In this document: one piece after another, positions 1-64,000 of the stretch | Position numbering within the stretch: position 1 is the stretch's first letter | Layout of the letters: each line of letters starts with the position of its first letter | Source of the DNA: Promethearchaeota archaeon | GTDB taxonomy: Archaea; Asgardarchaeota; Lokiarchaeia; Sigyniarchaeales; SOKP01 | Assembly: GCA_029838195.1 (NCBI GenBank) | Contig: JALGVJ010000042.1 | Span: 15,224-79,223, forward strand | Reading direction: 5' to 3' | DNA: 64,000 nt | Translations under genes and position numbers: made by a program | The notes under the pieces: model-generated | Database searches by the model: none | What the model was told of the DNA's origin: nothing | The model's input: the letters and a program-made list of their open reading frames with translations, nothing else

Positions 1-1
1 T

Positions 2-64
2 TTTGGAGGAAAACCACTTGTCCAAGATGGCAAGACCTTTGTTTGGTTTAAATTTAAAAATTAA
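2..64 (+). CDS. 3' end of a CDS entering from the left edge (FGGKPLVQDGKTFVWFKFKN*), product unknown
   Basis: Open frame 2-64 ending in TAA, 34 nt before the next ATG on the same strand. Confidence 0.5.
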   Translation, partial: FGGKPLVQDGKTFVWFKFKN

Positions 65-98
65 GGTTTATAAAAATTATTTTTAAGAAAAAAGAATC

Positions 99-2237
99 AT
101 GACTTTAGAAGAAATTAAAGAAACAAAGAGTTGGGTAAAAAATTGCACCAGTATTTTATTAGATCCTAAAAATCCTAATCCCTTTCCTACGCCTCCCTTC
201 GCTACTAACTTTTACAACAATCCCCCGCAGTTTTGTTTAGGAAGAGAAAAATATGAACAAGAGTTATTGAAAGCAATATTAAAAAGCATGGAATCTCCCC
301 AGCCTCAACTGATTCGCATCATGGGAAAACAAGGTATTGGAAAATCCACGCTAATTTGCTGGAGCGCTAAAAAATTGAGTGAAATGCACCCTGTCCCGAT
401 TATCTACATGGAAACAAGTGCTCAATCGGAAGATTTTAACATGCGTTCTCTTTACAGGCAGATGATCGATAAAATGGAAAAATCAGGATTTAGTGAACAA
501 TTACTCATCAATTCGATTAAAAAGTTTTTCACCATATCTAAAGAAAACCAAACGCTTTACAAGCAATTAATAGAGCAATTCTCTAATGAAACGATTGAAA
601 AATTAATAGAGGATTCGAACTTTATTAAAAATAAAATTTTCGAGGAAGAATTTAATTCTCTCCTTTTAAAAGTAGTGAATGGAAATGCTATAATGTTAAC
701 AAAATTCCTTCCTTTTGATCTATCCATTCTTTTAATTTTTTGGAAGGCTCATGTACAAAATCCCGATGCATTGAAAGCTTTAAATGCTTTCAAGGGTACT
801 GCTAATTTTGACGGTTATACCGTGGAAACGGATAATGATGCATCAAAATACATTGATGCATTATTAGAATTCATACGCTGGGCGTTTGATGAGACCACGA
901 CAACCATTATCATATTCGATCATTTAGAAGCCGGCATCTCCCAGGACAAGGAAGCCGTTTTCTCCAATTTATTTAGTTTATTATTAAATTTGCGACAAAA
1001 AAAATATTTGACAATCATTCTTTCAGGCACTTTGGATGCGTATTTTACATTTGATGAGATTTTACAAGAAGATCAACGCTTACAATTAGATAATTGGTCA
1101 ACCACCATAGCATTACAGACCTTAGAACCGGAAGAAGTTATCGAAATCATTAATAAATATTTGATGAATTTTTGGGAACAATTTGAAGATTCTCCGCCCC
1201 CTGCTAAATCTTTATTTCCGTTTGGAATGAATAGTATCAAGTATCTATATGAAAATCATGCCCAAGATCTCCGTCGTACTTTAAAATTTTTATATACGTT
1301 AATTGAAAAATATCGCAAGAATCGAAAACTGGAGTATATTGACAATTTTTTTAAAGCTTTCAGAGCCTTTCGCCAAAGAAATGATTTATTGCTCTCCTAT
1401 ATCGAGAAAAAGGAGTTGAAAACCTTAATATTAAACTCTCCATACCATGACGAGGAGAAAAATGCTTTAATCTTACGGAAATTGGGAGAATTTTTCAAAA
1501 TTTTGAGCTCTCATCCAGACTATTCTTTTATAAAACACGTTTCTGTATCGCCGTTTGGCATGAGTGTGGAATTTTTAATATCAGAAAAGAGTGGGGAAAC
1601 TAAAAAATTAGGGTTTTTAACAAATATTTCAGCTACTTCAAGCACCATGACTAAGAATGCCATCCTTCGTGCTCATGAATTTTTAAAGACCCACGAGGTA
1701 GATTATTTAACATGGTTGACAACGGTAAAATCTCAGTTAGATATTGATTTCGGGACCTCAAAAAATTCTCATGTCCACGTTCTAAGGAAATCTCCTTTAA
1801 CGGATTTAGAATTGGCATATTTATCTTTCATCCTCTTTTTTGAAGATATTCAAGAAAGAGCGCCTAATATTGAGGAAATTGAATTTATATTGAATAAACT
1901 TGATTTATCTCCCTTGAAATTAAAAATTAAATTAACAGAAATACTGCCCACGGAGGAGGATTTAAACCTCGAGGAGATGGAAGTAAAACAAGAGACTCGT
2001 CCCGTCCAAGCGTTTGAAATCGGTCCTGAAGAAATAAAAACCGCCGTAGAAAAATACCTTAAAGAAAAAGCAACCACCTATAAGAAAATCATATCCTCTA
2101 CAACAATCAAAGAAATAAAGATGAGGTTAAATTTAGACATTCACGATACTCAATGGGATGAAGATATATGGAATATCACGATGGATTTAAGTAAGGACAT
2201 GTGTAAAAAACAGACCCCGAAGTCAATTTATTTTTAA
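99..2237 (+). CDS. P-loop (AAA+/STAND-like) ATPase with C-terminal accessory domains
   Basis: Walker A GKQGIGKST, Walker B IIIFDHLE, preceding CLGREK motif typical of archaeal ATPases. Confidence 0.8.
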   Translation: MTLEEIKETKSWVKNCTSILLDPKNPNPFPTPPFATNFYNNPPQFCLGREKYEQELLKAILKSMESPQPQLIRIMGKQGIGKSTLICWSAKKLSEMHPVPIIYMETSAQSEDFNMRSLYRQMIDKMEKSGFSEQLLINSIKKFFTISKENQTLYKQLIEQFSNETIEKLIEDSNFIKNKIFEEEFNSLLLKVVNGNAIMLTKFLPFDLSILLIFWKAHVQNPDALKALNAFKGTANFDGYTVETDNDASKYIDALLEFIRWAFDETTTTIIIFDHLEAGISQDKEAVFSNLFSLLLNLRQKKYLTIILSGTLDAYFTFDEILQEDQRLQLDNWSTTIALQTLEPEEVIEIINKYLMNFWEQFEDSPPPAKSLFPFGMNSIKYLYENHAQDLRRTLKFLYTLIEKYRKNRKLEYIDNFFKAFRAFRQRNDLLLSYIEKKELKTLILNSPYHDEEKNALILRKLGEFFKILSSHPDYSFIKHVSVSPFGMSVEFLISEKSGETKKLGFLTNISATSSTMTKNAILRAHEFLKTHEVDYLTWLTTVKSQLDIDFGTSKNSHVHVLRKSPLTDLELAYLSFILFFEDIQERAPNIEEIEFILNKLDLSPLKLKIKLTEILPTEEDLNLEEMEVKQETRPVQAFEIGPEEIKTAVEKYLKEKATTYKKIISSTTIKEIKMRLNLDIHDTQWDEDIWNITMDLSKDMCKKQTPKSIYF

Positions 2238-2338
2238 TCCATTTTTCCGTTATTTCTGCCTTTTTTTCATGAATTTGCGAGGATAATTCTAAAATTATTT
2301 CCTAATTTTTTATATACATTAAATTCGTTTAAACGATC

Positions 2339-4741
2339 ATGAAAAACACGATTACACAATTTTATGGTCAAGTTCTATTAGAACCAACTGGAGAATTCAT
2401 CGCAGGTACGCATGCGACATTCCATCTTAAATATATTGCAGGAAAATATGGAATGGATGATCTTGGCGGGCTCAAAATATTATTTCGATTTGCTTGCGAT
2501 CAAAGTCCCCTTCAAACGACACATCCAAAAGAACTGGGATATATTAGTGCTTGGGCTTCAAATGGAGCTGGTCTCGAATTATCTTATCATGCAAGAGAAG
2601 GAGAAAGACCATGGTATAAGGTACTTCGAGTTAGGATTGTCGGAAAGGGATTGAAAGAAGGAGACGAAATTAATTTAATTTTAGGAGATAAATCAAAGGG
2701 ATCGCCGGGAATGCGCTTGCAAACTTTTTGTGAACCCTTTTTCGAATTTCGAACCATGGTGGATGCCTTTTCAACAAATGTTTTCATACCAGTTCCAAGT
2801 CCAAAAATTTCTTTAATAAGTGGTCCGCCTTATCAATGGCGTGCATATCTTCCCACGGTCATTCATGAAAAGGAAGTTTTTTCGCTTAAATTCAGAGCTG
2901 AAGATAAATGGGGAAATCCCACGGATAAAGCAAACTTAAAAATTTTTTTTAAATCTACTCATCCAATCAAGGGACTTCCTCGTTCTTACCATATAAAAGA
3001 AGGAAATTTCGGTCACATTATTGAGGGCTTACAACTAGGTAAGGACCTTCCGGTATTTCAATCTTTTGAGGATCAAATTATTTATATCGATCTTTTTGAT
3101 TCTAACTCTAATCATCTCGCAAGAACTAATCCCATGGTGTTCATTACCAAAAATAAAGAATATTTCAAGCATTATTGGGGAGATCTTCACGCCCAGTCCG
3201 AAGAAACCATTGGAACTAATTCAGCCGAAATGTTTTTCAAATTTGCAAGAGATCATGCTTTTTTGGACATTATAGGCCATCAAGGGAATGATTTTCAAAT
3301 AACAAAAGAATTATGGCGTGAATTAAATGAACTTTCGAATAATTATCACGAAAAAAATAAATTTATTCCGCTTTTTGGATATGAATATTCCGCAAATACT
3401 TCTTTAGGTGGCGATCATAATGTCTATTTCTTAAAACCCCACCAGCAAATCCATCGCTCCTCTCATGCGTTGATTTCAGATAAAGATGATTTAGAATCCG
3501 ATTGTCTCACGGCCTCTGAATTATTCTCTACATTATTATCGGAACACCCAACTGGTCAAAAATCAATGATTGTCATTCCTCACGTAGGAGGACGATATGC
3601 AGATATTACCCATCATTTTGAGAGAAAAATTGAGCCTTCCATTGAAATTCATTCTGCGTGGGGAACTTTTGAATGGCTTTTACATGATGCCTTTGACATG
3701 GGGTATCGAGTGGGAATAGTCGCAAATAGCGATGACCACAAGGGACGTCCGGGAATAGGGTATCCCGGAGCATCAAAATTCGGCACGCAAGGAGGATTAA
3801 CATGCTTTCTTACTTCTGAATTAACCCGTGAAAGCATTTTTAAAGCCTTATCCTTACGAAAGCATTATGCAACTACTGGCGAGCGGATATTTTTAGATAT
3901 AAGAGGTACATTAAATTGTCCATGCAGATATCATGAACAAGATCCTTTAGCTGGTCTATCCGATGCTTCTGAACCAAAATTAGTCAAGGAAGTCATGATG
4001 GGGGATATTATTGAGATTCCTGAAAATAAAAATATCACGGTAAATTTATCAATTCTAATTGCGAGCGCTACACCAATCGAAAGAATTGAAATTTTTAATG
4101 GGAAATCTTTATTAAAAACAATTCGACCCTATTTATCGGCAAGTAAAACTGAGGAATACTTAAAAATTAATACAGATTCGACCAAAACAAACTCTATTTT
4201 CCAAGTACACGATACTGATCTGCCCGAGAATTTCCCAAGAATTAGAATTCAATGGCAAGGAGCAGAGTTTCGTGCTCGCAAACGAAATTGCATGTGGAAA
4301 GGCACGATTGAATTTGTCGGAAACGAGATTCTCTCTACTCATCCTTTTAATTTTTGGAATCAAGACTCTCCCTTGCAAATCGTCTCGAAAAACAAAATTT
4401 CATGGAATACATATACGGCAGGAAATATTCAAGGATTTTATGTTGATCTTTTCCAACCCTTTAAAGGTAAGCTGTTATTTACTTCCAATCAAATTGATTT
4501 TGAATTACCCCTTCAAGAGATCTCTTTAAATGATACCATTTTTAAAATTGAGGGAGGAATTGATAAAAAGGTATCGCTTAACCGATATCCGAAAATTAAT
4601 CCCCATTGTAATTTTAAAACAAAAATAGATTTGCCAATTAACCCGAAAATCAATCAAGACCATAGAATTTTCGTGAAAATCACGTTGGAAAACGGACATC
4701 AAGCATGGTCAAGTCCAATTTATTTTATCAAAAAATCATGA
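2339..4741 (+). CDS. DUF3604-type PHP/amidohydrolase-fold metalloprotein
   Basis: YWGDLHAQSEETIG, GHQGNDFQI, GGDHNV, IEIHSAWGTFEW, NSDDHKGRPG and terminal AWSSPI motifs. Confidence 0.8.
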   Translation: MKNTITQFYGQVLLEPTGEFIAGTHATFHLKYIAGKYGMDDLGGLKILFRFACDQSPLQTTHPKELGYISAWASNGAGLELSYHAREGERPWYKVLRVRIVGKGLKEGDEINLILGDKSKGSPGMRLQTFCEPFFEFRTMVDAFSTNVFIPVPSPKISLISGPPYQWRAYLPTVIHEKEVFSLKFRAEDKWGNPTDKANLKIFFKSTHPIKGLPRSYHIKEGNFGHIIEGLQLGKDLPVFQSFEDQIIYIDLFDSNSNHLARTNPMVFITKNKEYFKHYWGDLHAQSEETIGTNSAEMFFKFARDHAFLDIIGHQGNDFQITKELWRELNELSNNYHEKNKFIPLFGYEYSANTSLGGDHNVYFLKPHQQIHRSSHALISDKDDLESDCLTASELFSTLLSEHPTGQKSMIVIPHVGGRYADITHHFERKIEPSIEIHSAWGTFEWLLHDAFDMGYRVGIVANSDDHKGRPGIGYPGASKFGTQGGLTCFLTSELTRESIFKALSLRKHYATTGERIFLDIRGTLNCPCRYHEQDPLAGLSDASEPKLVKEVMMGDIIEIPENKNITVNLSILIASATPIERIEIFNGKSLLKTIRPYLSASKTEEYLKINTDSTKTNSIFQVHDTDLPENFPRIRIQWQGAEFRARKRNCMWKGTIEFVGNEILSTHPFNFWNQDSPLQIVSKNKISWNTYTAGNIQGFYVDLFQPFKGKLLFTSNQIDFELPLQEISLNDTIFKIEGGIDKKVSLNRYPKINPHCNFKTKIDLPINPKINQDHRIFVKITLENGHQAWSSPIYFIKKS

Positions 4742-5064
4742 ACGAAATAAATATTTCTTGAGAGAAGTAAATTAGGAATAAAATAAATCCTAAAAAAATA
4801 AATGAGATTATTTTTCATTTTAACAGAAAAAAGCTTCTTTCTTTAACATAAACTATCTTTAATTTAGAAAATTTAAACGAATCAGTTGCTATAGACATTG
4901 TAATGATGGGATTATATATAATGTAATTCATGAATCAGAATTTTTAAGAAAAGTGGAAAATAAAAATAGTTAATAAAAATTTCAGAGTGCAATAAAAATT
5001 AGATTCTTAAATCATTACACGTTTGATTTTTTAAAAAAAAATTACATGAACTGCTAAAAAATCA

Positions 5065-5934
5065 ATGTTTCGTAGTCAAGATTGGATAAATCAAGCCAAA
5101 TCCGATTTAAATGCCATGGAAAATCTATTTCATTCTCAAAATTATTCTTGGTCGTGTTTCTTAGCTCAACAAGCTGCAGAAAAAGCAATTAAAGGATTGG
5201 GAGAAGTTTATAATTTAGCTTTATGGAGTCATGACTTAATCGACCTTCTAAAACAATTAGAAGAATTTATCGAAATTCCAAATAACATGATGGACCATTG
5301 TAGTATCTTAAATTTATATCATATCGCAACAAGATATCATGATCCTTTCACAAGTGGATATCCTTCTGAAAAATTTTCGAAATATCAAGCTGAACAAGCC
5401 ATAAATTATGTAAAAGAGGTTGTTGTTTTTGTTGAAAAAAAATACAATATTATAGAAAAAATCTTGATAAAACATCCAAAAAAAGATAATTTAATTGATT
5501 TTTTAAATGCTTTCTTCTCTTCTTTTTCTGCTGAATTCATTATCCTTTTTGGATCAAGTGCGAAAGGCAATTATAATTATAGAAGTGATTTGGATTTATT
5601 AATTATAAGCGATATGATTACTGGAAATTATTTTGATAGATTATATAAATTACAAAAAATAAGCCCTGGTGGTATTGATTTCTTTATATATAATAAGGCA
5701 GAATTCGACCAAATGGTAAAAAATTATCACCTAATTGCTTTAGAAGCTCTTTCAGAAGGAATTATCTTATATGATAATAATAGATTGGGAAAGAAATATA
5801 AAAATGAAATAAAGAAAAGGAGAGATGAAAAAATAATTCAAAAATGCACGAGAGGCTGGAAAATTAATCGCGACTTTATAAATAAAAAATATTTTCTATT
5901 AGAAACAAGGTTTTTAAAATACAGAAAAATTTAG
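5065..5934 (+). CDS. Fused HEPN domain plus minimal nucleotidyltransferase (MNT)
   Basis: N-half SCFLAQQAAEKAIK, SHDL, TRYHD (HEPN); C-half IILFGSSAKG, SDLDLLII (Pol-beta NTase). Confidence 0.85.
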   Translation: MFRSQDWINQAKSDLNAMENLFHSQNYSWSCFLAQQAAEKAIKGLGEVYNLALWSHDLIDLLKQLEEFIEIPNNMMDHCSILNLYHIATRYHDPFTSGYPSEKFSKYQAEQAINYVKEVVVFVEKKYNIIEKILIKHPKKDNLIDFLNAFFSSFSAEFIILFGSSAKGNYNYRSDLDLLIISDMITGNYFDRLYKLQKISPGGIDFFIYNKAEFDQMVKNYHLIALEALSEGIILYDNNRLGKKYKNEIKKRRDEKIIQKCTRGWKINRDFINKKYFLLETRFLKYRKI

Positions 5935-6036
5935 CTGAAACTGAAATTCTTTTTTAATGCCTCATTGTATTTATTTCAATTCCGAAATAAAAAGGAAAAA
6001 ACTTTAAAGTTAATGAGTTAGAGTTTTTTTTAAAGA

Positions 6037-7434
6037 TTAAAGATTTAGTTCGAGGAGTCTCTGTTTATTTTTTTTGACGATCTCTGGTTTTAATTCATAA
6101 ACACGCCACATGAAAAGAAATCCAATGCTATAAAAAAATGCAGGAACGGCAAACATTCCAAAATTAATGCCCCATTGAGCTTGAGATGTTTGAATCAAAG
6201 AAGTAGGGTCGAAATTTGTTAAGGGATGAATTATACCGAAGGTGACCGCTTGAATTACGATGCTCATACGTCCAAAAAAAGTTCGAAAGCCGTAATACAC
6301 GCCCTCATCCCTCTTTCCCGTTTTTACGACAATATCATCGATTACGTCACTAAAACAAGCATATATTAGTGTCCAAGTTGCCCCCATTGAAAATCCTATT
6401 AATGCCATGCCTATAAACGTGAACGTGAAGTCTCTAATGAACATTGTAATAATTAAAAAAAGAGCAGTGCCTCCTGTTCCACACATGTAGCCAACTCTGT
6501 TTCCATATTTTCTTGCAACTTTCACCCATAAAGGAGATGAGCTCACGGCTGCTAAAAGAAAAACTAATAATAAGGCGGTCTCTGCGAATGGATCATTTAC
6601 TTTTACAACATATTGAAGCCAATAGGGTACAGAAGCAAGCATCAATGCCATGACGGTGGTTTGAGCTAAATAGGCGAAAAGATAGGCGATATAATTCTTT
6701 TGCTTTAATCCAAATACTAATTTTCGCCAATATTTATCTCGTTGAGCACGGCTTTCACGGATGAATAAAGTTCTTTTGATCATTTGCTCATCCTCTCTCA
6801 TGCCAGGAATCATGAAAAATACAACAGTTAAACATGTAATAGATACGAATAAGGCCACCTCCACGTAGGACGCCACGTTGGTTCCCGGAGGGCCTCTAGA
6901 TATGAGGAGGAGAGGAACTAAAATGCCAAGCAAGAGTCCCGTGAGAGAGCATAAAATTTGTGTGCCAGCCACTTTTGTCCGTTCTTTTTGAGAACGAAAT
7001 TTATCCGGAAATATCCCTTGCCAATTAATGAGAGCAAAACTAAAAAGAGTATCGAATAGGCATAAAGTAAATAACAGCCATGCAAAACCCTCAATGCCAT
7101 TACCCGGGGGTAAATAAATTAATGCATAAACTAAAGTACAAGGGATCGCCGCCAAAATGAACCACGAAAATCTTCTTCCAAATCGCCTCATGAAATTAAA
7201 AGATTTTCCTGAAACGTGTCCTGCTAAGGGATCATTCACGGCATTCCAAATTCCATAGATAATAATCGCAGTACTAATAAAAGCTACGGGGAGAAAAATT
7301 TCTGTCTCGTAGAATTTAAAGACCCACGTACTCAACACGGTCGCAATGAAATCATCTAAAAAACTCCCAAGGGCATACGATACATGAATGGGCGTGGTAT
7401 AATTGAACGCTTCTTCTTCAAATTTTTCTTGCAT
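6037..7434 (-). CDS. MFS transporter, GPH/MelB-like
   Basis: About 12 hydrophobic segments; WNAVNDPLAGHVS, GRRF and DVIDD-x-GKRDEGVYYG motifs. Confidence 0.9.
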   Translation of the reverse strand: MQEKFEEEAFNYTTPIHVSYALGSFLDDFIATVLSTWVFKFYETEIFLPVAFISTAIIIYGIWNAVNDPLAGHVSGKSFNFMRRFGRRFSWFILAAIPCTLVYALIYLPPGNGIEGFAWLLFTLCLFDTLFSFALINWQGIFPDKFRSQKERTKVAGTQILCSLTGLLLGILVPLLLISRGPPGTNVASYVEVALFVSITCLTVVFFMIPGMREDEQMIKRTLFIRESRAQRDKYWRKLVFGLKQKNYIAYLFAYLAQTTVMALMLASVPYWLQYVVKVNDPFAETALLLVFLLAAVSSSPLWVKVARKYGNRVGYMCGTGGTALFLIITMFIRDFTFTFIGMALIGFSMGATWTLIYACFSDVIDDIVVKTGKRDEGVYYGFRTFFGRMSIVIQAVTFGIIHPLTNFDPTSLIQTSQAQWGINFGMFAVPAFFYSIGFLFMWRVYELKPEIVKKNKQRLLELNL

Positions 7435-7649
7435 TTTTAATTCTCGAAATTAATTTGCGTAATTATATATATTATAGATTATTTAGAATTTAAAGAAAAG
7501 ATTTAGGAAAATCCTGTTATTTTTTTCGTTTAATGAAAAATTAGAAAGTTAAGCATTAATAAATCAATATATTATTATCTTCATTTTTTTATTAAGTACC
7601 ATTGGTTTCATAAATTATTTTAAATATATCACATGTATTCCAATTGATG

Positions 7650-7670
7650 ATATATCGAAGATTGATATAT
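7650..7670. promoter_or_regulatory. Candidate PadR operator, inverted repeat ATATATCGA-AGA-TTGATATAT
   Basis: 9-bp arms with one mismatch, 42 nt upstream of the padR start. Confidence 0.45.
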
Positions 7671-7712
7671 TAATACATTCTTAAGTTACACGATTAATGA
7701 TTCGTTTTTAAC

Positions 7713-8276
7713 ATGGCAGAGCAGATTGCAGAAAATTTTGAAAACTTGATGAAAAAAGGATTCATCTCCACGCTGATCTTATTGGTTCTTGAAAATAAGG
7801 CTTCTCATGGATATGAAATCGGGAAATTCATTAAAGAGAGAACGTTAGGTATTTGGGATCTTCCATCGTCCACCATTTATACGATTCTTAAAGACATGAC
7901 AGAAAAAGGCTTGCTTGACTATCATGTGTCAAGAGAAGAAGGACGAGAAAGAAAAGTTTATAAAATCACCCCTAAAGGACTAAAAACATTAAAAATGATC
8001 TTACAAAAACATCAAATCATAAAAGATACGTTTACCTCTCTAAAAGCAGCGATGCTAGATGATGAGGCTAAGGTACCTCTAAAATTTTTTCCGAAATTAA
8101 TGCCTGCCTTGTTAATCGAACGCCTAGATAAAAAAACCGATGAAGAAAAGTTAGAATTTTTGGAAGTCCAAAAAAGAGGACTTTCAATGGAAATTACCCG
8201 ATTAAATTGGCTCCTTAAAAAAATAGATGAAATAATTGAGAAATTAAAGAAAAAAATGGAGGTAAAATTAGATTGA
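7713..8276 (+). CDS. PadR-family transcriptional regulator
   Basis: HGYEI, SSTIYTILKDM and RKVYKITPKG motifs. Confidence 0.9.
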   Translation: MAEQIAENFENLMKKGFISTLILLVLENKASHGYEIGKFIKERTLGIWDLPSSTIYTILKDMTEKGLLDYHVSREEGRERKVYKITPKGLKTLKMILQKHQIIKDTFTSLKAAMLDDEAKVPLKFFPKLMPALLIERLDKKTDEEKLEFLEVQKRGLSMEITRLNWLLKKIDEIIEKLKKKMEVKLD

Positions 8277-9604
8277 GTGAAAATATCATTGAAGTTAAAA
8301 ACTTGACTAAAATCTATAAACAAGGAAATGTTCTTGCTGTTGATGACGTGAGTTTTTCCATTCGAAAAGGAGAAGTTTTTGCATTGCTTGGTCCTAATGG
8401 CGCCGGAAAAACCACGACAATCAGTATTTTGGCTACTATTTTACACCCAACAAGCGGTGTGATTAAGGTAAACTCTCATGACGTTTTAAAAGACCCCGAT
8501 AAAGTAAGAAAAAGCATCGGCATCGTGTTTCAAGAATCCGCTGTCGATTCCGAAATGACGGGATGGGAAAATCTTGAACTCCACGCCATTTTATACGGCA
8601 TTCCTAAAAAGGAGCGAAAACAGAAAATCAAGGAAGTATTAAAATTAGTGGATCTTGAAGATAAGGCTAATTTATACGTTAAAAATTATTCCGGTGGAAT
8701 GAAAAGACGCTTGGAGATTGCCCGGGGATTAATTCATGAGCCTAAAATCTTGTTCCTTGACGAACCAACATTAGGCCTCGACCCACAAACCCGGAGAAAG
8801 ATTTGGGAAAAAATAAAAGAATTGAATCAAGGGCCATCGCACATGACAATCTTAATTACGACTCATTACATGGAAGAAGCAGATGAACTTGCCCATAGAA
8901 TATGCATCATGGATAAAGGAAAAATCATTGCCCTGGATACCTCAGAAAACCTTAAAAAACAAATCTCGGGGGATATCATAGATATCCAATTTGAGAAAAT
9001 TAAAAACCCGGGGATCTTGCCCAAAATCATTTCACAATTAAAGCAAGTTGAGGGAATCAAGAATATCTCTCTCGTGGATTCTTCGGCTTCAAAAGATTTC
9101 ATGCAAATGAACATGAATTTACCGCCAGGCATGAAAAACATTAATCCTCAAATGATACGGGCACGCATGCAAGAACTCATGTCAGATCCGAAAAAATTAA
9201 TTAAAGCATGGAAGAAATTTCCCATGGCCTCTCAAATGTTTCTAAATGCTCCGTTAGAAGCCAAAAAAAGGATTGCTAATTTATTTACCCCAGACTTGAT
9301 CGAACAGGTACCTGAACCAATTAAAGAAATCATCCTTAAAATTCAAAAGGATGAGTATATAGAAGAAACATCATCAAAGTTCGAGCCAAAAATATCGATT
9401 TCATGCGAAAATGGAAGTCGGCAACTTCCCCCGCTTATTTTAAAAATTAATGATTTACATTTACAAATAAAAAATATTAACATGCATCAACCTACGTTAG
9501 AAGACGTGTTTCTACATTACACGGGCAGTGCTATCAGAGAAGAAACTTCGACTCCCACGAAAGAAATTAAAAAATTTATTCAAATGAGAAAATTAAGGAA
9601 GTGA
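8273..9604 (+). CDS. DrrA-like ABC exporter ATP-binding subunit with a roughly 100-aa Met/Pro-rich insertion
   Basis: GPNGAGKTT, YSGGMKRR, LFLDEPT, TTHYMEEA and terminal PTLEDVFL; TTG start overlaps the padR stop (TTGA). Confidence 0.92.
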   Translation: MSENIIEVKNLTKIYKQGNVLAVDDVSFSIRKGEVFALLGPNGAGKTTTISILATILHPTSGVIKVNSHDVLKDPDKVRKSIGIVFQESAVDSEMTGWENLELHAILYGIPKKERKQKIKEVLKLVDLEDKANLYVKNYSGGMKRRLEIARGLIHEPKILFLDEPTLGLDPQTRRKIWEKIKELNQGPSHMTILITTHYMEEADELAHRICIMDKGKIIALDTSENLKKQISGDIIDIQFEKIKNPGILPKIISQLKQVEGIKNISLVDSSASKDFMQMNMNLPPGMKNINPQMIRARMQELMSDPKKLIKAWKKFPMASQMFLNAPLEAKKRIANLFTPDLIEQVPEPIKEIILKIQKDEYIEETSSKFEPKISISCENGSRQLPPLILKINDLHLQIKNINMHQPTLEDVFLHYTGSAIREETSTPTKEIKKFIQMRKLRK

Positions 9605-9611
9605 GGTAAAA

Positions 9612-10412
9612 ATGACTGAATTGGTTGAATTTAATATAAAATTACGATTAGCTGTAATTTGGGTATTAGCACGCCGAGAGATTCTTGATTTTTGGCGAAG
9701 TAAAACAAGGATTATAACATCCTTCGTGCAAGGATTAATGTTTTTGATCGTTTTTAGTGGAGGCTTTTCATCATTCCAAATCTCGATACAAGGGGTACAA
9801 ATTGACTCTAGTGCGTTCGTTGCTTCAGGGATTTGCGCCATGAGCATCTTATTCTCTGGAATTTTTGGTGGCATGGGCGTCATGCGGGATAAAATGTTTG
9901 GTTTCATGAAAGAATTAATAGTTGCACCCATTCGACGTCAAATGCTAATGGTTGGAAGAACCGTGGGCATCGCCTTACAGACATTAATTCAAAGTTTAAT
10001 CATTTTTTTCATTAGCTTTGCATTCGGATATTTTGGGTATGATTGGAGACTAATTTGGCGCATTTTATTGTACGTTCCCGTAGCACTGTTGGCAAGCTTG
10101 GGAATTGTGGGTTTAGGATTGACAATTGGATCAAGGATGAGGGATTTTCAATCGTTTGGATTAATCCAGACATTTATCGTGATGCCCATGTTCTGGTTTT
10201 CAGGAGCTTTCTTTGCTTTTAGCACGGTGCCACCTTACATGCAAATTGCGATGTATTTCAATCCATTCGCATATTCCGTGGATTTATTTCGATTCGTTCT
10301 TTTTAGCGTGTCATTTATACCGGTATGGTTAGATCTTTTAGTTATGAGTCTTTTTGGGCTCACGTTTATAATTATTGGCGCGCGATCGTTTAATAAGATG
10401 GAAGTAACATGA
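9612..10412 (+). CDS. ABC-2 type permease
   Basis: About 6 TM segments; GFMKELIVAPI, FSGAFF, NPFAYSVD; GAGGT upstream. Confidence 0.9.
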   Translation: MTELVEFNIKLRLAVIWVLARREILDFWRSKTRIITSFVQGLMFLIVFSGGFSSFQISIQGVQIDSSAFVASGICAMSILFSGIFGGMGVMRDKMFGFMKELIVAPIRRQMLMVGRTVGIALQTLIQSLIIFFISFAFGYFGYDWRLIWRILLYVPVALLASLGIVGLGLTIGSRMRDFQSFGLIQTFIVMPMFWFSGAFFAFSTVPPYMQIAMYFNPFAYSVDLFRFVLFSVSFIPVWLDLLVMSLFGLTFIIIGARSFNKMEVT

Positions 10413-10593
10413 TTAAATGGATTATTCTTAAAAGAAATCCTAAATCTTTTATCTTTTTTATAACTTTTTAGTTGATTTCTATATACATTTTATTAGAAAA
10501 TTTTAAAAAAGGAAATCCAACAAAACGGATTCCTTCCCGGAAAAACAAAATAAAATCTAACTATTTTTAATGGTTGAAGATAAGGGAAAAAAA

Positions 10594-10830
10594 CTAATTT
10601 TTCTGTTTGGTTACTTTCCGACTTGAAGATACATGATATAGAAAGATTGACATGAAAATTGTGCCGATGGGAAGGAGGATGATTCCGATTAGAATGGAAT
10701 TTAAAGCGGTTGGTAAGGGTTCATTAAATTGATTTAACAAAATGATTCCGAACACGAGTAGATTTAGCCTGATTATCGTGATTATAAGAAAGAGCGCGCC
10801 AAGATAGAGATTAATTTTAAATTTGCTCAT
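10594..10830 (-). CDS. Small two-TM membrane protein
   Basis: 78-aa ORF with two hydrophobic segments and a basic tail. Confidence 0.6.
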   Translation of the reverse strand: MSKFKINLYLGALFLIITIIRLNLLVFGIILLNQFNEPLPTALNSILIGIILLPIGTIFMSIFLYHVSSSRKVTKQKN

Positions 10831-10987
10831 AATCTGAAAACATAATAAGAATAAAAAAAAGATTTGTGTTTAAGATCGCAAATGAAAGATTTTTCTTGTA
10901 ATGAACACGTTTTTGGTATATTAATCCCCTTAACAGCATTCTTTTATAAATTTGAAAGTAGAGTAAAAAATTTAAAAAAAATTCCTT

Positions 10988-11003
10988 GCGAACTAAAGTT
11001 CGC
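10988..11003. promoter_or_regulatory. Perfect inverted repeat GCGAACT-AA-AGTTCGC in a divergent intergenic region
   Basis: 7-bp perfect arms, GC-rich in an AT-rich spacer. Confidence 0.4.
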
Positions 11004-11222
11004 TTCTAATCACTAAAATTTTTTCCTTTAATTATAAGATGGATTATATCAAGGAAAAAAAAAATAAAAATAAATACTATAAAGGTCATATTTTTATTCA
11101 GATATTTCCATGGAAATTAATGAAATGAAAAGAAAGAACGGCGATTTATTTTGAAATAGTTGCAAGTGAATGAAAAGAAAATCAAAATAAATTTCATTAA
11201 TAAATAAAAAGAGTTTAAAAAC

Positions 11223-12476
11223 ATGATTCAAGGTATTTTAACTTTTCAATTTATTTTAAATCAAACTGAAAGTGGAGAAATTCATCCAGAATTTCGACCA
11301 ATTGAGCTCGTTTTTGGAGAAAGCGGATTTAACGAAGAAAATTATTTAGAGTTAATTTCGGAAAATGACATATTTGCTATTTTTTATAATCATACCACGG
11401 GAATTCAAAGGGGGACAGAAAAACTTAGAAATTTTTTCTCCGGCCGTTTAAAAGAAAAACCTTATCAAGTCATATCTTTTTATAAACAAGAAGAGGGTGG
11501 CTCTCAATTCTTAACGATCTCCGTTTTTAATTTAACGGATGAACTTGATATCTTTGAAGATTTAATTAATAAGATGGCGCTCCGCATGGATCCTTTATTT
11601 AAAGCTTTAGAGACTGCGGTTAAGACGAATCAAATGTCCATTTTAACTAACATTCGAACAAGAATTCGAAACGAATTAGAGTTCACGTTATTTCAAGTCA
11701 TGCGATTGTCAAATCTGGATAAAACGCAAAAAGCAGCGTCTATTTTTACAAGCGATGAGAGACTTGAAATATTGAAGATTTTAAGAGAACGCCCAATTTC
11801 GAAAGTAGAACTAAAGGAGATTCTTGAAACAATAAAGGAAAATGCCAATATAGAAATCTTACTTGAACCCTTTTTAGAATTAAACTTGATACGACGGGAT
11901 TGGATTGAAGGAAGCCGGGATAAAAAAACGGGACGAATCACGCACCGCGGAGAATATTTATTTTTAGTAAAAGACATTATTTTAGCCCGTGTTCCCAATT
12001 TAAAACTTTTAGAAAGTTTAAAAGACTTTCGAGAGGATCTTCATGAAAAATTTGAAAAACGATTGACTTCTTATTTTGAAAAGTATGACCCAATAACTCA
12101 ATCCATTGAAGAAACAAAGCAATTAGCCTCTCTTCTTTTAGACCCCGATATTTATGACAATATTGCGTTAATGAGGAGTAAATTTTATCCCAGAGATAAA
12201 ATTCCGAATGTTTTCTCAGATTTTGCCGATACGGAAAAAATGCTTGAAAGATTAAAAGAAATGGATATAATCACCGAAATTCGGGATAATAAAAATAGAC
12301 AATGGTTATTTCTAATGTGTGATATTAAACCAATCATAATATTTCCCGAATACCTCATGCCAAAAATTAGGGAGGCCTATAAGGGGGAAAAGAAGGAAAG
12401 CACGATTACATTAGAAATCGCCAAAAAAGCATATGATTTATTAGAAACCACCTATAATGAAAAAGTAGAATTTTAA
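11223..12476 (+). CDS. Uncharacterised protein, predicted longin-like N-terminus plus two winged-helix domains
   Basis: Beta-beta-alpha-beta-beta-beta-alpha pattern in aa 1-130; wHTH-like ERLEILKILRERPISKVEL/LLEPFLELNLIRR and DPDIYDNIALMR/LERLKEMDIITEI. Confidence 0.6.
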   Translation: MIQGILTFQFILNQTESGEIHPEFRPIELVFGESGFNEENYLELISENDIFAIFYNHTTGIQRGTEKLRNFFSGRLKEKPYQVISFYKQEEGGSQFLTISVFNLTDELDIFEDLINKMALRMDPLFKALETAVKTNQMSILTNIRTRIRNELEFTLFQVMRLSNLDKTQKAASIFTSDERLEILKILRERPISKVELKEILETIKENANIEILLEPFLELNLIRRDWIEGSRDKKTGRITHRGEYLFLVKDIILARVPNLKLLESLKDFREDLHEKFEKRLTSYFEKYDPITQSIEETKQLASLLLDPDIYDNIALMRSKFYPRDKIPNVFSDFADTEKMLERLKEMDIITEIRDNKNRQWLFLMCDIKPIIIFPEYLMPKIREAYKGEKKESTITLEIAKKAYDLLETTYNEKVEF

Positions 12477-12558
12477 ATTTTTTCAGAAATTTTTTCTAAT
12501 TCAAATTCAAGATTTCTCTATTTCTAACTGAAGGAAAAATTGTAAAATTTCTTGATGA

Positions 12559-14196
12559 TTAATAAGCGAATCTTAGATTCTTAATATATTCAATCATGGT
12601 CTGAACTTGTCTGAAGATTTCTAATTTAAAATCATCACTTAATTGGAATAAAAATATGGAGAAATCTTTTTCTTCCAGTTCTTCATCAAGCTCTAATTGA
12701 TGAATTAAATCTGAATAAGTGGTATCTGAAGCCACACGAAATCCTATCGAAATAACTTTATTTTTCTTAATTTTATTGAAAAGTTTGTGGAGGATTTCTT
12801 TCAATTCGGAAATGTCTTGGACATTTTCCCTCGCATCGAAAATGCATAAAATCCCATCAGAATCCGTAATTTTAAAAGAATAAAAGTCTTGACTCTCTAA
12901 GACCAATCCAAAAGGATACTTGATGATTTTTTTATTCTTTTTTTCTTTAATTAGTGTTTTATCATTGATCGGAAACAATTCTGTAAATAATTGTAATCCC
13001 GGACTCCAGGCAAGATCTTTATTCAAAAAAGTCAGGATCAGCTCCCCCTTATCCTCGAGAATGATATTGATGTTTTCTTTAATAAGAGAACGTAATCGTT
13101 TATTTTCCAATTCTTCAAATCTTTGAATAAAATGATATGAAAGAAAGGTAAAGGCTTCATGAATATTTTCACCCGTTAATGCACTAGTTTCGATAAAAGA
13201 AATCCTCGTTTTAGTGCCCTTACTGAACCGGGATAAATCGGAAAACGGTGTCAAATCTGATTTTATACTAAAAGTAGCAAGTTCAGAGAGTTCCTTAGCT
13301 AAATTAGCACCCTCTTCAAAAGATACTTCACGCTGCTCTTTTAAATCAATCTTATTCCCGATAATGATGATGGGTAAATCCTTATTTTGAGCGAACTCCA
13401 TCAACTCATTATACCACGTTTTAACGTTTTCAAAACTTTTACGTGATGTCGTATCAAAAACCACGAAAGCTGCTTGCGTTCCATTATAATATGTCTTTCT
13501 AAAACGCTTGAAATACTCTTGCGCACCAATATCCCACAAGAGGATATTAATTCTATTACCAAATACTTCGAAATCATGACTTAATACGTTTAATCCAATC
13601 GTAGTTCGATAATCTTGCTGGAATCTCTTTTCTATGAAGCGTCGGATAATAGATGTCTTGCCTACTTGATGGTCTCCTAAGATTATGAATTTAAATTGAA
13701 AATTATATCCCGTGCTTAAATCTTTTTTATAGATTTGGTTTCTCAGATATTTCATGAAGTCGCCCCTTGAAGATTCATGGACCAAATTAGGAAGGATTAA
13801 TTGATTTTCATCAATCGATTCCTCTGAAAGAATTTGAGCCACTTTTTCTGCAAGTAGATATGCAAATGGTGCTATTTTATCGATAGAACCCATGGCCATC
13901 ATTACTAAACTCAATGTAGTGGATTCATCTATAGAAATGAATAATAAGCGGTGGTCTTCCGTATCAAAACTGGCTGTGCCAAATTTTTTAAACTCAAATT
14001 CATTTCTAATTCTGTCTAAAATGGGATTTACTATAGCTGTCAAAAACGAAACTAATTCAATATCGATATTTCTACTTTTCTCTCCTGCAAGAATCAAGCC
14101 CTGGTCATCCGATACAATGACTGCTTCCACGTCCTTATTGATCTCTAAAAAACTTTTTAATAATTTCGTAAAAAAGTAATTTTTATTTACTACCAA
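12559..14196 (-). CDS. Roadblock/LC7 domain plus Rab-like small GTPase plus degenerate GTPase-like C-terminal domain
   Basis: N-term VEAVIVSDDQGLILA (roadblock); G1 GDHQVGKTS, G2 TTIG, G3 WDIGAQ, G4 GNKID, G5 ETSAL. Confidence 0.88.
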   Translation of the reverse strand: MVVNKNYFFTKLLKSFLEINKDVEAVIVSDDQGLILAGEKSRNIDIELVSFLTAIVNPILDRIRNEFEFKKFGTASFDTEDHRLLFISIDESTTLSLVMMAMGSIDKIAPFAYLLAEKVAQILSEESIDENQLILPNLVHESSRGDFMKYLRNQIYKKDLSTGYNFQFKFIILGDHQVGKTSIIRRFIEKRFQQDYRTTIGLNVLSHDFEVFGNRINILLWDIGAQEYFKRFRKTYYNGTQAAFVVFDTTSRKSFENVKTWYNELMEFAQNKDLPIIIIGNKIDLKEQREVSFEEGANLAKELSELATFSIKSDLTPFSDLSRFSKGTKTRISFIETSALTGENIHEAFTFLSYHFIQRFEELENKRLRSLIKENINIILEDKGELILTFLNKDLAWSPGLQLFTELFPINDKTLIKEKKNKKIIKYPFGLVLESQDFYSFKITDSDGILCIFDARENVQDISELKEILHKLFNKIKKNKVISIGFRVASDTTYSDLIHQLELDEELEEKDFSIFLFQLSDDFKLEIFRQVQTMIEYIKNLRFAY

Positions 14197-14271
14197 AATT
14201 GATCTCAGCTTTCTATTTTTTAAAAAAATAGTAGAAAATTAAATAAATAAATTTTGTTTAATTTCTTTTCT

Positions 14272-15546
14272 TTACAATTCGTCAGGATTCTGAGAGTCGT
14301 CAATAAAAACATCGGTATCTTTTAATTCTCCTTGTCCCATGGATTGCTCTAGTGCCGATTTCTCTTCTTCCGTGGCTTTCACTTTTACACCCTTCAGTTT
14401 TGGCCTCAGAATTTTTGCCAACACGCCTAATTGTTTCTCATATTCTTCTTTTAACAATGTTTCTCTGGTTTTTATTTCAAGATCGGGCATTTGTTTCTTT
14501 TTTAGCATTTTCCTAAATTTCCGAAGTTTTCGAATGGGTTTGGGATATTTTAAAACTTTCTGATAAGCAACAAGATAGGAGCTTAATCCAACCACGCCTC
14601 CAATGGCTAACCCAAGATATATTTGAAACAATAAAACATTTTCTTCGGGACTTTGCACGTTCAAGGTTATTTTAAAACGCTCAAAATCATACTCATCTGC
14701 ACCATATACCGTAATCGTTATCGTATACACGCCATCAGGCACGTTAGTATTAGTTATTAGGGCTTGATAAATACCATCTCCATCAGGATCTTCGAGAGTT
14801 CCTTGCCCTCGCTCCCATGTATAATTCACCGTGGCGCCTTTAATTCTGCCTCCGAAATCTAAATCTTTTAATTCAATAGTAAGATTAATATTTTCACCTG
14901 GTTCTATTGTTACGGTGGTGTTTTGATTAATTAAGGCAATTTCAGTTTGAATTCTCTTTACATTAATGGTAATCCGAATTGTTTGAGATTCATAATTACC
15001 TTTAGTTGCTATAATGCTTAAAAATCTGGTTCCTATATCTAAAGTTTCAGATTTTATTCCAATAGAATAAACTTCAGAAGTTGGATCCTCATCTAAAATT
15101 TCATCAATATCTTCTCCCGTAATATTAACTTCAGTACCAGTAATAAAGGCATCCAAGTCTTTGTCTAGATATTCTATTTCTATCGTAATTCGTTTTCCAT
15201 AGGGGATATCAATGGATGGTTTGGATGTTTTTTCCGCCCCATTCAGATATAATTTTAATAGAGTCTCTCTGTGCGTTATTTCCACTCTGAAGAGAATTGA
15301 TTGCGATTCATAATTCGTTTTTTCAGCAATCAATGTAAGATAAAACACTCCAACCCCGAAAACAGCAGAGTTGATGACTTTAGTGTATCTTTGATTAATT
15401 GCATTTAATTGATCTGAATATCCTCCTCCTTCAATTGAAAGATTAGCGGACGCGATATTTTTCTTATTTGCATCTCTATAATAAGCAGTAATATTTATCA
15501 GTTCATTATATGCTGAAGTAATAGATATATCCGTCTCGCTTGACAT
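14272..15546 (-). CDS. C-terminal part of a frameshifted Ig-like-repeat surface protein (TM anchor and basic cytoplasmic tail)
   Basis: Continues the repeats of 15588-18794; TM IYLGLAIGGVVGLSSYLVAY then KYPKPIRKLRKFRK; the frame stays open upstream to about 15629. Confidence 0.8.
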   Translation of the reverse strand: MSSETDISITSAYNELINITAYYRDANKKNIASANLSIEGGGYSDQLNAINQRYTKVINSAVFGVGVFYLTLIAEKTNYESQSILFRVEITHRETLLKLYLNGAEKTSKPSIDIPYGKRITIEIEYLDKDLDAFITGTEVNITGEDIDEILDEDPTSEVYSIGIKSETLDIGTRFLSIIATKGNYESQTIRITINVKRIQTEIALINQNTTVTIEPGENINLTIELKDLDFGGRIKGATVNYTWERGQGTLEDPDGDGIYQALITNTNVPDGVYTITITVYGADEYDFERFKITLNVQSPEENVLLFQIYLGLAIGGVVGLSSYLVAYQKVLKYPKPIRKLRKFRKMLKKKQMPDLEIKTRETLLKEEYEKQLGVLAKILRPKLKGVKVKATEEEKSALEQSMGQGELKDTDVFIDDSQNPDEL

Positions 15547-15818
15547 GTTTTTTCCATTTAAAAATAAATCTAATGTAGAATTTTTCGCTATAACTTCAAA
15601 TTTAATAGTAATGGTTTGAGGCTCATAATATGAATATTTGGTTCCAAATTGTCGGAGAATCCAGGTCCCGTTAAATTTACCGTTGCATCGGGGATAAGAA
15701 CAGGGGGTTCCTGGTCTATATCTATATACTCCAAAGTGATGTTATATATATCGCCGGGAGTAAATGGATCTGCTTCTATAATGACCCCTGTTAAAGATTG
15801 ATGGGTACCGTTAATATA
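15272..15818. repeat. Tandem repeat copy A (642-bp unit with a 73-bp internal deletion)
   Basis: Near-identical to 15841-16460; offset 569 on one side of about 15628 and 642 on the other. Confidence 0.9.
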
Positions 15819-18794
15819 CAATTTTAATTGGGTCTTTCGTTGCGTGACTTCCACTCTGAAGAGAATTGATTGCGCTTCATAATTCGTTTTTTCAGCTATC
15901 AATGTAAGATAAAACACTCCAACCCCGAAAACTGCAGAATTGATGACTTTAGTATATCTTTGATTAATTGCATTTAATTGATCTGAATACCCTCCTCCTT
16001 CAATTGAAAGATTAGCGGAAGCGATGTTCTCCCTATTAGTATCTCTATAATATGCTGTAATATTTATCAGCTCATTATATGCTAAAGTAATAGATATATC
16101 CGTCTCGCTTGACATGTTTTTTCCATTTAAAAATAAATCTAATGTAGAATTTTTCGCTATAACTTCAAATTTAATAGTAATGGTTTGAGGCTCATAATTT
16201 TGTGCCAAGATTGATAAATAGTTCACGCCCCAATTTAAATCTTCGGAATTTAATATCACGGAATAATTATTATGGATATTGGGAAGTAATTTGTCGGAAA
16301 ATCCAGGTCCCGTTAAATTTACCGTTGCATCGGGGATAAGAACATGGGGTTCCTGGTCTATATCTATATACTCCAAAGTGATGTTATATATATCGCCGGG
16401 AGTAAATGGATCTGCCTCTACAATAACTCCTGTCAAAGATTGGCGCGTCCCGTTAATATATAATCTTAGTTCTGTTTGGGTCTGAACGATTTCTATGGTA
16501 ATGAAAACTATTTGAGGTAAACAAGTATCATTTTGAGCATAGATGGTAAAAAAATTAACGCCTTGATTCAATAGTGATGTATTTATGGGAATAGAATAAT
16601 TTTCCGTGCCAAAAGAGCGTAGAACATCGGAGATGCCAGAACCATTAATAGTAACATGCGCTCCTTCTATAAAATCCCCTGTTTGTTTCTCGAAATATGT
16701 CATGTTAATATTAATTGTTTTATTAACGGTACATGCAATATAAGTAGTTTGAGTCCCATTTAGATAAATCATTTTATCAGTACTTTTAGCGTAAATAACT
16801 ACGGTTATTGTTGCTGAATCTATGGTATAATTTTCTTTTTCAGCTGAGATGGATAAATAAGAAACCCCTTCGCTCAAAATTGATGTATCTAAGGTAATAT
16901 TATATTGATTAAAGCCCGATTTATTATTTAAATTACCCAAAAAATTTGTTCCTTCCCATAATTTTACGGTGGCATTGTCAATAAAAGTAGTAGTAGATTG
17001 ATCTATATAATTAACGGTTATATTAAGAGGATCTCCCGAACCTAAACTGATTGATGTCTGTTCCGTGCCATTTAAATAAACCTTTTCAATAGACGCATTT
17101 CTATTCGAAACTCGTACCCGAAAGGTCTTTTCTATTACCTCATAATACCGTCTATAAGCCCTAATTGTTAAATATTTATCACCAAATCCTAAGGGGCCCG
17201 TATCAATTGTTCGATTATATTGATTAAATTGAGGATGGGGGTCTAAAGTTGTATCCAGTCCGGCTCCTTTTAGCGTGACGGTGGCACCATCGATGAAATC
17301 TCCTGTTAAATTAGTATAAATAAAAGTAATGTTGAGAGGGTCTCCAATTCCTACTTCGATTTCTAAAGGTAACGTTTTATTAATTCCATTTAATAATAAA
17401 TCATATTTCGTATCAATTGGCGCTGTATAAACGCTATACCACACGATTAATGACACATTATCGATGGAAATATTTATTCGATGATCCAAGCTAAACTCAT
17501 CTGCTATGAAAACTTGAATGGAAAGATTAATGAACTCATCAACATCAACAAATGGAGTCACGTCTACCCCTTGAGAATCGAATTTCTGCCAGTCAAGCTT
17601 AGAATCGTTCAATTTAACGGTTTGAATAAGTTTATATCCATTAATGTAAATTCGAAATTCGGAATTTGGAGACTTGGTCGCATCCCACCACGTCTCATTA
17701 ATCCTATATTCGAAATTCAGAGTGGCATTTATAATCGATTTATCGGCGCCCTCAATTTTCGTACCTTGTTGGTTCCAAGATTCTGAGGAGAATTCATTAA
17801 TTATCTTTTCATAAGTAAAGGTTAAATTAAGAGATAGGATACGTAATTCAGTCCAATCATCATAATCCTGCCATTGATAGTTATCTTCGCAATGAACTTC
17901 CATTCCAACAATAATAGTAAAATTATCGTGCTCCGGATCTTTATTTAAAACTTGAGTTAGATAATAAATAAGATCTTGTTCAGTTCCTTGAGATTCAATA
18001 GTTTTTTCATTAATTGTATAAAATCCTGTATCATCTCTTCCTAAATCGTTAGTTTGATTATATGCAACCCTATAATAATTATTTAAGTTTAGATCTGAGA
18101 TTTCTATATAAAATATCGCATGATCGTAAATACCTCGTTGATCTAAAGTATCTGATCCTCTTCCAGCATCGCTATCATATTGAGTATCTATATTCCAATT
18201 AACATTAGCATACATCGTTGCATTTAGAAAAGCTGAAGTAATATTGTATTCTGACATATCTATTCCATCCATGCTTACATTGTATCTCCAAGTAATAGTG
18301 GCTACTTGATCTGAAGCATCGTCATGCCATGAATGGCTCACGTGAAAACCCTCATCATCAATTTCACAAGTATCAGGATTAATAGCAGGTTCACTTTTAT
18401 TGAATGCCACCCAACTACTACTATGGGCTATATCAATTGGGTCATCTATTTTTTTAACGTGCGATTCTCCCATTATCTCATAATTTGCGTGTCCTCCGCT
18501 AATCGAGGAATTAATATCGGAATCATCTCCGCTCGTTTCATTTTGCCAATGTGCGTATCCTTGTGAGAAATTTCCATTTGATATGGCATCAATAGATTTA
18601 TAATCATATTCAGAAGAGCGAATTGAATGCGAATTTTCATGATCAATAGGAGTGCTCAATTCCTCCGATTGCTCATTCATATTTATCGTGAAGTCATTGA
18701 AAGGTAACGTGAAGAGGCCCAAATTTAACAAAACGATAAAAGCGATAGTGATAATTAACTTTTTATTTTTGGATATTAATTTACGTAAATTCAT
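15588..18794 (-). CDS. N-terminal part of a large cell-surface protein (signal anchor, beta-rich domain, roughly 100-aa Ig-like repeats), frameshifted near 15628
   Basis: N-terminal hydrophobic segment, many N-x-S/T sequons, repeats of the form LYLNG..NIT..Y.D..I..A.V. Confidence 0.85.
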   Translation of the reverse strand: MNLRKLISKNKKLIITIAFIVLLNLGLFTLPFNDFTINMNEQSEELSTPIDHENSHSIRSSEYDYKSIDAISNGNFSQGYAHWQNETSGDDSDINSSISGGHANYEIMGESHVKKIDDPIDIAHSSSWVAFNKSEPAINPDTCEIDDEGFHVSHSWHDDASDQVATITWRYNVSMDGIDMSEYNITSAFLNATMYANVNWNIDTQYDSDAGRGSDTLDQRGIYDHAIFYIEISDLNLNNYYRVAYNQTNDLGRDDTGFYTINEKTIESQGTEQDLIYYLTQVLNKDPEHDNFTIIVGMEVHCEDNYQWQDYDDWTELRILSLNLTFTYEKIINEFSSESWNQQGTKIEGADKSIINATLNFEYRINETWWDATKSPNSEFRIYINGYKLIQTVKLNDSKLDWQKFDSQGVDVTPFVDVDEFINLSIQVFIADEFSLDHRINISIDNVSLIVWYSVYTAPIDTKYDLLLNGINKTLPLEIEVGIGDPLNITFIYTNLTGDFIDGATVTLKGAGLDTTLDPHPQFNQYNRTIDTGPLGFGDKYLTIRAYRRYYEVIEKTFRVRVSNRNASIEKVYLNGTEQTSISLGSGDPLNITVNYIDQSTTTFIDNATVKLWEGTNFLGNLNNKSGFNQYNITLDTSILSEGVSYLSISAEKENYTIDSATITVVIYAKSTDKMIYLNGTQTTYIACTVNKTININMTYFEKQTGDFIEGAHVTINGSGISDVLRSFGTENYSIPINTSLLNQGVNFFTIYAQNDTCLPQIVFITIEIVQTQTELRLYINGTRQSLTGVIVEADPFTPGDIYNITLEYIDIDQEPHVLIPDATVNLTGPGFSDKLLPNIHNNYSVILNSEDLNWGVNYLSILAQNYEPQTITIKFEVIAKNSTLDLFLNGKNMSSETDISITLAYNELINITAYYRDTNRENIASANLSIEGGGYSDQLNAINQRYTKVINSAVFGVGVFYLTLIAEKTNYEAQSILFRVEVTQRKTQLKLYINGTHQSLTGVIIEADPFTPGDIYNITLEYIDIDQEPPVLIPDATVNLTGPGFSDNLEPNIHIMSLKPLLLNLKL
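15841..16460. repeat. Tandem repeat copy B (two Ig-like domains, 214-codon period)
   Basis: Direct nucleotide match to copy A. Confidence 0.9.
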
Positions 18795-19070
18795 GGATTC
18801 GCCTCTTTATTTTAATATTCGTGAGTTTAATAATAATTTTTTATTTAATTAGATGAAATGATTGGAAGAATAATAAATACTTATTGATCAAGATTAAATA
18901 AATACTTAAATATATCTTTTTATAGGGATAATGTGAGTGAAAATAAATATTTAAAATTATAGTAACAATTTTTACTTCAATGTAAAAAAGGAGAGAATTG
19001 AATTAATCAATTATAAGAGAGATTAAACCATGTTCAATTATTCAAATACATGTTTACTTAGTTTTGGAGC

Positions 19071-21215
19071 GTGAGCTGTATCGTGGAGGATAAAGAAGAA
19101 ATTGAAGTATCAGTAAAGTGTAAGTCTTGCATGGAGGATGTTATATTTAGATTCACGACAGAAGAATATGAAGATTTCAAGAGTTTTCCCATTCGAAAGG
19201 AAGACATTCATGGAGAGCCACGGCATAAACTGATCGTGTATTTTGATAAATTTTTAACGGTAGAAAGATTCGAAGTGGAAGAGGTATTAGAAAAAGAAAT
19301 TTCACATGCTGAAGAGCTTACGAAACAGGTATTGAGAGAATTAGGTTTAACGGATGCAGAAATTGAGTTGTATTTTCTTTCCACGGGGCGGGATGTAGTA
19401 TCTTTAGGAGAAATGGCATTACTCATAGATAAAACTAAAGAAGAGTGTCAAGAAATTGCTAAAAAATTCGTGGAGAAAGGATTATTTAAAGAAATCGTGG
19501 GAATCACTCCTCATTATGCACCATTGCCCCCCTACGCCGCTTTAATGAATCAATTAAAAAGATTTCATGCCTTTATTTCAGAAATTAAAACAAGGGTACC
19601 AGTTGAATTAAATCAATCGTTCTTTGAATTAGAAAACAAGGCGAAGGGAATTAATCAGTTGAAAGAATATGTCGATTTCATGGAAGGGTTAAAAGATACC
19701 ATGCAAGCTCACATGGCAGAACAAAAAGAGGATTTTGAGAATACGATTTCAAATATTTTACAAATAGAGAACATCATGCAAGTAATGGCGGGTTTGGAGC
19801 AGGAGATGAGAGAGATATTAGAGCTTCAAATTGCAGACCTCATTCAGCAATTCCAAGATATTAAAGAAAGAATATCTAAAAACCTTGAAAAGTTACGATT
19901 AGGCGTGATCCAGCAAACGGTAGAAAAAGCAATTGCCACGGTTTTTGAAGATGGTATTAAAAAAATCACGGAGAGTCTAAATAAGAGTATCATGGTAAAG
20001 TTAAATTCATTATTAAAACATATCGAAGCCAATATTGAGGAAATTACGCTCTCGAGCGTTACTTCCGCTCAAAAAATCAAACAATCGTTTGGAGCGATAA
20101 GCGATGATTTTAATAATGCGGTCAAGCAATCAGAAGAAAAAATTACGGGTATTTCAGATACCATATTAAAATCGTTTAATGTTTTAAAAGATCTTTTTTC
20201 TTCAGAAGTCATTGATACGTTACAATCTGTATTGGGAAATATATTAAGTAGATTGGAAGAAAGCGAAAATACTACCCAAGAATTTTGGGAAAGAGCTAAG
20301 CGTGCTTCTATTTTAACGATGAAGGATATTTGGTTTATTCGATCAATGGAAGCTGCAAAAGCAAGCATAAATGAACAACTTACCAGAGCAAAAATGCGCG
20401 TTTTAATCGTTGCGCCTCATCTAACGGACATTGATGTTGATTTAATTAAAAAATGTCCCTCTCATGTCAATATTAGAATTGCGACTAATATAGATTTTAC
20501 TTCTCCAGAACATGAAAGAATTTTAGATCTTCTTGATGAGATGCCTAATATTTCTTATAGATCCAGGGAAAGAACCGATATTTGGGGAATAAATAGGGAT
20601 TATGAAGAAGTGATCATCTGCGTGTTATCTAAAACTGAAATTCGAGGCAAGGAATACATTGAAATAGCTGGAATCGGAAGTGTCATAGAAGAACATATCA
20701 AAATATTTGTTCCTATTTTAGAAGAAACATGGATGAACTCAAGAAAAGAAGTCCAAAGACCGAAAAAGAGACCAAAAATCACCATTCCCCAAGAACTTCC
20801 AAAAAGAGAGGAAAAGATTAAAGTTCCGGAAATTCAAACCCCTCCTAAATTAAAAATGAAACCACTAATACAAGAATCAACTGAAACTATATCAGGATCA
20901 GCTACGCTAAGCACCTCCCCAGAAATAAAGCCCCCGGTTCCAGAATTCCATTCGTTACCAGGAGATAAAGATAGTGATTTAAAAGTAAAATTTGATGAAT
21001 TAATTATAAATTTAGATAAATTCACGGAGAAAGAACTTTCATATGCTTTAAACCAATTGAAAAGCGATATTCAAGCTATTTTAGGATATTCAAGCGTATT
21101 AGATCAAATTGAGCTCGCAGCTTCTTCGTTAGTTAAAGATAATCCGTTAGAGAAAAAAGAAATAGAAGAATTAAAGAAAAAAATTAATTTCTGGGGAAAG
21201 AAGTTAAAAATCTGA
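19071..21215 (+). CDS. Multidomain TrmB-like protein (Zn-binding N-term, HTH, long coiled coil, PLD-like domain)
   Basis: CKSC/HG..H motif; LRELGLTDAEIELY to FVEKGLF to YAPLPP (TrmB HTH); WFIRS/AKMRVLIVAP (TrmB C-term/PLD fold); GTG start. Confidence 0.65.
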   Translation: MSCIVEDKEEIEVSVKCKSCMEDVIFRFTTEEYEDFKSFPIRKEDIHGEPRHKLIVYFDKFLTVERFEVEEVLEKEISHAEELTKQVLRELGLTDAEIELYFLSTGRDVVSLGEMALLIDKTKEECQEIAKKFVEKGLFKEIVGITPHYAPLPPYAALMNQLKRFHAFISEIKTRVPVELNQSFFELENKAKGINQLKEYVDFMEGLKDTMQAHMAEQKEDFENTISNILQIENIMQVMAGLEQEMREILELQIADLIQQFQDIKERISKNLEKLRLGVIQQTVEKAIATVFEDGIKKITESLNKSIMVKLNSLLKHIEANIEEITLSSVTSAQKIKQSFGAISDDFNNAVKQSEEKITGISDTILKSFNVLKDLFSSEVIDTLQSVLGNILSRLEESENTTQEFWERAKRASILTMKDIWFIRSMEAAKASINEQLTRAKMRVLIVAPHLTDIDVDLIKKCPSHVNIRIATNIDFTSPEHERILDLLDEMPNISYRSRERTDIWGINRDYEEVIICVLSKTEIRGKEYIEIAGIGSVIEEHIKIFVPILEETWMNSRKEVQRPKKRPKITIPQELPKREEKIKVPEIQTPPKLKMKPLIQESTETISGSATLSTSPEIKPPVPEFHSLPGDKDSDLKVKFDELIINLDKFTEKELSYALNQLKSDIQAILGYSSVLDQIELAASSLVKDNPLEKKEIEELKKKINFWGKKLKI

Positions 21216-21325
21216 TTTTATCCTTAAGCGATAAATGTGATTCCTTATTTTAAAAAAAAATTCTCATTCTATTTTAAAAATGAGGTAAAAAAGAATCTTT
21301 TTCGAAAAAATTATATTTCACCTGC

Positions 21326-22213
21326 TCAGTTTTTATAGTTTGATAATCTGAAAAAGAATTTGTTGTAAAAGTACAAAAATATCAATCCAACTCCAAAAAA
21401 AACCATGAAAAGGTAAGTATATTCTTCCGGAACGGAGATAAGATATAATCCCAGATTTACAAATATTATTTCTAATAATAGCAATAGCCCTAAGCACATT
21501 CCTACAATAACGATGCCAAGAAAAAAATAACCGACTAAATCATGCATGAGATAAGAATATGCTATGCTATCTTTTAGTTTTCCCTTTAATTTAATTTTAG
21601 AGGTTTTTCCTTTTTTTAGATTAACTTTTAACGCTTTAACATGAAGTAATTGTTCAAAATCAATGGGGTTATAATGCTGTTCTAACCGATGTTCCAATCT
21701 TTTTTCTTCACTATTAAGACGTGTGAGTAACATGGAATTTATGTAATCTTTTTTAGGAGTTGCAGTCTTTAAATTTGAAGAAACTTCATGAAACGCTTGA
21801 AAAGGGGTTAGATTCCAATATAAATCTTCCCGAAATTCTGAAGTTATATCGGGGATCTCAATTTTTCGTAATTCATAATAGAGATTGATTAAAAATTTCA
21901 AGTAATCTTTTGATAAATACCCCTCTTTTCTTAAGAATTCAAGTTCGATACCTCGAAGGATTTCAACCGTCAAGTCTTTAAAGAGATGAAAATGGAAGGC
22001 ATGGTTCACGAATTGATCGATAAAATTCATGTATTCATGAAGCTTTTCGTTAACTTCTTTTTTCCGAGGTCTTAGACCTAAATGAATAGCAATTACATGT
22101 AATTCGTTGTTTATCAAGCTCATGAGGACAACCGCTAATTTTTTATAATCATGCGTTTTATTACATGTTTTAACTAATTCAATCAATTTTTTATCCACGA
22201 GAGTTAGGGTCAT
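21326..22213 (-). CDS. Hypothetical membrane protein with two C-terminal TMs
   Basis: 295-aa ORF abutting the upstream gene, with GAGG upstream. Confidence 0.75.
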   Translation of the reverse strand: MTLTLVDKKLIELVKTCNKTHDYKKLAVVLMSLINNELHVIAIHLGLRPRKKEVNEKLHEYMNFIDQFVNHAFHFHLFKDLTVEILRGIELEFLRKEGYLSKDYLKFLINLYYELRKIEIPDITSEFREDLYWNLTPFQAFHEVSSNLKTATPKKDYINSMLLTRLNSEEKRLEHRLEQHYNPIDFEQLLHVKALKVNLKKGKTSKIKLKGKLKDSIAYSYLMHDLVGYFFLGIVIVGMCLGLLLLLEIIFVNLGLYLISVPEEYTYLFMVFFGVGLIFLYFYNKFFFRLSNYKN

Positions 22214-23032
22214 TCATTTTCCCTCCTTGTTTTCCTGAAATAACCATAATTTTCCTTCTTCTTCAGCAATTAACTTGTCAAAATCAATTTCATCGCCATG
22301 TAAATATATTAAATTCTCAATTTTTGAAGCATTTTCATTTTTTTCTTGTTCAAAAGTTATTTGAATGAAATAATAATGTAAAAAATAAGGAAATACTAAA
22401 ATAAAAGAGAAAACCATTAAATAATAACCTAATCCAACTGAATAATGATAATAAAATGTAGTTCCTCCAATTTCCGTGGAGATTATTGCAAAAGGAAAAT
22501 AGAAATTATTTAATATTAGATGTTTTAAAGGAAAAATTACAATATAATATCCCATTAGGAATAATAATACAATATTGCTATAAGCATGGATTTTTAATGG
22601 TTCTAAATTCTCAGAATTTTCTATATCTCTGAAAATTAATTGAAATAAAGAGAATAGGGTTAATATTAATACTGAAAAAGGTAATATCAAGGGATTATCC
22701 AGGTTTTGCGGGTAAGCAATTATATTATCCTTATTGTTTTTTGAATACCATCCATTTAATAGAGAAAACCTCCATTCTACGATTAATACATTTCCTTCCA
22801 GAACTTTAAGTGCATACCAATCGGAACAGATAGAAATTATACAAGAAAGGAGCCCTAAAGCCGTTAAAAATTTAAACACCTCGCTAATTTTAAAATTTCT
22901 TACGAGTTTCATTTTAGAACTTTTCTCTTTTCTTATTTTTTTTAATATTTTTCGTTCCATGTTCGAATTTAACCTTATAATATTGCTAAAATTTCTTGAA
23001 AACACTACTAAATTATGACTTAATGCTAACAT
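22214..23032 (-). CDS. Four-TM membrane protein with claudin/PMP22-like topology
   Basis: TM1-SDWY-beta loop, TM2, TM3, YSVGLGYYL-TM4. Confidence 0.65.
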   Translation of the reverse strand: MLALSHNLVVFSRNFSNIIRLNSNMERKILKKIRKEKSSKMKLVRNFKISEVFKFLTALGLLSCIISICSDWYALKVLEGNVLIVEWRFSLLNGWYSKNNKDNIIAYPQNLDNPLILPFSVLILTLFSLFQLIFRDIENSENLEPLKIHAYSNIVLLFLMGYYIVIFPLKHLILNNFYFPFAIISTEIGGTTFYYHYSVGLGYYLMVFSFILVFPYFLHYYFIQITFEQEKNENASKIENLIYLHGDEIDFDKLIAEEEGKLWLFQENKEGK

Positions 23033-23064
23033 TCAATTTAGAAACTATTAAATTAAAGATACCC

Positions 23065-24276
23065 TCATGGCTTCCTTAAGATATTGATTTTCCTTGTTCT
23101 ATTTTTTTGATAAATAAAAGGAATCTCCCCTGAATTATTAAAAATAAAAAACTCTTTTTTTAAATTTGATTTCCCGATTTCAAATAAAAATTGACTGAGT
23201 AAAGGTTCAGGCAGCTCATTTTGGAGCATGTATATATCCTCTTGCTTTAATTCCATATTAGAATTTGGGAAAAGGTTCTCTTCAAGTAAGATTTTCTTGA
23301 ATTGGAGCCAAATCTTTAGATGTTTAAATAGAAAAATCATTAGTAAGAGACAATAAGATAACAGAATTCCAATAAATGTATTGAAAAAACTACTTATAAA
23401 GAATGGATTAAACCTTAATAAAATAAAATAAATGATTCCCAGAGCTAATATTGGTACTGAAATATATCTTATATTTGATAAAAATGAAGGATAAGAATAT
23501 AGAAACTTGTTTCTTAAGATTTTTCTCTGAGATAAAGATTCATGTAATTGAATTTCTTGCAATAAGTATTTGAGAAAGTTTTTTAATTGATTGATTTCGA
23601 TCACGTGAAGATTTGAATTCCGTTGATAACTAAATGGTATCCTGGCATCAAAAGTGTTAACCTTAGTAAGCGTGAGAAGAATCGGGCACGTGAGCTTTAT
23701 ATATCTTACTGCTCCAATCTTCACGTGATTTTTCTTGGTATCCATCAATTTTTTAAGGATTTTGGGGCAGGTAGAAAGCTCATCTTGAGAATTTCCAATT
23801 TTCATGAGATTAGATCCAATACATTTCGAAAAAAATTCATAATTAAAAACCCCATATAATGGCTGATATTCTGATAAATCGCTTAACTCATTTTTCTCCT
23901 TTTTTTTAATCCATGATTTGATTCTATCATTTTTTATGATAAGAGGTAGCTTAACAATGCAAGATATGATCGGCACGAGCAAAATTATTATATAATTAAA
24001 AGCAACTTCAATTTTCGTTAATCCTATTAAGATTAAATTAGTCTCGTCAAGCATGCAATCATTATTTTCCTGACTTAAATCAATAATTTCAATTCCTAAT
24101 TCTGTTAAATCTTGTCGAGCACGATCAATTAATATTTTTTTTTCTTCTAATGTAAGCATGTATTGTTGGGCTCCAATATTCTTGTTATCATGACCTTGAT
24201 TAGCGATTCTCCCTTGTAATGCATTAAAATTCTCGCTTGATATATTTTCCCTATTTAAATTATCTCCAATTATCAT
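23065..24276 (-). CDS. Hypothetical membrane protein
   Basis: 403-aa ORF with a TM pair near aa 272-320. Confidence 0.65.
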   Translation of the reverse strand: MIIGDNLNRENISSENFNALQGRIANQGHDNKNIGAQQYMLTLEEKKILIDRARQDLTELGIEIIDLSQENNDCMLDETNLILIGLTKIEVAFNYIIILLVPIISCIVKLPLIIKNDRIKSWIKKKEKNELSDLSEYQPLYGVFNYEFFSKCIGSNLMKIGNSQDELSTCPKILKKLMDTKKNHVKIGAVRYIKLTCPILLTLTKVNTFDARIPFSYQRNSNLHVIEINQLKNFLKYLLQEIQLHESLSQRKILRNKFLYSYPSFLSNIRYISVPILALGIIYFILLRFNPFFISSFFNTFIGILLSYCLLLMIFLFKHLKIWLQFKKILLEENLFPNSNMELKQEDIYMLQNELPEPLLSQFLFEIGKSNLKKEFFIFNNSGEIPFIYQKNRTRKINILRKP

Positions 24277-24494
24277 CTCATTAAAATATTATAGCTGAAA
24301 ATATAAAAAGAAAAAATGAGAATTTTTTTTCAGGCTCATGCATTAAAATTAAGACGCTTTCACGATTCGTTCGACAAAATTAGAAAAATAGTACTGTCTC
24401 CTTTTTTATTAATCATTTGAAATTTTAAGGAACGTGAGAAATCCATTTTTTCTTTTTATAAAAAGAAATTAATTAAATTATAAAATTATAAAAA

Positions 24495-24719
24495 TTGAAA
24501 AAAACAACGAGCATGATAAGAAAAAATAAAAATCTTCAATATATTTCTTTAGAAAAAAGAGTTGAACAATCCTTTCAAGAAGAATTATTAAAGATTCTTG
24601 TATCTTTTAACTCTCTAAACAATAATGAAGATAAAATGGAAGAAAGTGATACTTCTTCTAATAATTTACCTGATGATGTAAAAAAAACTCTCATGCAAGA
24701 ATATTTTCAACTAATTTAA
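24495..24719 (+). CDS. Possible small hypothetical protein
   Basis: 74-aa ORF filling an intergenic gap; start uncertain. Confidence 0.35.
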   Translation: MKKTTSMIRKNKNLQYISLEKRVEQSFQEELLKILVSFNSLNNNEDKMEESDTSSNNLPDDVKKTLMQEYFQLI

Positions 24720-24832
24720 GCCTTTTTTATTAAAAAATCATCCTTTCTTCTTATTCAATCAATGAAATAAAAAAAAAGGCTTCTAAAGGTTATTAAAACA
24801 TTAAAAAAAATTTTTAAGTATGCCTAATTCAT

Positions 24833-27800
24833 TTATTTCTGCCTATTCTTCTTTAGAATTGTAGAGAGTCCAATTATGGCACAAGGAGAAATTAAGAAAA
24901 TTAACCCAAAAGCAATCTGAGATAAACCAATTATACTTGATTGATTTGTTAGGGACGTATCTAAAGATTGTTCTTCCTCATTTTTTGGGTTAGATTCCTC
25001 TTTAGGAGTGTTTTCTATAATTGTTGGTTGCGTGGTATTGTAATGAATGATTTTATAGACAAATACGATTTCTTCATCCAAATTTCCCGCAGTATCATTG
25101 ACTTGAAAAATAATGTTAATAGTATCATTTTGGAACAAATTCCACGATACTTGGTCTATGATTCCCGCATGCGTGATTTGGGAGCCATTGTTTTGGAAAA
25201 GTGAGAAATTTAAATAATTAAAGGGGGACGAATAAGTTCCATTTGATAAAAAATACCATCCCGAATCAACATGAAGTTCCTCTATAAATATTTGAAATTG
25301 AGGAGGTTGCTCATGAAATAACTCGGCTTGTAAGGGTTGGATAATGGAGATTTTCGGAAGCGTAGTATCTTTATAAATTTTAAGCATCTTAGTTCCTAAA
25401 TTTCCCAGACTATCATTTGCAAAGAACGTGATATTTATTAACCCATCATTCATTTCTTCCCAAATATTCTGAGAAATGAAAATGTCAGATGAATTCTCAA
25501 AATAAACGGGCCCTCGAATGTGAATACCATCATCCAAAACATACCACGCATCTTCTAGATATGCATTAGCTAAAGAACTGTTAATTTCAACTTCACAGTG
25601 AGGCGCTATTTGACCATGAATTTTTTCGTCGGCTGGATTTATGATGTTAATTAGGGGAGGACTTAAATTTTTATTAATGATGATAGTCTCATCATCTTGA
25701 TTTCCCTGAGTATCATTCACGTGAAATGTAATATAAATGGAGCCATTATCAAGAGTGTTCCAGGCTGGTTCATTTATCGTCCCATTCTCAATAAAAGGAT
25801 ATGTTAAAAGATTATTCTCAATTGTATACCAGATCTTACTTAAATTCTCAATTCTTACATCTAAGACAAAAAATGGTGGATTTTCACCAAATATCTCAAA
25901 AGGTGGAGGCGATAAAATATTCATAAAAATTTCTTTAATAGTAAATAAATAAATTGGGCTTGATTCGAAGTCGTTCACGATATAAATTTCAAAACGATAA
26001 GTTCCGGCTTCTGGAACTGTATAATTTAAATAATATTCACTATAATTTCCTTGATGAGTAAAATTAGGTTGTAGGGTTTTAATTAAAACATTGTTTCTCG
26101 ATAAATTAACATGTACGAATGATTCAGAAAGATCATGAGTATTAAAGCCCGTTACAATGGAAATGTTAAAATAAATTAGCAGATTATTGGAATTTTTTAA
26201 ATGAGACTCTTGATATTCAATCTCATAAGTTGTATTAAAAAAGATTTCCACTTCTTCTTGGAATTCTAAATTATTATATACTTTAATCATTCCACTAATT
26301 ATAGGATAATTTTGAGAAGAATACGGTACAAAAATTTGTGCCTCATGGCATCCATTAGGTTGCTTAACTAGAGGAATGAGACCTAATTGAGGGCTTTCAA
26401 ATTTCATCGTTATATTTTCACGATTTTCAAGCATTACCATATTAAAATACCCCGCTGTAAGCGTATTTGAAGCCTCCAGAGGAATGGTTTTAGAATAAAT
26501 AACATGGAGTTTTGGAGGACTATTCATTGCCATTTCAGTTAACCAAGCAAGATATTCATGGTGTACATCACTACTTGAGGGCGTTTTGAGAAATTCATGC
26601 TGAGATTCTGAATATAAAGATGTTACTAATGCTCGTAATGCAGTATAATTAAATTCAAGATTTAGATTCAGTAGTTGGGAAATTTTATAAGAATAATATA
26701 CATTTTCAAGATTCTCATAATTCAATACTCGTTCTAGATAATTTTTTATCTTTGTGGAATTTAAATCATATCTGTCAAGAATTCTTAAAATCCATGTAAA
26801 ATAATAAGTGGTTTTCAAGATTTCCGTAGTTGTATTCGTGTAAAAAGGTTGAAAACAAAAGATGGTCGAATTTTCAAACCCATGATGTAAGATATAGGTG
26901 GTTAAAGCATCCATATCAAGAGGCAAGTCCGTAACATTACCTATTCCTAAAAATGTTGCTAATAAATCTAACGATTTAATGACATAAAATGCATGTTCAG
27001 GATATACATATTTGTTTTGAAGGGAAGGGTCCAGATATCGCATGAGGTTATCGGGAAAAAATCCTCCATTATTGGGGTATTGGGAATCTAAAAATTGACA
27101 TTCTATAAGACCGTTCATTAAAGCAGTTAAATTTGCATTCGAAGCAAAAGCATCTAAACTTCCAATCTTATTAAGAGTATCTAGGGCTAAAAATGTAGAT
27201 TCGGGATTATGGACCATGTTAATCTCATGAAAATGTTCATGGGTTCCCAAGCTATAATATTCAATTGGAAATGTTTGAAAATATTCTTCATCAGAATCAA
27301 AATTTGTATACATATAGAAATATTGATTATTTAAAATGGGGATTGTTTTATAAGAATTCATGATATTGGAATAAATGTAAGAAAGATTCAATTGTTCTAA
27401 TTGATCATGATAATCAAAAACAGTAATTAATGAGTTATAAAGTACTTGCGAGGGATAGTCCTGGGAGAGAAGGGCATATCCATGTTGAGAATGATAAAGG
27501 TCGAGAGCATTATATATTTGATTTTTGTCTACGGTTGATAAGGAATTAATTAATCCTGAATTTCTTAGAGCTTGGAGCACGTGATAAGTATAGAAAATTT
27601 CATGATGAGATATTGCTGAGGATTTATCCCAGATTCCAAGAGAATTCCGATGATTTACTAAATATTCTCCTACTTGCGAAGCATTAATTTGGAAACACGC
27701 GGTTAAGTTTAATAGTTCTAATCCAATTGCAGTTGCTAAAATTCCCCAATAATCAAAAGAAAAATATTTATTTTGAGGACCAACACGAAAATGATTATCG

Positions 27801-28750
27801 ATGGGATCAAATAAATAATTCAAATACGCATGAAAATTTTCCATGTTTATAGAATTAAGGGAATCGAGTAATGCTAAAGCTTTAAGTGAATAAAATGATG
27901 CATATAAATTAGTTTCATCAATCTGCATGGTGTTAAATTCTTCATCGAGGTCATTAAAAAAACCTCCTAAATGTTTTCCCTGATCATTATATTGTAAACT
28001 CTGCAGAAATTGAATGAGTTCATTTCTTTGAGTCGTGTAGTTCAGCCAATCTTCTAATAAAAGATCCAAAACCTTAATGGCGTAATACGTGTTATCTGCT
28101 GTCGAGAGGTTTAAGAAATTCCCTAGATTTTCGTTATAAGGCATACCAATGAATCCAGAGCTCATGGGATTATAGCAACTCCAGATGAAATCAATCATTT
28201 TTTGAGAGTTAATTTGATCTAATTCTTCTAGAAGATCTAAGGATAAAATAGCATAACAATTAATTTCTAAGGGGGAGCTTAACCAGTAATACTTGTTTTT
28301 ATCAGGGTCCATGTCTAAATATCGTTTTGAGCATGAATCTGAAAAGATTCCTGAAATGGGATCATAAAAGGATAAAAGATAACTCGTGATTTTTGACTTG
28401 TTGACGAGATCTAATTTATCAATATCATGATAAATAGATAAAGCATAATACGTTGCTTGTATCGTAGTGGGATGGTTCTCCGGATAATATCCTAATTCTT
28501 CGAAATCATTTAATTTTGTTAAACGCACATCTTCCATTATTTCATTTGTATAATTGAAAAAACTACTAGAGGAAGTTTTTAGCTCATTATTTATTTTATG
28601 GCGCTCCTCATTATAATTAATGGGGTTTATAAGTGTTTCATTATCGGGGGCTTGAAAGTTAGAACTTACGGGAGATCCATAAGGAATCGAGAAAATTAAA
28701 AAATAATTAAGGATTATTGTAAAAACTAAAATTCTTTTTTTACGGTTCAT
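24833..28750 (-). CDS. Membrane-anchored extracellular protein with prenyltransferase/squalene-oxidase alpha/alpha-barrel repeats and C-terminal Ig-like repeats
   Basis: Repeats FIWSCYNPMSSGF, FLQSLQ..GGFF, LIECQ..GGFF each followed by TYYA/SFYS helices; three ITF.(A/V)ND..GN repeats; signal peptide and C-terminal TM. Confidence 0.8.
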   Translation of the reverse strand: MNRKKRILVFTIILNYFLIFSIPYGSPVSSNFQAPDNETLINPINYNEERHKINNELKTSSSSFFNYTNEIMEDVRLTKLNDFEELGYYPENHPTTIQATYYALSIYHDIDKLDLVNKSKITSYLLSFYDPISGIFSDSCSKRYLDMDPDKNKYYWLSSPLEINCYAILSLDLLEELDQINSQKMIDFIWSCYNPMSSGFIGMPYNENLGNFLNLSTADNTYYAIKVLDLLLEDWLNYTTQRNELIQFLQSLQYNDQGKHLGGFFNDLDEEFNTMQIDETNLYASFYSLKALALLDSLNSINMENFHAYLNYLFDPIDNHFRVGPQNKYFSFDYWGILATAIGLELLNLTACFQINASQVGEYLVNHRNSLGIWDKSSAISHHEIFYTYHVLQALRNSGLINSLSTVDKNQIYNALDLYHSQHGYALLSQDYPSQVLYNSLITVFDYHDQLEQLNLSYIYSNIMNSYKTIPILNNQYFYMYTNFDSDEEYFQTFPIEYYSLGTHEHFHEINMVHNPESTFLALDTLNKIGSLDAFASNANLTALMNGLIECQFLDSQYPNNGGFFPDNLMRYLDPSLQNKYVYPEHAFYVIKSLDLLATFLGIGNVTDLPLDMDALTTYILHHGFENSTIFCFQPFYTNTTTEILKTTYYFTWILRILDRYDLNSTKIKNYLERVLNYENLENVYYSYKISQLLNLNLEFNYTALRALVTSLYSESQHEFLKTPSSSDVHHEYLAWLTEMAMNSPPKLHVIYSKTIPLEASNTLTAGYFNMVMLENRENITMKFESPQLGLIPLVKQPNGCHEAQIFVPYSSQNYPIISGMIKVYNNLEFQEEVEIFFNTTYEIEYQESHLKNSNNLLIYFNISIVTGFNTHDLSESFVHVNLSRNNVLIKTLQPNFTHQGNYSEYYLNYTVPEAGTYRFEIYIVNDFESSPIYLFTIKEIFMNILSPPPFEIFGENPPFFVLDVRIENLSKIWYTIENNLLTYPFIENGTINEPAWNTLDNGSIYITFHVNDTQGNQDDETIIINKNLSPPLINIINPADEKIHGQIAPHCEVEINSSLANAYLEDAWYVLDDGIHIRGPVYFENSSDIFISQNIWEEMNDGLINITFFANDSLGNLGTKMLKIYKDTTLPKISIIQPLQAELFHEQPPQFQIFIEELHVDSGWYFLSNGTYSSPFNYLNFSLFQNNGSQITHAGIIDQVSWNLFQNDTINIIFQVNDTAGNLDEEIVFVYKIIHYNTTQPTIIENTPKEESNPKNEEEQSLDTSLTNQSSIIGLSQIAFGLIFLISPCAIIGLSTILKKNRQK

Positions 28751-28834
28751 GTTTTAAATCCTTGAATTTATTCCTATAGGAAGAATACCCCGAATATATT
28801 TAAAGAAAAAATGAGATCTAATAGGAAAATATCA

Positions 28835-29191
28835 TTAATGATATCCTCTTAAAATACCTTCATTCATCTCCGAAAAAAATATGAAAAAATCTAGGTTTAA
28901 TAAAATAGCACCCAAAAAAAGCAGAAGAAAACCTCTAACCATTGTTTTTAAGCCCCTTGAAGATTGAGTGCAAAAAATAGAGATGAGTCCCCATATCAGC
29001 ATGAATCCTCCTATAATCATTATTATTCTCGCAATTGACGATATAAAATTCTCAATTAATGAATTTGGTAAAAATCCAAAATTATTTCTCCATGTTTTCT
29101 CCAAAATGGGATAAAAAATAATAAAAATAACTACGATTAAAAAAAAAATCCAAATGTAATGCCTTTTCTTTTTGGTACTATTAGAATTCAA
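28835..29191 (-). CDS. Small three-TM protein with a pilin-like hydrophobic hairpin
   Basis: Three hydrophobic segments; the last two are separated by SRGLKTMVRG. Confidence 0.6.
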   Translation of the reverse strand: MNSNSTKKKRHYIWIFFLIVVIFIIFYPILEKTWRNNFGFLPNSLIENFISSIARIIMIIGGFMLIWGLISIFCTQSSRGLKTMVRGFLLLFLGAILLNLDFFIFFSEMNEGILRGYH

Positions 29192-29323
29192 TTAGATTCC
29201 CTTATTAATTTATTAATATTTCTTTTTTCATCAATAGCAATTAATCATGAAATTATTTAAAGAAAAAACAGTATTCAAGGCAAAAGTTTTCAGTCAAAAT
29301 TAGCAATATTCGGTGAATAGTTG

Positions 29324-29507
29324 TCCTACAAGAAAAATCTGTATTTCCGCATCATTCTCCGAAATCATTCACTGTTCCTTGAATCATTCGAGCACCATTC
29401 CTAAACTCTTCAATGGCAATTGCATTTGCTATGCCAGAACCATCATGTGCATGAATGCCAAGGGGGATCTTTCCGATAAATTCTCTTACTTCTTTGAAAA
29501 GGGTTGA
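29324..29507 (-). pseudogene. Internal fragment of a citramalate/2-isopropylmalate synthase (CimA/LeuA family)
   Basis: IPLGIHAHDGSGIA..GARMIQGTVNDFGE*CGNTD matches the HxHND and QGTxNGxGERCGNA motifs; TGA at 29352-29354 replaces Arg. Confidence 0.85.
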
Positions 29508-29763
29508 ATTTTATGAGAATTTTTAAAATTAGAATTTCTTTCATTTACTAACTTAAAATAGTTAAATTGATATTATTTATCGAAATGAGGTCTTGAAATA
29601 ACTAATATACATAGCTATACCTTTTTATTAATAATAATTTATTTTAGAAATTCTAATTCATAAAAATAGGACTATAAATGATTTATTAATTTAATTTAAT
29701 ATTCTAAAATTAAAAATTGAGATATTTGATAAATTAAAAAAAAGTAAGAGTGATTAGAATCAA

Positions 29764-30000
29764 ATAACAAATTTTTATCCTAAATGTGGTAATAAAGTAG
29801 ATTCTGATGTTAAATTTTATAGTTATTGTAGAACTATCTTAACAAGTAACCAAATACGAGAAGAATTTCCGGTTCACAGAATCGATTTGGTTTCTTTATG
29901 CACTCCTTACTAATCATCTCCCGAGACACAAATCTCTGAAACAAAATTACCGGTGAGATATGCTGACTTTAGAGAGCGATTTATTGCTTTCATTATTGAA
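29764..30000 (+). pseudogene. Decayed zinc-ribbon plus RDD-family gene, 5' fragment
   Basis: FYPKCGNKVDSDVKFYSYCR (degenerate CxxC..CxxCG), in-frame TAA at 29911, then YADFRERFIAFII (RDD start). Confidence 0.75.
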
Positions 30001-30776
30001 ACTGCTTCCTCAGTTTTAAAAGCTAATTCCGCATCATATAAATAATTCCAAGTATGGAAATACCCAGCTTCTCTTCGAGGAAAAATAATCATATTGTAAG
30101 ATTTTTATTGATTTGCCCGTTTTTTCATCTCGCGCTATATATGCGGGATGATCTTCATAAATGCGGTTAGGATTTTGATATCCTTTAACTTATTGTACAG
30201 ATACTAAAACAGTATCCACATTAGAATTATGCGGAGAATTTAAGGCCGTGATTAAACCTGGAGCATATTGTCCCTCTTGAAAGAGTAGGCAATTGCTTCT
30301 TTTTTCAAGAATACCCAGTGCTTTTAAAGATTCATTCGCAAGTTTTAAATTCATTTCAAAAACATCTTGAGGATATGCGTAAAAAAGTTGGCTGTAATGC
30401 AATACGCACATTAATTTCATTTGATTTCTTTCTAATAATTTATTAGTAAGTTCCTCAATCTCTCCATATTCAGAATCCGTGTAAATTTTTAACATCATTT
30501 CAGCTTCACATTCTATTGTAAATTTCCAATTAGGATGCCTATCATAGAGTTTTAATAAATCATAATTTGGCTCTCTGATTATTTTTTCTTCTACCTCTTC
30601 TAATCCTAAACGATAATCGATATTAAAGTGATAAAACAAGGTTGTACATCTTGGAAGTAGACTTGGGAACCCTTTGATGTTTCCAATTACAATTAAATTC
30701 AAAATACTAAAAATAATAAAAGAAATAGCAATTTTATGGTATAAATTCTTCTTTTTTTTCTTTTAGGACTATTCAC
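30001..30776 (-). pseudogene. Truncated GH57/GH38-like glycoside hydrolase or deacetylase fragment
   Basis: FYHFN, WKFTIE, HYSQLF and FQEGQY motifs; in-frame TAA at 30190-30192 with coding continuation; frameshifts near 30085 and 30755. Confidence 0.65.
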
Positions 30777-30860
30777 AACATTATATTAGATCTAAAAAAA
30801 ATTAATATGTTTTCCCCTAATTTAATTTTATCCTTTACTTGCCATCTTGCCAAATAAACT

Positions 30861-31385
30861 TTAAATAATTCCCCAAAATTTAACTTCTTCTTTATATTTT
30901 TCATATTCTTCTCCAAATTTCTCAAGGTTAACTTGTTCTTCCCATTTTGAACTAAAAATGCATAAAATGAAAGAAATGATCATAAAAATGATGGTAAAAT
31001 ATGAGGGAATCCAGATTAATACGCCTATATTGGCAATAGCACATCCGAAATACATGGGATGACGCATGTATTTAAACCATCCTTTTTTAATGACAATCGT
31101 AGTATTTTCCCAATTTTTTCCTTGACCGAACTTTTTCATTATGATAAGTTGGCTGATAAAAATAAAAAATCCAACAGCGATTATCAAGAGACCGAATATT
31201 GTTGTAATACTATTCTGATAAAATTTATTAAAATATTGTCCAATGAATGACCCCGTGAAATAAAAAATCAATGCTAAAGCAGCAGTTATCTCATATTTAA
31301 TCTTCATTTTTATTCCATTAAGTAACCAGTGGAGACAAAATCCCATCATTATTATCCATGCAATAAGCGGAAATAAATCAAACAT
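30861..31385 (-). CDS. Isoprenylcysteine carboxyl methyltransferase/PEMT-family membrane methyltransferase
   Basis: KGWFKYMRHPMYFG and EEQVNLEKFGEEYEKYK motifs, multiple TMs. Confidence 0.88.
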   Translation of the reverse strand: MFDLFPLIAWIIMMGFCLHWLLNGIKMKIKYEITAALALIFYFTGSFIGQYFNKFYQNSITTIFGLLIIAVGFFIFISQLIIMKKFGQGKNWENTTIVIKKGWFKYMRHPMYFGCAIANIGVLIWIPSYFTIIFMIISFILCIFSSKWEEQVNLEKFGEEYEKYKEEVKFWGII

Positions 31386-31445
31386 TTAACATTCTCACCT
31401 CATTTTTTCTTATTTTAAAATTTTTAATTAATATAATTTAAATAG

Positions 31446-31492
31446 TCAGAGCTAAATATTTAAACTTCATCATTCAGATTGAAATATTTAAA
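31446..31492. promoter_or_regulatory. Direct repeat TCAGAnnnAAATATTTAAA (two copies) between the divergent ICMT-like and padR genes
   Basis: Copies at 31446-31464 and 31474-31492, 16 of 19 identical, 28-bp period. Confidence 0.5.
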
Positions 31493-31554
31493 TTAAATGT
31501 TGCATAATTATTAATAAAAAATAGGATGATAGGTAAATTTAAATAAAATATGCC

Positions 31555-32190
31555 ATGGTAAAAAAGAGATTTACACCGCTAAAGACATTTATTTTAGGCG
31601 TTTTTATAACTTATAATAAGGAAATGAGCGGTTATGAATTAATTAAAACTGCTGAAGAATGGCGTTATGATCATTTTATCAATGCTACTAAAGCTTCTTT
31701 TTATTATACACTCAAAAAATTGCAAAAAGAAGGCTATATTAAAGAAAAAGAAATTAAAAAAGAGGGAAATCGTCCCGAACAGACAATTTATACATTAAAT
31801 CCTAAAGGAAGAAAAGAATTCGAAAAACAAATGGAGTATTTTCTTAATAAAGTTGAAGAATTATATTTTGACCTCGATGTAATTACCCCATTTATTCTTC
31901 TTTTCGGTTTTTCTAAAAGTAAGGAATATCTTATTAATGCTTTAAATAAACAAATCAAAACAAGGAAAAAGTATAATCAACATATTAATGAGGGAAAAAG
32001 ATATGTTCAATCCCATGAATTGTATGGTTTGAATCCATTTATGATATTACCCATTCAGCATTTTGAACTCCATAATAATGCCGAAATACAATGGTTAATT
32101 CAATTTCGCGAATTAATAAAAAATATTGATTTTGAAGCAAACATTAAAAAAATAATGAAAAAAAAGTCTAAAGGTGTCATTATTTCTTAA
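31555..32190 (+). CDS. PadR-family transcriptional regulator
   Basis: MSGYEL, ASFYYTLKKLQKEGYI and GNRPEQTIYTLNPKG motifs. Confidence 0.88.
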   Translation: MVKKRFTPLKTFILGVFITYNKEMSGYELIKTAEEWRYDHFINATKASFYYTLKKLQKEGYIKEKEIKKEGNRPEQTIYTLNPKGRKEFEKQMEYFLNKVEELYFDLDVITPFILLFGFSKSKEYLINALNKQIKTRKKYNQHINEGKRYVQSHELYGLNPFMILPIQHFELHNNAEIQWLIQFRELIKNIDFEANIKKIMKKKSKGVIIS

Positions 32191-32255
32191 TAACAAGGCA
32201 ATTTAATTTTCAAAAAGATAACCACTTCAATATTTAAATATTATAATAATAAAAA

Positions 32256-32421
32256 ATATCTTTTAAAGAATCCATAAAAAAAACCGAAAAATTATTTTGT
32301 ATGTGGTGGAAAAATAATATTTCATTCTAATAAAGAGCATTATAAATGCCAAAAATGTAATACTATTATTTCCTCGGAAATATTTAGAAAACCTCTTAAC
32401 TCTAAAAAAAATGCGAAATAG
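32256..32421 (+). pseudogene. Decayed small zinc-ribbon gene
   Basis: KNYFVCGG..YKCQKCN with the first Cys apparently mutated to Tyr; no in-frame start; A8 tract at the 5' end. Confidence 0.45.
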
Positions 32422-32620
32422 AACTTTCCGCTTCTAAAACTTTTGTTTGCAATGCTTGGAGCAACTTATTTATTTTATCTTTTAATGAGAATCTTTATTT
32501 TTTAAAAAATGAGATCTCATAAAGTAGATCATTATTAATTCATTTAAATTTAATTAATGAATCATCTTTAATTGAATTAATCATGTTATTTATTTAAATT
32601 AAACGAGGAGATTTATTAAA

Positions 32621-33292
32621 ATGAGCTATGTTTTAGATACTATTATCGCGATTTCTAGCGGTTGTGTCAGTAATTTAGGGGTTCTTTTTCAAAAAAAAGT
32701 AATTAATGATTATAAAAACAATCCGGAATTTCTAAAAAATTTAATAAAAAGTCCAATTTAGATATTTGGACTCATATTGCAGCTTATCATAGGAGGAGTA
32801 ATTTTGTATATGATTGCTCAAGTATTTTTAAGCCCCACTCCCGTTCCGGGTTTAATGAGCGCCGGATTAATTGTTTTAGTGTTAGGATCAATAAAAATCA
32901 TTAAGGAAAAATTTCGAATAATAGAATTATTAGGTAGCATTCTCATGGGGATCGGTATATTAATGCTTAATTTAAGTAGACTATCCATTGACATGTCAGC
33001 GTACAACATTTTAGAGCTTGATTTTGTAATCAGAATAACGATTTTTACACTTTTAATATTTATCATCATATTCTCGATTCAATATATATCAAAGTATTAT
33101 ATAAAAGGGAGAGGAGTCTGTTTTCCCATAAAATCCGGATTTAGCTACTCCTTAGGTTCTATTTGGATTGGACCTATCATTACTTTTATAACTATTTATG
33201 ATGCATTAAATAATTTCGTAAAATTGCACTGCGTTTTAATTTCCGTGGAGGCATGTTTATATTTTCTAATAAATTTAAAGATTGCCCGTTGA
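32621..33292 (+). pseudogene. DMT/NIPA-like membrane transporter pseudogene
   Basis: GAGGAG then ATG at 32621; NLGVLFQKK..KSPI*IFG with TAG at 32759-32761 where Trp is expected; appears truncated. Confidence 0.75.
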
Positions 33293-33537
33293 AATTCCTT
33301 AAACGTGCTAAAAAAAGTATCATGGGTGACTTTTTTGCGTAAAAACTTCCAAAACCACTCCATTTAAAGTTTTAGCGTAATGCGCACGAGCATTATCCAA
33401 ATCAGTTCTGGTACTTATTAATCAAAAATATTCATTTAACGAATCAAAAAAAAAGTCATAAAAAAATTAAACTTCATTTATGATTTGTAAAAGCTATAAA
33501 GCATTTGGAGGAGATAATTCAAATACTACAAAATATG

Positions 33538-33897
33538 TTAATTTCCCTCTAAAATCATTAAAATATTTTCTTTAATTTCTTCTATATTTTGTATTTTCAA
33601 GGATTTTTTTGAGTTTGAAAGGTCTGATCTCATGGGTTTATTATAAGGTCTATTGTTTTTTTGGAGTAATTCCGTGATAATGAAAAAATTTAGGAGGTCC
33701 TGATTTGAAATTTCTCCGGATTGTTTTTTCTTTCCTAAAAGTTTTAAATTCTTGCCTTGATTCCCCCGTTTTTTTAATCTTAAGAACAAATATAATCCTA
33801 AACCGAGAACTATAATAATTAATGTTCCTACAGGATTTTCCTGATAATAAATGAAAAGTGCAATGAAGAGCATTACATAACAAAAGAATTTATCCAT
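33538..33897 (-). CDS. Hypothetical protein with two N-terminal TMs and a basic cytoplasmic tail
   Basis: 119-aa ORF with AGGTGA upstream. Confidence 0.65.
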   Translation of the reverse strand: MDKFFCYVMLFIALFIYYQENPVGTLIIIVLGLGLYLFLRLKKRGNQGKNLKLLGKKKQSGEISNQDLLNFFIITELLQKNNRPYNKPMRSDLSNSKKSLKIQNIEEIKENILMILEGN

Positions 33898-34303
33898 TTC
33901 TTAGATTTCACCTTTTTTAAAATTTTATTGAGTAAAGGTAAAAAGCCAAATATATTCTTTTTGTATTAGTAGATGTTTGTTTGATTTTTATTTTTAGAAG
34001 CATGTTTAAAATGAACTTTAAAATTCTTTCCATGATAAAAAATAGTTTTAAATATATTTAATAAAAAAACAAAAAATTCACGATAAATCAAAAAATTCAC
34101 GGATAGTACTTTTTTAAATAGCATCCATGATTTTCATGATCGTTAAATCGTTTTCACGATTTAGGAAATGAAAGGGATATTGTTAAAAGATAGATTTAAA
34201 TTCCGAGATCATTATCTCGAAATCCGATTAAAATCAGGTTTATCATGTACTCATCCATTTAGAAACAATTCAAGATAATTTTTAGTTAAAATGGTGGAAA
34301 AAA

Positions 34304-35269
34304 ATGATGGTTAAAAATAATAAAAAAATTATGAATTTCATGATCGATTCTCATTTAGAATGTGATCAATGCGGTTCTAAGAACATAATTGAAACTGAAG
34401 AAGGCTATGCATGTCGTGACTGTGGAATCGTGTTAGCGCTCCAACGAATAAAAAACTATTTACCATTTGATGAGAAACAGCTTCAAAATGCACCTCCAGG
34501 CTCAACTCAAATAGGCTTCAAACAAGAGCGCATGCAGTCTCCTCGAGTGCTACAATTCAATCGAATGGTAAAATTAAATGCAATAAAAAGAAGTGAGGAG
34601 AGAGCAATGAAAATTGCTGAAAAAGAAATCAGCCGGATTCTCGAAGCCTTACAAATCAATTTTGATGAGAGGGAAAAAAGAAATATCCTTGAACACGTGA
34701 TGAGAATAAGACAAAATATAAAAAAAGGTACTAAATATCGTAATTTGGAGAAACTGGTTCCCATTATTTTACACGTGTATTGCAAACTTCATAATATTTC
34801 TATTAATAGTAAAGAGTTATTAGAAATCTCGAACATCACTAAAAATGAATTTACTTCTTTTTTAAGACAAATTCATTATTATTTTCCAAGATATCAATCA
34901 AGAAATCGCCAAAAATATATTGCTCAAAAGATCTTAGAAGTCACCGAACATTTCAAGTTGGGAATGAATTTTTATCATCAAGCTATGAGGTTAATGAAGG
35001 TACTATGGAATTCAATTCAATTTACTAAAGATGATGTGATTGCAGGTATTGTTTGCTCAATTACAGTTCTTTGTAATTATAGAGATTGCGTGAAAGTAAA
35101 ATATATCTGTGATAAATTAAATATTCGCATGAGTACCATTCAAGCCCAAATTAAGAGGAACATCTTTGAAAAAATGAAAATCGACGGATTTACATCCCTC
35201 ATCCAATCTGCAGATCTCTTAAAAAATGTAATGAATGAAGCAGGGTACTTAAACGTTCATAAAAAATAA
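34304..35269 (+). CDS. Divergent transcription initiation factor IIB (TFB) paralogue
   Basis: Zn ribbon CDQCGS..YACRDCGIV, two cyclin-like repeats, C-terminal HTH ICDKLNIRMSTI. Confidence 0.78.
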   Translation: MMVKNNKKIMNFMIDSHLECDQCGSKNIIETEEGYACRDCGIVLALQRIKNYLPFDEKQLQNAPPGSTQIGFKQERMQSPRVLQFNRMVKLNAIKRSEERAMKIAEKEISRILEALQINFDEREKRNILEHVMRIRQNIKKGTKYRNLEKLVPIILHVYCKLHNISINSKELLEISNITKNEFTSFLRQIHYYFPRYQSRNRQKYIAQKILEVTEHFKLGMNFYHQAMRLMKVLWNSIQFTKDDVIAGIVCSITVLCNYRDCVKVKYICDKLNIRMSTIQAQIKRNIFEKMKIDGFTSLIQSADLLKNVMNEAGYLNVHKK

Positions 35270-35352
35270 ATTAATGATTTTTTCATTTATAAATTAAAAA
35301 TATTTTAATGTTTAATTGAAAAAAAAAACCAAAATCATCAAAATATCTTTTT

Positions 35353-35574
35353 TTACTGGTTAATTTCAAAATTGGTAAAATTAGAAGGATGATTATAATT
35401 ATTTTTAATTTTTAATTTTTGTCTTTTCTTTTGAAACTCCGGGCAAATTTGACATGTTTGGACTTTACAAAATAGAGGGTTTTTTGGTAATATACAACTA
35501 TCGTGAAAAGGACAATTTAATATTATATTTTCTATTTCCTTGTTCTCTATATTGCTCATGATTACGCTTACCAT
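35353..35574 (-). CDS. Small Cys-rich protein
   Basis: CPFHDSCILPK..FC..CQICPEF cluster. Confidence 0.6.
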   Translation of the reverse strand: MVSVIMSNIENKEIENIILNCPFHDSCILPKNPLFCKVQTCQICPEFQKKRQKLKIKNNYNHPSNFTNFEINQ

Positions 35575-36075
35575 TTTTGATTCAAGGTTTTATCTATTTC
35601 TTTAAGTGATTGCGCGATAAAAAAGTGAAGAATCTTTATTTTTACATTCATTTTTCGCTCTTAAAATGAATTTAACAATGATTAAATAATATTTTCATTT
35701 AGAATTACGATCATATTGTTTCAATTCTTTATTAAGAGCACAACTCTGAAGATTTATCGTTATTTCAAAATTAAAAAAGAATATAGAATATCTTTAAAAT
35801 AAATTCTTGTTCTTTAAATTTTAAATATCCAATGTTTCTATTAATATGATTCCAATAAGAGGAAGTCCAATGAATACCATCAAAATTCATGAATTCTCGT
35901 GAATTATTAACGCCCAAATTAAAGATTTGTTCATTCATGAAAGAAATTACCTTTCTTTTTATTTAAAGAAAAAATCCTCTTCTCTTTCTATTCTTAATTT
36001 TTTCTTTAAATAGAATGGAGGGATCTAATCTTCAAGAAAAAATTAATTAAAAATACATCAAATAGAGAAATTTAA

Positions 36076-37293
36076 ATGACAATAGAAACCCCCATCGAAA
36101 TTCCTCTCAATGATTTATACTTCAATTATATTGATACTCTTTCGAATAAGTTTCATTACATCACTCCTGATTTAGAGGAGGGAATGTCGCTCCCTTTTGA
36201 ACTAATTAAGCAAGGAGGGAAGCAAAAAATTAATCCCGTGATACAAGCTGCTCGACCAGAACATGCACGGGAAATTGTAAAAATTTATAAAGAGATTTAC
36301 CACGGAACTTATCCTTATAAAGAAATGGAGGATGAATTAGAAGTAAAACACATGATAGAACAAAATGACCATTCTTTTCTCATATTTAAAGATAATAAAG
36401 GTACTATAATGGGATGCTTCACGTTTGTTTTTAATTTTGAGGAGAAACGAGCTTATTTACGGGGCTATAATGTAAGGCCAAAATATCAAAAATATTTTGA
36501 TGTCATAAAGGGATTTCTAGGGTCTTTAATTGGCATACTGTATTTGTATCGAAATAAGATTCTTGTTTGGTATGCTGAGAATCGCACGGCTCATGCTGCG
36601 TCTCAATATTTTTGTCAAGTTGCGGGAGTGAAAAACGTGGCGTTTCTTCCTAATAAAGATATTTTCTTTCGAAAAATAGAGTCTGACATGTTGCATGTGG
36701 GATATAATAAAGACGCATTAACAACCTTTAGATCAAGGGAAATTCCTCAAATTATTCCAAGTATTATTAATTGTTACGCCTTTTCTAATAAAAGATATTC
36801 ATTAGGGAAAGCCGATATTGTCAATCCTAAACTCATTCTTAAAGATCAAGTGATGTGGGAGCTTAAAAGCAAGATCAATGTAAGAATTAAAAAGAAAAAG
36901 TTTAATTATCAGATAATTAAATTTACCCTCTCAAATACGGATAGTTATTTAAAATGTTTATATACACCCATGGTTAAAAATATTGAAAAAATAGAATATA
37001 ACATCGATAAATTGGAAGAATTACATGTATTTCTAACTGAATTAAATAAATTTTGTCGCTTAAAAAATATCCGTTATGCTGAATGCTTGGTTTCTGCTCA
37101 CGAACCTTCTCACCAACAAATTTTTTTAAAAGCAGGTTTTCAACCTCGCGGGTATATTCCTAGCTGGAAATATAATAGTGTAGAGAAAAAATTCACGGAT
37201 CATGTCATGTTTAATTGGTTTGTGCCACCCTTGAGTAAAAATATCCAACTTATTGAGGAGGGATGGGAATTATTGAAATATTTAAATTTATAA
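36076..37293 (+). CDS. Tandem GNAT-fold acetyltransferase-like protein
   Basis: YNVRPKYQ, AENRTAHAASQ and FLKAGFQPRGYIP motifs. Confidence 0.75.
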   Translation: MTIETPIEIPLNDLYFNYIDTLSNKFHYITPDLEEGMSLPFELIKQGGKQKINPVIQAARPEHAREIVKIYKEIYHGTYPYKEMEDELEVKHMIEQNDHSFLIFKDNKGTIMGCFTFVFNFEEKRAYLRGYNVRPKYQKYFDVIKGFLGSLIGILYLYRNKILVWYAENRTAHAASQYFCQVAGVKNVAFLPNKDIFFRKIESDMLHVGYNKDALTTFRSREIPQIIPSIINCYAFSNKRYSLGKADIVNPKLILKDQVMWELKSKINVRIKKKKFNYQIIKFTLSNTDSYLKCLYTPMVKNIEKIEYNIDKLEELHVFLTELNKFCRLKNIRYAECLVSAHEPSHQQIFLKAGFQPRGYIPSWKYNSVEKKFTDHVMFNWFVPPLSKNIQLIEEGWELLKYLNL

Positions 37294-37719
37294 ATGATTT
37301 TTCAAGTAAATCTTTTTAAATTGTATTGGTTATTCTCTTAGTCCTTGATTTTTTACTCTTAATTCTTTTGTTCTCGTTTAGATTAGTTTTATTCCAGAGA
37401 ATTTTTTTGATAATCTCTAAATTCATTCTTATAAATATCGGAACCACCTCTTAAATTGGTTTTATTAAATTTACCATGAATTACTTGTAATTTATCAATA
37501 AAAAGGGCAATATTTTCAGGGAAAAAGTAATGCGCCGAATAAATGAAATGATGAAATTCATTCGTATTGCTTTTTCTACAACTTGTTAAAGGGGAACTTT
37601 TTAATAAGAAGAAAAAAATCGATATCCTTCCATTTAATCCCTACATGTTTTTTCTTTATATAGTTCTAAATTATTTAAATGATAGAATTAGAAAATCAAT
37701 TAACTTTATTAATGCTCTC

Positions 37720-38763
37720 ATGACCAAGTTTCCCATAAAATTATTTAGCAGCTTTTTTTTAATTTCAATCTTATTTCTATTTAATATTTTTCCTTCCGTA
37801 CGAGCGAATTCTAATTATCTCATTAATGACGTGTTCACATTTCAAGAACCTTATCATGAATTAATTCATGGTCTCTCTTTAAATAAAGGAAAAGAATATA
37901 ACATCCATTTTGAAATTGTAAGTCCCCATAATTGCACCATGGCGATAAATCTTGCTGATCCTCAAGGTTCCATTTACGAGCTTTTTAGAATTAGTTTGAA
38001 TTTTCCAAACGGTTTCGGATTTTCGAAAGATTTCTCTCATGTAGCTGCGATGACCGGATTACATTATTTAATTGTAAAAGTTTGGACAGAAGAAAACATT
38101 AATATTCATTTATCCGTTGAAGATCGGGGGGATTTTAAATTCGAGAGCGAATTCACGAATAAAACCGTAGAAACAACAATCGAAAAGGTTCATGATGGAT
38201 ATTCACGCCAATTCACCCGTGATTTCAAAAAGAATTATTTATACGAATTTATCTTTAAAAGGGTTTCGCCCATTCGAGGAGATTTTAATATCTTTGCTAC
38301 AATTGAATTTTGGATTCAAACATCTCCTCCAAACCAAACTCGGTTTGTTCTATTGGCAAATGAAACTCTGCCGGATGTAATGCAGTTAATTTCCACCCAA
38401 TTTGGTACTGCCATCAACGATACATATACTTGTAATTATACCATTCATTCGAATATTGAACCTTTTAATTTAGTTCACGGAATCGTGGAAAAATATTTAA
38501 TCTCAGAAAATGCCGGGAGTGAGTCATCTCTAAAGAACGAAACGGAAGATTCTATTCCGGAAGAAAATGATTCTTCGAGTAATTCATCCTCTACCAATGA
38601 AACGGAACCTTCAACTAATTATTCCGCGAGATTGGGAGATAATTCATCCATTTTTGTTTCTCAGCAACAATTTCTTGGAACCCTTACTGTTGCGGGAGGA
38701 GGAACCTTGATCATCATGGTAATTTTTTATTCATATAAAAAAAAGAACAAGATTACCATTTAA
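37720..38763 (+). CDS. Secreted protein anchored by a C-terminal TM
   Basis: Signal peptide ending VRA from ATG 37720 (the track start at 37567 is probably too long); Ser/Glu/Asn linker, TM, KKKNK tail. Confidence 0.7.
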   Translation: MTKFPIKLFSSFFLISILFLFNIFPSVRANSNYLINDVFTFQEPYHELIHGLSLNKGKEYNIHFEIVSPHNCTMAINLADPQGSIYELFRISLNFPNGFGFSKDFSHVAAMTGLHYLIVKVWTEENINIHLSVEDRGDFKFESEFTNKTVETTIEKVHDGYSRQFTRDFKKNYLYEFIFKRVSPIRGDFNIFATIEFWIQTSPPNQTRFVLLANETLPDVMQLISTQFGTAINDTYTCNYTIHSNIEPFNLVHGIVEKYLISENAGSESSLKNETEDSIPEENDSSSNSSSTNETEPSTNYSARLGDNSSIFVSQQQFLGTLTVAGGGTLIIMVIFYSYKKKNKITI

Positions 38764-39119
38764 AATCGTTTTTTTTAACAAAATTCACTCGCATTCTTAA
38801 AAAATTTGAAATCGGATTTCCGTGTAAAACGTTTTAATTAAAAGTTTTTGTTTAAATAGTTTAATACCGAAGAAATTTTAAACATTTAAAATGTTTAGCC
38901 GCATGAAGAAAAAGAGATTGAATGAGAGTTCTTTTTTGAGCAGCTTGAATATCTCCGAATTATCTTGGCTTTCTCTTTTTAAGAATGATGAGTTAATTTT
39001 TAAAATCTTAACAGAGAAAAAGAAAAAACAAGGTTTAACAACTGAAATAGTTGGTTAAAAAATGAAAATAGCTTGTTGTAATTACAATTTAAAAAACCCA
39101 ATTAATTGAATCACTAATA

Positions 39120-39854
39120 TTGACCATGATTGTAATCGAATGTCAAAAAGAGGTTTCAAGTAGCCAAAAAAATAAAGCAGAGCGAATAAAAATGCTTTTT
39201 ATCAAAATCATCAAGGATTTCACGAGAGAATTTCCCGTTGATCTTCGAAAGAAAATTTTGCTTTATTCTTTGTATAAAGAAATTAAACCGCAGATAAAAC
39301 ATCATTTTACAGCCGGAAAACGCTTTTATAATTTAATTCTTGTATATATTTTAATGCTTTTGAAAAAACAACTTCAATGTTATGTAAATGATACGGATTG
39401 CGAAGAAGAAATTGTACTTGATTGGTTCATTTTACATGAAAATTATTATAAATTTTTTACTCAGCATTTTAAAAGAACCTTAAAAGGAAATTACAGGGAT
39501 TATGTATTAGAAATTGCAAGAAATAATTCATTCAAGAATTTCAGTAGAACAATTAAACTTTTTAACAGCCCCTTACCATTGGATAGATGCAAATTAAAAT
39601 TAAAAACTCTTAAAGAGATCTTGCCTACAACGATATATCTAAAAACTGCGGAAATCCTAACCGATTTAGAATCTAAAGGATATTCATTTAGAGGGAAAAA
39701 TGTATATAGTATATTAGCTGTTACACTATATTTCGTGGCACGTAAAAATAATATGTATATTAGTGAAGCAAAAGCTTGCAACCTCTTTTCCATTTCATCT
39801 AATACGTTCAAAAGACGAAAAAATGAAATAAAACAATATGTATTGCAAATGTAA
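39120..39854 (+). CDS. Protein with a single C-terminal TFIIB/cyclin-like repeat and HTH
   Basis: RGKNVYSILAVTLYFVARKNN..ISEAKACNLFSISSNTFKRRKNEI; no Zn ribbon. Confidence 0.65.
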   Translation: MTMIVIECQKEVSSSQKNKAERIKMLFIKIIKDFTREFPVDLRKKILLYSLYKEIKPQIKHHFTAGKRFYNLILVYILMLLKKQLQCYVNDTDCEEEIVLDWFILHENYYKFFTQHFKRTLKGNYRDYVLEIARNNSFKNFSRTIKLFNSPLPLDRCKLKLKTLKEILPTTIYLKTAEILTDLESKGYSFRGKNVYSILAVTLYFVARKNNMYISEAKACNLFSISSNTFKRRKNEIKQYVLQM

Positions 39855-40050
39855 TGAAAATGCTCAATTCTAATATTTTTATCCTATATTTTTTTAATTA
39901 ATCTCAAGTTCTGAAAAGATTATTATTTTGTCGAACTTATTGATTTTCCAATAATCTCTTTACTTGAATTATAAATAATAAATAACTAATTTTTGTCGTT
40001 TAATTATTAAAAAACAAACATTTAAATTAGTAAATTTCTGATTATAAATT

Positions 40051-40070
40051 AGGGGTTGTAAATCTCCCCT
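40051..40070. promoter_or_regulatory. Inverted repeat AGGGG-N10-CCCCT just downstream of a TATA-like TTATAAAT, upstream of hsp20
   Basis: Seen directly; SD AGGAGGT at 40104-40110. Confidence 0.35.
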
Positions 40071-40122
40071 TTACTATCCAATAAATTAAAATAGTATTTA
40101 AAAAGGAGGTAGAAAGTAATAA

Positions 40123-40722
40123 ATGACGGAAGTTAAAGATGATAAAAAGATTGAGATAAAACAAGAAGAGAATCCTGAAATGAAAAACGATGCTAAGACT
40201 AAAAAGAAATCTAAAACTAAGCAGAAAAGTAAAGACATTCAATTAAGAAGAAATAGAGCATTAACTTCATTGAGCCCCATGACTAGATTCTTTAATGAAA
40301 TAACTCGATTTTTTGATGAATATTTCTGGCGACCTTTTGATTTTTTCTTTCCCGAGGCTTTTGATTTAGCTTTAATGGAAGATAAACCCTTTTTCAGAAC
40401 GCCTTTGGCTAACATTGTAGAGAAGGGGGATAGGTATGAAATTAAAGCTGAACTTCCGGGATTGGACAAGGGAGATTTAGAAATTACTATTCATGATGGG
40501 ATGTTGGAGATTAAAGGTGAGAAAAAAGAAGAACATGAAGAGAAAAAGAAAGGATATTTAAGAAGAGAATACTCTAGTTCGAGCTATTTCCGGTGCTTTA
40601 AATTACCCGATAACATTGACGAAGACAAAATCGATGCTTCGCTAAAACAAGGGTTGTTAAAGATAACGCTTCCCAAAAAAGAAATCGAGCAAAAAGAAAA
40701 GAAAAAAATAAATGTGAAATGA
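40123..40722 (+). CDS. Hsp20/alpha-crystallin small heat shock protein
   Basis: AELPGLDK, LEIKGEK, YLRRE, FKLPD and ASLKQGLLKITLPK motifs; terminal INV. Confidence 0.95.
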   Translation: MTEVKDDKKIEIKQEENPEMKNDAKTKKKSKTKQKSKDIQLRRNRALTSLSPMTRFFNEITRFFDEYFWRPFDFFFPEAFDLALMEDKPFFRTPLANIVEKGDRYEIKAELPGLDKGDLEITIHDGMLEIKGEKKEEHEEKKKGYLRREYSSSSYFRCFKLPDNIDEDKIDASLKQGLLKITLPKKEIEQKEKKKINVK

Positions 40723-40767
40723 TTTTTTTTCTATCTTTATTAATTTAGATTATTAATCGTATAGAAA

Positions 40768-41340
40768 TCAATATATTTTATAAATTGATTGGTCAACACT
40801 CTTTTTAGGAACATGCATTGTACCGGATTCATCTTTCCAATACTTAAAAGAATCAATATATGGTTCAACTATTGATTCTTCATCAGGGTAACCTAAACTA
40901 ATGACTTGTTTAATTTCATATTGCTCTGGAATGTGTAATAATTCACGTATTTTATTTCTCTCGATAGCTCCCATCCAACAGCTACCTAATCCATAATAAG
41001 TTGCTCCTAGTAGAATATTTTCCACGGAAGCTCCTACATCGAAATCTGCAAATTTCTTGATGTTTGTATTATTTAATACGATGATATAAGCGGTGGGCCT
41101 TCTATTTTCCTCAGGAGTACGTTGATTTCGGGGAAGGGCAGAGGCCCAATTCAAGAAGGGAAATAATTGTTCCCTCATTTTGGCATCTGTAATTATAATA
41201 TATTCTAAGCTCTGAACATTCATTCCGGCGGGTGCTAACCGTGCAAAATCGATTAATTCCTTTAAAATCTCTAAAGAAATTTCTTTTTGAGTAAATCTTC
41301 GAATGGTCCTTCTTTTTTGAATTACTGCTTTAAAATCCAT
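40768..41340 (-). CDS. Nitroreductase family protein
   Basis: KRRTIRRF, APAGMNVQ, GLGSCWMG and ISLGYP motifs. Confidence 0.92.
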   Translation of the reverse strand: MDFKAVIQKRRTIRRFTQKEISLEILKELIDFARLAPAGMNVQSLEYIIITDAKMREQLFPFLNWASALPRNQRTPEENRRPTAYIIVLNNTNIKKFADFDVGASVENILLGATYYGLGSCWMGAIERNKIRELLHIPEQYEIKQVISLGYPDEESIVEPYIDSFKYWKDESGTMHVPKKSVDQSIYKIY

Positions 41341-41560
41341 TTTTCCTCTTTCTTGTTTACTTTATAATGGATAGATACATTGATAACATGTTTTTAATTA
41401 ATCAATGAAATATTATTCAAAATCCTTTTTAAATGACAAGAAAATCAAGGAGAATTATAAAATTTATTAAACCTTAAAATGAATTAGATATAATTCTATT
41501 ATTTTAGAATAAATTTCGATTAAATATTGATTTTTATCCTTATATGATTAGGTATTAGAT

Positions 41561-41923
41561 TCATGACTTGGCTTCTCTTTCTAAATAAGATTCAAGTTTC
41601 TCATATTTCAACTTGTAAATCGAAATCCACGTTTTAAATTCCTCAGGAGAGATTAAATGAATTTCAAATACATGACTAAGTGGTAATCCCGCAGTTTCCT
41701 CTAAATTTGCCAGGATCGCAGCTCTCTCAGTTAGACTATTCGGCACATCCGCTACAATTAGAATATCAATATCACTTCCCCCTACGAGTTTTCCTTCTAA
41801 AATGCTTCCAAATATATAGGATTTCGATTGAGGCAACAATTTAACGCGTGCTTCTTCGATTTTCTTTAAATACTCATTCCTGTGCTTCATCATTTCCATT
41901 CTATTTTTCATCATTTCTAGCAC
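41561..41923 (-). CDS. Minimal nucleotidyltransferase (MNT antitoxin-type)
   Basis: YIFGS..GSDIDILI..FEIHL; overlaps the HEPN gene by 23 nt. Confidence 0.88.
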   Translation of the reverse strand: MLEMMKNRMEMMKHRNEYLKKIEEARVKLLPQSKSYIFGSILEGKLVGGSDIDILIVADVPNSLTERAAILANLEETAGLPLSHVFEIHLISPEEFKTWISIYKLKYEKLESYLEREAKS

Positions 41924-42293
41924 GATTTACTGCCTCCATGATTTTTTCCATTATTTTTATTGCATTGAATGCATCTTCTCTCGTATATATATTATAAATA
42001 TATCTTGAATTTAAATAAGAGGACTCGAGAAGTAGCAAATCATTACGATTGTATTTTAAATTATCATCATTTGTTAGATTATATAGTAATGTTATTAATT
42101 TTCGAATTGAGTGCCCTCGAGGCATTTCTCCCGTGAGTTCTAATATTCTTGCTCTTAAAAAAAGTTGAACAGCTTGTTCTGCCATGAAACACGCTAAATC
42201 CCAATCTTCTTCTTTAATTCTTTCTTTTGCTACTAATGAGAAATTTTTGGCTCGCTGGAAAAAGAGATCTACCTCATTTTTATGCATTTTCAT
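41901..42293 (-). CDS. HEPN domain protein
   Basis: LACFMAEQAVQLFLRA, PRGHSI and YLNSRY motifs. Confidence 0.88.
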   Translation of the reverse strand: MKMHKNEVDLFFQRAKNFSLVAKERIKEEDWDLACFMAEQAVQLFLRARILELTGEMPRGHSIRKLITLLYNLTNDDNLKYNRNDLLLLESSYLNSRYIYNIYTREDAFNAIKIMEKIMEAVNRARNDEK

Positions 42294-42545
42294 TCCTCGT
42301 TATCAATTTAGTAAGAACGAAACCCTTCAATTAACTCTATTTATATTATTGCCAATTCGGATTGTTGAAATGAAGTCAATCTCTTAATATAAATATTTCA
42401 ATTCATAATATAGAATTTACTCATTCGAATTTTGATTGGAAACTAAAATTTCATGTAGATAAAGAGAATAAGAAATGGGGTATTGTTCGTGAAACTAAAC
42501 TTTCACGTTTAAACATCCATGTTTCGGTGATATTTGAATCAAGAG

Positions 42546-42705
42546 TGGGAAAGGAGGGATATATTCCTTCCAAAAGCTTGTTTTGGAAAATTGAACCCCC
42601 GACCTCTTGGTCTCTCGCTGAAAATCAATGACTTTCGGTTCCGAACCAAGAATCATTTCAGGAATCTTTAGAATGATAATTCTTACCAAGCTAGACTACT
42701 TTCCC
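42546..42705 (-). tRNA. trnP: tRNA-Pro(CGG) with three BHB introns (42656-42683, 42612-42639, 42561-42590); CCA not encoded
   Basis: Spliced 74-mer GGGAAAG TA GTCT AGCTTGGTA TGAT T CTTGG TTCGGAA CCAAG AGGTC GGGGG TTCAAAT CCCTC CTTTCCC A folds as a cloverleaf; each intron forms a bulge-helix-bulge. Confidence 0.92.
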
Positions 42706-42726
42706 ACGGATTTAAGATAGGAATTC

Positions 42727-43017
42727 TTAATTATCTTTGATCTTTTCTAAGATTGATAAAATTCGATAAATGGTGGTTCTCGAGTGAAAAGGAATGTTAG
42801 GATCTAACGTTAAGTCATCAACCATGTACATCACGTTTGAAGAGAGGATACCAGGGGTTTCATCTCTCCGGGATAATTCCTCAATGGCATTTTGGGCAAT
42901 ACGTTTAATATTTCTTGGGACGGAGCGGTCTTTAAGCATTCCTTCTAATAAGGTTATTACATTGGCGAAAGCTTTTTCTACTTCTTCACTAAATTTAATC
43001 TCTTCAGTCATTCTCAT
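42727..43017 (-). CDS. UPF0147 family protein
   Basis: DRSVPRNIKR and DPNIPFHSRT motifs. Confidence 0.9.
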   Translation of the reverse strand: MRMTEEIKFSEEVEKAFANVITLLEGMLKDRSVPRNIKRIAQNAIEELSRRDETPGILSSNVMYMVDDLTLDPNIPFHSRTTIYRILSILEKIKDN

Positions 43018-43133
43018 ACTTACCCCTTTTTTTAATTATTTGGAAAGAATTGCTTTTGAAGTTGAAAAAGTTAAGATATAGAGAAATAATATTGTGAAAC
43101 AAAATAATCCAATAAATTTATTTTTTTTGAATT

Positions 43134-46064
43134 TTAGATATAGTATTTTATTCCGAATTCTCTAATATTTCGGACTAGAGATGGGATTTTAGTATTGAAT
43201 TCCTTAATTTTCTTATTGTATTGTTCAAACAACTCTTCATAATTTACAATATTTCCTTGATCGATTTTTTCTACGAATTTATGAGATATTTGGTGGATAT
43301 CGCTGAAAATGGAGTCAAATTCTTTTTTATAATGTAGTAGTTTGGGATTTACATTTTTTCGTTGTTTTCTCACCATGTTTCGCAACCTTCCCCGTGGAAT
43401 CCGAATTTTTTCAATTAATTCATCACATTCGTTTAAGAAACTATATGCATTTTGTTTTAATTCTTGATTTTCTATTAATTTTGATTCTATGATTTCCGTT
43501 CGCCACGTGTTGATTTTACCTTTTGCGAATGTATCGAAGTTTAAAGAGATGGAATCAATACCTTCTCGAACGAGGAAGCGTAAGAATTCCGGATCGTCGC
43601 TGGGAGCTTGTCCACAGATGCCGACGGATTTTTCATTTTCATGAGCTACTTTAATTAAATGAGAAATTGATCTTCTGATAGCTTCGCTATTTGTAATATA
43701 ATTATATTTATTCGATAGGGGAATTAATTTTTCATTATCTCGTCCACACCCGTATATTAATTGAGTTAGATCATTTGAACCAATAGAAAAGCCATCAAAG
43801 TATTCACAAAAGATATCGGCTAATAAAATATTGGACGGTATTTCTGCCATGCAGTAGATTTTTAATCCATCTTTTCCCCTGACTAATCCTTCTTTTTCCA
43901 TGAGTTCATTAATCGCTTTAGCTTCCTCAGGAGTTCTACAGAAGGGAATCATGGGAATGATATTTTTTAAGCCCCACGATCGTGCCAATGCTATGGCTTT
44001 TAATTCTAAAATGAAGGCATTTTGGAAATCTTCAGAAACATATCGAGAGGCACCTCGAAAGCCAAGCATGGGATTATTCTCGTCACTTTCGTATAACCAT
44101 CCCCCAATTAAATTATAATATTCATTTGTTTTAAAATCAGAGAAGCGCACGACACAAGGAGCAATAGACCCATCGGGTAATTCTTTCCAAACCCCTGCAG
44201 CAATGGTGGCAATCCCTTCAGCGAGTTTTTCTACATAATATTCTTCCTTGTTTTCATAACCGGTTGTTAATTCTCGGATCTTATCCAAGGTTTGTTTGAG
44301 TTTTAAAATTTGCTGATTTAATGGGTCTTTAGGGTGCAAATCGGATTTTTTCATTTGCTCAATACGTTTTCTTTGTTCCAAGAGGATGTCATATCTCATG
44401 ACGAGAGAATCGAATTCGATTAGAGCATTGGGATGAATCTGTATGACATCATTTATGATAAATTCTAAGCGGGCGAGGCCCGTTCCATCAGGATGCTTGC
44501 CGGCGGATAAAGCTCCTTTGGGGATGCCTAAGTTTACCAGGACTTTAGTTCTTGTACGGGGTAATTGGGCAAATTCAATCACGTCATAATCATATTCAAC
44601 TCCTTTTAGCCAAATGCGTGGTTCTCCTTCACTACAATCGATAGTTATTTCTTCAATATTTTGTTCTCTTTGTTTTTCTTTAAGTATTTCTATAATATTA
44701 TCGGCCCCTACGATGGATGCTATGTTTAATTCTCTCGATACTATAGCAGCATGACAAGTAGGCCCTCCTCTTTCAGTAATTACACCGCCTAAATTTTGCA
44801 TGTAAGATGTCCAATCAGGATTGGTTTCTTCCGTGACTAAAATATCTCCTTCTTCCAACTTGTAAGCATCATTGATGGATTCAATTATTTTTAACTTCCC
44901 ATAGCCAATGCGTCTTCCAATAGCCGTTCCAGAATTAGGAATATATAACCCTTCCTCCATTAGCTTTTCCGGATCTTCTAATAAATAAAAAATCTCTTCA
45001 GTATCTCCTTTTTGACTATGGACTGTTTCGGGGCGAGCTTGAACAATATATATTTTTCCATCATTACCCAATGCCCATTCAATATCCATTCGTCTTCCGT
45101 AATGTTCTCGAATTTTTATCGCATATTTTGCCAAGGTTAATACTTGTTCCTTTGTAAGACAATATTCCATCTGTTTTTCTTCAGGAACTGGAACGACTTT
45201 TGTTCCTTGCTTTTCAGTGTCAAATACCATCATCCGTTCTTTTCGAATTAACTCTCGACTGATGATTCGAAGTTGCTTTGGGTCATGTTTAAATACAATG
45301 AATTCATCGCCTTTTTCCACGCCTTGTACGATTAATTCTCCCAATCCCCACGTGCCCCGAATGGCCACGACATTTGGATTTCCTGAATCGGGATCTTCAG
45401 TAAACATTACGCCTGAAGCTCTGACTCCCTCTGTTCCTCCCGCTATTTCTTGAACACCTACGGATAATTTAACCGCAAAATGATCAAATCCCGCTCTTTC
45501 TCGATATGCCGTAGCACGAGTCGTGAACACGGAAGCCATGTCTTTTAAAATATATTCTAATACTTGCTCTTCACCCGTAATGTTTAAATGCGTATCTTGT
45601 TGTCCGGCAAATGAAGCATCAGGAAGATCTTCCGCAGTAGCTGAACTCCTTATCGCAAATGTCGTTTCATGACCAATTTTTTCTATTAATTTTTCATAAG
45701 CATCAATAATTTCGTCCCTCAAGGAATCGGGAATTTTTGCTTGCTCAATATGAGTTCTTATGTTTGCACAGATTTTATCAACGGTTTGGATGGATTGTAT
45801 ATCTTCTTTCTTAAGTTCATTAGAAATCTTGTGGATTTGTTCTCTGATGTATTCTTTTAAAGAAACGAGCCGCCCATCGTATAAAATGTCATTCGATTCT
45901 AAAACATAATCAAACGCATTCGCTAAAACAGCAAAGCCTAAAGGCACGGGAATGCCAAAGCTTAATAGTTCTCCTAGGGAAGCATTTTTACCTCCCACGG
46001 TATTTACATGATTTGCCCTTAATTCTTCAAAAAATTTAATGTAGCGATATTTATTTTCAGCCAT
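43134..46064 (-). CDS. ppsA: Phosphoenolpyruvate synthase (pyruvate, water dikinase) with a C-terminal extension
   Basis: VGGKNASLGE, RSSATAEDLPDASFAGQQDT, phospho-His TCHAAI, FSIGSNDLTQ and GICGQAPSD motifs. Confidence 0.96.
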   Translation of the reverse strand: MAENKYRYIKFFEELRANHVNTVGGKNASLGELLSFGIPVPLGFAVLANAFDYVLESNDILYDGRLVSLKEYIREQIHKISNELKKEDIQSIQTVDKICANIRTHIEQAKIPDSLRDEIIDAYEKLIEKIGHETTFAIRSSATAEDLPDASFAGQQDTHLNITGEEQVLEYILKDMASVFTTRATAYRERAGFDHFAVKLSVGVQEIAGGTEGVRASGVMFTEDPDSGNPNVVAIRGTWGLGELIVQGVEKGDEFIVFKHDPKQLRIISRELIRKERMMVFDTEKQGTKVVPVPEEKQMEYCLTKEQVLTLAKYAIKIREHYGRRMDIEWALGNDGKIYIVQARPETVHSQKGDTEEIFYLLEDPEKLMEEGLYIPNSGTAIGRRIGYGKLKIIESINDAYKLEEGDILVTEETNPDWTSYMQNLGGVITERGGPTCHAAIVSRELNIASIVGADNIIEILKEKQREQNIEEITIDCSEGEPRIWLKGVEYDYDVIEFAQLPRTRTKVLVNLGIPKGALSAGKHPDGTGLARLEFIINDVIQIHPNALIEFDSLVMRYDILLEQRKRIEQMKKSDLHPKDPLNQQILKLKQTLDKIRELTTGYENKEEYYVEKLAEGIATIAAGVWKELPDGSIAPCVVRFSDFKTNEYYNLIGGWLYESDENNPMLGFRGASRYVSEDFQNAFILELKAIALARSWGLKNIIPMIPFCRTPEEAKAINELMEKEGLVRGKDGLKIYCMAEIPSNILLADIFCEYFDGFSIGSNDLTQLIYGCGRDNEKLIPLSNKYNYITNSEAIRRSISHLIKVAHENEKSVGICGQAPSDDPEFLRFLVREGIDSISLNFDTFAKGKINTWRTEIIESKLIENQELKQNAYSFLNECDELIEKIRIPRGRLRNMVRKQRKNVNPKLLHYKKEFDSIFSDIHQISHKFVEKIDQGNIVNYEELFEQYNKKIKEFNTKIPSLVRNIREFGIKYYI

Positions 46065-46514
46065 TATCTGTCACTGGAAATACGATATTATTTTAAAATC
46101 TTTTATTCCATTATTTGTGAATTAAACATTTTAGAAAAAACTTGTAGTTTTTATAAACATTATTTAATGTTCTTCCAAAAATCTAAAAAAAAATACTAAA
46201 AATAAAACAATATCTAATAAATTCAGTTAATATTTAAAAATATTTTAATTAAAGGAGATATAACCATTTCTTTTTGAAAATTAGAAAATCCGAGGTCTTA
46301 ATTTCGAAATGCAAAATCTCTAAATCAAAAATGAGAGAAGCCGTTCCCTGCCAAGTAAATTTAATCAATTGATTTCCCTCATCATCATTAATTTTTATTT
46401 TATTAACATGTTGCTACACTTTTTTTCTTTAGAAAATGCCTTAACCAAGGAGAGAAGCGAGTACATAAATCAAATTAAGGAATAAACCAAAAACAGAAAT
46501 AATAAAAAATTAAA

Positions 46515-47033
46515 TCATTTTAATTCTTTTTCAAAAACATCAAAATCTGCTTTAGTATAAAGGCAAAAAATAACTTCCTCGATTTGAGTAGCGCCACTTA
46601 AATATTCTTTCACGGTAGAAATCATTACTTTAGCACAGCGGTCAATTGGATATCCAAAAATACCGGTAGAGATGGCAGGAAAAGCGATTGATTTTAATCC
46701 ATGTTCATCCATTAATTTCAGACTATTTAAAGTTGCATTCCGCAATTTTTCATCCTCATTTCCCTCTCCCATGCGGGGTCCTACAGCGTGAATTACATGT
46801 TTGGCTTTAAGATTACCCCCCGTTGTGATTACAGCACCACCCACGTGAGTACCACCTATTTTATTGCATTCTTCTTGAATTTTTGGTCCTCCTTTTCTCC
46901 TTATAGCTCCCGCAACCCCCCCTCCCAAAATTAATTGGGCATTTGCGGCATTCACGATAACATCCGTGCTAAGCTCAGTGATATCTCCTTGAACGAGCTT
47001 AATCCAAGAATTTTTTACTTTCAATTCTCTCAT
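46515..47033 (-). CDS. Macro domain protein (YmdB/Af1521-like ADP-ribose hydrolase)
   Basis: GDIT, IVNAAN, GGGVAGAI, VIHAVGP and PAISTGIFGYP motifs. Confidence 0.95.
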   Translation of the reverse strand: MRELKVKNSWIKLVQGDITELSTDVIVNAANAQLILGGGVAGAIRRKGGPKIQEECNKIGGTHVGGAVITTGGNLKAKHVIHAVGPRMGEGNEDEKLRNATLNSLKLMDEHGLKSIAFPAISTGIFGYPIDRCAKVMISTVKEYLSGATQIEEVIFCLYTKADFDVFEKELK

Positions 47034-47156
47034 TAATTTTCCCTCTTTTTATTTTTAAGTTCTTAAAAATTCTATAATTAAAAATACAATCTTACTTAAA
47101 GAAAAATTTTAGGATAATAATTAAATAAAAAAAGAGCTTATTAAATAACTTCAATT

Positions 47157-48032
47157 TTACTTTACAGAATAATCTATTAGCGTAAATTCTGAATCATCTT
47201 CATTAAAAAACCCTTTTATTATTCCAGAACCAATTAAATCAAAAATAATTCCAATTATTTCTTTTTCTGTAAGATTTACATGTTCTGTTATATATTTAAT
47301 TTTAACATTGCTTTTTGCAATAATAATCCCTAAGATTCGTTTTTCGATTTCCTCTTTATTTGAAGGTGTAATTCCTTTTTTTTCTTGTATTATAATCCCA
47401 TTTGAACTCATCATGGCATTTTCAAGTCCGTTCTTTTCAGTTACATTTTCTCTTGAAAAATGCTTAATTCCTTCTTTTATAAGAGAACCCGCCACTTTTC
47501 CAGAAATATCTCCTAATTCTTCAATATTAGTCATATTTGAAACCTGATCTTTTACGATTTCTTTTGCAATATCCCCTACGTGCTTAGAAGCGATTTTTGA
47601 ACTTTTTTTTAAAATAGTTTTGAATTTTGAAGGAATTACATCTTTATACTTATTTTTCTTTTTTTCAATCATTAATTTCTGTGTCAATTTGTATTGTTCA
47701 AATAATTTTTGATATTGATCTTTTAAATCTAGTTTTAATGCTAAATTCATTGCATTTTCATATTGTTGTAAAGCATCTTGAAAATCTTGTTGGTCAAATT
47801 TTTTAGAGGCTTCGGCTAAGGATTTTTCAAAAACTTTAATATCACTTAAAACTTCTAATGGAAGACTTTTCAAAATTAATCCATTAATTTTCTTATACTC
47901 ATGATCATTGGTTCTTAAGAAAGAGGGTATTTTTTTAAATAAAAAATAAGCTTTAACATAATTTTCTGACTTAATGAGTGAAAACAATTCTTCTTTTAGA
48001 TCATCATCATTTCGCTTGCTATTATTTTGCAT
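47157..48032 (-). CDS. Helical protein with a C-terminal PCI/winged-helix-like domain
   Basis: C-term VKIKYITEHVNLTEKEIIGIIFDLIGSGIIKGFFNED; TPR-like QDALQQYENAMNLA. Confidence 0.6.
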   Translation of the reverse strand: MQNNSKRNDDDLKEELFSLIKSENYVKAYFLFKKIPSFLRTNDHEYKKINGLILKSLPLEVLSDIKVFEKSLAEASKKFDQQDFQDALQQYENAMNLALKLDLKDQYQKLFEQYKLTQKLMIEKKKNKYKDVIPSKFKTILKKSSKIASKHVGDIAKEIVKDQVSNMTNIEELGDISGKVAGSLIKEGIKHFSRENVTEKNGLENAMMSSNGIIIQEKKGITPSNKEEIEKRILGIIIAKSNVKIKYITEHVNLTEKEIIGIIFDLIGSGIIKGFFNEDDSEFTLIDYSVK

Positions 48033-48281
48033 CTAAAACACGTCAATAATATTTTGTCAACTTGGATTTTTAAGAATTTCTAATGGGTATAATAATAAAT
48101 TGGGTTTTAAAAAATAAAGTTCATGAATTTATATATATTTATTGAACGATCATTCATTATTGAATAAGAAAATTCTAAAAACAAATTATTTGTGAATAAT
48201 TAGATAAACCCAAGAAAAATGTAAAAAAATAAGAAGAGAAATAAGTAAAAAGTATTAAAAAATTAAAATAGGAGCGTAAAA

Positions 48282-49040
48282 TCATACCGGATTAGGTTCT
48301 TGTTTAATACTTTTTCCCAGAATCTCATCCAATTTTTTCCTATCTTCTTCGGAAAGCTTTGACATGGTTTCCATTTGTTGTTTCATGAGATCCATCATTA
48401 TTTTTCGGGTTACTACTTGATTTAGTACTGGTAGTGCAATTCTAATGCGCGTGAGCTCGTAGTTCATGGTCTTTGCTGTATCTCTCATGTTTTTTAATTC
48501 TTCCTTGCTCATGCCTTCTTGACCAATTCCGGGACATTCTACATCGACCACGCTAAAGTTTTTTCCGTCAAATTCGAGTGGATACGTTCGGCAACTTAAT
48601 GGGCGATTATCATAGATCAAGCATTTCTTTTGATCTTTATTATAAAGCGGGCATTTTTCCTCTAATAATTCTTCAATAGGCGTCTCTTTTAAGGGATCTT
48701 CTTGCGCACCAGTTTCACTTCCCTCTTTGGGAGGAGGCAAGGGTTTCAAGATGAGATCAAAACTTCCATCGGGTTTTGTATAAATTTCCAAATAAGGCAT
48801 GAAATTAGCAACTACTCCATTTTTAGCCCAGAGCTCAAGATCCCAGAACGTTATTGGAATGGGGCCTCGAGAGAGACAACATTTGTCACAACGGGTGCAT
48901 TTAAAGGTGAATTTTGTTTTTCCTTTTTTAGACTCGCTGGCCTCCTCTCTCTTATCTTCACTTTTCTCTTCCGATACAGTTTCTTTCTTTTCTTCATTTT
49001 TCGTCTCGTTATTATCGTTATCTTTAGTATTATCTGACAT
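48282..49040 (-). CDS. YkgJ-family cysteine-cluster (CxxCxxCC) protein
   Basis: CTRCDKCC and CPLY..CLIYDNRPLSCRTYP motifs. Confidence 0.9.
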   Translation of the reverse strand: MSDNTKDNDNNETKNEEKKETVSEEKSEDKREEASESKKGKTKFTFKCTRCDKCCLSRGPIPITFWDLELWAKNGVVANFMPYLEIYTKPDGSFDLILKPLPPPKEGSETGAQEDPLKETPIEELLEEKCPLYNKDQKKCLIYDNRPLSCRTYPLEFDGKNFSVVDVECPGIGQEGMSKEELKNMRDTAKTMNYELTRIRIALPVLNQVVTRKIMMDLMKQQMETMSKLSEEDRKKLDEILGKSIKQEPNPV

Positions 49041-49189
49041 TTTACCTAGATCTAACCTCTGTTAATTTAAAATTTAATCTGGATATTGGAGTAAATGAAG
49101 GACGGAAAAAAAAAATTTCTATTTTAAATAATATCAATGGTTTTTTTTTGCCGAGAATTATAGAAAATAAAAACGAAGGAAAAGTTAAC

Positions 49190-50278
49190 ATGATTCATGA
49201 AGAAGATTTTCAATTAATCAAGCACTTAACAGAAATTCAAGGATGCGTGGGAAATGAAACAAGAATTCGTGAATACATCCTTAATCACGTGAAAACCTAT
49301 TGTGATAAAACCGAGATAGATAAGATAGGAAATTTAATTTGTTATCTAAATGGTAAGAAAGATACGAGTACTTCTAAACCTAAAATTTTATTAGATGCTC
49401 ACATGGATGAAATCGGGTTCATGGTGCGATACATTGATAAAAATGGGTTTATTCGATTCGCAGCCTTGGGGGGGCAGAACATGAGAATCTTACCCGGTCA
49501 AACCGTTATAATCCATTCAAGTTCCGGAAAAGATATAATTGGCGTAATTGGAGAAAAAGCCCTCCATTTAATTTCGAAAGAAGAGCGGAAAAAAGTTAGT
49601 TCTATTGAAGACCTCTTTATAGATATTGGTCTTTCAAGTGATAAGGAGGTGAAAGAACATGTCTCAATTGGTGATTATATTACATTAAAGCAAGAATGCC
49701 ATCCGTTTATTAACCATGAGAGAATCTTCGCTAAAGCATTGGATAATCGATTAAGTTGTTTCGTCTTAATTAAATTGATTAAAGAATTCGCTTCATTACG
49801 GAATGAATTAGATAAAGATCTAATCTTTCTATTTGCCGTGCAAGAAGAAATTGGCGTGAGGGGGTCTACAGTAGGGGCATATAAGCTAAATCCTGATTTA
49901 GCAATAGTATTAGATGTCACGCATGCAATTGATTATCCAGGAGTAAGCAAGGATAAATATCAAGAGTGTTATTTAGGATGTGGAGCAGCTATAGTAATTG
50001 GGCCAAATTTAGACCCTAAAATGACAAGAATGTTGATTAATGTGGCTCGGGATGAAAAGATTCCATTTGTTTTAGAGGCAGAACCACGTCCCACGCCGAC
50101 CGATGCTCGTGCGATTCAGATGACGAAATCGGGAATTCCATGTGCTTTAATTGAAATTCCCTTAAGATACATGCACACTAATATCGAGACATTTGAATAT
50201 AAAGATGCCCTGCACGTAATTAAGCTTATAAAATTATTTCTTTTAAAAGAGAGAGACGTCATGAAATTGAATGGTTAA
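49190..50278 (+). CDS. M42 family (TET) aminopeptidase
   Basis: DAHMDEIG, KALDNR, VQEEIG, DVT and LRYMH motifs; ATG 49190 preferred over TTG 49148. Confidence 0.93.
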   Translation: MIHEEDFQLIKHLTEIQGCVGNETRIREYILNHVKTYCDKTEIDKIGNLICYLNGKKDTSTSKPKILLDAHMDEIGFMVRYIDKNGFIRFAALGGQNMRILPGQTVIIHSSSGKDIIGVIGEKALHLISKEERKKVSSIEDLFIDIGLSSDKEVKEHVSIGDYITLKQECHPFINHERIFAKALDNRLSCFVLIKLIKEFASLRNELDKDLIFLFAVQEEIGVRGSTVGAYKLNPDLAIVLDVTHAIDYPGVSKDKYQECYLGCGAAIVIGPNLDPKMTRMLINVARDEKIPFVLEAEPRPTPTDARAIQMTKSGIPCALIEIPLRYMHTNIETFEYKDALHVIKLIKLFLLKERDVMKLNG

Positions 50279-50420
50279 GAATTGGTATTATTTCTTTTCT
50301 TTTCAGATTTATATAGATTTTCCACGATTGCTCATTTAATGAATATTATCAAAAAAATAAAAAATGAAGAATGTTTTCCATTTCTAACTAAAATTTCTAA
50401 TAATCAAGTTCCTATTTTTC

Positions 50421-51491
50421 ATGATGGTAAATTATAGAATTAAAAAAGGAATTTTTTATTTTTTAACCGCATGGCCAGCTTTATCCTCTTTAATTGGTTT
50501 TGCTTTTCCCTCTGAAGGGTATAATAATAGTCGATTTACCATTTATTTAATTCTTTTATTAGGCATATTAATAATTCCGTTTTTCATATTAACATTTAGA
50601 ACAGCCATGCCTGAACAAGGTCAAAATGAGATTAAAAAAGTAATTGTTCATGGATTGTTCCTGGATTTAGTTTTTGTTTTTAGCTTTTTAATTGGTTTTT
50701 CAATCCCCTTAATGGAATCTCATTCTAAATATAACATGGCATTAATCATGATTCCCTTGCTCATGGTTCTAACTCTCATCATTTTGAAACGATTTCAATT
50801 GAATGATGATGATCATGAAATAGAGCAACAGAGTTTGGAGATCCAGGAAAATAAATCATCTATGAATCCAAAGGGAAAACCAATTATAGAATTTAATGGA
50901 AAACGATATAGCTTTACCTCGAAATCTTTAATAATATTCGCTATTGGCACGCCTTTATTGTCCTATTTAACTTACTTTTTTTTCGATCTAGAATTTAATT
51001 TTTGGCTACATGAAATCGTGGTCAAGCAAACAGTTTATTTATTAAATTTATTCTTTCACATGGGCGTAAAAGCCGTTTATTCTCCTATAGGACGGTATCA
51101 TTGGTATTTCGATATTCCCGGTCGACCCAACATCTATTTTGAGACTTTTTGCACCGGCATTCAAGCGATTAACACATTTGTAGGGATTATCGTGTTCATT
51201 CCTCATTCCCTTGATGAAAAAAATAACCGGGATATTATTTGGCGAAAAACAAAAGCATTAGTGGTCTCTTCAGCCATATTTTATATTGTCAATATTTTTC
51301 GTATGGTCCTCCAGCTATATCTATATTATATCGGATATGCTTGGGAGGACATTCACGTTTCCATTAGCGCTGCAAGTTCGTTTATTGCAGCAATTATTGT
51401 TTTAATGCTTCATAAATGGATTCCGGAATTCATTTTATCCATTATTTATGCTGGAATCTTGATTTATCGAAAGTATCGCCCCACATCCTAA
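50421..51491 (+). CDS. Archaeosortase/exosortase family protein with an extra four-TM N-terminal region
   Basis: Cys (FCTG), Arg (NIFR) and His (DIH) triad positions in a multi-TM protein. Confidence 0.8.
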   Translation: MMVNYRIKKGIFYFLTAWPALSSLIGFAFPSEGYNNSRFTIYLILLLGILIIPFFILTFRTAMPEQGQNEIKKVIVHGLFLDLVFVFSFLIGFSIPLMESHSKYNMALIMIPLLMVLTLIILKRFQLNDDDHEIEQQSLEIQENKSSMNPKGKPIIEFNGKRYSFTSKSLIIFAIGTPLLSYLTYFFFDLEFNFWLHEIVVKQTVYLLNLFFHMGVKAVYSPIGRYHWYFDIPGRPNIYFETFCTGIQAINTFVGIIVFIPHSLDEKNNRDIIWRKTKALVVSSAIFYIVNIFRMVLQLYLYYIGYAWEDIHVSISAASSFIAAIIVLMLHKWIPEFILSIIYAGILIYRKYRPTS

Positions 51492-51585
51492 ATTAATAAA
51501 ATTTCATAATCATGCGAGGGTAATTACATAAAATTTTTTTATTCATTTCCTTTTAAAAAATTAACAAGAAAAATAGAGTGATTTC

Positions 51586-52488
51586 ATGTTAGAATTTGAA
51601 AAAGAACAAAAAACGATAACAATTGGAAGTGTTCAAGTAGGTGGTCAACCAGGAGAAAATCCCATTGTATTGATTGGAAGCGTTTTTTATGCAAATCATG
51701 AGGCATTATTAAACGAGAAGACGGGAGAAATTAATAAACATCTGGCTGAGCAAGAATTAAACGATTTCATAACGATCATTGATGATACGGGAATGCAGGC
51801 AATAATAGATATAGTTGGTGCTTATCCCGAAGCTCTTATAAAAGAATGTGAATTTGTAGCAGACATGGTTGATTGCCCTTTTTTAGTAGATGGATTGAAT
51901 GACGATATACGTATTCCCGCCATGGAAGGTTTAAAAGAAAAAGGATTGTTAAATAGAGCCATATTGAATAGTTTAGAAGAAAGCATTACCACTGAGAATT
52001 TAAACCGTCTTAAAGAAATTGGTGTTAAAAATGCCATTCTCCTCACATTTGGGAGTAAATACATTTATCCTAAACAAAAATTAGACTTGTTAATAAATGT
52101 TCTCATTCCTAAAGCAGAGCAAGCTGGCATTGAAAATTATCTCGTTGATACAGCCGTCTTGGATTTACCTTCCATTTCCATTAATTTCGAAACGGCCAGA
52201 CTCGTCAAGCAAGAATTAGGGATTCCGGTAGGATTCGCTCCCGCAAACGTGATCTATGCGTGGGAATTTATAAAAAAATATGGAGATATTTCGAGATGCG
52301 GAGCAATTGCATCTTTAATGACTTATTGTGCGGATGCGGGTAGCGATTTTATTTTATTTGGACCAATAAAATTTGCAAAATGCGTGATCCCTGCCTTATC
52401 TTTAATCTGTGGAATTAATTCCTACTATCGAAAGCGAATTTTAAGAAAGAAAATCTCAGATCTCACTCCTTTTAAAAAGATATTTTAA
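51586..52488 (+). CDS. mtrH: Stand-alone MtrH-like pterin:corrinoid methyltransferase
   Basis: VGGQPGENPIVLIGSVFY, ILNS, VDT, APAN and DFILFGP motifs; no other mtr genes nearby. Confidence 0.8.
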   Translation: MLEFEKEQKTITIGSVQVGGQPGENPIVLIGSVFYANHEALLNEKTGEINKHLAEQELNDFITIIDDTGMQAIIDIVGAYPEALIKECEFVADMVDCPFLVDGLNDDIRIPAMEGLKEKGLLNRAILNSLEESITTENLNRLKEIGVKNAILLTFGSKYIYPKQKLDLLINVLIPKAEQAGIENYLVDTAVLDLPSISINFETARLVKQELGIPVGFAPANVIYAWEFIKKYGDISRCGAIASLMTYCADAGSDFILFGPIKFAKCVIPALSLICGINSYYRKRILRKKISDLTPFKKIF

Positions 52489-52501
52489 TGAGGAGGAATC
52501 C

Positions 52502-53323
52502 ATGATATACAAGGAGCTAAAGCGATTTCGAGAAGCAGGACACGTGTTTGAACGCCTCTTACGTCTCTCTAGTTTTCCTTTAGCTATAAAATTAGTTAAA
52601 GATACAACTGAACTTCCCTTGAATTGCAAATCACCTCAAAAAGATTTAAATACAAAAAATTTTTTATGCCAGAACTTTAAAATTTCTCGCACTTATGGTT
52701 GGACGATGGCAATCATGAATGAGGATTGTGTTTGCAAGCTCGCAAGAATGGTATTTGGATGGGATCCTTACACTAAAGAAATGGAAGAATGGGCTCATCA
52801 ATTTAACGTGGGACTTTATTCAAAAGACCTTGAAACCTCAAAAAAACTGGAGAAGGAATTGTTTTTTTTAAAAGAGAAATATGAAGGAGTAGTGATCTCA
52901 CCTTTAACACGTACTAAAATCATCCCGGATGTAATCCAAATTTATTGCTTACCAGCTCAAGCAATGCGATTAATTCAAGCCTACTTGTACATGGAAGGAG
53001 GCGTCATGACCTTTACCGCTGCAGGACGGATTGGTTCATGTCATGATGGCGTTTTAAAACCCTTCTTAACTAATAAACCCCAATTAGTCATTTTAGGAAA
53101 TGGAGATCGCGTGTGGGGGGTCGCTGAAGATTCGGAACTCTTATTTTCACTCCCTTCACAGTGTCTATCCCTCATTTTAGAGGGATTAGAAAAAACTCAT
53201 GACGCAGGACTGCGATATCCCATTCCTAAATATATGAACTATGCCCCCGGCTTTCAAACAAGCTTCAAAAAAAAGGCTCAAGATCGGGCAAAAGGAACCC
53301 TAATTAAAGACGACTTAAAATAA
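52502..53323 (+). CDS. DUF169 family protein
   Basis: LRLSSFPLAIK, LCQ..R..G, PDV, PAQAMRL, SC and GDR motifs. Confidence 0.85.
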   Translation: MIYKELKRFREAGHVFERLLRLSSFPLAIKLVKDTTELPLNCKSPQKDLNTKNFLCQNFKISRTYGWTMAIMNEDCVCKLARMVFGWDPYTKEMEEWAHQFNVGLYSKDLETSKKLEKELFFLKEKYEGVVISPLTRTKIIPDVIQIYCLPAQAMRLIQAYLYMEGGVMTFTAAGRIGSCHDGVLKPFLTNKPQLVILGNGDRVWGVAEDSELLFSLPSQCLSLILEGLEKTHDAGLRYPIPKYMNYAPGFQTSFKKKAQDRAKGTLIKDDLK

Positions 53324-53853
53324 AATCTAACAAAAATATAGAACTCTTGTCTTTTCTCACGCTTTTTTTCATGTTTTACCTATTATTTAGTAAATTCAAT
53401 AAAAAATCCCTTTTAAAAATTAAAATCTAAAAAAAGGGAAACGGAAAAAAACAGAATTAAAAGCAGCAAGATTTTTCATAACGATTCCAATTATAAAACA
53501 ACTGAACGCAGCTAAAAAAGATTTCCCTTTTAATAGAATTTCTTTTTTCTCAGCTTTTAAACTCTGAATCGAAAATCCAAGTCTCGTTCTCAAAAATAGT
53601 AAGAGGGAAAAAATAAAATAGGGTAAATGCACTCAATTTTACGTGAGATAATAACACTAACACGCCGATCATGGAAGTATTCATGGCCGGAAAATATTTA
53701 TAAAAATTATTTCCGAGATAAAATCTTCAATTAGAAAAATTAAAAATATGATCCACGGGATATGAATCATTAGAAGAAATCCACCTTTTTATTTATCAAA
53801 TGGAAAATTCTCAAAAAATAGCTCGAAAAAGACAAAATTTTTTCCTTGAAACT

Positions 53854-53867
53854 TTCATGATCATGAA
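53854..53867. promoter_or_regulatory. Perfect 14-bp palindrome TTCATGATCATGAA upstream of the MFS gene
   Basis: Seen directly, just before a TTTATAAA TATA-like box near 53870. Confidence 0.4.
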
Positions 53868-54005
53868 GTTTTTATAAATTTTTAAAATCATGCCCTTTTA
53901 TTTTAATTTTTATCCGATCTTTGACGGGATATTCTATAGTAGAAAAAATTATTTAAATGATAACGGTTAAATAGGTATTAACAAAACTTTCATGTAGTCC
54001 GTGAG

Positions 54006-55424
54006 TTGATTTTGGAAACTAATAAAGATAATTTTGATAGTTACAAAGAAGATAGAAAGAGATTATCTTCTACACAAAAATTTACATATATTATTTCAGT
54101 TCTTCCTCAAACCATTTTAGCAGGAATATTCAATCTAAATTATGTGAATTTCTTTTGGGATAATCTCAAGCTCCAGCAAACTTATTTTGTCATCGGGCAA
54201 TTAATATACATGTTTGTAAATGCATTTAATGATTTTTTCCTCGGACGCTTGAGCGATCAGACTAATGTAAAAAAATGGGGAAGTCGGCGACTCATTTATA
54301 TTAAATGGGGTGGTCCTGCTTGGGCTTTAGTCTTTTTCTTGATGTGGTTTCCGTGGAGCTATACTAATCAAATAATAATTTTCATTCAATTCTTAGTAAG
54401 TATATGTGCTTTTGACATGTTTTTGACTCTTGTAATATTAGTATGGATGGCTCTTTTACCCGAATTAACAGAAAATCTTGCAGAACGAAATCAAATTCAA
54501 TTTTATAATCAAATTTTTCTCATCATTGGGGCATTTCCCGTGTTGATCTCATTATCGATTTTTGAGACTAGCTTACAGGCATTCCAACTCTTTACGGGCG
54601 TCATGGCAATTATTAGTGCGGTCCTCTATTTTATTGTAGGGAGCAAACTTCACGAGAGGCCGGAATTATATGAACATGAAGAAATCCCGGGACTATGGAC
54701 GTCGATAAAGGAAACTTTGAAATCAAAATCATTCATTAGTTATACCTCCTATAAATTTTTTAATTACGTGAATAATGCAATGAGCTTACCTTTTGTATTT
54801 GCATTTATTTATATTGTAGGAGTAGATGTTTTCACGGCGTCTATATTATTTTACATTATTTATACGATTTTTGGATGGCTGGGGTATGGTCTATACATGC
54901 AACTATCAAAAAAACATGAAATGCAAACTCTTATTATTCGAGGAAGGATAATTCATATCATCATTAGCATTGTAGGATTCATTGTAGTTTTACAACCAGG
55001 AATGGAATTAACAATTTGGTTATTCATGGCGATTCAATCGATTGTATCCGGATACTTGTTATTTGCATATCCATATTTAATGTTAGCGACTGATGAGGAC
55101 GAGGTTTTATATGGATATCGACGAGAAGGCATGTTTCTAGGGACAAATGCGTTTTTTATAAAATTCTCGGATAGCATTGGACCGATCATTGCTACGAGCG
55201 TGTTATTGTTTTTTGGTTTCGTACGAGATGCGCCCGTTCAATCTGCACAAGCTATTTTAGGCATTAAAGTCTTGTTTTTCATCATTCCCACCATCATGAA
55301 TGTCTTGGGACTGATTTGTATTTCATTTTATCCTTTAAAGGGAGATTATCTAAAAGAAATTAGAAGTAAACTCTTGGAACTCCATGAACAAAAAGCACGA
55401 GCCCATTCTATTTCCCAAGAATAA
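54006..55424 (+). CDS. MFS transporter, GPH/MelB-like
   Basis: NAFNDFFLGRLSD, GSRR and DEDE..GYRREGMF motifs; about 12 TMs. Confidence 0.9.
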   Translation: MILETNKDNFDSYKEDRKRLSSTQKFTYIISVLPQTILAGIFNLNYVNFFWDNLKLQQTYFVIGQLIYMFVNAFNDFFLGRLSDQTNVKKWGSRRLIYIKWGGPAWALVFFLMWFPWSYTNQIIIFIQFLVSICAFDMFLTLVILVWMALLPELTENLAERNQIQFYNQIFLIIGAFPVLISLSIFETSLQAFQLFTGVMAIISAVLYFIVGSKLHERPELYEHEEIPGLWTSIKETLKSKSFISYTSYKFFNYVNNAMSLPFVFAFIYIVGVDVFTASILFYIIYTIFGWLGYGLYMQLSKKHEMQTLIIRGRIIHIIISIVGFIVVLQPGMELTIWLFMAIQSIVSGYLLFAYPYLMLATDEDEVLYGYRREGMFLGTNAFFIKFSDSIGPIIATSVLLFFGFVRDAPVQSAQAILGIKVLFFIIPTIMNVLGLICISFYPLKGDYLKEIRSKLLELHEQKARAHSISQE

Positions 55425-55579
55425 CTCTCTCAAAGAAAGAACATGTATTGATGAAAGGAAATCGTTAGAGAGATTTTTTTTTTATTTTGCACGCATTTGA
55501 CACATCTAGTTCCCCTTAATTTAAGAGGTTTTTTTAAAACTCAAATAAAACTCTAAAAAAACGTGTTAAAAAAACCAAT

Positions 55580-57058
55580 TTAACTCAAATAGGTTGAGAG
55601 AATTTCTTTAGTTTTTTCTAAAAATTCAGGTAAATTTTTATCGATTAACTCTCTTTTATTTTCATCATCCATTAAAAAAAGAAGAAACAATTGGGTGGAA
55701 TTTATTGAAAGACCTTTGATGAGCACGTGAAAATTAGCAATGTTAAATAAGGCTTCACTTTTTTTCAAGGTTTTAAATTTTGAGAAAATTTTCCATATAA
55801 TCGCAAATTGGGGTGCTGTAAATTCAAGGATGTTTTTTAACTCTTGATCTAAGATCTTATTTTGATAATCATTTGGCGTCAATATCTTCTGAGAATCGTG
55901 AGAATAATAATCTCCTAATACTAAGCCTTCCTTATTTAATAATAAGCTTATAATTGTCTTACATTTCATCGACAGCTCTCGTATTTCGTGTTGAATTAAT
56001 TCTCTGTGGGGATTTAATTTTGCAATACCTGATGAAAAAGCTCTTAAAATGCTGAATATTGAAAAGATGCTCGTGATATAGAATTCTATTGGTTCCTTCC
56101 ACCGGCATTCATTAATTAATTTTGATTTAATGATTTGTATAGTTTCTTGAATTTCTTTAGTATTTAAGATATCTTCATCTCCCTTACTAAAAATAAAAAT
56201 GATAGGGGGCATTTCAGTGAATTCCTCAGAAAATTTCCTCAAAATTTCCTTAAAATAAAGAATACTTTCTTCTATTCGAGATCGATCTTGAATATCTATG
56301 AAATAAAATAATAAATCTGTTTCGTACAAATATATATGGGGCTTTTTTAAATAACCTTCTCTCAAAACCCGCTGGCCTCCAAGATCCCATAAAAAGATAA
56401 TAGTACCCCCAAAATTATCTAAAGTTGTTATATTTGCACCTCGTGTTGGTTTTATTTTTATTAATTCAGAAAATTTTCTTCCCATAGCAAGTAAAAAGGA
56501 GGTTTTACCAGAATTATCGAGCCCTGCCAAAAGAATTTTTAATTTTTTTGGAGAGAGTATTTTTATTATCGGAGTTTTTTCAATTTCAAGCAAATTCATG
56601 AAGAAATTTTTAAAAAAAGGTAAAATATTTTCCTCATTAGTGTGTCCCTCGGTTAATTTTGCGTCCAATTTTTTAATAAAGCTCAAGATTAATGGTTTTA
56701 ACCGATGAGTGTTATTATAAAGAAAATTCCGATTTTTTTCCTCTAAAAAAAGTGTTAATGTAGAAGGAACAAGGGACTCTTTTCCAATCTTTTTGATGAA
56801 ATGAAAATAAGCAATTCCCATTAATTTATAATCCGCAAACGGAATAATCGCAAATTCACTCACGTTCGTGTATTTTTCTTTTTCGGTGAGGATTTTATCA
56901 TCTATTAACAGGCTTAAGCTTTTTATGGAAATCCGTGTAAAATCCAATATTGAGAATTGATTCTCCTCAGAAAACATGAAGAGGGGTTGCGGACCTATCT
57001 TTTGAATGGTGCTAAATACCACGCCCTTGAAGACAGATTGCTTTATAAGATCTTCCAT
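55580..57058 (-). CDS. Longin-like domain plus Arf/Rag-like small GTPase plus roadblock domain
   Basis: G1 GLDNSGKTS, PTRG, WDLGGQ, G4 SKGD, G5 TSIF; N-term VVFST..IGPQP; C-term SLLLNKEGLVLG. Confidence 0.82.
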   Translation of the reverse strand: MEDLIKQSVFKGVVFSTIQKIGPQPLFMFSEENQFSILDFTRISIKSLSLLIDDKILTEKEKYTNVSEFAIIPFADYKLMGIAYFHFIKKIGKESLVPSTLTLFLEEKNRNFLYNNTHRLKPLILSFIKKLDAKLTEGHTNEENILPFFKNFFMNLLEIEKTPIIKILSPKKLKILLAGLDNSGKTSFLLAMGRKFSELIKIKPTRGANITTLDNFGGTIIFLWDLGGQRVLREGYLKKPHIYLYETDLLFYFIDIQDRSRIEESILYFKEILRKFSEEFTEMPPIIFIFSKGDEDILNTKEIQETIQIIKSKLINECRWKEPIEFYITSIFSIFSILRAFSSGIAKLNPHRELIQHEIRELSMKCKTIISLLLNKEGLVLGDYYSHDSQKILTPNDYQNKILDQELKNILEFTAPQFAIIWKIFSKFKTLKKSEALFNIANFHVLIKGLSINSTQLFLLFLMDDENKRELIDKNLPEFLEKTKEILSTYLS

Positions 57059-57486
57059 GATATTCCAAAAACCATTTTTTTATTAAACTAGTTTCAATAA
57101 CTATCCCATATATTTATCTATTTTAAAACTTGCCTTGACGAAAATCACGAATATTTGATATATATTTTCTTCAAATTTATTTTAAATTAAGAATTTTAAC
57201 GGTTGGATAAAATGTATCGGAAACTTTCATAGAATATGCTAAATTAAAGAGCTTGAGAAGATATAAATCAAGATCTTGAAAATTTTACGATGAAGAAATA
57301 TCGAATAGAAGGTTTATCATATAATTAGTAAAAATAGAACCATGACTTAATGACAATTTCATTAAATTTAGAAAGGATGATGCAAACATTAACATGAGAT
57401 AAGGAGATTTTAATAAAAAATATTCGTAAATGAACGTTATTCATCTCAACTAAATAAAATTTTTAAATATATATCATTAAAAAATC

Positions 57487-58455
57487 TTGAATTCCATGCT
57501 AAAACAAATTGCGAAAAGTATTATCAATAATAAAAACATTTTGGAGAAAAAAGAGCTAAATCCCATTGTAAATTATATTCAGACACACTCCTTTAAAAGC
57601 TCGCGCATTTTTTCTGATATTGGCGAAGATGCGGCAACAATATTGAATAAAGATAACCTAATTTTGGTCACTACAGATCGCATTAAAACGGATTTTATTA
57701 AAAATTTTCCTTACGGAGCGGGGTTCAGTTCGATTTTAGTGAGTGTAGACGATATTTATGCGTGTGGAGGAACTCCCATTGCCGCAAGCATCATTCTTTC
57801 ATTTACCTCTAAGGAAAAAGGACAGAAAATAATTGAAGGAATCTGTGAAGGATCAAAAAAATTCAAGATCCCCATCATTAGAGGCCATACAAAAATGAAT
57901 GCGGAGCATGAAGAATTAAGCACGACTATGATCGGAGAAATTAAAAAAGAGCATTACATATCAGCCGGTAATGCTCAAATTGATGACGCAATTATCTTGA
58001 TCATGGACGTGAAAGGAAGAGTGGGTAAAGCCAGCAAATTTTATTTCGATACGACAACGTTCAAGGATTCACGTGAAGTTTTAATAAAAAGAAAAGCCAT
58101 GAATATTATTGCCAGGAAAAAATTAGCCCATGCCTCTAAAGATGTTTCTAATGGAGGAATTTTTGGAACCATCTTACAGCTAATTAAATATTCACGAGTT
58201 GGAGCAGATATTAACATTACTAAACTTTCGATTCCTCCTATTCTCGTGGAAAAAAATTACGATTTGATCATGTTTTCTCAAATGTATTTAACAACAGCGT
58301 TTATATTGACAGCATCTTTAAAAAATTGCCCAGAAATAATTAATACTTGTAGGGAACACGATTTAGAAGCTTACATTATTGGGAAGATAATAGATCATCC
58401 CAATTTATTAAGAATTAATGATGGAATTAATTCTTTAGATGTGATAGAATTTTAA
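57487..58455 (+). CDS. AIR synthase-related (PurM/ThiL/SelD superfamily) protein
   Basis: IGEDAA, TTD, DDIYACGG, GHT and KDVSNGG motifs. Confidence 0.85.
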   Translation: MNSMLKQIAKSIINNKNILEKKELNPIVNYIQTHSFKSSRIFSDIGEDAATILNKDNLILVTTDRIKTDFIKNFPYGAGFSSILVSVDDIYACGGTPIAASIILSFTSKEKGQKIIEGICEGSKKFKIPIIRGHTKMNAEHEELSTTMIGEIKKEHYISAGNAQIDDAIILIMDVKGRVGKASKFYFDTTTFKDSREVLIKRKAMNIIARKKLAHASKDVSNGGIFGTILQLIKYSRVGADINITKLSIPPILVEKNYDLIMFSQMYLTTAFILTASLKNCPEIINTCREHDLEAYIIGKIIDHPNLLRINDGINSLDVIEF

Positions 58456-58530
58456 GGAGTGAATAATTTCATATTTTTAACTCTCTTAAATTTATCACGT
58501 GATTTAAAATAAAAATTAAGTTCTAAAAAA

Positions 58531-59022
58531 ATGATTAATTTAGAAGTAAAATTACCGGATACTCCAGGAAGCCTAATAGAACTTATAAAACCCATCTCTA
58601 ATAATTCCGGAAACATCTATGGTATTTTACACCACCATGATAAAAAAATTAATAACTTGATTCCTGTCTCTGTATCTTTTGAATTAAATGAAAATATTCG
58701 CGAGGTTAGTTTAAAAAAAATCCAAAAGGAGTTAGAAGAAAAAAATATAAAAATAGATAACATAACTTTTGGAGAAGAAAAACGGCATTTGACGGTAATT
58801 CTTACAGGGCATGTATTTGATAGCGATGTGGTGGATACCATCAAGCGATTGGCAAAAAAGAAAATAAAAGTATATGAATTGCAAGCTAAATTTACGGAGG
58901 TAAATGAAGTAAGCAACGTTAAATTCAAAATTGAATTCCCAGAATTCATGAACAAGGAAGATTTAATTAGAGAACTCAAAATTATATGCACTGAAAAGAA
59001 TTTATTTTTAATTCGTTCATGA
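58531..59022 (+). CDS. Tandem ACT-domain protein, probable homoserine dehydrogenase regulator
   Basis: LPDTPGSL..PIS..GNI and ILTGHVFD motifs; lies upstream of hom. Confidence 0.85.
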   Translation: MINLEVKLPDTPGSLIELIKPISNNSGNIYGILHHHDKKINNLIPVSVSFELNENIREVSLKKIQKELEEKNIKIDNITFGEEKRHLTVILTGHVFDSDVVDTIKRLAKKKIKVYELQAKFTEVNEVSNVKFKIEFPEFMNKEDLIRELKIICTEKNLFLIRS

Positions 59023-59177
59023 AAAAATCTACAAAGAGGAAACGCATGCCACGCTCTAAAATTCAAAAAGGTAAAATTAAATGTCCCACATGCAAAGAGA
59101 TCATTGAAGAGGGATTAATATTTTGTCCGGAATGCGGGAATAGAATACCAGAATTTTTGCGATATAATCCAGTTTAG
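59019..59177 (+). CDS. 52-aa zinc-ribbon protein (not in the ORF track)
   Basis: MKKSTKRKRMPRSKIQKGKIKCPTCKEIIEEGLIFCPECGNRIPEFLRYNPV*; ATGA overlap with the ACT gene stop. Confidence 0.75.
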   Translation: MKKSTKRKRMPRSKIQKGKIKCPTCKEIIEEGLIFCPECGNRIPEFLRYNPV

Positions 59178-59447
59178 TTTAAAGCTTTTTTAGCCGGGTT
59201 TGGGAGCCACTATAATCTTGAAATCTGACAGAAAGCATGTTTAGAATTAGGAAAAATGGAATATTTATCCATGTTGATTTAATTAACTTAAATCATAAGC
59301 TGTCCATTCCCTCACTATAATTAAGAATGTAAATTTTATTAATATCTGAACGAATCATTTATTCTTCAAGAAAAATTCCCTAAATGAATAGAAAACAAAT
59401 ATTAATTTGATTCATTTTTTAAATTATTAAATTGAATTTTATGGAAA

Positions 59448-60530
59448 ATGGCATTCATGAGAAACGATAATATTATAAAAAAAGATAAAGAAAAGCTTGA
59501 TCCTTCTCAAAAGGAAAAAGATTTTCGAATTATTTTAATTGGAAAAGGAAACGTGGGCACCAGTTTTTTAAAATTACTAAATGAAAAATTAAGCTTGTTA
59601 AAATGGGAAAATCATCTTAATATTAGATTGATTGGTGTTTTTGAGGTTGATGGTGCTTTAATAGACGAAAATGGCATTGATATTGAAACTTTATTAGATA
59701 TAGGAGAGAATTTTCGTGAACTTCCTTCTTGGCAAGAAAATATAAAAGCAAAAGATCTCATTGAAAAGTTAAAACCAAATGTTTGTATTGATACAACCCC
59801 CACTAATTCCAAAACGGGAGAGCCTGCCATAACTCATCTCTTTGAAAGCATGACCCATAGAATCGATTTTATTACTTCTAATAAAGCTCCATTTTATCTT
59901 AAATATCGAGAAATCAAGGAATTATCAAGAAAAATGGGCTGTTTCGTGAAATATGAAGCAACCGTAGCTAGTGGCGTGCCTGCTTTATCCATAAACCAAT
60001 ACTTACAAGGCACGGAAATTACAAGTATTCGTGCAATTCTAAATGGCACGTCCAATTATATTTTAAGCAGAATGAGCGCAGAAAAACTTCCTTTTTCCTT
60101 GGCCCTTAAAGAAGCCCAAGAATTGGGATATGCTGAAGCAGATCCCACGTTAGATATAGAAGGTCTAGATGCCGCGGGAAAGTTGGTAATTTTAGCTAAT
60201 GAAATACTGGGATGGGAAAAATCCATAGATGATGTGTTAATTCAAGGAATTACAAAAGTCACCCCCCAAGCAATTGAACTCGCCTTATCTGACGGCTATG
60301 TCATAAAACATTTAGCAATAGCTGAAAATGGGAATCTGTTGGTAGAGCCCCGATTGATTGAGAAGGATTCACCATTAAATATTAGTGGAACGTTAAATGT
60401 AATTGAATTAAATACTAAACATGCAGGTCCTATCGTTCTAATTGGCAGGGGCGCAGGTGGATTTGAAGCGGGCTCTGCAATTCTTAATGATTTGTATGCT
60501 ATTTTGAAAGAACGAAAATATATTAATTAA
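59448..60530 (+). CDS. hom: Homoserine dehydrogenase
   Basis: GKGNVG, TSNK, YEATV, ILNGTSNYIL, AQELGYAEADPTLDIEGLDAAGK and GRGAG motifs. Confidence 0.95.
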   Translation: MAFMRNDNIIKKDKEKLDPSQKEKDFRIILIGKGNVGTSFLKLLNEKLSLLKWENHLNIRLIGVFEVDGALIDENGIDIETLLDIGENFRELPSWQENIKAKDLIEKLKPNVCIDTTPTNSKTGEPAITHLFESMTHRIDFITSNKAPFYLKYREIKELSRKMGCFVKYEATVASGVPALSINQYLQGTEITSIRAILNGTSNYILSRMSAEKLPFSLALKEAQELGYAEADPTLDIEGLDAAGKLVILANEILGWEKSIDDVLIQGITKVTPQAIELALSDGYVIKHLAIAENGNLLVEPRLIEKDSPLNISGTLNVIELNTKHAGPIVLIGRGAGGFEAGSAILNDLYAILKERKYIN

Positions 60531-60698
60531 ATCTCTACGTTTCCATCTTTTTCTCATTTTGAAAAACATGGAAGATTCAACGTTATCAAAAATAGTACGC
60601 ACGCATGATATCTTCAATTCTTTACATTCAGAACATTTTAAATTAATTAGCCGAAATGTAAATGCACAAAAAAAGCGTTTTTAACATTAAAAAGAGTT

Positions 60699-61205
60699 TT
60701 AAAACCTTTCATCTAATTCTATTCCACAGTTTGGACAATGCTTTATTTTACGCAATGGAGTAGATTCATCAATAAATTTTTTTAATTCGCTTGTTAAATT
60801 AGTATAAATATCTTTAAACATGATTTCTTCAATTGAAATTAATTTTAACTTTCCTTTATGATATAAATTTAGTTTCTCTTTTTTTCTTTGTAAATATTTT
60901 TTACCAAAAAAGCCCCAATATTCCATGTAAATCTCATGCTCGGGTAAATACCAATCACATTTAATCGGATTTCCTTTAACCTTTATTTTTTTTTCATACT
61001 CATGTTCAATGCCGTTTAAGTGAAGGAAATTATCAATAATCAATTCTCCTTTCGATTTCACTACATGTCCATCAATGCATTTATAACTGGAGGGCTTTAA
61101 TCTTTTTTCCTCTTTTTTTAAAGTTTTAAGTAAGAAATATATTAAAATAATTACGAATAAAACGAAAATAATAATAAAAACTAAGGAAATATTAATTTCT
61201 ATCAT
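60699..61205 (-). CDS. Membrane-anchored PD-(D/E)XK-like nuclease-domain protein with a terminal CPNCG
   Basis: N-terminal TM; GHVVKSKGELIIDNFL..YE..DWYL..EYWG. Confidence 0.7.
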   Translation of the reverse strand: MIEINISLVFIIIFVLFVIILIYFLLKTLKKEEKRLKPSSYKCIDGHVVKSKGELIIDNFLHLNGIEHEYEKKIKVKGNPIKCDWYLPEHEIYMEYWGFFGKKYLQRKKEKLNLYHKGKLKLISIEEIMFKDIYTNLTSELKKFIDESTPLRKIKHCPNCGIELDERF

Positions 61206-61415
61206 TGTAAGTAATCATTAGTGTGTTTGAAATTTACATTTAAATTTTAATCAATTAGGTAAATTGTTTAATCATTTTTAAAAGTTTTTTATGAAACATG
61301 AAATAAAAATGAATTTTTATAGTAGGATTGATTTCAGCATCATTCATATCTATATTTACTTTGGTAAACTTAAAGATAAAATACATCAATTTTAAAAAAT
61401 AAAAAAAATGACATG

Positions 61416-62516
61416 TTAAAGACTTTTTTCCAAGATCACTTTTGCTCCAATCACTTTTCCTGCCATGCGTTTTTTCACATTGGTTAAATTCGCTTCGTTA
61501 TCCATTGCCACGGATAAATATCCTTGCCCTCGATGGAAAGGAAATTTCTCTTTTTTTGCCCTTTGACACGTCATGGCATATTGATAGACCGTGAGCCCTC
61601 TCCGTCGAAATTCCTTATCGGTGACCCAAGCATGTAAATCCGCTCCTAATAATTCCCCATTTTTATCCTTAAGAAAAATATCAGGAATGATGTAACCTCC
61701 TGCGCATATCTTTCCCGTGGGCTTGTACCGAACGATCCACATCATCCATTCAGCTCCATTATCAAAGATGAATTTTACCAAGTTATCAAACGTGTTTTCA
61801 GGCTTGGGTGTTATAGCGGCTGAAGCGGGAAGATTGCGGGCAAACAAGTCAAGAAACTCCTTTTTTATTTTCATCATGCCTTCCCGTCCGGGGTTGCTGT
61901 ACTCGAACTCATCAAACGTTGCCATCACAATCTTGCCTTCTTTCTTAATGGGGATGCGGTTGGGATTAACGAGTAATATGGGCATAGAGCATTCGTATTC
62001 CTTGATTTTCGTGTAGAATCCCTTCTCCTGGAAGAGCTCGGGATAAACGGGCGGATTTAGATTATAACGCATGTGAAAATCTTTCTTGCTTCCCCCTAGC
62101 AAGAATCCCCAACCGAAAATCGTCACCGGAATGTTGATGGGTCCTCGAATGTATTTATAACCATTTTCTTTTGCGTGAGTTATTAAAGCTTCCAAGAGTG
62201 TTTCAATTTTTTCTCTTGAGTGATCGAATACGCCAAAAAACCCAAAATATAAGATATCACCACCGTCATCATCATATATCAAGACCATGCCTTCCACGGC
62301 ATCCGTTTTCTCTCCAAACCCTTGCGCCTCACTCATTTCCTCTAAAAACAAGGCTTTAGCGTTAAATACCTTCAAGTCATTCATAATGTATTCCTTAAAT
62401 TCGGGTAAGATGGGAAGAGACGTCCCAAGAAACAAGTATTTCATAATTTCCTTAGGATTAGAAATAATCGAAATATCATGCACTTTCTCATCCTTTATAA
62501 TATTTTCAACCATCAT
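61416..62516 (-). CDS. GNAT-fold protein (YghO-like)
   Basis: YFGFF, IRGPIN, NPPVYPELF..GF and VTDKEFRRRGL motifs. Confidence 0.75.
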   Translation of the reverse strand: MMVENIIKDEKVHDISIISNPKEIMKYLFLGTSLPILPEFKEYIMNDLKVFNAKALFLEEMSEAQGFGEKTDAVEGMVLIYDDDGGDILYFGFFGVFDHSREKIETLLEALITHAKENGYKYIRGPINIPVTIFGWGFLLGGSKKDFHMRYNLNPPVYPELFQEKGFYTKIKEYECSMPILLVNPNRIPIKKEGKIVMATFDEFEYSNPGREGMMKIKKEFLDLFARNLPASAAITPKPENTFDNLVKFIFDNGAEWMMWIVRYKPTGKICAGGYIIPDIFLKDKNGELLGADLHAWVTDKEFRRRGLTVYQYAMTCQRAKKEKFPFHRGQGYLSVAMDNEANLTNVKKRMAGKVIGAKVILEKSL

Positions 62517-62905
62517 TTTACTTTTCTTTCATGTTCATTAAATTGTTAACTTGAAACCTTAATTTATAATATAAGAGAAGAGTATTTAAAGAAAAAATAA
62601 ATTAAAATTTTCAAAATTTGATCCCTACTGCTTTTTTTTGAAATAGAACCAATGATTTAAATGAATAAGATAAAGTAATAGACGTTATAGAAATTAGAAA
62701 ACTTGTTAAAAGAAAAAATAACCTTTATAGCCTTTTTTCAGGTAAAAGTTCCTCGCTTATTGAATATTTTAACTATAAAAATAAAATTTTTTTACATAAA
62801 TACCAGTCTAAAATATTATAAAGAAATTTAAAATTCATCTCTTAAAATAATTAATTAACCAAAAAATCACAAAATCCTAAAAATACGATAGGAAGAATTA
62901 GTATC

Positions 62906-63535
62906 ATGCATGCATATTGGGCTTTTTCATTTGTATTGGGGAATATTGAAGTAAAACAAGATTATAAAATTGAATGGTTAAAGAAAAAAGTGAAAAATGT
63001 AATCAGAAATGTAAATAATGAGATTATTGGAAAGATCATAAGCAATGATGAGTTTTTGGTTGAAACTATAATCGATCCAGTGATAAATATTTTTTCTAGT
63101 TATGGAACAAACCCTGTAAAATGTTTAGCCATAAATTATGGAGTTCGGTGTTGGAAATCATCCTATTTTTCTATAGAAAATCTGTTTATCAAATACCCAT
63201 TAACAATTAATGCAAAAATCCTTTTTAAATGCCTTCTTGAACCAATAATAAAATTGAAAAAACCAGAAATGATTTTTTACGGACTATGTGATGATCATTC
63301 ATATGTTCAAGAATATTTTCTTATTAAAAATATGATAATAGTGGGTCCTAAACCCCATGATAATTATATTTGGGTAGATCTCTTAGGAAGAAGAACCGTA
63401 GATTCTGAATTTATATATAATTTATTTCCTAAAAAACATGTAACTTTACCAAGTAAGGAAACTTCGCTTACCGAAGACAACATGAAAATTTTAATGGAAC
63501 TTCTTAAAGAATTTAAAAAAAGCGATGAACAGTAA
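62906..63535 (+). CDS. Hypothetical protein
   Basis: 209-aa ORF with no recognised motif. Confidence 0.55.
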   Translation: MHAYWAFSFVLGNIEVKQDYKIEWLKKKVKNVIRNVNNEIIGKIISNDEFLVETIIDPVINIFSSYGTNPVKCLAINYGVRCWKSSYFSIENLFIKYPLTINAKILFKCLLEPIIKLKKPEMIFYGLCDDHSYVQEYFLIKNMIIVGPKPHDNYIWVDLLGRRTVDSEFIYNLFPKKHVTLPSKETSLTEDNMKILMELLKEFKKSDEQ

Positions 63536-63864
63536 TCAGAAGCAAAACTCTTGAAGGATTTATTTTTTGGAAAAAATTAAATGACACCTTAATGCAACAA
63601 AATAATGAAATATTTTACGAATTTTTTGAATTATAAAAATCTTCTATAAGCCTCTCAATTTTTCTCTTTATTTTTTTAGTTTTTAGTTTTTCTTATGAGG
63701 TTAAAAAAAAATAGAACTCAAAATAAATGACATTGTATTCTACCTTATTTTTTCAAAGAATTTCTCAATAATAATAAAATGTATTTTTTTAATACTTGCT
63801 AGTTAGATCTTTTATTTCCTCCTTTTATTAGTTTTCTATTTCATGAAAAAAAGGGACTAGAACA

Positions 63865-64000
63865 TCAGGCGGATTCGGACATCAATAATAATCGCGTGCT
63901 CTGACACGTGAATTGAATGACCTCATGATTTCGGGAATTCTTTTCACGGAATTGCCGCAAGAGGTCCTGAATCTTCCGCCCTCTTGAACATTGCTCGTAG
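63865..64000 (-). mobile_element. Possible end of an insertion sequence (IS4/ISH3-like) running off the window
   Basis: Abrupt GC rise; minus-strand frame ..LLLMSESA* whose TGA overlaps a CAG-starting candidate terminal repeat CAGGCGGATTCGGACA at 63866. Confidence 0.3.

Follow-up and report, generated by a model that had tools for sequence, protein, structure and literature searches.

tRNAs with three introns at non-canonical sites are classic in Thermoproteales (PMC4090602). One described case of proline isotype is tRNA-Pro(UGG) of Pyrobaculum islandicum, whose introns lie at 25/26, 37/38 and 56/57 (described by Sugahara et al. 2007, cited after PMC4090602). Aeropyrum pernix pre-tRNA-Thr2(UGU) has an intron with a bulge-helix-bulge (BHB) motif in the D-loop, and its cleavage needs the lysine of the Crenarchaea-specific loop (CSL) of the splicing endonuclease EndA; it is this loop that enables the enzyme to cut D-loop and relaxed motifs (Hirata 2011, PMC3241643). 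An (alpha-beta)2 EndA with CSL has already been reported in Asgard archaea (Kaneta 2018, PMC5829648). Asgard tRNA genes are given as 92-95% intron-bearing, with several introns each, in Valentin-Alvarado 2024 (PMC11291895), and a 2026 census preprint (10.64898/2026.10.13.758758) describes up to five inserts per gene and D-arm inserts that are systematically missed.

We describe a tRNA-Pro(CGG) gene in which one canonical and two non-canonical introns are predicted. It comes from a Loki-type member of the Promethearchaeia, which bears out the Asgard-like host proposed in an earlier, sequence-only reading of the window (the whole 64-kb stretch of DNA that was analysed). The genome (G000) comprises 4.5 Mb at 33.5% G+C, with an estimated completeness of 96.6% and an estimated contamination of 7.9%. 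The locus is very probably a single functional tRNA-Pro(CGG) gene whose three BHB introns are spliced as predicted in Table 1. Splicing is predicted from sequence anatomy, orthologue junctions, covariation, exon conservation and the presence of enzyme genes.

Table 1. Parts of the tRNA-Pro(CGG) gene and adjacent features, in window coordinates
Feature	Coordinates	Strand	Description
Whole tRNA-Pro(CGG) gene	42546..42705	-	160 nt; CCA not encoded; from ARAGORN on the spliced form and blind enumeration
Exon 1 (tRNA nt 1-21)	42684..42705	-	Acceptor 5' strand, U8 A9, D-stem 5' strand, D-loop AGCUUGGUA
Predicted intron 1, D-arm, 21/22	42656..42683	-	28 nt; BHB of relaxed form, with complete H (4/4), 5-bp h' and a single-pair outer helix
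Exon 2 (tRNA nt 22-37)	42640..42655	-	D-stem 3' strand, anticodon stem 5' strand, U33, CGG, A37
Predicted intron 2, canonical, 37/38	42612..42639	-	28 nt; full hBHBh'
Exon 3 (tRNA nt 38-58)	42591..42611	-	Anticodon stem 3' strand, variable loop AGGUC, T-stem 5' strand, T-loop UUCAA
Predicted intron 3, T-loop, 58/59	42561..42590	-	30 nt; full hBHBh', 9-bp inner hairpin, register-shifted T stem outside
Exon 4 (tRNA nt 59-73)	42546..42560	-	A59 U60, T-stem 3' strand, acceptor 3' strand, A73
Spurious 64-aa ORF over the tRNA gene	42495..42689	-	Separate from the feature; could mislead gene callers
UPF0147 family gene, upstream neighbour	42727..43017	-	PF03685; stop codon precedes the tRNA by 21 nt; 81% identical to its G001 counterpart

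The minus strand across the gene is letter for letter the transcription given in the sequence-only reading. With the three introns deleted, 74 nt remain, which ARAGORN calls as tRNA-Pro(cgg). The predicted 74-mer reads GGUAUGAUUC across the first junction, UUCGGAACC across the second and UUCAAAUCC across the third. It has an acceptor stem of 7 bp, anticodon and T stems of 5 bp each, the T-loop TTCAAAT and the discriminator A73. Identity elements of tRNA-Pro are the anticodon NGG (G35, G36), G1-C72 and A73. The spliced form has all of these within a class I cloverleaf, and its body nearly matches those of the host's Pro(UGG) and Pro(GGG) genes. A split or permuted tRNA gene was considered and is ruled out, the four exons being colinear within 160 nt.

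In its unspliced form the gene escapes standard tools. ARAGORN called no tRNA anywhere in the 64-kb window, and Rfam gave no match at gathering thresholds, with only noise at E<=10 on positions 42400-42850. Two proposals of the sequence-only reading hold: that the 160 nt are a 74-nt tRNA-Pro(CGG) cloverleaf plus introns at 21/22, 37/38 and 58/59, which the ARAGORN call on the spliced form and the orthologue junctions described below support, and that default scans can miss such a gene, as both ARAGORN and Rfam do.

The BHB motifs were laid out as an outer helix (h), a 4-bp central helix (H), a 3-nt bulge and an inner helix (h'), mirrored on the 3' side. For all three introns the central helix pairs at four of four positions (G.U allowed), the 3-nt bulges are correctly oriented, and at least one of h and h' is present; introns 2 and 3 have both. 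The T-loop intron (58/59) combines H = GUUC/GAAU with bulges AA^U and AU^A, an inner stem of 9 bp and an outer helix of 4 bp (GGGG/UCCC), which is the T stem offset by one register. At the canonical site (37/38), H = UUCG/CGAG and the bulges are GA^A and AG^A; the inner stem spans nine positions including one C.A mismatch, and the anticodon stem supplies an outer helix of 7 bp. The D-arm intron (21/22) has H = UUGG/CUGA, complete with two G.U pairs, bulges UA^A and AA^U, and an inner stem GAAUU/GAUUC of 5 bp. Its outer helix is a single base pair (C16-G23), leaving a relaxed HBh' short of hBHBh'. The sequence-only reading had listed three correctly oriented BHBs; this stands for the central helices and the bulges and is amended for intron 1, which is of the relaxed form.

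Two junctions carry a one-base ambiguity relative to the mature sequence, between two A residues at 21/22 and between 37/38 and 38/39 at the anticodon loop. The choice within those ambiguities is made solely by BHB geometry. The minimum free energy (MFE) fold of the precursor (-49.6 kcal/mol, z-score -2.8) lacks the BHBs, and the structure with all three BHBs has -34.5 kcal/mol, 15 kcal/mol above it. Since nearest-neighbour energies penalise bulges, the MFE result is uninformative on BHBs.

Some other deletions were tried and rejected. Placing intron 2 at gene offsets 62-90 would give the anticodon AGA and ties on cloverleaf score; it fails on its weaker BHB and on the orthologues, all of which have UUCGGAA. 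The D-arm deletions 42690-42662 and 42676-42648 retain an ARAGORN match and either lose the conserved GG of the D-loop or mismatch the orthologues.

The junctions can be read from relatives. DNA searches for tRNA-Pro covered 41 genomes (the host and 40 relatives) and 135 genomes of the family, the host included. The comparison set comprises 18 tRNA-Pro genes from 17 genomes (16 of the family plus G032, of another family of the order), Pro(CGG) of the host among them. Introns are found at the same three sites in G001, of the same genus, and at the D-arm and T-loop sites in G012. The D-arm intron alone is present in G008 and G010, and likewise in G015, G022, G023, G048 and G150 (UGG isoacceptor). 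The anticodon-loop intron alone is present in G109, G142 and G116, and the T-loop intron alone at a second locus of G150. G054 and G019 have an intron at another site, ~26/27, and G099 has none. Homologous introns of 28-30 nt occupy the 37/38 site in G001, G054, G109, G142, G116 and G032, and the T-loop intron recurs with identical site and length in G001, G012 and G150.

Where tRNA-Pro genes are uninterrupted they read GCTTGGTATGATTC in the D-arm, GGTTCGGAACCAAG at the anticodon and GGGGTTCAAATCCC or GGGGTTCAAATCC in the T-loop, the same as the predicted exon-exon junctions. The D-arm sequence GCTTGGTATGAT is unbroken in orthologues and in Pro(UGG) and Pro(GGG) of the host, and orthologues that lack the anticodon-loop intron have GGTTCGGAACCAAG running across the 37/38 junction. 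The junction sequences are those of intron-free orthologues and paralogues that Rfam scores at 49-58 bits. Rfam recognised orthologues with no or one intron at 29-58 bits and missed the three-intron genes.

The D-arm motif was followed across the genes that share it. Its central helix is complete (4/4) in all ten. The inner helix varies as GAAU/AUUC, AAGA/UCUU, GAAG/CUUC, GAACACAA/UUGUGUUC and AAAAAUUA/UAAUUUUU. Over the ten genomes, 97.5% of the helix cells are paired against 88% after shuffling (0 of 500 shuffles as high), with compensatory changes at three of the four h' pairs and nine compensatory cells; when the helix partners were slid against each other, pairing was at most 71%. Compared with the G001 gene, identity is 72/74 in exons (97%) and 62/87 in introns (71%).

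An intron of ~29-30 nt at ~26/27 rather than 21/22 was seen in L106 (G054), in L017 (G019) and in the host's own Pro(UGG) (G000:C19:82902-83004). Because some genes use ~26/27, the tRNA-Pro isoacceptor family has at least four intron sites. These introns are lineage-variable insertions, zero to three per gene at four or more sites, in keeping with the recurrent gains and losses already known from tRNA genes of Asgard archaea.

To our knowledge G37, the m1G37 site, is near-universal in tRNA-Pro. The spliced Pro(CGG) has the anticodon loop UUCGGAA, with A37 (window position 42640) in its place. Of the Pro(CGG) orthologues in the family, nearly all have A37 (L004, L005, L007, L017, L106, L109, L111, L113, L115). 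It is no artefact of junction choice, since orthologues without an anticodon-loop intron also have it. Pro(UGG) and Pro(GGG) of the host retain G37. A separate peculiarity was noted in the only intron-free tRNA-Pro found, that of G099 (L112:478-551, Rfam 58 bits), whose anticodon loop UCCGGGA has C33 instead of the universal U33, together with G37.

BHB-like motifs of a loose kind abound in this AT-rich DNA (46 candidates within 261 nt, ~1 per 6 nt), so that a BHB motif by itself is weak evidence, and a cloverleaf might in principle arise by chance from convenient deletions in AT-rich intergenic DNA. The probability that this explains the locus is negligible. From 353 relaxed BHB-like candidates in the 160-nt gene, all sets of up to three deletions were enumerated blind. 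With the sets ordered first on cloverleaf score and next on BHB quality, the described triple ranked first, one anticodon-loop alternative being tied on cloverleaf score. The best triple-deletion cloverleaf scored 27.5 here, whereas the same search over 9,840 randomly chosen intergenic stretches of 160 nt from the host genome peaked at 20.5; orthologues in many genomes already refute a chance origin. A lesser departure would keep the gene and shift one or more junctions, for example to a 29-nt D-arm intron, which would leave 73 nt and a fully paired D stem of 4 bp (Watson-Crick/G.U), or to a cut at 38/39. Under looser settings the cloverleaf score does favour the 29-nt deletion (29.0 vs 27.5), and base identities at junctions 1 and 2 permit a 1-nt shift that leaves the product unchanged or barely changed. 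We nevertheless regard a misplaced junction as quite unlikely. The BHB of the 29-nt variant is poor (H 3/4, inner helix 1 bp), and U22 is present, as GGTATGATTC, in every uninterrupted orthologue and in both uninterrupted paralogues. Only the 21/22 register gives a complete central helix, in 10 of 10 genes with the D-arm intron. It is very unlikely that the gene is decaying or non-functional, its inserts never removed and CCG read by tRNA-Pro(UGG). Such decoding could in principle occur by wobble, and the weak D-arm motif would suit decay; against this, exons are far better conserved than introns between congeners, the helices are kept by compensatory changes, and the cloverleaf is intact. The gene is also the sole Pro(CGG) gene of a bin that is close to complete by estimate, and most tRNA genes of the genome are similarly built. 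A functional gene with the junctions of Table 1 remains our reading.

The sequence-only reading had also proposed that the introns may hide the tRNA from integrating elements, persisting because they break up its sequence as an attachment site. The idea is a published hypothesis (Randau and Soll 2008; PMC4090602), and it could draw on the end of G001 synteny at the tRNA 3' end, beyond which a HEPN/nucleotidyltransferase pair follows. It fares poorly here and we consider it unlikely. The 15-mer of the 3' exon has no second copy, and no att-like repeat, within the 64-kb window; none of the eleven downstream ORFs scanned (32777-42293) contains an integrase domain; and orthologues with no or one intron occur within the same family. 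The census preprint (10.64898/2026.10.13.758758) likewise reports no general link between inserts and mobile elements.

As to the neighbourhood itself, a PEP-utilising enzyme and the UPF0147 protein upstream are syntenic with G001 at ~80% amino-acid identity. Synteny with G001 (L117, G001:C29:1-6078) stops exactly at the tRNA 3' end, and the G001 genes downstream of the tRNA match contig C26 of the host genome. In the host, 41561-42293 and the 3' flank of the tRNA contain the HEPN/nucleotidyltransferase pair along with genes for a nitroreductase and an Hsp20 protein.

The sequence-only reading expected that such introns need a broad-specificity splicing endonuclease, and the enzymes to be expected are encoded in the genome: an EndA alpha with the CSL Lys/Arg, a second paralogue without the catalytic His, and RtcB. 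EndA alpha (G000:C1, L101:1459-2067:-, 202 aa) has the A. pernix catalytic subunit 3P1Z_B as its best solved relative (E = 6e-36). Its VYKK, EHSH and VRKK align with the catalytic Tyr, His and Lys residues, and INKPR aligns with VEKPR, which contains K44 and R46 of the CSL (PMC3241643). The second full-length paralogue (G000:C8, L102:1201-1800:+, 199 aa) has both EndA domains, the catalytic His position not being conserved. We also noted a truncated third copy of 106 aa (C53, L103:1492-1812) that closely resembles the C8 protein and may represent a pseudogene, a duplication or foreign DNA contaminating the bin. The D-arm motif, with two G.U pairs in H and a 1-bp outer helix, is dependent on the putative broad-specificity EndA.

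By analogy with characterised archaeal systems, processing may proceed as follows. A precursor of ~160 nt would be transcribed, and each short insert would fold with adjacent exon bases into a BHB at 21/22, 37/38 and 58/59. The bulges would be cleaved by EndA, whose catalytic subunit bears the CSL, and RtcB would then ligate the four exons into the 74-nt tRNA, to which CCA would be added. Transcription, cleavage, ligation and any order of removal are all inferred from that analogy. The sequencing runs that contain window positions 42300-43100 are DNA metagenomes only, from hydrothermal vent and sediment samples. A sigma-70 promoter and terminator scan gave nothing useful, a bacterial-type model being inapplicable to archaea.

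The host's other tRNA genes, whose survey had been proposed along with the sequence-only reading, are widely interrupted as well. ARAGORN and Rfam found ~25 to 32 tRNAs in the whole genome. Our census used T-arm and acceptor-stem complementarity as an anchor, followed by enumeration of BHB deletions, and resolved 39 genes; it is incomplete and includes low-scoring solutions, C23:46691, C58:1192 and C1:36075 among them. At least 31 of the 39 are interrupted, with 44 introns altogether (~1.1 per resolved gene): eight genes have no intron, 20 have one, nine have two and two have three. The introns lie in the anticodon loop (17), the D-arm (11), the T-arm (10) and elsewhere (6), and nine tRNA genes have a T-loop intron of 30-31 nt at 58/59 or 59/60. 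Since several expected anticodons are still missing, more hidden tRNA genes are likely. Pro(CGG) was found as a sole copy in the bin, where CCG makes up 14% of proline codons.

The other three-intron gene is tRNA-Phe(GAA) (C38:44014-44171, minus strand, 158 nt). It is interrupted in the D-arm (26 nt), at 37/38 (27 nt) and at 59/60 (31 nt), and each intron has H 4/4. A candidate second Pro(CGG) at G000:C92:66770-66876, offered by the intron option of ARAGORN, was rejected; on removal of a 32-nt D-arm intron it is really tRNA-Arg(TCG). In this genome, intron-aware defaults can thus assign the wrong anticodon. Among 39 introns there is no signal that any was copied from one tRNA gene to another, the best pairwise identity being 0.73 against 0.71 for shuffled sequences. 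This agrees with the census preprint (10.64898/2026.10.13.758758), which finds no copying between genes.

A bolder reading is that the three inserts were acquired stepwise and recently from a single process, still active, which seeds BHB-competent mini-introns of ~28-31 nt genome-wide, and that the conserved A37 is a lineage-wide departure from m1G37. We offer this tentatively, as possible and on balance doubtful. If it were true, the tRNA-Pro(CGG) alleles of the family, which range from no intron to three and use four or more sites, would serve as a natural time series of how EndA-type introns arrive.

The novelty implied in the sequence-only reading was overstated, since multi-intron, non-canonical Asgard tRNAs and the matching EndA are published (PMC5829648, PMC11291895, 10.64898/2026.10.13.758758). 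The general picture is unchanged: intron-crowded Asgard tRNA genes, missed D-arm introns and the EndA type were already in print. The available text of PMC11291895 and of the preprint has no description of the Pro(CGG) locus. What the locus adds is a well-documented three-intron tRNA gene from a Loki-type class, with an orthologue series of zero to three introns that fixes every junction by comparison alone. Its practical value is in annotation, as ARAGORN and Rfam under-call tRNAs in such genomes. With relaxed D-arm, canonical and T-loop motifs in one transcript, it also offers a handy substrate set for Asgard EndA biochemistry.

With the Atabeyarchaeia and Freyarchaeia (PMC11291895) and the cases of the census preprint, the gene shares introns of ~20-30 nt that lie in the D-arm, the anticodon loop and the T-arm. 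Genes with several introns, missed D-arm introns, repeated lineage-specific gains and two EndA paralogues are likewise common to the host and the Asgard cases published in those texts. The latter centre on members of the Jordiarchaeia and Atabeyarchaeia that average ~2.2 inserts per gene, with a maximum of five, whereas this member of the Promethearchaeia has ~1.1 introns per resolved gene and three introns mark the upper end (2 of 39). The alignment of the host's EndA alpha with the A. pernix catalytic subunit runs the whole length of the protein and includes K44 and R46; the A. pernix tRNA has one intron, proven biochemically, and ours three predicted ones. The parallel with P. islandicum tRNA-Pro (PMC4090602) extends to one canonical and two non-canonical BHB introns, on the D-arm side and in the T-arm, with colinear exons, and to an EndA with CSL, which is (alpha-beta)2 in P. 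islandicum and in our host comprises the CSL-bearing alpha and a His-less paralogue as candidate beta subunit. The P. islandicum gene belongs to a thermophile of the Thermoproteota, reads UGG and is interrupted at 25/26 and 56/57 beside the canonical site, whereas the present one belongs to an Asgard archaeon, reads CGG and has its non-canonical introns at 21/22 and 58/59.
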